Virus record (IMG/VR): IMGVR_UViG_3300009095_001359
Location: 1 to 25,705 of that record
DNA from: a virus
Taxonomy: Duplodnaviria; Caudoviricetes
DNA: 25,705 nucleotides
Reading direction: 5' to 3' (one strand)
Part shown: piece by piece, positions 1 through 25,705 of the stretch
Position numbering within the stretch: position 1 is the stretch's first letter
How the letters are laid out: each line of letters begins with the position of its first letter
Position numbers and translations under genes: made by a program
The notes under the pieces: generated by a model
Told to the model about the DNA's origin: nothing
Seen by the model: the letters and a program-made list of their open reading frames with translations, nothing else
The model's database searches: none

Positions 1-103
1 ATGCATAGAGTGACGTTCACGTCAAAGAGGGCACCCCCTCCCATACCGTTACAAGTCGGACGTACCTCGACAAGACCAGCAATAGCTATCAATTCGGACA
101 TTA

Positions 104-514
104 CTACCATGATCGTGTTGATTTAGGCTTATGCACAGGTGATAGCCTATTCTGCCTAATGCTGTTGCATTGCGCATGAACTAGTCTTAAGTTATCAATG
201 CTATGAGTTCCACCATGAGACACAGGAATGATGTGGTCAACACTGGGGCCTAGTGGCAGTCGCCCGCTTATCCCTGTATCCACGTAGCCACCACAGATGG
301 CGCAGTACGGAGGAGATTCACGCAGGACACGTAGGCGGTTAGCCCTATATCCCGTGTCCCTGTATGCCTGGTCTCCGGTAGTCCGCTTCTTGTAGTCCCG
401 TTCGTACGCCTGCGTGCATGTCCGGCATCTCCTGGCACCGTTGCGCCGCCTGATCGTGTTCTCAGGAGTCCAGGGATGTCCTTTACTGCAGACATCAGGG
501 CTAGTGCTGTCCAT
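104..514 (-). CDS. HNH endonuclease with N-terminal CxxGH...CxxC zinc finger (probably terminase/cos-associated)
   Basis: CAICG...SVDHIIPVSHGGTHSIDNLRLVHAQCN is an HNH motif; N-terminal CSKGHPWTPENT...RCRTC. Confidence 0.9.
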   Translation of the reverse strand: MDSTSPDVCSKGHPWTPENTIRRRNGARRCRTCTQAYERDYKKRTTGDQAYRDTGYRANRLRVLRESPPYCAICGGYVDTGISGRLPLGPSVDHIIPVSHGGTHSIDNLRLVHAQCNSIRQNRLSPVHKPKSTRSW

Positions 515-566
515 GTCTGTATGTCCTCTGCCCTTGCCTCTGTATGCCTGTGCCCTACTAATTGGG

Positions 567-640
567 TACCCATGACAGGAGTCGAACCTGCAACCCTCGG
601 AACCTAAATCCGATGCCTCTGCCAGTTGGGCTACATGGGC
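567..640 (-). tRNA. tRNA-Leu(TAG), short variable loop
   Basis: Cloverleaf: acceptor GCCCATG/CATGGGT, anticodon arm TCGGA-TTTAGGT-TCCGA, T-loop TTCGACT. Confidence 0.85.
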
Positions 641-644
641 TTAG

Positions 645-725
645 TACCTGTGGCTGGATTCGAACCAGCACGCGCGAACGCGGGAGGGTTTAAGCCTCCT
701 GTGTCTGCCATTCCACCACACAGGC
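645..725 (-). tRNA. tRNA-Leu(TAA) (reads TTA; bldA-equivalent)
   Basis: Acceptor GCCTGTG/CACAGGT, arm GGAGG-CTTAAAC-CCTCC, long variable arm, T-loop TTCGAAT. Confidence 0.92.
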
Positions 726-736
726 AAGATGAGATC

Positions 737-858
737 GCCCTGCACAGGAGCAACAGCTAGTCAGAGGAGAGAGCAGACTAGGCGCTACGACTGTGCAGGG
801 CCTGCACAGCCAGCGGACCACCGTAGGCGGTCTGTAAGAGCCACACGCGGGCTGTGCA
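737..858 (-). ncRNA. Candidate structured ncRNA (two domains) between tRNA-Thr and tRNA-Leu
   Basis: Helices TGCACAGCC/GGCTGTGCA and GCCCTGCACAG/CTGTGCAGGGC with internal hairpins; G-U pairs form only on the minus strand. Confidence 0.55.
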
Positions 859-869
859 TCATTAAGTTT

Positions 870-943
870 TGGAGCCTCTATCAGGAATCGAACCCGAATC
901 AACTGTTTACAAGACAGCCGCTCTGCCATTGAGCTACAGAGGC
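870..943 (-). tRNA. tRNA-Thr(TGT)
   Basis: Arm GCTGT-CTTGTAA-ACAGT, T-loop TTCGATT, encoded CCA. Confidence 0.92.
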
Positions 944-947
944 TTAG

Positions 948-1018
948 CACACCTACGAGGAATCGAACCCCAGTTAACAGGTTTGGAATCTGTTGCCTTG
1001 CCACTAGACCATAGGTGT
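948..1018 (-). tRNA. tRNA-Trp(CCA)
   Basis: Acceptor ACACCTA/TAGGTGT, loop TTCCAAA, T-loop TTCGATT. Confidence 0.85.
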
Positions 1019-1020
1019 AT

Positions 1021-1130
1021 GCAGTTCACTAACCCGGAACTGCGCAGGCCATTACTTCTATAGCGCCATAGGTTTGCGCTTATGCGATCACCGGCCGGTA
1101 AAGCAGCGCTGAGCGTACTTTTCTCGCATA
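1021..1130 (-). ncRNA. Candidate structured RNA between tRNA-Pro and tRNA-Trp
   Basis: Consecutive helices TATGCGA/TCGCATA, GCGCA/TGCGC, GCAGTTC/GAACTGC; no tRNA cloverleaf. Confidence 0.4.
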
Positions 1131-1131
1131 G

Positions 1132-1203
1132 TCCGGACTGAGAGAATCGAACTCCCTTAGTCTTCACCCCAAATGAAGAGCCTAACCATTCGGCATAGTC
1201 CGG
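1132..1203 (-). tRNA. tRNA-Pro(TGG)
   Basis: Acceptor CCGGACT/AGTCCGG, arm CTTCA-TTTGGGG-TGAAG, T-loop TTCGATT; atypical A at position 8. Confidence 0.82.
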
Positions 1204-1205
1204 TC

Positions 1206-1281
1206 GGCCTCTGAAACAGGAATTGAACCTATCGCCTTTCCTTTATCAGAGGAGAGCTCTAGCCATATGAGCTAATAAGGC
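1206..1281 (-). tRNA. tRNA-Ile(GAT), degenerate acceptor stem (possible pseudo-tRNA)
   Basis: D-arm and TCCT-CTGATAA-AGGA intact; acceptor pairs only GCCT/AGGC with an internal loop. Confidence 0.6.
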
Positions 1282-1282
1282 A

Positions 1283-1358
1283 TGGTGCATCTGGTAGGGA
1301 TCGAACCTACGACCTGAAGATTAAAAGTCAACAGCTCTACCAGCTGAGCTACAGATGC
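1283..1358 (-). tRNA. tRNA-Lys(TTT)
   Basis: Acceptor GCATCTG/CAGATGC + ACCA, loop CTTTTAA; two T-T mismatches in the anticodon stem. Confidence 0.88.
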
Positions 1359-1359
1359 G

Positions 1360-1432
1360 TACCCTGTATCGGATTCGAACCGATGCTCTTCTGACTGAGA
1401 ATCAGACGAGATAACCACTACTCTAACAGGGC
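1360..1432 (-). tRNA. tRNA-Glu(CTC)
   Basis: Arm TCTGA-TTCTCAG-TCAGA, T-loop TTCGAAT. Confidence 0.9.
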
Positions 1433-1436
1433 TTAG

Positions 1437-1508
1437 TACTGCGTACCGGATTCGAACCGGTACCTTCCTGATTGAAAATCAGGAGACCTACCATTAGTCT
1501 AACGCAGC
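1437..1508 (-). tRNA. tRNA-Glu(TTC)
   Basis: Arm CCTGA-TTTTCAA-TCAGG, T-loop TTCGAAT. Confidence 0.9.
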
Positions 1509-1516
1509 ATACACTT

Positions 1517-1948
1517 TTACTCGGCCTCTGCAACCACCTTAGTAACAAGCTCGGTAGGCTGGCCTGCATCCACTACTAGATCAACCCGTACAGGCTCTGT
1601 AGCGTCCGCATCAGTGTTGTTCTTATACCAGAGAACCAGAGGAGCAGCAGGACCAAATTCAGCCTCTGTGTAGCTCCCCCAGCTCTGGACTAGCGGGTTG
1701 TTTGTCCCACTGGTATAGCTCAGCTCATTAGGAGATTCAGCATAGGCACCGAACACTTCAACATACTGTGCAGGCTCGCCAACAGAATAGCCTAGGCAGA
1801 TCCTCTGATCCCCAGAAGTTCCTAACGCAGGGGCGAATAGCCTCACCCCGAAGAGTCTGCTAACTCCTGCAATAGCTACTCGCAGGAACTGTCCTGCTGT
1901 GTTTGTTTCTGGGTTAATAGTGACCTGTACGCTAGCGACTGTTGCCAT
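1517..1948 (-). CDS. Hypothetical beta-rich protein inside the tRNA operon
   Basis: 143 aa ORF with strong RBS (CAGAGGAGA) filling the gap between tRNAs. Confidence 0.8.
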   Translation of the reverse strand: MATVASVQVTINPETNTAGQFLRVAIAGVSRLFGVRLFAPALGTSGDQRICLGYSVGEPAQYVEVFGAYAESPNELSYTSGTNNPLVQSWGSYTEAEFGPAAPLVLWYKNNTDADATEPVRVDLVVDAGQPTELVTKVVAEAE

Positions 1949-1973
1949 TGCTGTTTCTCCTCTGTCTAATCAT

Positions 1974-2058
1974 TGGCGGGAAGTAATCGAATCGAACTAG
2001 TACCCTCGCGGATAGAGCAGATTAGCATTCTGCTTGACTAGCCATAGTCAGAACTTCC
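1974..2058 (-). tRNA. tRNA-Ser(GCT), degenerate T-stem
   Basis: Arm GCAGA-ATGCTAA-TCTGC, long variable arm, GCCA end; T-stem poorly paired. Confidence 0.65.
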
Positions 2059-2063
2059 ATTAG

Positions 2064-2135
2064 TGGAGAAACAGAGAATTGCACTCTGGACTCTGGTATG
2101 CAACACCAGCGCTTTACTGACTAAGCTATATCCCC
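2064..2135 (-). tRNA. tRNA-Ala(TGC)
   Basis: GGGGATA start with G3-U70, arm CTGGT-GTTGCAT-ACCAG; variant T-loop TGCAATT. Confidence 0.8.
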
Positions 2136-2140
2136 AAAAA

Positions 2141-2219
2141 AGACAGCCAACCATTCGACTAGTTGCTAGTCTGAAGCATCGGCGAAAGCCGTTATTCGTC
2201 TGCTCTTCAGAAGCTGTCT
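2141..2219 (-). ncRNA. Candidate three-way-junction RNA between tRNA-Val and tRNA-Ala
   Basis: AGACAGCT/GGCTGTCT closing helix, CTGAAG/CTTCAG with CGGC-TTTC-GCCG tip, GACTAG-CAA-CTAGTC hairpin, then a T-run. Confidence 0.5.
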
Positions 2220-2222
2220 ACG

Positions 2223-2293
2223 TACCCAGTGACAGAATCGAACTGCCTTAGCCTGTGTGTAAAACAGGAGCTTTCCCATTAAGCTAACCGGGC
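2223..2293 (-). tRNA. tRNA-Val(TAC)
   Basis: Arm CCTGT-TTTACAC-ACAGG, T-loop TTCGATT. Confidence 0.9.
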
Positions 2294-2294
2294 C

Positions 2295-2365
2295 TGGCGG
2301 AACTGAGAGTCGAACTCAGAGCTTCAGCATATGAGGCTGTTGTTTTACCATTAAACTATTCCGCT
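2295..2365 (-). tRNA. tRNA-Met(CAT) (1-72 mismatch, initiator-like)
   Basis: Acceptor AGCGGAA/TTCCGCC, loop CTCATAT, T-loop TTCGACT. Confidence 0.82.
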
Positions 2366-2533
2366 ATGACTGTCAGTATAGTACTGTATTGTTCTGTATA
2401 GTACTGTTCTGTATTTAGTTAATTGTTTATTAGTCTGTTCTGTGTAGTTCTGTACTGTTGCTGTATAAGTATTTACTGGACTGTATAGTCAGTACTGTAC
2501 TGAGCTGTACTGTTCTTATCCCCTTAAGGGGAT
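2366..2533. repeat. AT-rich low-complexity GTACTG/CTGTA repeat tract; includes likely -10 (TATACT, minus strand, 2375-2380) of the tRNA operon
   Basis: GTATAGTACTG at 2376 and 2396, many CTGTA/CTGTT units; perfect palindrome ATCCCCTTAAGGGGAT at 2518-2533. Confidence 0.55.
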
Positions 2534-2887
2534 CTATCAGCAGGTCAGTGCTGCAGGCTGTTCGCTCCAGGGCTTTACAGCCCTGTACCTCTCAGCCTGT
2601 ATATAGAGCTATTAGTCTGCCGAAGCCAAAGATCTTAAAGAATGTGACTAAGCTCACTAATATAACTGTCAACCTTTGGCAGCCTTCAGACGTTGCAAAC
2701 ACTGCCTGACCTGCGGATATCGACCGAATGGACGAGTTCGGATCGCCCCAAGGGTCCGAATCTCACAGGCTCACCCTATAGGGGTAGCGGGAACGGTGAG
2801 CACAGGGATACGGTTAACACAACGTCAGGTGAGCTAGCTCTCACAAGCCCCTAAAGCAGCAGGTCAGAGCAGCATTGACCCTCTGAT

Positions 2888-2917
2888 TCGACAATCCAGA
2901 ATCTGGAGTGTTAGACT
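2888..2917 (+). promoter_or_regulatory. Promoter P1 with operator in spacer
   Basis: TCGACA-18 bp (ATCCAGAATCTGGAGTGT)-TAGACT. Confidence 0.75.
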
Positions 2918-2947
2918 GCAAGGGCAGCAGGTTCACGCCTGCAGCAC

Positions 2948-2971
2948 GTTGTTACAGAATTAAACAGTGTG
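2948..2971 (+). promoter_or_regulatory. rrn boxA-like antitermination motif, copy 1
   Basis: GTTGTTACAGAATTAAACAGTGTG, 23/24 identical to 7138-7161; preceded by hairpin GCAGG-TTCACG-CCTGC. Confidence 0.55.
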
Positions 2972-2992
2972 TCCGAATAGTGAGAGAACGCA

Positions 2993-3021
2993 TCGACTAT
3001 CCAGAATCTGTGTAGTACACT
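2993..3021 (+). promoter_or_regulatory. Promoter P2 (leaderless repressor mRNA) with degenerate operator
   Basis: TCGACT-17 bp (ATCCAGAATCTGTGTAG)-TACACT; ATG 7 nt after the -10, no SD. Confidence 0.7.
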
Positions 3022-3028
3022 GCGCAGC

Positions 3029-3445
3029 ATGGACCAGCAGACAATAGACCAGATTCTGAAACTCGACAGTGAAGGGCATTCCGTAGCAGACATTGCTAAA
3101 ACAGTAGGTTTGTCTCGCCCGTACGTCAGTACCATTCTCAGTGATAAGGGCAGGGCTAGGCACACACGGGCGGGAATGGAGACTTCATTCGTGCCATTCA
3201 TCCCGCCAAAGGAGCATCGTAAGCAGCACGCTTACATGATGTTTAAGGCAATGGATAAAGACGCTGACGGAATCCCTATCGGGAAGACCACTAGAAAGGA
3301 TATGGAAGCGTTTAAAAAAGGGCTTTCGAAGAAGACATGGGTTTATGATGAGGAACGCGGTTTTTACTTTATTCCGCGTAAACCCGAGCATGGTAAGCGA
3401 CCGTTCATAGGCTTATCCACGCGCCAATTACATACACTCATCTAA
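3029..3445 (+). CDS. Immunity repressor (L5 gp71-like, N-terminal HTH)
   Basis: HTH GHSVADIAKTVGLSRPYVSTIL; C-terminal WVYDEERGFYFIPR resembles the cluster A repressor; upstream of the Cas4-like nuclease. Confidence 0.75.
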   Translation: MDQQTIDQILKLDSEGHSVADIAKTVGLSRPYVSTILSDKGRARHTRAGMETSFVPFIPPKEHRKQHAYMMFKAMDKDADGIPIGKTTRKDMEAFKKGLSKKTWVYDEERGFYFIPRKPEHGKRPFIGLSTRQLHTLI

Positions 3446-3478
3446 GGGACACAGGATCTATTCTGTGTCCCTTTTTTT
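3444..3478 (+). terminator. Intrinsic terminator after repressor
   Basis: AAGGGACACAGGA-TCTA-TTCTGTGTCCCTT then T-run. Confidence 0.85.
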
Positions 3479-3500
3479 CTACCTACAAAAGGATCAGGAC

Positions 3501-3743
3501 ATGTCGCTACTCGGCCACTCCGAAACAATGGTAGTTCCCGGCGCAACTATCGAATACCGCTACGACGGAAACCGGCTCTCCCGCGTAATAGCTCACGTAT
3601 TCTCCGGTATCTCCAGAAATAGCGTACTCGCTATGTGGGATGAAATCGGATATCACATCCCCTCTAACGCAGACCTCATTCAAGAACCCACAGAAATAGA
3701 CGGAAATGTCTATATCAAACAATGGAAGGTGATTTATGAATAG
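3501..3743 (+). CDS. Hypothetical protein
   Basis: ORF 3465-3743; ATG 3501 lies past the terminator; overlaps the next start. Confidence 0.6.
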   Translation: MSLLGHSETMVVPGATIEYRYDGNRLSRVIAHVFSGISRNSVLAMWDEIGYHIPSNADLIQEPTEIDGNVYIKQWKVIYE

Positions 3744-4545
3744 TGTTCTATTGGCTCCGCCGACTAGGAGAATGAGCCATTCGCAATTGCAGCAATACAG
3801 CAATTGTCCCTATTCTTTCTATCTGCAGCGCATAGCCAGAGATGAGAACGGGGAACGTCTGAAACAGCTAACCGCAGGCTGGTTCCTGCACGGCACTGCT
3901 GTCCATGCGGCCCTGGAGGCGTGGGAACGTTCAGGACGGACCATAAACGCGGTAGCCTACTTCTACGCTGAGTACGACGGGCTGATAGCTGAGCAGATGC
4001 TGACTCACCCTGAGCCCTGGGAATGGCTGAGAGGCGGCAGAGGCAAAACCAGAGAGGCTGATATCGCACAGCGCAGAAAACAGGGAGCTGAACAGGTGGC
4101 TAAGTACGTCGCCTGGGCTCCCCTGCAGCCCTTCCAGGTCTGGACACTGCCTGACGGTAACCCTGCCCTGGAGGTCCCGTTCACGGTGCGTCTAGGGGAT
4201 GTAGAGGTAATCGGGTTCATCGACGCCATCTGGCAGTGGCTAGGTAGTGATGAGCTAGAGCCTGTGGACTACAAGACCGGCTCTCAGCCTCCAGAGGATG
4301 CCCTGCAGCTGGGTCTCTACAGTCTGGCTATCCAGCGAGCTTTCAGTGAGGACAGTCGGCACGGCCGCTATTTCATGCTGCGAGACTGGCAGCATGAGCA
4401 GCTAGACCTGACACAGTACACAGGTGAGGCTCTGACAGAGATGTACGCGACTGCAGCGGCAGGTATCCAGGCGGGCGAGTTCCCCGCCAAGCCTGGGAGC
4501 TGCTTCACCTGCACAGTCAAGAGACACTGCAAATACAGCCGCTAA
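3736..4545 (+). CDS. Cas4/RecB-like PD-(D/E)XK exonuclease
   Basis: SHSQL..CP, HGTAVH, GFIDAI, VDYKTG, QLGLY, C-terminal CxxC..C. Confidence 0.92.
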   Translation: MNSVLLAPPTRRMSHSQLQQYSNCPYSFYLQRIARDENGERLKQLTAGWFLHGTAVHAALEAWERSGRTINAVAYFYAEYDGLIAEQMLTHPEPWEWLRGGRGKTREADIAQRRKQGAEQVAKYVAWAPLQPFQVWTLPDGNPALEVPFTVRLGDVEVIGFIDAIWQWLGSDELEPVDYKTGSQPPEDALQLGLYSLAIQRAFSEDSRHGRYFMLRDWQHEQLDLTQYTGEALTEMYATAAAGIQAGEFPAKPGSCFTCTVKRHCKYSR

Positions 4546-4576
4546 CCTGCGGAAACAGGAAAGATAGGGGGGTGGG

Positions 4577-4605
4577 TCAACACTCCAGAATCTGTAGTGT
4601 AGTGT
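4577..4605 (+). promoter_or_regulatory. Promoter P3 with operator
   Basis: TCAACA-17 bp-TAGTGT; palindrome ACACTCCAGA-A-TCTGTAGTGT. Confidence 0.65.
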
Positions 4606-4637
4606 TGTCCTCAACAGCACGAGAGAGGGAGCGGAAG

Positions 4638-4808
4638 ATGAACTCATTCGCAAATATGAGCCGTAAGGCAATTGTTACCTACCTCCAAGAGGAAGTTACC
4701 CAAGGCGTTTTCGCTCGCTTGGACTCGCAGGGCTTGGCGCGTGAACTGCATCGCAGGGGGCGCGTCTCAGACGATATGTTCTGGTGGCTAGTCGGGCAGT
4801 ACAGCTAG
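4638..4808 (+). CDS. Hypothetical protein
   Basis: ATG after GAGAGGGAG. Confidence 0.6.
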   Translation: MNSFANMSRKAIVTYLQEEVTQGVFARLDSQGLARELHRRGRVSDDMFWWLVGQYS

Positions 4809-4815
4809 ATGGGTA

Positions 4816-4865
4816 GCCCTTGCGGAGTCTTCAGGGCTCGTAGGTTCGCAACCTGGCAAGGGCAC
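4816..4865 (+). other. Mini tRNA-like element 1
   Basis: GCCCTTGC/GCAAGGGC+AC closing stem, one hairpin, T-arm-like TAGG-TTCGCAA-CCTG. Confidence 0.6.
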
Positions 4866-4918
4866 AAGACAGAGAACACAGAGAAAGTGTCAGAAGTCAA
4901 AATCAGGAAGGAATTCTA

Positions 4919-5242
4919 ATGAAGCTCACTAAGACGCAGGAAAAGGCTCTTCGCTACATCGAAAAAAACCCAGGCATGGTCACGAATGCTCGTGGGGAAG
5001 CCGCACGCGGGAAACTGACTATCAACGGACGCACTGAAAGCAGCCTGTACGTAAAAGGTCTAGTTGAGCTGTACAACCCCGAAACAGGTCTCTCTTACAG
5101 GGAGGAGAACAGCGGAGAGGATGTGCGCCCCTGGTACTCAGGGGCGTACGCCTGGAGGCTCACAGCAGCTGGAGAGGCTGCTATCAGCAGGAGCTTTCAC
5201 GAGAAGCTGCGAGAAGAATTGAACAAAGATTTCAGCCTCTAA
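4919..5242 (+). CDS. Hypothetical protein (winged-helix-like)
   Basis: KLTKTQEKAL...L.VKGLVE...WRLTAAGEAA pattern; RBS AGGAAGGA. Confidence 0.75.
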   Translation: MKLTKTQEKALRYIEKNPGMVTNARGEAARGKLTINGRTESSLYVKGLVELYNPETGLSYREENSGEDVRPWYSGAYAWRLTAAGEAAISRSFHEKLREELNKDFSL

Positions 5243-5247
5243 GGGGG

Positions 5248-5277
5248 TTAACAATCCAGATTCCGGAGTGTTAGGCT
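5248..5277 (+). promoter_or_regulatory. Promoter P4 with operator
   Basis: TTAACA-18 bp (ATCCAGATTCCGGAGTGT)-TAGGCT. Confidence 0.7.
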
Positions 5278-5370
5278 GTCTGCACCGCACTGGAGACCTT
5301 CACTCTCTGGTTGCGAAGATCGAAGAACTCTAGACAGCTCCACAAGACAGCAGAGAGAAGGGCAAGAAAA

Positions 5371-5643
5371 ATGACTATTGCTAACCGAGCGTACTGGATT
5401 GCTGCGGACCCGCACGCTAGCTCAGTTGAGGGGACAGTTAGCTCTGTGCTGGGCAGCTACGCCTCCGAATATGATGAGGATGCTATCGCGGAAGACATCC
5501 GGGCCGCAGTGAACGATGCACTTCCCGAAGGTGTGGTTCTGTGTGGAAATTCGTTCATCGGGGAGTATGACGTGGAAGTCGATTTCGCCGGACTGCTCGA
5601 ATCGATCGATATTTGGGAGATTGCCTCGAAGCACGAGATTTAG
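5371..5643 (+). CDS. Small acidic hypothetical protein
   Basis: ATG 5371; 90 aa, about 18 D/E versus 3 K/R. Confidence 0.75.
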   Translation: MTIANRAYWIAADPHASSVEGTVSSVLGSYASEYDEDAIAEDIRAAVNDALPEGVVLCGNSFIGEYDVEVDFAGLLESIDIWEIASKHEI

Positions 5644-5651
5644 TAGCAAAC

Positions 5652-5700
5652 GCCCCTGGCTAACCAGGCTGTAGAGGATCAGAGTCTCACAGGGGCACTC
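5652..5700 (+). other. Mini tRNA-like element 2 (degenerate)
   Basis: GCCCCTG/CAGGGGC+ACTC with GAGG-7 nt-TCTC arm. Confidence 0.45.
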
Positions 5701-5727
5701 AGTAGGACTAGAACAGAGGAGAAAGAA

Positions 5728-5979
5728 GTGCCGTACGATATCCACAGAATAGATCCCGAGAGCAATTACAGCAGTGACCTGCCTGTGGACTATGCGGAAG
5801 TCATCTCAGCGGACAATGACAGCCTGTACGACACTGTGCGAATGGCACAAAGTTATTCTACAGAGTGCGCACATGCGATCTACCGAGTAGTGTCGGAGCC
5901 GCTAGGCCGGGGAGTGGCAGAGTTCCAGCGCGGCATAAGGGTGCAAGTTCCTATGTATAAGGAGGAGAACTTATCATGA
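5728..5979 (+). CDS. Hypothetical protein
   Basis: GTG after CAGAGGAGA. Confidence 0.75.
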   Translation: MPYDIHRIDPESNYSSDLPVDYAEVISADNDSLYDTVRMAQSYSTECAHAIYRVVSEPLGRGVAEFQRGIRVQVPMYKEENLS

Positions 5980-6278
5980 CAGAATGGTCTTACAGCTACC
6001 AGCACCATGATTGCGAGAAGTGCCAGTCGCTGTCAGAAAAGGCGCGAGAGTTCGCTACAGTCAGAGGCTCCATTAGTGCCACCTACTCAGAAGACAGAGT
6101 TTCATATTCAGGAGATACGCAGACTCGGACAATATCAGAGCAGCACTCCTCTACAGCTACCAGGAGAGAGAACTTATCATGTGGGCGACCACAAAGAAAA
6201 ACGGAACCTATCACGCTACGTACGAACTCAACGGGGAGCCTGTCGCGGCCTGTAACCGCAGAATTCGGCCGACCGTAG
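5976..6278 (+). CDS. Hypothetical protein (3' end overlaps next gene by 100 nt)
   Basis: RBS AGGAGGAG, ATGA coupling. Confidence 0.45.
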   Translation: MTEWSYSYQHHDCEKCQSLSEKAREFATVRGSISATYSEDRVSYSGDTQTRTISEQHSSTATRRENLSCGRPQRKTEPITLRTNSTGSLSRPVTAEFGRP

Positions 6279-6589
6279 ATGCTCGGGAGTTCGACGCTAA
6301 CTCGCCGGACGGTCGATGCGAGATGGACAACTACAAGCTCTGCAACAAATGCACCGCGAAGCGGGCGCAGACTTACGCTGTTCTCGGAGCTGCACATAAG
6401 CCCACTGAGAGCCTGCCAGAGCCGGACCCGACTAGGCTCGCCCTGAAAGCCGCTGGGTACTCTAGCGACGAATACAACACGCTGACGCTCATCCCAATCA
6501 TCCTCGGATGGCTGGCTGATGACGTGGCAGTGTTCGATGACCCGGAGCTGCTGGATATCATCGCCAGCAAACACAAGATCACAGCATGA
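6179..6589 (+). CDS. Hypothetical protein (H..C..CxxC putative zinc binding)
   Basis: RBS AGGAGAGAG; YHA..AAC..LCNKC. Confidence 0.75.
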   Translation: MWATTKKNGTYHATYELNGEPVAACNRRIRPTVDAREFDANSPDGRCEMDNYKLCNKCTAKRAQTYAVLGAAHKPTESLPEPDPTRLALKAAGYSSDEYNTLTLIPIILGWLADDVAVFDDPELLDIIASKHKITA

Positions 6590-6596
6590 CGGACAG

Positions 6597-6629
6597 CAAA
6601 ACGCCCCGCCGCACCCTACGCGGCGGGGC
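6597..6629. terminator. GC-rich hairpin, probable terminator
   Basis: GCCCCGCCGC-7 nt-GCGGCGGGGC preceded by AAAAC. Confidence 0.55.
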
Positions 6630-6759
6630 TAGCTGCTTCTGCAGCCGTACAACGGTTTACCGTAGTATAGCAGAGTGGCAGCCCTACCAGGCCCAAACAC
6701 GAGACCTGCGCGGCAGGACTGCCACCCCATCACTCATCAGATCGAGATTGGATTGATAA

Positions 6760-6978
6760 ATGACAGCCAGCAGTCTACCAGAGCCGGACGGGTACCCGTA
6801 CATGGATGGGCACGCTCCGGGGCGTGGGCGAGCGTTGTGCATGTTCTGCGGTCACGGCTGGCCGTGCCCAGAGGCGCGCGATCGCGGGATCACTAAAGCG
6901 GTCGTTCTAGCCGAGATACTCCGGACAGTGAGAGGCGTAGACGCGCCACCGCCGGACCCAGAGGCTACCGAGACCTAG
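6760..6978 (+). CDS. Small zinc-finger-like protein
   Basis: H...CMFCGHGWPC motif. Confidence 0.6.
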   Translation: MTASSLPEPDGYPYMDGHAPGRGRALCMFCGHGWPCPEARDRGITKAVVLAEILRTVRGVDAPPPDPEATET

Positions 6979-7061
6979 CCTCAGCTCTGGCAGGCTCTCA
7001 GAATCGATCTCAGGCTGTTTTCCCTGGTCAGACAGGCCGGGGAATTTTCTTTGACCCCCGC

Positions 7062-7091
7062 TAGACAATCCAGAATCTGGAGTGTTAAGCT
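7062..7091 (+). promoter_or_regulatory. Promoter P5 with operator
   Basis: TAGACA-18 bp (ATCCAGAATCTGGAGTGT)-TAAGCT. Confidence 0.8.
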
Positions 7092-7137
7092 TGTGTCATC
7101 GCAAGGGAAAGCCGGGAGGCGGAACCAGGCGAGGCAG

Positions 7138-7161
7138 GTTGTTACAGAACTAAACAGTGTG
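7138..7161 (+). promoter_or_regulatory. rrn boxA-like antitermination motif, copy 2
   Basis: GTTGTTACAGAACTAAACAGTGTG downstream of P5. Confidence 0.55.
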
Positions 7162-7266
7162 AGTGTCCAGCCCAGCAGGGCAGAGAGATTAGCCGTTGAG
7201 TGCTCTCGGACCATGACCGCCAGCCGAGATTGAGCCAAAGGCTCTGGCGAAATAACCACGGACCAG

Positions 7267-7323
7267 CTTTGAAGGTTGGCCTTCCCAGTTCAGTAATTGA
7301 ACTGGTTAGGGGAGCTTTTAGAG
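7267..7323 (+). repeat. Conserved stem-loop before RBS, copy 1
   Basis: AAGGTTGGCCTTCC-[hairpin]-GTTAGGGGAGCTTTTAGA. Confidence 0.7.
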
Positions 7324-7334
7324 AGGATAGAACA

Positions 7335-7538
7335 ATGATTAATGTCCTTACCGATCGCGTATGGTTCATCCGATACGCCAACAACGGCAATTATGCTCTC
7401 AGCCGTGAGCGCATCTCCTATCGAGAAAACGGGGAAGTGCAGCTCTACACGCTGAAGGAGGCTAAAGCGAAGATCGACGAGCTTAAGCCGCTCAGCCCGA
7501 GCGTCGAATTTTTCCTAGACCTTGATATCGAAGACTAA
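7335..7538 (+). CDS. Hypothetical protein
   Basis: ATG after GAGAGGA. Confidence 0.7.
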   Translation: MINVLTDRVWFIRYANNGNYALSRERISYRENGEVQLYTLKEAKAKIDELKPLSPSVEFFLDLDIED

Positions 7539-7548
7539 ATGACAGTTC

Positions 7549-7596
7549 GCCTCCGGTCGGTATCGGCCGTACGCAGCAAAGCAACCGGAGGCACTC
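7549..7596 (+). other. Mini tRNA-like element 3 (degenerate)
   Basis: GCCTCCGG/CCGGAGGC+ACTC. Confidence 0.45.
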
Positions 7597-7624
7597 AGAG
7601 AGCTTTTAGAGAGAGGAAACAGCC

Positions 7625-7864
7625 GTGTTCAGTGCGACTGAAGAAAAGGCACGCGCGCTTATCAGTGCGCTCAATGATCGCATGTTGTGCCGTGTCATGG
7701 CCGACACCAATAAAAAGCGCAACACAGCAGACCTTATTACGGTGCGTGGATGGCTTATGGACGAGATAGAAGCTCGTCTCGGCCGGGAGAAATTCGAAGC
7801 GTGGCTGGACACAGAGGCGGAACAGGGCAGGTACGTCAACCCCTGGGAGTTCTTTAAGTCGTAG
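7625..7864 (+). CDS. Hypothetical protein
   Basis: GTG after GAGAGGA. Confidence 0.75.
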   Translation: MFSATEEKARALISALNDRMLCRVMADTNKKRNTADLITVRGWLMDEIEARLGREKFEAWLDTEAEQGRYVNPWEFFKS

Positions 7865-7873
7865 GGGGTCTGG

Positions 7874-7928
7874 TCTAAAGGTTGGCCTTCCCGCCCGTCT
7901 CGCACGGGCGGTTAGGGGAGCTTTTAGA
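7874..7928 (+). repeat. Conserved stem-loop before RBS, copy 2
   Basis: Same flanks as 7267-7323 with a different but fully paired apical hairpin. Confidence 0.7.
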
Positions 7929-7939
7929 AAGGGGATCAA

Positions 7940-8098
7940 ATGAAAAAGATCACGGCGCTTCTGACGGTTGAGGTTAGCGAAAAGACGCTAGCTGAGTTTG
8001 GGTACGCGCTTGAGGAATTCGCGGCGATGGTTCGGGCGCGTGCTGAATCGGACATGCACGAATTCCTCAACGGACACGCCAAGGTCAAAGTCAAGTAA
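7940..8098 (+). CDS. Hypothetical protein (52 aa, not in ORF track)
   Basis: MKKITALLTVEVSEK...KVK*, RBS AAAGGGG. Confidence 0.7.
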   Translation: MKKITALLTVEVSEKTLAEFGYALEEFAAMVRARAESDMHEFLNGHAKVKVK

Positions 8099-8105
8099 AA
8101 CAACC

Positions 8106-8151
8106 GCCTAGGGTGGTCTCATTCAGGGTTCGATTCCCTGGCTAGGCACTC
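8106..8151 (+). other. Mini tRNA-like element 4
   Basis: GCCTAG/CTAGGC+ACTC with canonical T-arm CAGGG-TTCGATT-CCCTG. Confidence 0.65.
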
Positions 8152-8173
8152 GGACAAGAGAAAGGAAATTGCA

Positions 8174-8383
8174 ATGGACGCATTGGAAGAACGTAATTCG
8201 CTGCGAGCACAGGTCAAGGCTGGAGCCAAATACATTGAAGAGCTTAGGGCTGCTGCGGACAAGGCGGAGAGCTTGTCCGTGCGACAAACGTTTCTTGACT
8301 CGGCTAGAGACAGCGAGAAGCGGCTCGCGTGGCTTGAATTCAAACTCCACGCTGCGGAAGACCGGCTTAACCGGGAAGGCTGA
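8174..8383 (+). CDS. Hypothetical coiled-coil protein
   Basis: RBS AAAGGA. Confidence 0.7.
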   Translation: MDALEERNSLRAQVKAGAKYIEELRAAADKAESLSVRQTFLDSARDSEKRLAWLEFKLHAAEDRLNREG

Positions 8384-8387
8384 ACCA

Positions 8388-8570
8388 ATGCACAGAATCG
8401 AACTCACAGAACAGCAGTGGGATCTCCTGCAGGAAATCATGAACGACGCTTTCCTGTCGTACGATCTCGCCTCCGAGCGGGAAAACGCACACCCGCGCAT
8501 CGCCGAGATGCGAGAGAACACACGGGAACTTTTCAACCAGATTGAAAAGCAGATCCGAACCGACAATTAG
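8388..8570 (+). CDS. Hypothetical protein
   Basis: MHRIELTEQQWDLL..., follows the previous stop. Confidence 0.65.
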   Translation: MHRIELTEQQWDLLQEIMNDAFLSYDLASERENAHPRIAEMRENTRELFNQIEKQIRTDN

Positions 8571-8585
8571 CTTAGCGCTGCTCAC

Positions 8586-8619
8586 AGGGAACCCTGACAG
8601 TGTAGTTAGGGTTCCCTTT
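8586..8619 (+). terminator. Probable terminator
   Basis: AGGGAACCCTGAC-6 nt-GTTAGGGTTCCCT-TT. Confidence 0.65.
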
Positions 8620-8637
8620 ATCTTGGAAAGATCACCA

Positions 8638-8814
8638 ATGTTTGAAATCCAGTTTTCGAAGAATAAGAAAGAAAAGTCCCTGAAATGGGATAACCCTAAT
8701 ATCCCAATCAAACTATTGAAGGCTTTTAAGGCTGAGTCTGAGGAATGGTCAGGCTGGGCTTACGTTATTAACTGCAGCAACGGCACTCGTATCTATCGTC
8801 AGTACATCAGCTAG
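8638..8814 (+). CDS. Hypothetical protein
   Basis: ATG after GGAAAG. Confidence 0.6.
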   Translation: MFEIQFSKNKKEKSLKWDNPNIPIKLLKAFKAESEEWSGWAYVINCSNGTRIYRQYIS

Positions 8815-8835
8815 ACAATTCAGAGGAGAAACACA

Positions 8836-9030
8836 GTGACTGCTTTCATCACGCACAAGGGCCGCGAGCACTACGGTAAGACTGCTGAGACGGCCGTCCG
8901 GCGAGTGTTTGGCAGAACGGCGCGACTCGTCCCGACCGGCGACCGCACCCGAGACGGGAAGTTCTACCGGGCGGACGTTGTTAAGGGCAAGACGGGACAC
9001 GTCCTGGGATCTGTGATCGTCAAGGAGTAG
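8836..9030 (+). CDS. Small basic hypothetical protein
   Basis: GTG after CAGAGGAGA. Confidence 0.7.
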   Translation: MTAFITHKGREHYGKTAETAVRRVFGRTARLVPTGDRTRDGKFYRADVVKGKTGHVLGSVIVKE

Positions 9031-9053
9031 CCGAGTAAGGGTAGACTCTGGGG

Positions 9054-9290
9054 ATGACCAGAACAGCCCTTACAGCCCTTCTCACAGCCTCTCTGCTCAC
9101 TGCCTGCACTAGTGAGCCTGAAGTGAAGTCCTGCCAGGAATGGGCAGAATCAGCGGGTGACGGTGAGTTCGCCTGCGAGTGGATGAAAGACAATGACGAT
9201 TACAACCTGTCAGAGATGACAGCGGATGAGTTCAGGGAGCTAGTTACTGACGTGACTAGTGACCTGGAAGACCTCCAGGAACTATTCTAG
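9054..9290 (+). CDS. Small lipoprotein
   Basis: Signal peptide with lipobox LTA-C; TAGACT -10 6 nt upstream of the ATG. Confidence 0.8.
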   Translation: MTRTALTALLTASLLTACTSEPEVKSCQEWAESAGDGEFACEWMKDNDDYNLSEMTADEFRELVTDVTSDLEDLQELF

Positions 9291-9304
9291 AAACGGTACA
9301 GGAC

Positions 9305-9332
9305 AGCCCTAGGCAGACAGTCTAGGGCTTTT
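9305..9332 (+). terminator. Terminator after lipoprotein gene
   Basis: AGCCCTAGGC-5 nt-GTCTAGGGCT-TTT. Confidence 0.75.
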
Positions 9333-9362
9333 CCTATCCCCTCAGAACAGGAGAGACAGACA

Positions 9363-9596
9363 GTGAACATCGACGAGATGCACGAACAGTATCAGGACCT
9401 GCTCATGACCTGCGTCGCATATAACACTCTGCTGGATGAGTATAAGAGGCGTCTGGAAAGTGCTGGGCGGCCTCTCCCAACACTTCACCAGCGTTGGGAG
9501 GACAACATTCCCCGCGTTCAGCGTCTGCTTGACGCCGTTAATAAGGAGAAAACTGCGCTTCGCCATAAGATCATGAAGATGGAAGAAGAGAGTTAG
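9363..9596 (+). CDS. Hypothetical protein
   Basis: GTG after AGGAGAG. Confidence 0.7.
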   Translation: MNIDEMHEQYQDLLMTCVAYNTLLDEYKRRLESAGRPLPTLHQRWEDNIPRVQRLLDAVNKEKTALRHKIMKMEEES

Positions 9597-9616
9597 ATCT
9601 ATTAACAATTGAATAA

Positions 9617-9689
9617 GCCTCGCTAGCTCAATGGATAGAGCGGCAGATTCCTAATCTGAAGGTTCTAGGTTCGAATCCTAGGTGAGGCA
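9617..9689 (+). tRNA. tRNA-Arg(CCT)
   Basis: Acceptor GCCTCGC/GTGAGGC, loop TTCCTAA, T-arm CTAGG-TTCGAAT-CCTAG. Confidence 0.9.
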
Positions 9690-9731
9690 CTAACAACTGA
9701 ATAACACAGCAACAGAGGAGAGGAAAAAGGA

Positions 9732-10064
9732 ATGGACTTTTCGGAACAGATTAAGGCTGGCATGGAATGGCTGGATGAGAACCGTCCCGGATGGGACGCT
9801 GAGATTCACCTACCGGACCTGGAGATGGAAAACACGTCTTGTTGTGTTCTGGGTCAGACCGGAGGGTACATTGAGGCTGTCTCCCACCGCAATTCCGAAT
9901 GGGTTTCGTCTAAGGGCTTTATGGTGGACGACATTGTCTTTTGGGCTGCTACGGACTCCGATGCTAGGCAGTCACTTTACAATGACCTGACCTCGCAGTG
10001 GCGAGACGCTATCCAGGCCCGACAGGACACTTACGACGGCATTAATCAGGCTGTCAGCAACTAA
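9732..10064 (+). CDS. Hypothetical protein
   Basis: RBS; WLDE..PGW...CVLGQ. Confidence 0.8.
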   Translation: MDFSEQIKAGMEWLDENRPGWDAEIHLPDLEMENTSCCVLGQTGGYIEAVSHRNSEWVSSKGFMVDDIVFWAATDSDARQSLYNDLTSQWRDAIQARQDTYDGINQAVSN

Positions 10065-10079
10065 CAGAGGAGAACAGTA

Positions 10080-10448
10080 ATGGATCAGTGCCCTAACTGC
10101 GGTTTCGAGGAAGACCCTAGCCTGAATGGGCGGTTTGCGTATAAGGAGCTGCGGGAGTTCACTAGTGGCGAAAAGCTCGCGGAGGCAATTAACGCCGCAG
10201 GGTGGAACGATTTTGACGTGACCCCCTGCTGGGACAATTGGGTTGACGGGTCGAATAGGACGTGGCGAATTCAGGGGTTCCGGGACGAGAGCGGAGACTA
10301 TGTTATTGCAGTTCACAATGGTAAGGAATGGGTCGCGGCCCGGTGGAACGGCGAATACAGGTATTACGGGTTTAGTGACGTAAGTGGCCTCCGCGTGCGT
10401 GGCCCGCTTGCCTCCTACCACCTGAAGGCTTTCGAGCCTACCGAGTAA
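10080..10448 (+). CDS. Hypothetical protein
   Basis: ATG after CAGAGGAGA. Confidence 0.75.
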   Translation: MDQCPNCGFEEDPSLNGRFAYKELREFTSGEKLAEAINAAGWNDFDVTPCWDNWVDGSNRTWRIQGFRDESGDYVIAVHNGKEWVAARWNGEYRYYGFSDVSGLRVRGPLASYHLKAFEPTE

Positions 10449-10511
10449 CCGAATAGCCTAACTTCACGACAACTGAATAACCTATTTTGTTTTATAGAGG
10501 AGAGTCTTTTT

Positions 10512-10784
10512 ATGGATATGTTCGCCGGTATGCCTAAGCCCAGCCCTGAAGAGGTTGAAGAGTCTGCCACTGAAGCGCTTATCAAGTTCGAAAAGCAGTT
10601 TGATTCGATCTATGAGAAGGCGGAGGGTATCGAGAATCCCACTGCTCTTATGGGTGCGCTTGGACTCGGTATCATTACTGCTATGCAGCGTGATCCCATG
10701 TTCGTGGTGGAATTCGCGACTCTTGCAACTTACAAGCTGATTCAGGCTGAGCGTGAAGCTGAGGAAATGGAAGAGGAGCTTTAG
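10512..10784 (+). CDS. Acidic hypothetical protein
   Basis: RBS AGAGGAG; adjacent to helicase. Confidence 0.75.
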   Translation: MDMFAGMPKPSPEEVEESATEALIKFEKQFDSIYEKAEGIENPTALMGALGLGIITAMQRDPMFVVEFATLATYKLIQAEREAEEMEEEL

Positions 10785-10786
10785 GT

Positions 10787-11590
10787 TTGGCTCAGAGTCT
10801 CTATCGCAGTATGCTAGAGGCTCCCGATGGTGGCGGTAACCTGCCCATGCCTTTTCCCGCACTAGAAGTGCATGGTGTGGCGTTTCGGCGCGGGCAGGTT
10901 GCCATTATCGGTGCAGCCCCTGGTGGCGGTAAAACTGCTTTCATCACTAATTACGCTATCGCCCCGAAAGTCGCAGAGTCAGTAGCTATCTTGTATCTGT
11001 CCCCTGACTCTGACATCATGACTATCGGGCCGCGTATTCTCGGGACAATGCAAGCGCGCGAGGTCAGAAACATTTTCCGTGACTTCGCTCGAAAAGGAGA
11101 CGAATACAGGCAGCACCTGGACACAGCGAAAAAACTTAAGCACATTCAGTGGAGCTTTCAGGCAGCGCCAACGTACGCTGACATTGAGGATGAGTTGAGA
11201 GCATATGTGGCTGTTCATGGTCACTGGCCCGACATGATTATTCTCGATAACATCCGTGACGTGTACGCTGAGAGCTCCGGCGATGGTGGCGAGCATCAAC
11301 GCCACGGCGCGACAGTCGACTACTTCCACGAGCTGTCAAGGCAGACTAATTCAGCAGTTGTGCTGCTGCATCACCTGACAGGGATTTATGAAGACTCAGC
11401 CATTGCTCCTCCCTTGTCTGCACTGCTGGGGAAGATCGGTAAGCAGGCTAGGCTAGTGCTGAACTTGTTCGCTGAGGGACCTAGCACTCTAGGAGTAGTC
11501 GTAGCCAAGTATAGTAGCGGCAAGGCTTTTGCTTCTGCGGACGAATATCTTACCCTTGATTGGGATAAGGAAACACAACTCATCACATAG
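10787..11590 (+). CDS. DnaB-like/RecA-fold helicase
   Basis: Walker A GAAPGGGKT, Walker B IILDN, VVLLHH. Confidence 0.88.
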   Translation: MAQSLYRSMLEAPDGGGNLPMPFPALEVHGVAFRRGQVAIIGAAPGGGKTAFITNYAIAPKVAESVAILYLSPDSDIMTIGPRILGTMQAREVRNIFRDFARKGDEYRQHLDTAKKLKHIQWSFQAAPTYADIEDELRAYVAVHGHWPDMIILDNIRDVYAESSGDGGEHQRHGATVDYFHELSRQTNSAVVLLHHLTGIYEDSAIAPPLSALLGKIGKQARLVLNLFAEGPSTLGVVVAKYSSGKAFASADEYLTLDWDKETQLIT

Positions 11591-11599
11591 GAGAGGGAC

Positions 11600-12082
11600 A
11601 TGATTGATCGACGTAATCTCATCAGGGCTGCTCTTGCGCTGCCTGTGGCTGCTGCTGCAGGTGCTGTAGGGTTCGCTCTCAACCAGGGAGGACAGGACAC
11701 TAGTCCTGCAGGGCACGCACAGGCACAGTCAGCGGCTGTAGAGGTGTTCGGGGTTATTAGGTTCCCTGCGGGAGGTCCGCAGATCCTGGACGACACTGGG
11801 CACACTCCGCAGGGGCTTACGTCCGTGACGATCGACGCTAACGGGTTCCTGCAGATCAACCACACTGATCTGCAGGTTGTCGGTTTCTCGTCTGTGACTG
11901 TTGACGAGACGTTGGCGGCTCGTGGGATCATCGCGGGCGGCTCACAGGGATTCGACGCTGTCCGGATCAAGTTCCGCGACACTGATAGTCAGTTGGCGCT
12001 GAATCTGAACAATTCTACTCACTACAGTAAGCTCGGAGGCACTAACGCTAATATCTGGTTCTACGCCAGGTCTGCGAACTAA
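11600..12082 (+). CDS. Putative Tat-exported protein
   Basis: IDRRNLI twin-arginine motif, hydrophobic stretch, linker, beta-rich domain. Confidence 0.7.
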   Translation: MIDRRNLIRAALALPVAAAAGAVGFALNQGGQDTSPAGHAQAQSAAVEVFGVIRFPAGGPQILDDTGHTPQGLTSVTIDANGFLQINHTDLQVVGFSSVTVDETLAARGIIAGGSQGFDAVRIKFRDTDSQLALNLNNSTHYSKLGGTNANIWFYARSAN

Positions 12083-12100
12083 GGAAAGCAGTGAAAGATA

Positions 12101-12283
12101 ATGAGCGGTAAAGTCACTGCGCATGATCTCATGACCGACGAGATTTACATTATTACAACTTACGACGACGCCAAGGACGCGACAATTGAAATCACGTCCC
12201 CGTCCGGGGTCCGGTTGTCTTGCCGTACTAACTACACCCTAGCTCTTAGACTCCGTTCAACCCTGGGACCATTGGAGAAGTAA
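12101..12283 (+). CDS. Hypothetical protein
   Basis: Fills gap in operon. Confidence 0.6.
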   Translation: MSGKVTAHDLMTDEIYIITTYDDAKDATIEITSPSGVRLSCRTNYTLALRLRSTLGPLEK

Positions 12284-12315
12284 ACGACCGATGAAGGTTA
12301 GAAGCTGATTCAAAG

Positions 12316-12759
12316 GTGACACGTAAGCCTTGCCCAGATTGCAAGGCTGAGGGAAAAACCAAATACGCTAGTTGTAAGTGTCAGCGGCCTCATCCTTGGG
12401 GCCGCTGTCATACTCACCACAAGAAGGCTGTTAAAACAGCCTCAGACGCTCGCCATGACTCGTATGTCTGTGACCTGTACGGGTTACTGCCTGGCGAGTA
12501 TCAGAGGCTCTATGAGGCCCAGGGTGGCCGCTGTGCTGTCTGCCAGAGAGCCCGAGGCATCAGACGCAGGCTAGCAGTAGATCACGACCACGCGACAGGA
12601 CTTGTCCGTGGTCTTTTGTGTTCTACCTGCAACAAAATGCTAGGACACTCTAGGGACAGTCCTAGCTTTTTTCAGCGCGCTATTCAGTATTTGGTTAGTC
12701 CTCCAGCTCAGCAACTATTGGGCGAAAGAATTCATAAAGACAACAGAGGAGAGAAGTAA
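12316..12759 (+). CDS. Endonuclease VII (Holliday junction resolvase-like)
   Basis: QGGRCAVC...LAVDHDHATGLVRGLLCSTCN. Confidence 0.92.
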   Translation: MTRKPCPDCKAEGKTKYASCKCQRPHPWGRCHTHHKKAVKTASDARHDSYVCDLYGLLPGEYQRLYEAQGGRCAVCQRARGIRRRLAVDHDHATGLVRGLLCSTCNKMLGHSRDSPSFFQRAIQYLVSPPAQQLLGERIHKDNRGEK

Positions 12760-12938
12760 TGACAGCTGACAACAAGGAAATAACAATCAAGCTGACTTAC
12801 GTTGAATCATGCTATCTGCGAGTCGCGGTTGAAGAGTTCGCAGACATGCTCAAGAAGTCGGAAGGAGTCGAACAGGCAAAGCCGTACATTGAAATTTACG
12901 AGTTTGTTAATCAGCAAGTTCTGAGCCAGCTTGATTAG
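12759..12938 (+). CDS. Hypothetical protein (59 aa, not in ORF track)
   Basis: TAATG coupling, RBS CAGAGGAGA. Confidence 0.7.
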   Translation: MTADNKEITIKLTYVESCYLRVAVEEFADMLKKSEGVEQAKPYIEIYEFVNQQVLSQLD

Positions 12939-12951
12939 GGGGCGAGAATGA

Positions 12952-13320
12952 ATGAGTCTCATTCAAGCCGTACTGACTGAGCATGGCTACACAGGAGAAG
13001 ACATCCCCGATACCGATAAATGGATAAGCGTTCTCTGCCCTTACCACAGCGAAGAGAAGCCTAGCGCCAGAGTGAATGGTCACTTGGGTGCTTTTAAATG
13101 CTTGGCATGTGGCGTATCGGGTGACTGTTTGAAACTTCTCAGGAAGGAGGAGAACCTAGATTATGCAGGTGCTCAGCGGAGACTTGAAAAAATCGCTGCT
13201 GAAATCGGCTATGAGCTACCGAGAGCAGTTGGCAGACAACCCGGCCGCCCGAGAGTATTTGGCGGCTCGCGGGATCACAGAGGAGACAGCCCAGGCGTTC
13301 GGCCTCGGTTTCGTGGCTGA
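12952..13320 (+). CDS. DNA primase zinc-finger (CHC2) subunit
   Basis: CPYHSEEKPSA...FKCLACG. Confidence 0.88.
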   Translation: MSLIQAVLTEHGYTGEDIPDTDKWISVLCPYHSEEKPSARVNGHLGAFKCLACGVSGDCLKLLRKEENLDYAGAQRRLEKIAAEIGYELPRAVGRQPGRPRVFGGSRDHRGDSPGVRPRFRG

Positions 13321-13807
13321 GCCCGTATTCCCCGAAGAAGAGCAGTACCGGGGGAGGCTAACCATCCCCTACAAGGTCTGCAGCCCTGTTCACGGATGGT
13401 CCGTCGTGTCCATCAGATACAGGGCTATCGACCCGGACGATAAACCGAAATACAGGTCTCGTAAAGGCGACACAGTGAGCCTATACAACCCACCTGCACT
13501 GCTCAGAGACACAGACTATATCTGTGTAACTGAAGGCGAGCTGGACTGTATCAGTGCAGAGCAGGCAGGGCTAGCAGCTGTAGGTATCCCAGGGGCGAAC
13601 CGTTGGGAGCCTTGGATGACTCGTCTTTTCCGAGGGTATAAGGCTGTCTATGTCCTCCAGGACAATGATCCTGCAGGAGAGCTGTTTTCAGAAACTATCG
13701 CTAAAGCTGTGCCGAATACCAAAGTGATTGTGATGCGGCATGGAGACGTAAACGACACGTTGTGTGCTGAAGGGGAGGAATATTTGAGAGGACTCATCAG
13801 CGAATGA
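13163..13807 (+). CDS. DNA primase TOPRIM subunit
   Basis: YLAARGI, RLTIPY, TEGELD, DNDPAG. Confidence 0.9.
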   Translation: MQVLSGDLKKSLLKSAMSYREQLADNPAAREYLAARGITEETAQAFGLGFVAEPVFPEEEQYRGRLTIPYKVCSPVHGWSVVSIRYRAIDPDDKPKYRSRKGDTVSLYNPPALLRDTDYICVTEGELDCISAEQAGLAAVGIPGANRWEPWMTRLFRGYKAVYVLQDNDPAGELFSETIAKAVPNTKVIVMRHGDVNDTLCAEGEEYLRGLISE

Positions 13808-14577
13808 AAGTGACTGTGATTACTAGTGACCTGCAGATTCCGTACCATAATCGCAGGCAATTGAAAAAGCATCTGAAGTTCATCGGAGAATATAAACCAG
13901 ATGAGGTAATTAACATTGGCGATCTGACGGACTTCAAAGAGCCTAGTAGATGGACAAAGGGCACCCGCGAGGAGTTCGAATCCAGCATTGACGAGAATGT
14001 GGAGCTGACTAAGCGAGAGTATTTCGAGCCTCTGCGGAAAGTCTACAGCGGCCCGGTAGGTATGCATATCGGCAACCACGATAAGCGACCGCTAGACTAC
14101 AAGATGAAATACGCTCCTGCGTTGGATAAGCCAGACCATCGAACCGATGAATACTATTACGCTAACCTACTGGATTTTGACGGTTTTGGTATTACTGATC
14201 TAGGAGAGTTCCACAAGGTCGCCCGAGGCTGGAAATCCACTCACGGGCATATTGGAATCAGACTAACCCAAACGTCAGGCTCTACTGCTCTAGGAGCGAC
14301 TGTTAAACAGGATTGCTCCATCGTCATGGGCCACACTCACAGGCTAGGGCTACAGTCCAGGACTGTCGGACCTGAAGGCAGCGAGCGGACGTTCTGGGGA
14401 TTCGAAGTCGGAAACATGATGGATAAAGCCAAAGCCGATTACATCGCCAGGAATGGCGGTTTCGCTAACTGGCAGTCAGGTTTCGGAGTTATCTATGAAG
14501 ACGGGAATATGGTCTCTGCTGTTCCTGTCCCTATGGCTAAAGATGGTACTTTTATTTTCGAGGGTAGGAAATGGTAG
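13804..14577 (+). CDS. Metallophosphoesterase
   Basis: SDLQIP, GDLTD, GNHD, GHTHR. Confidence 0.9.
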   Translation: MKVTVITSDLQIPYHNRRQLKKHLKFIGEYKPDEVINIGDLTDFKEPSRWTKGTREEFESSIDENVELTKREYFEPLRKVYSGPVGMHIGNHDKRPLDYKMKYAPALDKPDHRTDEYYYANLLDFDGFGITDLGEFHKVARGWKSTHGHIGIRLTQTSGSTALGATVKQDCSIVMGHTHRLGLQSRTVGPEGSERTFWGFEVGNMMDKAKADYIARNGGFANWQSGFGVIYEDGNMVSAVPVPMAKDGTFIFEGRKW

Positions 14578-15083
14578 AAGAACAGAATAGGGAAGAGCGG
14601 CTGAATCAGCTTCTGCCTGAAATTGAGAAAGTCGCTAAGCAGCTAGCTAAAAAGTATGTCAGTATTCCTTACGATGATATCCGACAGGATCTGTGTCTTT
14701 ACGCTTGGGAAAACATCGACAAGATTAAGACTTACGGTGAAGAGGGCGGTAACCCTCTGCTGGTCTTCACCCGACACGGTAATAAGGTCTGCGGTAAATG
14801 GCTGGCGTCTGCAACAGTCCGAACCGATGAGTATTACTATTCTCCGGGTGAAGTAAGGGGGCTGCTCAGTAACGGGGCCTTGTGGGTAGAACAGGACGAT
14901 ATTCTAGGGCGTAGTGATCTGCTCATGTCATTCAAGAAACTGGATAAGCAGGACAGGGAGATTCTGGCTGCTGTCTATTTCGAAGGTCAGCCTATCCGAT
15001 CCTCTCACCTAGTTGGCAGGGCTATTGAGAAACTGACAATGCATATGAATAAGTTCACTAAACCGGAAATCAGTTATGTCTAA
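14571..15083 (+). CDS. RNA polymerase sigma factor-like (ECF-type) protein
   Basis: YDDIRQDL (region 2-like), L..QDREIL...YFEG (region 4-like); synteny after the phosphoesterase. Confidence 0.7.
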   Translation: MVEEQNREERLNQLLPEIEKVAKQLAKKYVSIPYDDIRQDLCLYAWENIDKIKTYGEEGGNPLLVFTRHGNKVCGKWLASATVRTDEYYYSPGEVRGLLSNGALWVEQDDILGRSDLLMSFKKLDKQDREILAAVYFEGQPIRSSHLVGRAIEKLTMHMNKFTKPEISYV

Positions 15084-15282
15084 GCGAAAAAAGGGCTCCC
15101 TGGTGCATTACAACCAGGCTGCAACTATCTATGGATACCAGAACAGTTTATACGGGGAATGGCTACTAGTGGGCGACAGCGGCGACCGGCCGTGTCGTCC
15201 CGAGAACTGGCCCATTGAAGACAGAGTGGCTTTCCTAGGCGGGGAGCACGCTAAAAAGTATTACAGTATTGAAGGTGTTTAA
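15076..15282 (+). CDS. Hypothetical protein
   Basis: Overlap-coupled ORF. Confidence 0.6.
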   Translation: MSKRKKGSLVHYNQAATIYGYQNSLYGEWLLVGDSGDRPCRPENWPIEDRVAFLGGEHAKKYYSIEGV

Positions 15283-15285
15283 AGA

Positions 15286-15822
15286 ATGACTCACATTGAT
15301 CCTTTTGGTTCTGCGACTGTCAGCCCCGAAGAAGAAGGAATGCAGGGAGTGGACATTCAGGCTGCTGAACGTCCACAGGCTGTTCACAGCTCTGAGGCTC
15401 TGTCTGTGACGCTGAAGGCGCACAGCGGACATGATGCGCCGTGGGTGGTTATCAAGGGCGGCACGGTTGCTGAGGTTAAGGAGACGCTTCAGGATGTTGT
15501 GCAGGCTGAGCTGCTGGATGATATCGCTGCTGCGGTGAAGACTTTCTCCGCTGTGGCTGGCCGTCCTACTGCCTCTGCTGCCTCTGCTGCTGCTCAGCAG
15601 AGCTATACGGCTCCTGCTGCTCAGGCTGCCGCTGCTGCTGCAGCTCCGGCCGCTAAGCGTTTCACGCCCGTACAGGGTGATGCTTGCGAGCATGGGCAGC
15701 TCGTTTACGACGAGTGGACTAACCCCCGGACGCAGAAGACAAGCCGCGCCTACAAGTGCCCTCTGAAGGTCGCTAACTGGCGTGATCCTAATGCTTGCAA
15801 CGCTATCAAGTGGGCGGGATAG
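15286..15822 (+). CDS. Conserved actinophage protein upstream of PolA (putative ssDNA-binding)
   Basis: VTLK..GHDAPWVV, Ala-rich linker, CEHG..C..C C-terminal domain. Confidence 0.65.
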   Translation: MTHIDPFGSATVSPEEEGMQGVDIQAAERPQAVHSSEALSVTLKAHSGHDAPWVVIKGGTVAEVKETLQDVVQAELLDDIAAAVKTFSAVAGRPTASAASAAAQQSYTAPAAQAAAAAAAPAAKRFTPVQGDACEHGQLVYDEWTNPRTQKTSRAYKCPLKVANWRDPNACNAIKWAG

Positions 15823-15843
15823 TAGCCCTAGCTAGAAACCGAC

Positions 15844-15876
15844 AGGGAGCCCTGAGACAGCATCAGGGCTCCCTTT
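15844..15876 (+). terminator. Hairpin before polA
   Basis: AGGGAGCCCTGA-7 nt-TCAGGGCTCCCT-TT. Confidence 0.6.
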
Positions 15877-15896
15877 GCCATAGGAGGGAGGATAGG

Positions 15897-17717
15897 GTGA
15901 GGCAACTTCAATACAAACTCAAAACGGAACCAATCAGAATCAACATTGTCGAAACAGATGATGACCTAGACGGATTCATTGAGTTTGTCCGGAACAACCA
16001 GACGATAGCATTCGACACAGAAACAACAGGTCTGCTGATCTACGCCAACACATTCAAAATCCGCGTGGCCCAGTTCAGCAATGCCTCCGAGTCATGGGTT
16101 ATTCCTGTAGAGCGTTCAGTGAAATGGTCTTGGCTAGCCGCTAATGCTCTTCTCAGAGCTAAACAGCTGATTATCCAAAACGCCGCTTTCGATATCCCTG
16201 TCGTTGTCAGGCATTGGGGCCTGGACATGCGAGAACTATTCGAAAAAACCATTGACACTAAAATCCTGGCGAAGCTGGTTGATTCTCGCAGTGTCGACGC
16301 AGGCGGTACAGGAGACAGTCTAGAGGATCTGACAGCACACTACATTGATAAAACGACTGCTGCAGAGATTAAAGGTCTCGCGACTGCTGAAGCTAAACGA
16401 CTGAAAATCAAGAAAGACGAGTATTTCACTAAAGTAAGCATCAGGGACCATAACTATCTGCTGTATGCGGGGATGGACCCTATCCTCACCTACCGGTTGT
16501 GGAAGATCCTAGGCAAGTTGGTTCCGTCGTCTGCGAGACAGCTAATCGGTTTCGAGCATGAAGTGCAGAGAGTCTGTACTGAGGTAAGCCACAGAGGCTA
16601 TCTGTTGGATCTGGCTTACGCTAAAAAGCTCAGCTCGAAACTGCGGGCTACAGAGACTCGGAATGTGAACGTTGCCAGATCGTATGGTATCGAGAATGTC
16701 AACTCTGATGCTGAAGTTATCGACGCTCTCAGATACTACGGATGGTTTAACATCCCTGTATCGGAGAAGGGTAACGAAAGCGTCAACGGTGACCTACTGC
16801 AGGCTCTACAGGGCAGCGGGTATAAAGACCTGGCTAAGCTCGGTAAAGCCATCCAGGAGGCCACTAGAGCCCGTAAATGGCGGAACACCTGGGTTGACAC
16901 GTTCATTCACACAGCAGACGCTGAGGGCTACTGTCACCCGTCTATCAACACTTTGCAGGCTCGCACTGGCAGGATGTCTATCACTGGTATCCCGGCTCAG
17001 ACACTGCCAGCAGGTGAGGCCAGTATCAGGCTCTGTTTCCTGGCAGAAGAGGGACACGTGTCCCTCAGCACTGACTATCAGGCACAGGAGCTGCGAGTGC
17101 TGGCAGCACTGTCACAAGACCCTGTGATGCTGGACGCTTTCAAGCGCGGCCTAGACCTACACCAGGTCACGGCAGATGCTGCAGGAGTAACCAGGAAAGC
17201 GGGCAAGGGCACGAACTTCGCTGTTGTTTTCGGCGGGGGAGTGAACGCAATTGTTACGCAGTTTGGAGTGGAGCGGACGGACGCAGAGAAAACCTATAAG
17301 GCTTTCAAAGAAACCTATTTGGGAGTGGCTGCCTATTCTCGCAGACTGAGCAATCAGGCTAAAAGACAGGGTTACATTGTCACGCCTTCCGGCCGGAAAC
17401 TGCTCATCGACCCTGACCGGCCTTATTCGGCTACTAACGCTGCGGTGCAGTCTACTGCTCGTGACGTGACCTGTAGAGGACTGCTCAGACTAGACAAGGA
17501 GGGATTCACTCCGTACATTCGTCTGCCTATCCATGATGAGATTGTCTTTAGTGTTCCTGCTGAGCATGAAGAGTACGCCGCCAGGCGGACTAACGAGCTA
17601 ATGCAGGAGGAGATGGCAGGGCTCATGATTAGTACTGAGGCTGAGGCTATGGGTAGAAGCTGGGGAAGTCTTTATGAAGATCCTGACAGTAATAGAAAGT
17701 ATGTGTTGGATAGCTAA
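15897..17717 (+). CDS. polA: DNA polymerase I (family A, 3'-5' exonuclease + polymerase)
   Basis: DTETTGL, RTGRMS, DYQAQELR, KGTNF, IHDE; GTG start after GGAGGGAGG. Confidence 0.95.
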   Translation: MRQLQYKLKTEPIRINIVETDDDLDGFIEFVRNNQTIAFDTETTGLLIYANTFKIRVAQFSNASESWVIPVERSVKWSWLAANALLRAKQLIIQNAAFDIPVVVRHWGLDMRELFEKTIDTKILAKLVDSRSVDAGGTGDSLEDLTAHYIDKTTAAEIKGLATAEAKRLKIKKDEYFTKVSIRDHNYLLYAGMDPILTYRLWKILGKLVPSSARQLIGFEHEVQRVCTEVSHRGYLLDLAYAKKLSSKLRATETRNVNVARSYGIENVNSDAEVIDALRYYGWFNIPVSEKGNESVNGDLLQALQGSGYKDLAKLGKAIQEATRARKWRNTWVDTFIHTADAEGYCHPSINTLQARTGRMSITGIPAQTLPAGEASIRLCFLAEEGHVSLSTDYQAQELRVLAALSQDPVMLDAFKRGLDLHQVTADAAGVTRKAGKGTNFAVVFGGGVNAIVTQFGVERTDAEKTYKAFKETYLGVAAYSRRLSNQAKRQGYIVTPSGRKLLIDPDRPYSATNAAVQSTARDVTCRGLLRLDKEGFTPYIRLPIHDEIVFSVPAEHEEYAARRTNELMQEEMAGLMISTEAEAMGRSWGSLYEDPDSNRKYVLDS

Positions 17718-17735
17718 TGAACGGGGAAACTAAAA

Positions 17736-17939
17736 TTGCTACGGATATCCAGCCAGACTGTTCACGAGACCAGACGACCACCATGCGACCACGGTAGCTA
17801 TCCCTACGCTATCCAAGCCTGCTACTGGTGCGAAGAGCTGGTGACCTGTCGCGAGGCGTACGCCACGAACGATGACCTATATCCGTTCATCTGTGAGGAC
17901 TGTAAGAAGGCGGTTGAAGATGACCGATTATCCCTATGA
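17736..17939 (+). CDS. Cys-rich hypothetical protein (start uncertain)
   Basis: CYWC...ICEDC. Confidence 0.5.
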   Translation: MLRISSQTVHETRRPPCDHGSYPYAIQACYWCEELVTCREAYATNDDLYPFICEDCKKAVEDDRLSL

Positions 17940-18111
17940 GTATTACGTCCCGCTGGTTAAAAAACGGGACGAAAAAGAATGCCAGGGAGAGGGCTGCACT
18001 AGAAAGCCTAATGAGAAGATGCTGCGGGTTGTAAGGCGAGATCCTTACAAGGCCGACAGTATGGAGAATTTGGTTACGGTGTGCAAGTGGTGCGCGCCAG
18101 ACTACGAATAG
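17920..18111 (+). CDS. Degenerate HNH-like zinc-binding protein
   Basis: RD..CQ..GC...NLVTVCKWC, catalytic His absent. Confidence 0.55.
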   Translation: MTDYPYEYYVPLVKKRDEKECQGEGCTRKPNEKMLRVVRRDPYKADSMENLVTVCKWCAPDYE

Positions 18112-18120
18112 GACAGGGAC

Positions 18121-18150
18121 AGGGACAGGGCTATCACAGTCCTGTCCCTT
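18121..18150 (+). terminator. Hairpin before thyX
   Basis: AGGGACAGGGCT-5 nt-AGTCCTGTCCCT. Confidence 0.55.
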
Positions 18151-18168
18151 CCTGTATAGGAGAACAGA

Positions 18169-18945
18169 GTGAAAGTAACGCTAGTCGCCAGTACATCAGT
18201 AGACCCGCTACTGCTCGCTACATCATCCAGTGACGACCCTCCGTGGAGTCCTCAACTGGAAGGCTACCGGTGTCATCCACGTACACCATTCGACTGTGTA
18301 GCCGATGCCGATGAGCTAGCAGAGTTCGCCGGTCGTGCCTGCTATCAATCATGGAACCGGCCGAACCCCAAGACAGCCACGAATGAAGGCTACCTGGCGA
18401 ACATCCTAGATCATGAACACTTCAGCGTACTGGAGCACGCCTCAGCCACTTTCTATATCGAAGGCGTGAGCCGTTCACTGACTCATGAGCTGATTAGGCA
18501 TAGGCATCTTAGCTTCTCTCAGCTATCGCAGCGGTACGTGGACGAGAGCGAGTCTGAGATGGTTAAGCCCCCTGCGGTTTCTGAGGTAGACAACCTAGGA
18601 GGTGAGTTGTCTAGGAAGTTCTACCAGGCTACCGAATCCGCAATCCATACGTATAACCATCTGGTGAGCTGCATCGAAGGTGCTGGCCTCAGCCGAAAGC
18701 AGGCTAGAGAGGCTGCCAGGTCTGTACTGCCGAACGCTACCGAAACTAAGATCGTAGTCACCGGGAACATGCGGACTTGGCGTGAAGTGCTCCTGAAGCG
18801 AGGCTCACAGCACGCAGACGCTGAAATCAGGCAGCTTGCACTGAAACTGTTCGAAGAACTGAAATCAATTGCTCCGAACTCTTTTCAGGATCTAGAAACT
18901 ACAGAGGTTAGCGGAGTGCTGACTATTAAGAGAAAGGGTAACTAG
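18169..18945 (+). CDS. thyX: FAD-dependent thymidylate synthase
   Basis: RHRHLSFSQLSQRY ThyX motif, REAARSVLPN. Confidence 0.96.
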   Translation: MKVTLVASTSVDPLLLATSSSDDPPWSPQLEGYRCHPRTPFDCVADADELAEFAGRACYQSWNRPNPKTATNEGYLANILDHEHFSVLEHASATFYIEGVSRSLTHELIRHRHLSFSQLSQRYVDESESEMVKPPAVSEVDNLGGELSRKFYQATESAIHTYNHLVSCIEGAGLSRKQAREAARSVLPNATETKIVVTGNMRTWREVLLKRGSQHADAEIRQLALKLFEELKSIAPNSFQDLETTEVSGVLTIKRKGN

Positions 18946-19130
18946 TGCGAAACATCGCTGTAGGTATGTTTACTATGTGGTTTTTTCTGATAATGTCTTG
19001 GGTCTTTCTGATTCAGGCTTTGCTAGTTTACGAGCTTCCTGCCGCGTGGCCTTTCTATATCGGTCAAGGAGTGTGCGGGGCTATTGGTGTTTCGATTGGT
19101 GCTCTCACCCATAAGCGAGGTGAATACTAG
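18945..19130 (+). CDS. Small membrane protein (2 TM)
   Basis: Two hydrophobic segments; stop/start overlap. Confidence 0.7.
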   Translation: MRNIAVGMFTMWFFLIMSWVFLIQALLVYELPAAWPFYIGQGVCGAIGVSIGALTHKRGEY

Positions 19131-19675
19131 TGCTGATTGGGCTAGCAGGCTACGCAGGCGCAGGGAAAGACACTGTAGGGAAGATCCTTACAGACTGGCA
19201 CGGCTTTAAGCGGATTGCTTTCGCTGACAAAGTGAAAGAACTGGCTCTAAAGATCAATCCGACTGTTTGGGACAACTTCGAAGAGGTCGACGTACCTCTT
19301 ATCTGGTACGTCGACAAACTGGGATGGGATCAGGCTAAACAAGACGAACAGGTCAGGGAACTACTTCAGCGCATCGGACAGGGAGCCCGTGACATTCTCG
19401 GGGAGGACGTGTGGCTTGACGCAGCAACGCGAGACTATGTATACGGTGACAAGGTTGTATTTACGGATGTCCGTTACCCGAACGAACTGGAATACATCCA
19501 TGACATGGGCGGTAATGTCTGGTGGATTCACCGCCCTGGGGTGCAGCCAGTAAACAGCCACGAATCAGAAAACTCTATCAAAATTGAAGACACTGACTAT
19601 TTCCTCAACAACAGTAATAGCGGTGCGCTGTCACTGGAAGAAAAAGTAATCCACGCTCTGGGAAGCTCTAACTAG
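19130..19675 (+). CDS. Deoxynucleoside monophosphate kinase
   Basis: GYAGAGKDT, FADKVK, RELLQRIG, TDVRYPNE. Confidence 0.92.
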   Translation: MLIGLAGYAGAGKDTVGKILTDWHGFKRIAFADKVKELALKINPTVWDNFEEVDVPLIWYVDKLGWDQAKQDEQVRELLQRIGQGARDILGEDVWLDAATRDYVYGDKVVFTDVRYPNELEYIHDMGGNVWWIHRPGVQPVNSHESENSIKIEDTDYFLNNSNSGALSLEEKVIHALGSSN

Positions 19676-19689
19676 AAAAGGGAAAAGCA

Positions 19690-21300
19690 TTGACTGAATT
19701 TGGTGACCTCGCAGAAGCAGTATACCGACAGAAATACAGCCTAGACGGTAAAGAGACCTGGGCGGACACTGCTAAGCGAGTCGTAGACAATGTTATGCGC
19801 CCGTACCTGCCTGAACTGGCAGACGCCACAGAGAAGCTCATCAGGGATCGCAAGTTCATTCCGGGTGGTCGCTACCTGTATGCGTCAGGTCGGCGAATGA
19901 ATCAGGTTAATAACTGCCTGCTTCTGCGAGCGGAAGACAGCCGAGAGGGCTGGGCCTCAGTCATGCATCGTGTGACCTCGGGACTTATGACAGGCGCTGG
20001 AATCGGTATCGACTATTCGGCTCTGCGTCCCAATGGTGCCGAGATTAAAGGCACCGGGGGAGAGTCTACAGGCCCACTGGCTCTCATGCATATGGTCAAT
20101 GAAAGCGGCCGATACATTCGACAGGGAGGCTCTCGCAGGTCTGCTCTCTGGGCTGGACTGTCCTGGAAGCATGACGACATCTATGATTTCATTGCTATGA
20201 AGAACTGGTCAGAAGAGGTTAAGGCAGCCAAGGAAGCTGATTTTAACGCTTATGCTCCTATGGATGGTACTAACATCTCTGTGATCCTGGATGACGAGTT
20301 TTTCCAGGCATATCATGATTCTGGTAGCCGTTGGCATCACAGAGCGAAAGCTGTCTATTGGGATACAGTAAACAACATGCTGCGGACGGGAGAGCCTGGT
20401 TTCAGTGTCGATACTGGGGTGAATACAGGCGAGACTCTGCGGAACGCTTGCACAGAGGTCACGTCCGCTGACGATAACGATGTTTGTAGTCTCGGCTCTC
20501 TGAACCTGGCTCGTATCGAGAATACGGGCGAGATGTACCAGGCTGTGTACCTCGGCACGGCTTTCCTGCTGTGCGGCACGCTGTACTCGGCTGTCCCGTA
20601 TGAAGGTGTGGCGGTCACAAGGGACAAGAACCGTAGGCTTGGGCTTGGGCTCATGGGTGTGGCTGAATGGCTGGCTGTCAGAGGCTACCGCTACGAGCCC
20701 TGCGAGGAGCTGGCACAGTGGCTGGAGATTTACAATCTGTCCGGCTATTTCGCAGACAAACACGCGGTAACTCTGGGAGTGAATCCGCCTGTGAAGACCA
20801 GGGCTATTGCTCCTGCAGGGACTATCAGCATCGTCGGTGAGACTACTAGTGGCATGGAGCCTATCTACGCCGCCGCCTACAAGCGGCGATACCTGAAGGG
20901 CAATCTTTGGCACGCTCAATACACTATCGACGCTGCCGCTGAGCGTCTGGTAGCTAAAGGGGTTGACCCTGACAGTCTCGACACTGCAGCTTCACTGGCT
21001 GACGAGCCTATGAAGCGAATCGAGATGCAGGCTTTTCTGCAGGAGTATGTGGACCACGGGATCAGTTCTACTATCAACCTGCCAGCCTTTGAGGATCAGT
21101 CTTTCAGCGTTGAGGAATTCGGAGACATGCTAATTGGCTACCTGCCTCATCTGCGAGGCATCACAGCCTACCCAGATGGTTCTAGAGGCGGCCAGCCTCT
21201 GAACGCTGTTAGCTACGCGGAAGCGTCCGCTAACGCGGGTGTGGAGATTGTGGAAACCGGGAATGAAGAGGCTTGCGTCTCGGGAGTCTGCGGAATCTAA
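19690..21300 (+). CDS. nrdJ: Class II (B12-dependent) ribonucleotide reductase
   Basis: NNC, NACTE, CSLGS, IAPAGTIS, C-terminal CxxGxC; no adjacent R2 gene. Confidence 0.85.
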   Translation: MTEFGDLAEAVYRQKYSLDGKETWADTAKRVVDNVMRPYLPELADATEKLIRDRKFIPGGRYLYASGRRMNQVNNCLLLRAEDSREGWASVMHRVTSGLMTGAGIGIDYSALRPNGAEIKGTGGESTGPLALMHMVNESGRYIRQGGSRRSALWAGLSWKHDDIYDFIAMKNWSEEVKAAKEADFNAYAPMDGTNISVILDDEFFQAYHDSGSRWHHRAKAVYWDTVNNMLRTGEPGFSVDTGVNTGETLRNACTEVTSADDNDVCSLGSLNLARIENTGEMYQAVYLGTAFLLCGTLYSAVPYEGVAVTRDKNRRLGLGLMGVAEWLAVRGYRYEPCEELAQWLEIYNLSGYFADKHAVTLGVNPPVKTRAIAPAGTISIVGETTSGMEPIYAAAYKRRYLKGNLWHAQYTIDAAAERLVAKGVDPDSLDTAASLADEPMKRIEMQAFLQEYVDHGISSTINLPAFEDQSFSVEEFGDMLIGYLPHLRGITAYPDGSRGGQPLNAVSYAEASANAGVEIVETGNEEACVSGVCGI

Positions 21301-21360
21301 ACAACTCCAGTTGCTGACATACAAAGAATAGAAACTCTCAGGTCTGAGAGTTGAGAGTTT

Positions 21361-21392
21361 AGGGAGCCTTGGCGGATGCTGAGGCTCCCTTT
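21361..21392 (+). terminator. Hairpin after RNR
   Basis: AGGGAGCCTTGGC-GGAT-GCTGAGGCTCCCT-TT. Confidence 0.6.
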
Positions 21393-21410
21393 GTATCTGA
21401 GGGACAGAAA

Positions 21411-21566
21411 ATGGAATGCAGTATTCATGATGCGGAGCTAGAGCAGGTCTACCCAGAGGACACAGAGCTGACTATGTGCGAGGACTGTGCATCTGGACTG
21501 TCTGGGCAGTCTGTGGAGATGGTCAGGCTCTATGAAGCGGCTAGACAATACAGAGGAGATAACTAG
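21411..21566 (+). CDS. Small CxxH/CxxC protein
   Basis: ATG after GAGGGA. Confidence 0.55.
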   Translation: MECSIHDAELEQVYPEDTELTMCEDCASGLSGQSVEMVRLYEAARQYRGDN

Positions 21567-21567
21567 G

Positions 21568-21963
21568 TTGATTCCTATCTATTCGACTAATAACGCTGCT
21601 GCAGCTGACCTGTACGCGACTAAGAGTGTCTGGATCGACTCAGGCGATTACGCCTCTGTACCTACAGGGGTTACAGGAGAGGAGCTGTTCGCGGGTCTCG
21701 ATAGCCATCACTGTGCTTTGATCTGCCCTAGGTCAGGGCTGGCTCTGAAGCAGGGCATTACTGTACTGAACTCCCCCGGGATCATTGATTTTGACTATAA
21801 GGGTGAGGTCGAGGTCGTCCTGATTAACCACAGCAGGAGGGAGCGGATCATTCAGGCTGGCTCCCGTATCGCGCAGGTTCTGCTCGTGAAGCGAGCCTGG
21901 AACTTCGATTTTGAGATTGCAGACACTGACCGCACAGGCGGTTTTGGAAGCACAGGGGAATAA
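21568..21963 (+). CDS. dut: dUTPase (start TTG 21568, alternatively ATG 21532)
   Basis: PRSGLA, GIIDFDYKGE, RIAQ, RTGGFGSTG. Confidence 0.93.
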   Translation: MIPIYSTNNAAAADLYATKSVWIDSGDYASVPTGVTGEELFAGLDSHHCALICPRSGLALKQGITVLNSPGIIDFDYKGEVEVVLINHSRRERIIQAGSRIAQVLLVKRAWNFDFEIADTDRTGGFGSTGE

Positions 21964-21965
21964 CA

Positions 21966-22328
21966 TTGTACGAATACACTTATAGTACTAAAGCCAGCAT
22001 TAATGGCAGGATCATTCCAACTGAACTTATCTACTCTGAAGAAGACCCGTTCGCTGTTCAATTCAAATTCTATAGCGACGGTAAAACCACTACCTGGTAT
22101 TTCTCCTATGAGCTGTTTATCAAGGGCATTACGTCCCGCCGCTGGGTAGGACTCGGAGACATCCAGGTCAAGAAAGCGAAGCATTCGATTATGCTTAAGC
22201 TTCATGGACAGGACCACAGTGCAACTGTAGGGCTGATCCCTGAAGACGTTGACGCATTCCTTAATAGTTTCGATCCGGTTGAGCTGGATTTCGAAGAGGA
22301 ACTGGAAGACCTTATTAAGGGTAACTAA
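21966..22328 (+). CDS. SsgA-family sporulation/cell division protein
   Basis: L.Y...DPFAV.F.F.....W.FS.EL...G......GLGDI is the SALP signature. Confidence 0.82.
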   Translation: MYEYTYSTKASINGRIIPTELIYSEEDPFAVQFKFYSDGKTTTWYFSYELFIKGITSRRWVGLGDIQVKKAKHSIMLKLHGQDHSATVGLIPEDVDAFLNSFDPVELDFEEELEDLIKGN

Positions 22329-22528
22329 TGCAGGTGCATACTGAAGAGAACCGAGTCAAGACAGCCACAGCCGAATACGGACACGGAAACGAACAGCGGA
22401 AACTCACGCTGACGAACGATAACGGCATGTTCACTATCCGACTTTCTACCACTTCCAGGATGACGGAGCTAGAGCTGACTCCTGAAGAGGTGGCGGACCT
22501 GTCTAGTTTCGCTGTGGCAATGCTGTAG
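22328..22528 (+). CDS. Hypothetical protein
   Basis: TAATG coupling. Confidence 0.65.
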   Translation: MQVHTEENRVKTATAEYGHGNEQRKLTLTNDNGMFTIRLSTTSRMTELELTPEEVADLSSFAVAML

Positions 22529-22532
22529 CAAC

Positions 22533-22568
22533 AAAAGCGCCCCGGACCCAACAGGGTCCGGGGCTTTT
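22533..22568. terminator. Bidirectional terminator
   Basis: AAAA..GCCCCGGACCC-AACA-GGGTCCGGGGC-TTTT between convergent genes. Confidence 0.85.
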
Positions 22569-22576
22569 CTGCGTCT

Positions 22577-24055
22577 TCAGGAAGTCACAGGATCAGTCCA
22601 TGAAACATACAACCATTTCGCTTTAGAGCCAGCAGGCGTAGGGATAGGCACTAGCAGCGTACGGTCATGCCCTGAGACAGCCTCTGGAGGCTTAGGAGCC
22701 TCATCCTGTACATAGACCAGGGCTCGCAGATCTAGAGCAGCTAGAGCCCGGTTCCGCTCCTCATCAGATGCGGTCCCCCACCACTCACCGTATGTGTCGC
22801 CGGTAGGCTGCATCTCCCACCTGTCCGTTGTAGCCTCCGCAGCTACTAGCTCACGCCTCCTATCTGTGAGCCTGCGCAGACGAGACAGATATCCTTCCCT
22901 ATCGTCGTCATAGAGGCCAGCCTCTGACTCCTCCCTCAGCCCCTCAATGTTCCGGTTAACTCTCGTTAGCTCCTCGGACACATCATTACCAGGAACAAAA
23001 ACCCTACGCACCCTAGGAGCATCCCCCAGAGCGTCCAAAAACACTCCTGACACTATTTGGTCTAGTCTCGGAACTGCAATACCGAACCGGCCCTTACCAC
23101 ACTCGTGCGTAGCGTGCTTATAGTGCAAATACCGCACGCCTCTACTGGTGGATATGCCCTTGACCATATTCCTACCGCAATCTCCACAGGCCAGCAGTCC
23201 TCTAAGCATCAGACGCGCTGTAGATCCGTAAACCTCAGACCTGCCAGACTGTAGGCTTTTCAGCTCATGATATTCAGCATCAGAGATGACCGGCGCACAG
23301 TACTGGACAGGCTCCCCTGAACTGTCACGCTCTACACGCTGAACTGATCGCTTCTCGCCCCTAGGCGTATAGACTCTCCAGCCTATTAGCCTCTCAGGCA
23401 TTAGCAGAGCATTCACTCTGGCAGGAGAGTAGTCAATCGATTTAGCGATCCTGTTAATGGATTCGCCAGCTAGCCTAGGCTCAATCACATGCTCTCTGAG
23501 CCATCTAACCCTGTCAGGGATCAACTCCAGGTAATAGCCTGTATCTTTCTGGACTGCTTTAGTCCACCAGGGTCCTTTGCCTGAACTGAGCCTGCCCTGT
23601 TTGCGCAGATGCTGGTGAGTAGAGGCTACTCTGTCAGCGATCATTGACCGCTCCCATTCTGCAAGTGCTGACAGAATGGTGATAATCATTTTCCCGCCAG
23701 GGGTAGTCGTATCGATATTAATATCGGTTACTGCGATATCTTTTCCTCTGGAGTGCAGCCAGTCCACCAGCTGCAGAAACTCCCTGGTTTTTCGGCCGAA
23801 ACGATCAATCTTCCAGCCAACCAGGATGTCATAGTTGACGCACCGTTCCTCTGTCAGCCACTCTCGCAGACCCTCACGCTCGAATGGTGATGTCGCCCCG
23901 GACACACCCTCATCAATGGCCCAGCCTACAATCACGTAACCGTGAACAGCCGCCCATGCGGTGATTATATCCTTTTGCTTCTGTATTGAGGTAGATTCGT
24001 CCGTTTCGACCGAAAGGCGCAGGACTCCAACCACTCTCCGCTGCTGTCTGCTCAT
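22577..24055 (-). CDS. int: Large serine integrase
   Basis: LRLS catalytic Ser, DEGVSG, KIDRFGR, AEWER, LRGLLACGDCG zinc ribbon; true start likely ATG 24055 with TATGCT -10 6 nt upstream (leaderless). Confidence 0.93.
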   Translation of the reverse strand: MSRQQRRVVGVLRLSVETDESTSIQKQKDIITAWAAVHGYVIVGWAIDEGVSGATSPFEREGLREWLTEERCVNYDILVGWKIDRFGRKTREFLQLVDWLHSRGKDIAVTDINIDTTTPGGKMIITILSALAEWERSMIADRVASTHQHLRKQGRLSSGKGPWWTKAVQKDTGYYLELIPDRVRWLREHVIEPRLAGESINRIAKSIDYSPARVNALLMPERLIGWRVYTPRGEKRSVQRVERDSSGEPVQYCAPVISDAEYHELKSLQSGRSEVYGSTARLMLRGLLACGDCGRNMVKGISTSRGVRYLHYKHATHECGKGRFGIAVPRLDQIVSGVFLDALGDAPRVRRVFVPGNDVSEELTRVNRNIEGLREESEAGLYDDDREGYLSRLRRLTDRRRELVAAEATTDRWEMQPTGDTYGEWWGTASDEERNRALAALDLRALVYVQDEAPKPPEAVSGHDRTLLVPIPTPAGSKAKWLYVSWTDPVTS

Positions 24056-24256
24056 CAGGGCAGCATAGCAATCTCTGCGTTTCGGTCCAACCTTGGGTCC
24101 AGCACAGATACGAAACACATATCCAAACCAGCAGCTCAGAAGGCTAGCACGCTGACAGGCAGACCCTGTAGTACGAAGCTCGTAACAGTCTGCTAGGCTG
24201 AACGTCTCTCGGATAGCTGACCTACTGAGAGACACAATCAAATACCACGGCATAGC

Positions 24257-24297
24257 AAAACCCCCCCTGCTGAGTCAGAACAGCAGGGGGGGTTTTT
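24257..24297. terminator. Terminator after lysis cassette
   Basis: AAAA-CCCCCCCTGCTG-8 nt-CAGCAGGGGGGG-TTTTT. Confidence 0.88.
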
Positions 24298-24319
24298 CGT
24301 GGTAGGTACGAACAGGTTA

Positions 24320-24514
24320 CTAGTCTGTAGGCTTATCCGCAAGGTTGCCCAGGGAGACAGCAGGACTATAGCCCAGCAGAGCAGCAGCCAGAGCTAACCA
24401 GCCTGCAGTCTCGTCCAGGTTCAGTACACCATAAGTACCTAGCAGCCCAGCGCCAGCAACGGCCACCAGGTACAGGTACTTTCGAGTACCCTTCGATAGC
24501 TTTGGAAGCTTCAT
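24320..24514 (-). CDS. Holin
   Basis: RKYLY then two TM segments; directly downstream of the endolysin. Confidence 0.82.
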   Translation of the reverse strand: MKLPKLSKGTRKYLYLVAVAGAGLLGTYGVLNLDETAGWLALAAALLGYSPAVSLGNLADKPTD

Positions 24515-24515
24515 A

Positions 24516-25349
24516 TTAGCCCTTCAGTAGTCTCGTGTAAGTGTTCTTTCCGACAATCCCGTCAACAGCTAGGCTCTTGTGGCGCTGGAAACTGCGGATA
24601 GCAGCATCAGTACCAGAGCCAGCGATCCCGTCAGGCACACCATTAGCCTTAAACGACTTCGCAGGCGGGAAACCGTTAGCTGCTAGCAGAGACTGCACCC
24701 GCTTAGCTGAGGCTCCCTTAGAGCCCTTCTTTACAGTCGGTAGTGACATAATCAGTGACACACTCCAATCATTGCTGGGCTTAGGGGTACTCGGCTTAGG
24801 GGTTGAAGGTGTAGAGGGCTTAGGATCGCTCTGAGAGGCTTTACCGGTCAGCACTTCCACGATGCCTTTCAGCATCGCCCAGTCATTCACGTACTTGCGG
24901 AAAATCGAGATGTGCAAGTGCCACAGGTGAGAATCGTCCGCGTAAGTAACGTACGGTGCTCCCGTGGAAGACTTCTTACCGAGACCGAACACAGAACCAT
25001 TACGGCCATTAGTAGTGTTCAGCGAACCATAGAATTCCTTGATAGCTCTGACACGCGGATCACGAGCGTTAAAGGCATCCCGCAGGCGCTTAGTCAGCTT
25101 ACGCATATCAGCAGAACTCTTAGGCGTAATATCGATAGCAGCCGCAGCATCAGCAGGTCCCTGCAGATCCTCAGCTAGAACAATCGAGTAATTCCCAGGA
25201 TGCTTAGCCCTGTTGTAATTCCGTGACGAGTGATACCCGCTTTTCTTGGCTACAATCCCTGAGCCCCTAGCTCCAGGAATGCCCTTTACTGTTTCATTGT
25301 ATAAGCGCATTGTAGCGGGATACGCTTTCCCAGCATCTACCATCTTCAC
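24516..25349 (-). CDS. Endolysin (Zn peptidase-like H/D/HxH domain + PG-binding domain)
   Basis: GYH..AIDI..HLWHLHIS; Pro/Ser linker; DGIAGSGT..FQ....L.VDGIVG. Confidence 0.88.
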   Translation of the reverse strand: MKMVDAGKAYPATMRLYNETVKGIPGARGSGIVAKKSGYHSSRNYNRAKHPGNYSIVLAEDLQGPADAAAAIDITPKSSADMRKLTKRLRDAFNARDPRVRAIKEFYGSLNTTNGRNGSVFGLGKKSSTGAPYVTYADDSHLWHLHISIFRKYVNDWAMLKGIVEVLTGKASQSDPKPSTPSTPKPSTPKPSNDWSVSLIMSLPTVKKGSKGASAKRVQSLLAANGFPPAKSFKANGVPDGIAGSGTDAAIRSFQRHKSLAVDGIVGKNTYTRLLKG

Positions 25350-25356
25350 AGACTCC

Positions 25357-25705
25357 TTACCATGATCGGGTTGCAGCAGTTTTGCGACGGGTCACAGGCT
25401 CACGCTTCGCATACCATTCCGCGATAGCTTCTTGCGTCCAGTGCGGCCTGCCTTCAGCCCTTGCCATACAGGTAGCGATACCAGGATCGATACAGACACT
25501 GTCAGAGTGCAGGATCTGTGCCTCAGCTGTAGGGCTAGCTGAGACGATCCATGCTCGCCTGCCTGACCTGACTACCTCAGTAGTGGCTACGTCGCGCAGC
25601 TTGGCCGCTAGAGCCTTTATCGCCCCTGGATGATCGTGAGTCGACCCAGAGCCGAGAGCTTGCGCCAGTAGGTCAGCGTCAATCACGATATCGTCAGGAT
25701 GTTTA
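25357..25705 (-). CDS. P-loop/AAA_33-like protein, truncated by window edge
   Basis: Frame stays open to the edge (KHPDDIVIDADLLAQALGS...DPG...C..RA). Confidence 0.6.
   Translation of the reverse strand, partial: KHPDDIVIDADLLAQALGSGSTHDHPGAIKALAAKLRDVATTEVVRSGRRAWIVSASPTAEAQILHSDSVCIDPGIATCMARAEGRPHWTQEAIAEWYAKREPVTRRKTAATRSW

Follow-up and report, generated by a model that had tools for sequence, protein, structure and literature searches.

A conserved hairpin with an anti-Shine-Dalgarno loop in the tRNA cluster of an L5-like actinophage, predicted to act as a trans-acting small RNA

A long hairpin lies between two tRNA genes in a 25,705-nucleotide stretch of viral DNA (IMG/VR record IMGVR_UViG_3300009095_001359, positions 1 to 25,705; hereafter the window), and its loop is complementary to the ribosome binding site (RBS) that the same phage uses most often. 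Why should a phage carry an inverted copy of its own RBS in a hairpin among tRNA genes? The locus bears on two open questions: how temperate actinophages silence their early genes, and why some of them repeat one extended RBS before their non-structural genes. A late RNA antisense to the common RBS would be a concrete mechanism, and one that is directly testable in a cultured phage.

The phage to which the window belongs is a temperate, L5-like actinophage. From position 3029, the plus strand carries a repressor-like gene followed by genes for Cas4, DnaB, primase, ThyX and ribonucleotide reductase. DNA polymerase I and an SsgA-family protein (21966-22328; PF04686, E 1e-13) are also encoded on this strand, the latter pointing to a filamentous actinomycete host. 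The minus strand holds the tRNA cluster, which is closed by an HNH endonuclease gene (Table 1); the structural genes are outside the contig. The closest named relative of this phage is a Glycomyces mayteni prophage (L140; Cas4 identity 58%). In the gene order of this prophage and of genome G004, the same tRNA-HNH block runs directly into the terminase genes, from which we infer that the tRNA strand is the start of the late operon. A search of the window for a sigma-70-type late promoter found none. A near-palindromic 24-nt repeat occurs in five copies ahead of early transcription units (2888-2911, 2993-3016, 4577-4600, 5248-5271 and 7062-7085) and is likely the operator of the repressor-like gene at 3029; L5 stoperators, in contrast, are not symmetric. 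Two tRNA-like genes of the minus strand were missed by ARAGORN, Ile(GAU) at 1216-1274 (Rfam, 32 bits) and Ser(GCU) at about 1975-2062 (by eye only). The early arm contains a solitary tRNA-Arg(CCU) (9617-9690, plus) on the strand opposite to the cluster, as well as small folds resembling an acceptor plus T arm with a GGTTCG loop, located between early genes at 4810-4868 (plus; z -3.1) and 8104-8152 (plus; z -1.1).

Table 1. Features of the window that bear on the hairpin
Feature	Position	Strand	Remarks
HNH endonuclease gene, closing the tRNA cluster	104..514	minus	PF01844
tRNA cluster	565-2366	minus	
tRNA-Leu(UAA), 3' neighbour of the hairpin	644..725	minus	same gene 3' in L061 and L001
Spacer between tRNA-Thr and tRNA-Leu(UAA), 144 nt; the hairpin is its 3' half	726..869	minus	two-domain fold, z -6.6
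Rod of 23 bp: 11-bp basal stem, 2x2 pyrimidine internal loop, 6-bp G-U-rich helix, 6-bp apical helix	737..801	minus	
Open 13-nt C/U loop with anti-Shine-Dalgarno core CUCCU	763..775	minus	unpaired probability 0.91-1.0 with flanking tRNAs included
Adjoining domain, three-way junction, sequence-variable	802..858	minus	z -3.6; upstream hairpins also in L061, L140 and L064
tRNA-Thr(UGU), 5' neighbour of the hairpin	870..943	minus	ARAGORN and Rfam
143-aa ORF of no known family, in the transcript of the hairpin	1517..1964, including RBS 1956-1964	minus	RBS is a 9-nt loop match
Divergence region between late tRNA operon (minus) and early arm (plus)	2367..3028		ORF layout; two operator-like palindromes (repeat family D2)
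CAGAGGAGA RBS, early ORF 5728	5714..5722	plus	
CAGAGGAGA RBS, early ORF 8836	8821..8829	plus	10-nt match counting stem bases
CAGAGGAGA RBS, early ORF 9732	9713..9721	plus	10-nt match
CAGAGGAGA RBS, early ORF 10080	10065..10073	plus	
CAGAGGAGA RBS, early ORF 12759	12744..12752	plus	longest match, 11 nt
CAGAGGAGA RBS, dUTPase gene with TTG start at 21568	21551..21559	plus	

A preliminary description, made from the sequence of the window, had recorded an irregular hairpin on the tRNA strand with helices of 11, 5 and 6 bp. The outer and apical helices are as described, but the middle one has 6 bp, three of them G-U. The minus-strand fold of 737-801 has an energy of -37.1 kcal/mol, an ensemble frequency of 0.76 and a z of -6.3, and none of 200 shuffled sequences was as stable. 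The plus-strand fold is weaker (-30.9 kcal/mol), and the tRNA strand is favoured because of the G-U pairs in the hairpin. As had been stated, the loop together with its closing G is the reverse complement of CAGAGGAGA. The window contains 85 CTCCT sites and at just one of them a hairpin with such a loop; any given loop would contain the 9-mer complement by chance with a probability of about 3e-5, and 13 long hairpins are present by our own criteria. No intrinsic terminator was called at 737-801, and two tRNAs lie downstream. ARAGORN and Rfam revealed no cloverleaf, T-loop or tRNA remnant in 726-869, and no covariance model of Rfam 15 (6C, c4, RsaE, ribozymes, SRP and others) matched the same segment at E<=1. 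Likenesses by eye to SRP RNA, to the hammerhead and to an HDV-like ribozyme were rejected, as they had no Rfam match. A reading on the plus strand, in which the hairpin would conceal an RBS, was likewise rejected, as a start codon follows the purine strand in none of four homologues.

The window holds 10 copies of CAGAGGAGA; 100 shuffled sequences averaged 0.61 copies and never had more than 4. Seven had been listed as RBSs, and each does stand directly ahead of a start codon, six at early genes and one (1956-1964) at a gene of the late strand; the remaining copies are in the hairpin (762), antisense to the tRNA-Ile-like gene (1247) and within the primase coding sequence (13278). The loop is complementary to the commonest RBS of the phage, over at least 7 nt at 13 of the 42 called early genes and over at least 8 nt at 8 of them. 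A homologue of the 143-aa protein encoded by the late-strand gene is present in the related phage L061 (39% identical), and its RBS there fits the loop of L061 over 7 nt. For the window protein (1517-1948, minus), the Atlas gives look-alike clusters from viruses and weak matches to jelly-roll-like folds, and it is possibly a virion accessory protein; single-sequence locus searches with it and with Cas4 came back empty.

Relatives of the hairpin were sought in 218 Cas4-linked loci. In L061, blastn placed it directly 5' of tRNA-Leu(UAA) (76%, E 8e-25). A one-sequence covariance model, run against six sources, scored L061 at 50.7, L001 at 26.2, L064 at 24.1 and the prophage at 23.7 bits, the best unrelated hit reaching 18.5. 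All four hits are on the late strand, between a tRNA and an HNH-like gene. L061 and L064 share the assembly prefix of the window, yet they are separate phages, with Cas4 at 58% and 41%. None of the 11 basal pairs is broken in the window, L061, L064 or L001 (44/44 cells), a pairing that is partly built in for L064 and L001, whose borders were set by the structure model; the prophage retains 10 of 11 in the register used. Among the four homologues, 6 of the 11 basal positions are changed on both sides, and in L061, found by sequence alone, three pairs are compensatory and none is disrupted. A script counted the pairs position by position, with no family model, because MAFFT loop alignments were out of register.

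The loop reads CUCUCUCCU in L061, UUCCUCCUUUC in L064 and UUUCCUCCUUUC in the prophage, where 9 nt are identical to the 3' tail of the host 16S rRNA. In the more distant L019, a rod with the loop ACCUCCUUCC stands just before the HNH gene; it was missed by the covariance model and comes from a fold scan that is not fully specific, with matches elsewhere in 4 of 22 further loci. L001 keeps the 11-bp basal stem and the 2x2 pyrimidine loop without the anti-Shine-Dalgarno loop, and L018 has the whole rod of L019 without CUCCU. Conservation of the loop in relatives, which the preliminary description had named as one test of its reading, therefore holds for the syntenic L061, L064 and prophage hairpins and for L019, and fails in L001 and L018; what is conserved is the CUCCU core rather than the full complement of CAGAGGAGA, the flanks being phage-specific. 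The 3' side of the hairpin is without a tRNA in the prophage, L064 and L019, and in L064 a U run follows. A scan for the motif core found such hairpins at 1 of 101 CTCCT sites in the prophage, 2 of 159 in G005 and 1 of 105 in G006, with one per genome on the late strand in the prophage and G006; there was none in G004 (0/42 sites) or the Rhodococcus phage WC1 (0/116), nor any CUCCU-loop hairpin in the first 7 kb of L5 and D29. When cultured phages were searched at the nucleotide level, no homologue of the hairpin emerged, and an Rfam scan of nine related loci returned tRNAs only. We conclude that the hairpin is a real, conserved and uncatalogued phage RNA element. Two further segments were observed in these loci. 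The prophage (7960-8070, minus) and L064 (390-470, minus) have in common an element 3' of the hairpin and ahead of the HNH gene, in which GGCC-rich inverted repeats precede runs of TATATA; L018 (6390-6480, minus) and L019 (6155-6240, minus) share a conserved stretch that looks structured, has no Rfam match and lies after the long rod and before the HNH gene.

Contig-level runs, probably of DNA, were used as strain variants only. In X3 the hairpin has a single change, at 783, which turns a G-U pair into A-U, and two more lie just outside, at 735 and 736. The adjoining domain (802-849) has 22 substitutions and two indels in X3 and by eye still contains stems; no change is listed at 850-1140. In X2, 737-801 is unchanged among seven listed of its eight differences, and 948-1273 is missing; the X7 piece (737-880) is identical to the window, and for X4 three of six differences are listed. 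The low strain divergence of the hairpin proves little by itself, since 850-1140 is likewise unchanged in X3. The two tRNA-Glu genes are missing from both X2 and X3; the tRNA modules absent in these strains are 948-1273 and 1343-1500. The array thus gains and loses tRNAs blockwise, and the hairpin survives while surrounding tRNAs vanish. Elsewhere in the cluster, the ORF-free spacer 2136-2221 (minus) has a modest fold (z -2.2), and the ORF-free spacer 1019-1130 (minus) has none (z 0.1) yet no listed change in X3.

Similar hairpins were then looked for across IMG/VR. The exact loop pattern gave no match, and a pattern of the window type gave two loci, both rejected as plain RBSs on the opposite strand. 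The loop type of the prophage, with four forced pairs, gave 23 loci in three lineages, in all of which the stems exceed the forced pairs. In a low-GC lineage (18 loci, two of them examined), the hairpin is on the terminase strand, between divergent small genes and the terminase operon; in L246 it is directly ahead of terL, and in the third lineage it is among replication genes. With two forced pairs the pattern occurs at at least 120 loci, of which 118, in 50 families, were analysed. Among the matches listed, an open loop within at least 12 pairs is found in 31 of 50 families versus 2 of 25 for one shuffled control loop (p 5.5e-6), and contiguous stems in 16 of 50 versus 1 of 25 (p 0.007). Long flanks were available for 21 of the 31 families, and 60 of 109 flanking ORFs among the matches listed were annotated. 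In six of these listed families (L277, L298, L312, L326, L318 and L293), terminase, portal or head-tail genes lie downstream of the hairpin and on its strand; one is before a methylase gene, three are beside replication genes, three are plain opposite-strand RBSs and the rest are unannotated. No strand preference was seen in the stem families (9/16, again among the matches listed). When 45 pattern loci were compared with Rfam, no gathering-level match other than tRNA was obtained; two were sub-threshold, one of them to anti-hemB (E 0.023, L360). The enrichment across viral contigs suggests an uncatalogued, widespread phage RNA class, for which convergence with the window hairpin is as likely as homology.

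Does each loop fit the RBSs of its own phage? Matches of at least 7 nt were counted for the loops of the window, the prophage, L019 and the cultured mycobacteriophage Anaya, with early-gene starts called by script except in Anaya. In that order, the loops match 13, 3, 1 and 3 early genes of the window (n=42), 4, 6, 7 and 1 of the prophage (n=47), 2, 1, 2 and 2 of G005 (n=47), 1, 8, 1 and 1 of G006 (n=29), 1 each of L064 (n=12), and 0, 0, 0 and 13 of Anaya (n=50). Of 120 assignments of loops to phages, those that do at least as well as the true one, itself included, number 5, 2 and 1 at 6, 7 and 8 nt. However, the match was itself the reason for choosing the window and Anaya, and without them the figures are 33, 15 and 3 of 81, so that independent support for loop variants matching the early RBS style of their own phage is weak. 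Of the 12 early RBSs of L064, 7 fit the loop of the window at 6 nt, more than the 2 that fit the loop of L064 itself. A preference for early over late genes is not significant in any phage (p 0.05-0.68); it is greatest in the prophage (14/47 versus 2/22, p 0.051) and absent in G005. In the right arm of WC1 (L223), AGGAGAG-type RBSs are present at 7 of 38 early and 0 of 22 late genes, and no anti-Shine-Dalgarno hairpin was found there. Anaya has a single inverted copy of its extended RBS motif (SAS), at 59,870, and this copy is in a hairpin loop about 600 bases before an HNH gene. Such a hairpin occurs at 1 of 35 sites in the right 31 kb of Anaya; its fold is weak alone (z -1.6), and 13 of 50 early genes match the loop over at least 8 nt.

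With structure, strand, position, compensatory conservation and complementarity as described, we lean, somewhat beyond an even chance, to the reading that the hairpin is a processed late RNA that would occlude Shine-Dalgarno sites in trans and so lower the translation of early mRNAs and of matching host mRNAs. The hairpin would be transcribed together with the tRNAs on the late strand. RNase P cleavage and tRNA 3'-end maturation are established tRNA biology, and acting at tRNA-Leu and tRNA-Thr, respectively, they could set free an RNA no longer than about 145 nt (726-869). Such release is plausible in the window and L061 only, because the prophage, L064 and L019 have no tRNA 3' of the hairpin. 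The 23-bp rod may confer stability on the RNA, and the open C/U seed of 9-13 nt would pair with Shine-Dalgarno sites in trans, in competition with the 30S subunit. Early mRNAs, and host mRNAs with a matching site, would be repressed once late transcription begins; the late position and orientation are consistent with such a shut-down of early genes. As for a trans-acting RBS-occluding sRNA, the class we predict, the hairpin has an accessible seed complementary to the RBS, and conservation of seed and structure with covariation is apparent in the three syntenic homologues and L019, with loss in L001 and L018. Several observations count against action in trans: a full site is present on the 143-aa late gene of the same transcript, L001 and L018 are without the CUCCU loop, WC1 and G004 have no hairpin that our scans could find, and 8-11 nt make for a short pairing when the loop is constrained. 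We know of no chaperone for pairing by the hairpin RNA. More tentatively, many unrelated phages may make a late-operon RNA that mimics the anti-Shine-Dalgarno tail of 16S rRNA and is tuned to their own early RBS style, a generalization that we think has appreciably less than an even chance. If true, it would amount to a general RNA switch by which ribosomes leave early and host mRNAs for late ones, and it would account both for the extended RBS motifs (SAS) that actinophages repeat and for the single copy that is inverted.

The hairpin could instead be a cis element of the late transcript, a rod for processing, stabilization or termination (for example, a substrate of the RNase III type) whose loop, where there is one, would bind an RBS on its own transcript, for instance the one of the 143-aa gene. 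About two helical turns is a suitable length for an RNase III substrate, and the rod is of about this length. L001, with its basal stem kept, and L018, with its whole rod kept, both without the anti-Shine-Dalgarno loop, favour such a role, as do the U run after the L064 hairpin and the joint presence, in the window and L061, of the CUCUCUCCU loop type and a 143-aa gene whose RBS matches the loop. However, the loop is kept in the prophage and L064, where the cluster has no comparable ORF, none of 22 late genes of the prophage has a 7-nt match, and processing enzymes would have no need of an anti-Shine-Dalgarno loop of 9-12 nt; we regard action in cis as rather unlikely. Chance or a relic, that is, an inverted copy of a common RBS caught in a neutral hairpin, would draw on the frequency of RBS motifs and on the indecisive strain conservation (850-1140 is also without a listed X3 change). 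It is highly improbable in view of the rarity of the 9-mer in a loop (about 3e-5 per hairpin, with 13 long hairpins), the compensatory changes, the conserved position, the enrichment over the control loop and the purine strand, which has no start codon after it in four of four homologues.

Two other explanations look to the host. Phage tRNAs are thought to offset anticodon nucleases, and the hairpin, located among tRNA genes, could be a decoy of the 16S rRNA 3' tail that absorbs toxins or defence nucleases of the host whose cleavage sites are in or close to the anti-Shine-Dalgarno sequence. The loops of the prophage and L064, and the commonest IMG/VR loop among the matches listed, do copy the actinobacterial 16S tail, and in mycobacteria MazF-mt3 (at UCCUU) and RelE1 are described, in the available text of the reports, as cleaving the 16S anti-Shine-Dalgarno region (PMC5408214, PMC12620021). 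RelE1, however, is reported to act on 30S and 70S particles; the loops of the window, L061 and Anaya diverge from the 16S tail and lack UCCUU, those of the window and Anaya towards the RBS of their own phage, and a decoy is in our judgement improbable. A general damper of translation, directed mainly at host mRNAs with the match to phage RBSs as a by-product, would be in keeping with the pairing of any CUCCU loop with typical Shine-Dalgarno sites, and a loop that copies the 16S tail exactly would find many partners among host mRNAs; other non-coding RNAs of cluster A phages are toxic to the host, according to the available text of PMC5712189. Yet a small host proxy of 23 Glycomyces genes has 2 matches to the loop of the window over 7 nt and 0 over 8, whereas 13 and 8 of the 42 early phage genes match at these lengths, and host shut-off as the main role is quite improbable.

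How does the proposed occluding RNA compare with systems already known? Our literature search, to which most subscription papers were closed, found no description of a late-operon anti-Shine-Dalgarno RNA in a phage. The available text on L5, D29, Kampy and WC1 reports abundant non-coding RNAs at the genome ends and, where the late arm of Kampy and of WC1 begins, a non-coding region with high expression (PMC5712189, PMC4626039, PMC10986025). The architecture of these phages is related to that of the window, but no CUCCU-loop hairpin was found in WC1 or in the left 7 kb of L5 and D29. The c4 antisense RNA of P1 and P7 is, as far as the available text goes, a phage RNA that likewise blocks translation near an RBS, probably through its loops, but it acts on the antirepressor mRNA by specific sequence, whereas the seed here is a Shine-Dalgarno complement with many potential targets (PMC12197685). 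The hairpin has no match to c4 in Rfam. RsaE/RoxS, RNAIII and the actinobacterial 6C RNA also use unpaired, C-rich seeds to bind RBS regions rich in G; these RNAs are host-encoded, and differ in motif and fold, with no Rfam match to the hairpin.

In cluster K mycobacteriophages, SAS is a phage-specific extended RBS before non-structural genes, with a single inverted copy; the available text leaves open whether RNA or protein binds it, and describes no hairpin at the inverted copy (PMC3203893). The window resembles this system in repeating an extended RBS with one copy in the opposite orientation, and in Anaya that copy is in a hairpin loop before the HNH gene; the motif of the window differs, and the likeness is one of arrangement. 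The cuckoo and alpha-r14 sRNAs of alphaproteobacterial chromosomes have two to four short hairpins, each with CCUCCUCCC, and the available text proposes occlusion of RBSs for them (PMC4615179). As in these RNAs, an anti-Shine-Dalgarno motif is displayed in a hairpin loop whose stem has undergone many compensatory changes. Here, however, there is one long rod in a phage late operon, with a phage-specific loop and no Rfam match; CCUCCUCCC is absent, the loops being CUCUCUCCUCU, UUUCCUCCUUUC and ACCUCCUUCC, and a single motif-bearing hairpin adjoins a domain without CUCCU. Although it departs from the cuckoo and alpha-r14 RNAs and from other C-rich-loop sRNAs in motif and architecture, the hairpin is predicted, by analogy, to act as they do.

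Follow-up and report, generated by a model that had tools for sequence, protein, structure and literature searches.

How does a temperate phage with two co-directional promoters in front of its immunity repressor keep the RNA of lysogeny apart from that of lytic growth, and what would a copy of a host rRNA-leader element do between the two? The question is posed by one locus in a 25,705-nt stretch of Caudoviricetes DNA (IMG/VR record IMGVR_UViG_3300009095_001359, positions 1 to 25,705; hereafter the window), whose gene content marks it as the early/replication arm of a temperate actinophage. The window encodes a Cas4 exonuclease, a helicase, endonuclease VII, a split primase, polymerase I, ThyX, ribonucleotide reductase, a serine integrase and an endolysin, together with 12 tRNAs, which were the only RNA family recovered by an Rfam scan of the window. 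It also carries an SsgA-family sporulation/cell-division protein (21966-22328; Pfam E 1e-13) and, between the tRNA cluster and the first promoter of the locus, a CTGTA-rich low-complexity tract (2365-2660), which is where the divergent late promoter, and perhaps a packaging site, would lie.

No closer relative was found than a prophage of Glycomyces mayteni, which forms a low-GC island of some 46 kb with an integrase and a lysin at its bounds; this makes Glycomyces or a similar organism the likely host. Homologues were present in this prophage for 18 of the 38 window proteins tested (24–67% identical), 16 of them in the order of the window. DNA polymerase (15795-17717) and integrase are only 27% and 24% identical between the two phages, against 67% for endonuclease VII, which suggests gene replacement. 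Genes for a NusB-family protein and for Rho were found in the host.

The two promoters, hairpin, boxA-like motif, start codon, repressor gene and terminator named in a preliminary description of this DNA are all present where it had placed them, and are followed by two further genes:

2888-2917, plus strand: predicted promoter P1 (TCGACA, 18 nt, TAGACT), with a counterpart in the G. mayteni prophage
2891-2911, either strand: predicted operator O1, a 21-bp palindrome within the P1 spacer, with the same sequence as the one at 7065
2927-2942, plus strand: 6-bp hairpin predicted by folding, just before boxA in a boxB-like position
2947-2971, plus strand: boxA with boxC-like tail, a putative copy of the actinobacterial rRNA-leader element, carrying U8A/G9C
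2993-3021, plus strand: predicted promoter P2 (TCGACT, 17 nt, TACACT), with a counterpart in the G. mayteni prophage
2996-3016, either strand: predicted operator O2, inside P2, the weakest of the window's operators
3029-3445, plus strand: immunity repressor (138 aa, helix-turn-helix and Stoperator-type domains), lacking a Shine-Dalgarno (SD) sequence and predicted to be leaderless from P2
3444-3478, plus strand: predicted intrinsic terminator t1 (13-pair stem at 3444-3473, 7 T/U)
3501-3743, plus strand: 80-aa open reading frame (ORF), function not assigned, with an SD and an 8-nt overlap with the Cas4 start
3736-4545, plus strand: Cas4-family exonuclease, 57% identical in the relative

The repressor was recognized mainly through profiles and structure. 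Direct searches gave weak matches (PHROG E 6e-5; 25–32% identity to BD/CA immunity repressors), and a 17-sequence profile matched the TipsytheTRex repressor 7R6R over both domains (E 8e-8; positions 7-121 of the 129 in the profile). A structure model (pLDDT 89) compared with 48,161 chains found 7TZ1 as the best match (Z 10.2, 128 residues aligned, rmsd 4.4), and a second structural comparison gave TM 0.59 and E 2e-3; a predicted homodimer scored 0.37 against a mark of 0.42. By its model, the product of 3029-3445 is thus assigned to the cluster A/BD-type immunity repressors, and the temperate context, with an integrase in the window and Cas4 as the repressor's neighbour, fits a phage of this kind. 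Homologous two-domain repressors occur in cluster A phages (L5, TipsytheTRex) and in R4-like/BD Streptomyces phages, and the L5 gene order 71-70-69 equals repressor-ORF-Cas4 in the window. Like the window phage, cluster A/BD phages are reported to have several repressor promoters, and according to the same source a Cro analogue is not known from them (PMC6550527). The L5 repressor gene, unlike that of the window, has an SD and, as judged by eye, is not followed by an evident terminator. In phiHau3 a terminator-like hairpin does come after the repressor (by eye). Neither phage gave a boxA match.

The start of the repressor gene was described from the outset as lacking an SD and lying 7 nt after the P2 -10, and this is borne out: the ATG is at 3029, no earlier in-frame start exists, and pairing with the anti-SD reaches -1.7 kcal/mol, against -5.3 to -11.3 at all 19 other window starts tested. 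Leaderless mRNAs are reported to be common in Streptomyces, and lambda cI uses one (PMC4681348), made from PRM; the window repressor mRNA is predicted to resemble it in this respect.

Both promoters of the repressor carry an operator, and the P1 site is, as first noted, the better palindrome (9 of 10 pairs against 8 of 10 in the P2 site; both 21 bp). Three further operator-promoters and a second boxA had been overlooked. The region downstream reads as follows:

4577-4605, plus strand: operator-promoter P3, with no boxA behind it
4919-5242, plus strand: 107-aa conserved protein with a predicted winged-helix fold
5248-5277, plus strand: operator-promoter P4, with no boxA behind it
7020-7052, plus strand: predicted terminator at the end of the P3/P4 unit, immediately ahead of P5, with a counterpart in the relative
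7062-7091, plus strand: operator-promoter P5, at the head of a 15-kb early/replication operon
7137-7161, plus strand: another copy of boxA/boxC, 46 nt downstream of the P5 -10, with the 24-mer 7138-7161 identical in the relative
8586-8625, plus strand: predicted terminator in the P5 operon, with no phage-type promoter after it
9305-9337, plus strand: predicted terminator in the P5 operon, with no phage-type promoter after it
21361-21398, plus strand: predicted terminator late in the P5 operon

All five operator-promoter units of the window (2888, 2993, 4577, 5248 and 7062) are intergenic and on the plus strand. With a symmetrised matrix the five operators score 27–35 bits and the next best site 5.3, and in the relative five sites of a different palindrome score 28–32 bits and the next 8.9, each matrix being scored on its own training sites. 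The operator in P2 is the weakest site in both phages. A general sigma-70 scan alone proves nothing for P1, since P1 is one of three matches in positions 1-8000 where 4.9 are expected by chance; P2 falls under the threshold of that scanner, and the scans used here would miss any promoter recognized by a sigma-like protein that the phage itself encodes (14571). In the 80 kb spanning the prophage, four of the five operator sites lie in promoters; the fifth (G001:C4:4768456-4768476), before a phosphoesterase region, has a -35 and no -10, and is possibly a lone roadblock site or a decayed promoter.

Known members of this repressor family are reported to bind 20–30 asymmetric sites as monomers (PMC9283540, PMC6550527). 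The 25.7-kb window instead holds five palindromic sites of 21 bp (8–9 of 10 pairs), all inside promoter spacers, rather than 20–30 asymmetric stoperators of 13–14 bp, a count that refers to the arm in the window, the structural arm lying outside it, and to sites of similar sequence, since a differing one would be missed. By these scans the phage would thus have a stoperator-family repressor without stoperators.

Strain variation is known here from single contigs of depth under 5, out of two sequencing runs of which one is flagged as probably DNA, and is weak evidence. One contig reads TTGACA for the P1 -35 and TAAGCT for its -10, with a P2-ATG gap of 6 nt and 2923-3023 unchanged. In another, the changes to t1 are confined to its loop, its closing pair and the distal part of the U run. 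A strain contig of depth 4.7 has P4 and its gene (5247-5638) replaced by a junction starting with TTGACA, and the P4 unit appears to be an optional cassette.

What, then, is the motif between P1 and P2? The preliminary description called it boxA-like, and its match to the host makes this more specific. The P1 element is identical to the 24-mer of the G. mayteni rrn leader at 19 of 24 positions and the P5 copy at 20 of 24; these two are the window's best matches (5 and 4 mismatches), the next site having 8, and 300 dinucleotide shuffles of the window gave no match with 5 or fewer mismatches. The P1 element is 93% identical to the copy at 7134-7161. Over boxA positions 1-9, seven match the host rRNA leader, and positions 8-9 differ. 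In the G. mayteni genome, the only one with an exact match to the boxA pattern, a one-mismatch pattern occurs at seven places (reversed control 0). Five are rRNA leaders, four of them about 196 nt before a 16S match and the fifth with the same flanks, and the other two belong to the prophage, where one follows the counterpart of P5 and the other separates the counterparts of P1 and P2. Judged from these matches, the motif is a copy of the host rRNA-leader boxA/boxC.

The element is also what has been kept between the two phages: the P1 boxA/boxC stretch is identical at 21 of 25 positions, and its flanks at 8 of 29 and 8 of 21. All four copies lie on the transcribed strand just behind a predicted promoter and a hairpin, 19–47 nt from the predicted -10. 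The hairpin precedes boxA in all four leaders, and its sequence before the P1 boxA is not conserved (the 8 of 29, over 2918-2946); no conserved hairpin after boxA was seen in the two-sequence alignment of window and prophage. U8A/G9C is found in three of the four copies; the exception is the relative's P1 boxA, which keeps the host letters at positions 8-9. Two long intergenic stems with conserved outer arms recur farther along, just before an SD (7272-7325 and 7878-7930), and are found in the relative too (81%); we take them to resemble RNase III-type processing sites. The non-coding leader behind P5 (7092-7334) is 74% identical to the relative over 234 nt, more than coding DNA, and an abundant non-coding RNA from Pleft of L5 is reported to be made at the matching place (PMC5712189).

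The conservation extends to the whole arrangement, and the order P1, boxA, P2, 7 nt, ATG, repressor, terminator, ORF and Cas4 survives in the diverged prophage, where a third operator-promoter follows. The prophage repressor is 38% identical to that of the window and its start has a weak SD-like pairing (-5.4); its t1 is a weaker hairpin with UUUUG at the same place, which a standard terminator scan missed. The ORF behind the repressor has 83 aa and the same 8-nt overlap into Cas4. BLASTP found no homologue of the 80-aa ORF in the relative, and an Atlas search of it named no family, but aligned at the same place the two are homologous (score 81, against 23.6±4.4 in shuffles, reached in 0 of 2000). 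The layout was found in 1 of 33 genomes of the genus and 1 of 401 of the order, the same genome both times, so that it is seen in two independent genomes, the window phage and one diverged relative. Among 101 genomes searched for Cas4, only G. mayteni (G001) and one other (G022) gave matches, and the latter has a more L5-like repressor with an SD and no boxA match. Viral contigs searched with the repressor, Cas4, alignment A2 and P0003 gave no further relatives, and alignment A2 in metagenome contigs returned the window itself and one 30% match.

Boxes of this type are not peculiar to the locus. Short rrn-type boxA queries matched 133 and 150 phage records, duplicates and close kin included; judged by their names, 130 and 149 of these are actinophages. 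Among the matches listed for the 133-record query, 57 of 60 lie between genes, for the most part towards the right end. In Zemlya, RGL3, Bongo and Scherzo, boxA stands in a genome-end leader or at a tRNA cluster, none annotated beside a repressor, and no repressor match lay within 1.5 kb of boxA at any of the 14 viral loci examined. A second boxA of Bongo (54891-54912) sits between tRNA-Trp and tmRNA at the head of its tRNA cluster, and host-type boxA is flanked by Pistol ribozymes at three viral loci (L007, L009 and L010). T7 may have a counterpart, though none turned up in the literature searched. Going by these matches, rrn-type boxA behind early promoters is frequent among actinophages, and what is unusual here is its position between repressor promoters. 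None of the titles and abstract openings listed by the literature searches described boxA in actinophages or this layout; older subscription papers on L5 promoters, the R4 family, phiC31 and cluster M were beyond its scope and may bear on novelty.

The genes that boxA could serve depend on where transcription ends. No phage-type promoter, by a pattern derived from the window's own five, was found between repressor and Cas4 in either phage; a TACACT at 3433 was rejected as a promoter of this cassette because it has no -35. Strong intergenic hairpin-plus-U sites without a following phage-type promoter occur only in boxA units, four in the window (3444, 8586, 9305 and 21361) and six in the relative. 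None lies within the P3/P4 units, which have no boxA, as far as the terminator that shields P5; about two would be expected there, and the difference is not significant. This distribution fits read-through from the boxA promoters. The preliminary description had P1 transcripts possibly running on into the Cas4/early genes, which was overstated: P3, P4 and P5 carry operators of their own, so that among early genes read-through from P1 likely gates the 80-aa ORF and Cas4 only.

Two other sets of repeats were seen in the early region. Intergenic hairpins followed by GGCAC(T/A) lie at 4811-4866, 5644-5705 and 8105-8152, two of the three with tRNA T-loop-like sequence, and a similar element is present in locus L015. 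The motif ACAAYTGAATA is exact at 9605, 9693 and 10469, two of which flank tRNA-Arg; 0.47 sites are expected at one mismatch, and three were reached in 2 of 100 shuffles. It was not adopted as extra boxA sites, because six of its seven one-mismatch matches in the relative lie in the late arm, several of them between SD and ATG.

The reading that we prefer, and to which we would give an even chance, is that host Nus factors separate lytic RNA from P1 and lysogenic RNA from P2 by antitermination that needs no N protein. In a lysogen, the repressor would shut P1, P3, P4 and P5 and only damp P2, since P2 has the weakest operator, and P2 would yield a leaderless RNA for the repressor alone, ending at t1. 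When repressor is lacking, transcripts from P1 and P5 would load NusB/S10, NusA and NusG, with an equivalent of SuhB, and the polymerases so equipped would pass the terminators behind them without a phage N protein. P1 polymerases reading through t1 would transcribe the 80-aa gene and Cas4, and the P5 boxA would have the like effect in the replication operon. On P1 RNA the SD-less repressor start would be poorly translated, possibly even actively blocked as in E. coli suhB, and polymerases from P1 crossing P2, together with such a Nus-dependent block, may lower the repressor further in lytic growth. The choice itself would rest on operator occupancy and boxA would sharpen it; because P3–P5 carry their own operators, the lytic programme would be gated mainly by the repressor. 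Where the preliminary description had made antitermination the basis of the switch, it is thus likely one part of a repressor-operator switch. Its statement that no N-like gene lies nearby holds as far as tested; for Cro it holds less firmly, as the conserved gene at 4919-5242, by its predicted fold, is possibly a second regulator, a lead only.

Work on other bacteria lends this reading precedent. The E. coli rrn complex with SuhB is reported to lower intrinsic termination at tR' in vitro (PMC6614801), NusB of B. subtilis to bind boxA-like RNA of that species (PMC13753749), and the boxA of E. coli suhB to repress translation up to 100 nt away (PMC5725501). The latter boxA belongs to a 5' leader and lies no more than 100 nt from the start codon, and the P1 boxA starts about 80 nt upstream of the repressor AUG; unlike suhB, the window has a second, boxA-free promoter and a hard terminator after the gene. 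Against the host-Nus reading, a weakened, lambda-like boxA would face a strong t1 (7 U). U8A/G9C are reported as the changes that weaken lambda boxA (PMC3177189), with Kd values of about 80–90 nM against 5–8 nM and about tenfold weaker binding of NusB/NusE (PMC2800207). Also against it, by analogy, mycobacterial RNA polymerase is reported to terminate more readily, its NusG to stimulate termination and its NusA to be without AR domains (PMC3993855), and E. coli SuhB acts partly through NusA AR2 (PMC6614801). Further points that would count against it are the relative's weak SD-like pairing and weaker t1, the single independent relative with the layout, the missing boxA match in L5 and phiHau3, the promoters that a phage sigma-like protein could read outside the scans, and the ability of the finished P1 boxA RNA to pair with its own tail (P unpaired 0.25). 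The fuller proposition, that lysis or lysogeny is decided by promoter choice across an rRNA boxA in a phage with neither its own antiterminator nor Cro, a Nus complex on P1 RNA both silencing the repressor start and passing the terminator, and P2 giving the leaderless repressor RNA, we regard as possible but doubtful.

An unlikely alternative is that boxA does not control t1 at all, and either shields untranslated P1 RNA from Rho or blocks translation in the manner of suhB with Rho termination following, the Cas4 cassette living on a constant leak through t1. P1 RNA spans about 400 nt of repressor gene that would be translated poorly, a Rho gene is present in the host, and depending on context boxA can promote Rho termination instead of preventing it (PMC12360218, PMC5725501). 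The repressor gene, however, shows no richness in C (C 94, G 105), repression would make little sense at the P5 boxA, which stands at the head of a replication operon, and the restriction of promoter-less terminators to boxA promoters in both phages would be left unexplained, although this last point is a weak one.

It is rather improbable that hairpin and boxA form a lambda-like nut site that needs a phage helper protein at strong terminators. The locus resembles lambda nut/N in that the same two boxA transversions recur in three of four copies from two phages, a hairpin stands before boxA in all four leaders, t1 is strong, and promoter-less genes lie past the first terminator. Lambda has N, however, and no N candidate was found for the window phage: a crude test among the ORFs listed gave no small Arg-rich protein common to both phages, limited by the fast divergence of N proteins, and no early ORF scanned had a Pfam family over the cut-off. 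ORF 5311, Arg-rich if started at TTG, was rejected as a candidate because it has no homologue in the relative and its unit is skipped in a strain contig. In addition, the hairpin is not conserved in sequence, the relative's P1 boxA has host letters at 8-9, and host-consensus boxA is common in other actinophages. Unlike lambda, the window has tandem, co-directional promoters and the repressor itself before the first terminator.

It is highly improbable that the motif serves as half of an RNase III-type processing helix or to stabilise the RNA. In its favour, the corresponding rRNA-leader sequence of the host forms a duplex with the 16S-23S spacer (-39.8 kcal/mol, against -22.7±2.3 in shuffles). 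Within 2 kb, however, three of the four phage copies, both P1 copies included, find no better partner than shuffled sequences do, and the fourth forms a broken duplex on a GT repeat (-27.3, against -20.8±1.9; 15 shuffles each). Because the P1 copies are without a host-like pairing partner in this sense, protein binding is what the conservation of boxA would point to. The phage elements share the promoter-hairpin-boxA-boxC geometry of bacterial rRNA-operon leaders and differ from them in standing before protein genes, in U8A/G9C and in having no processing-stalk partner; in contrast to its role in an rRNA leader, the phage boxA would tell two overlapping transcripts apart.

Taken together, the comparisons indicate that the locus is a real, conserved feature in which known parts are newly arranged, and its switch logic is a proposal. 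It offers a stoperator-family repressor apparently acting on few palindromic operators and, for the lysis/lysogeny choice of cluster A/BD-type actinophages without Cro, a testable logic within about 600 bp. P1 and P2 form a natural paired test, two promoters 105 bp apart that share one terminator and differ in boxA, which bears on whether, in actinobacteria, boxA and Nus factors can carry polymerase past intrinsic terminators when N is absent. If the promoter-choice reading is true, the decision would sense free host rRNA-transcription machinery, and with it the growth state of the cell.
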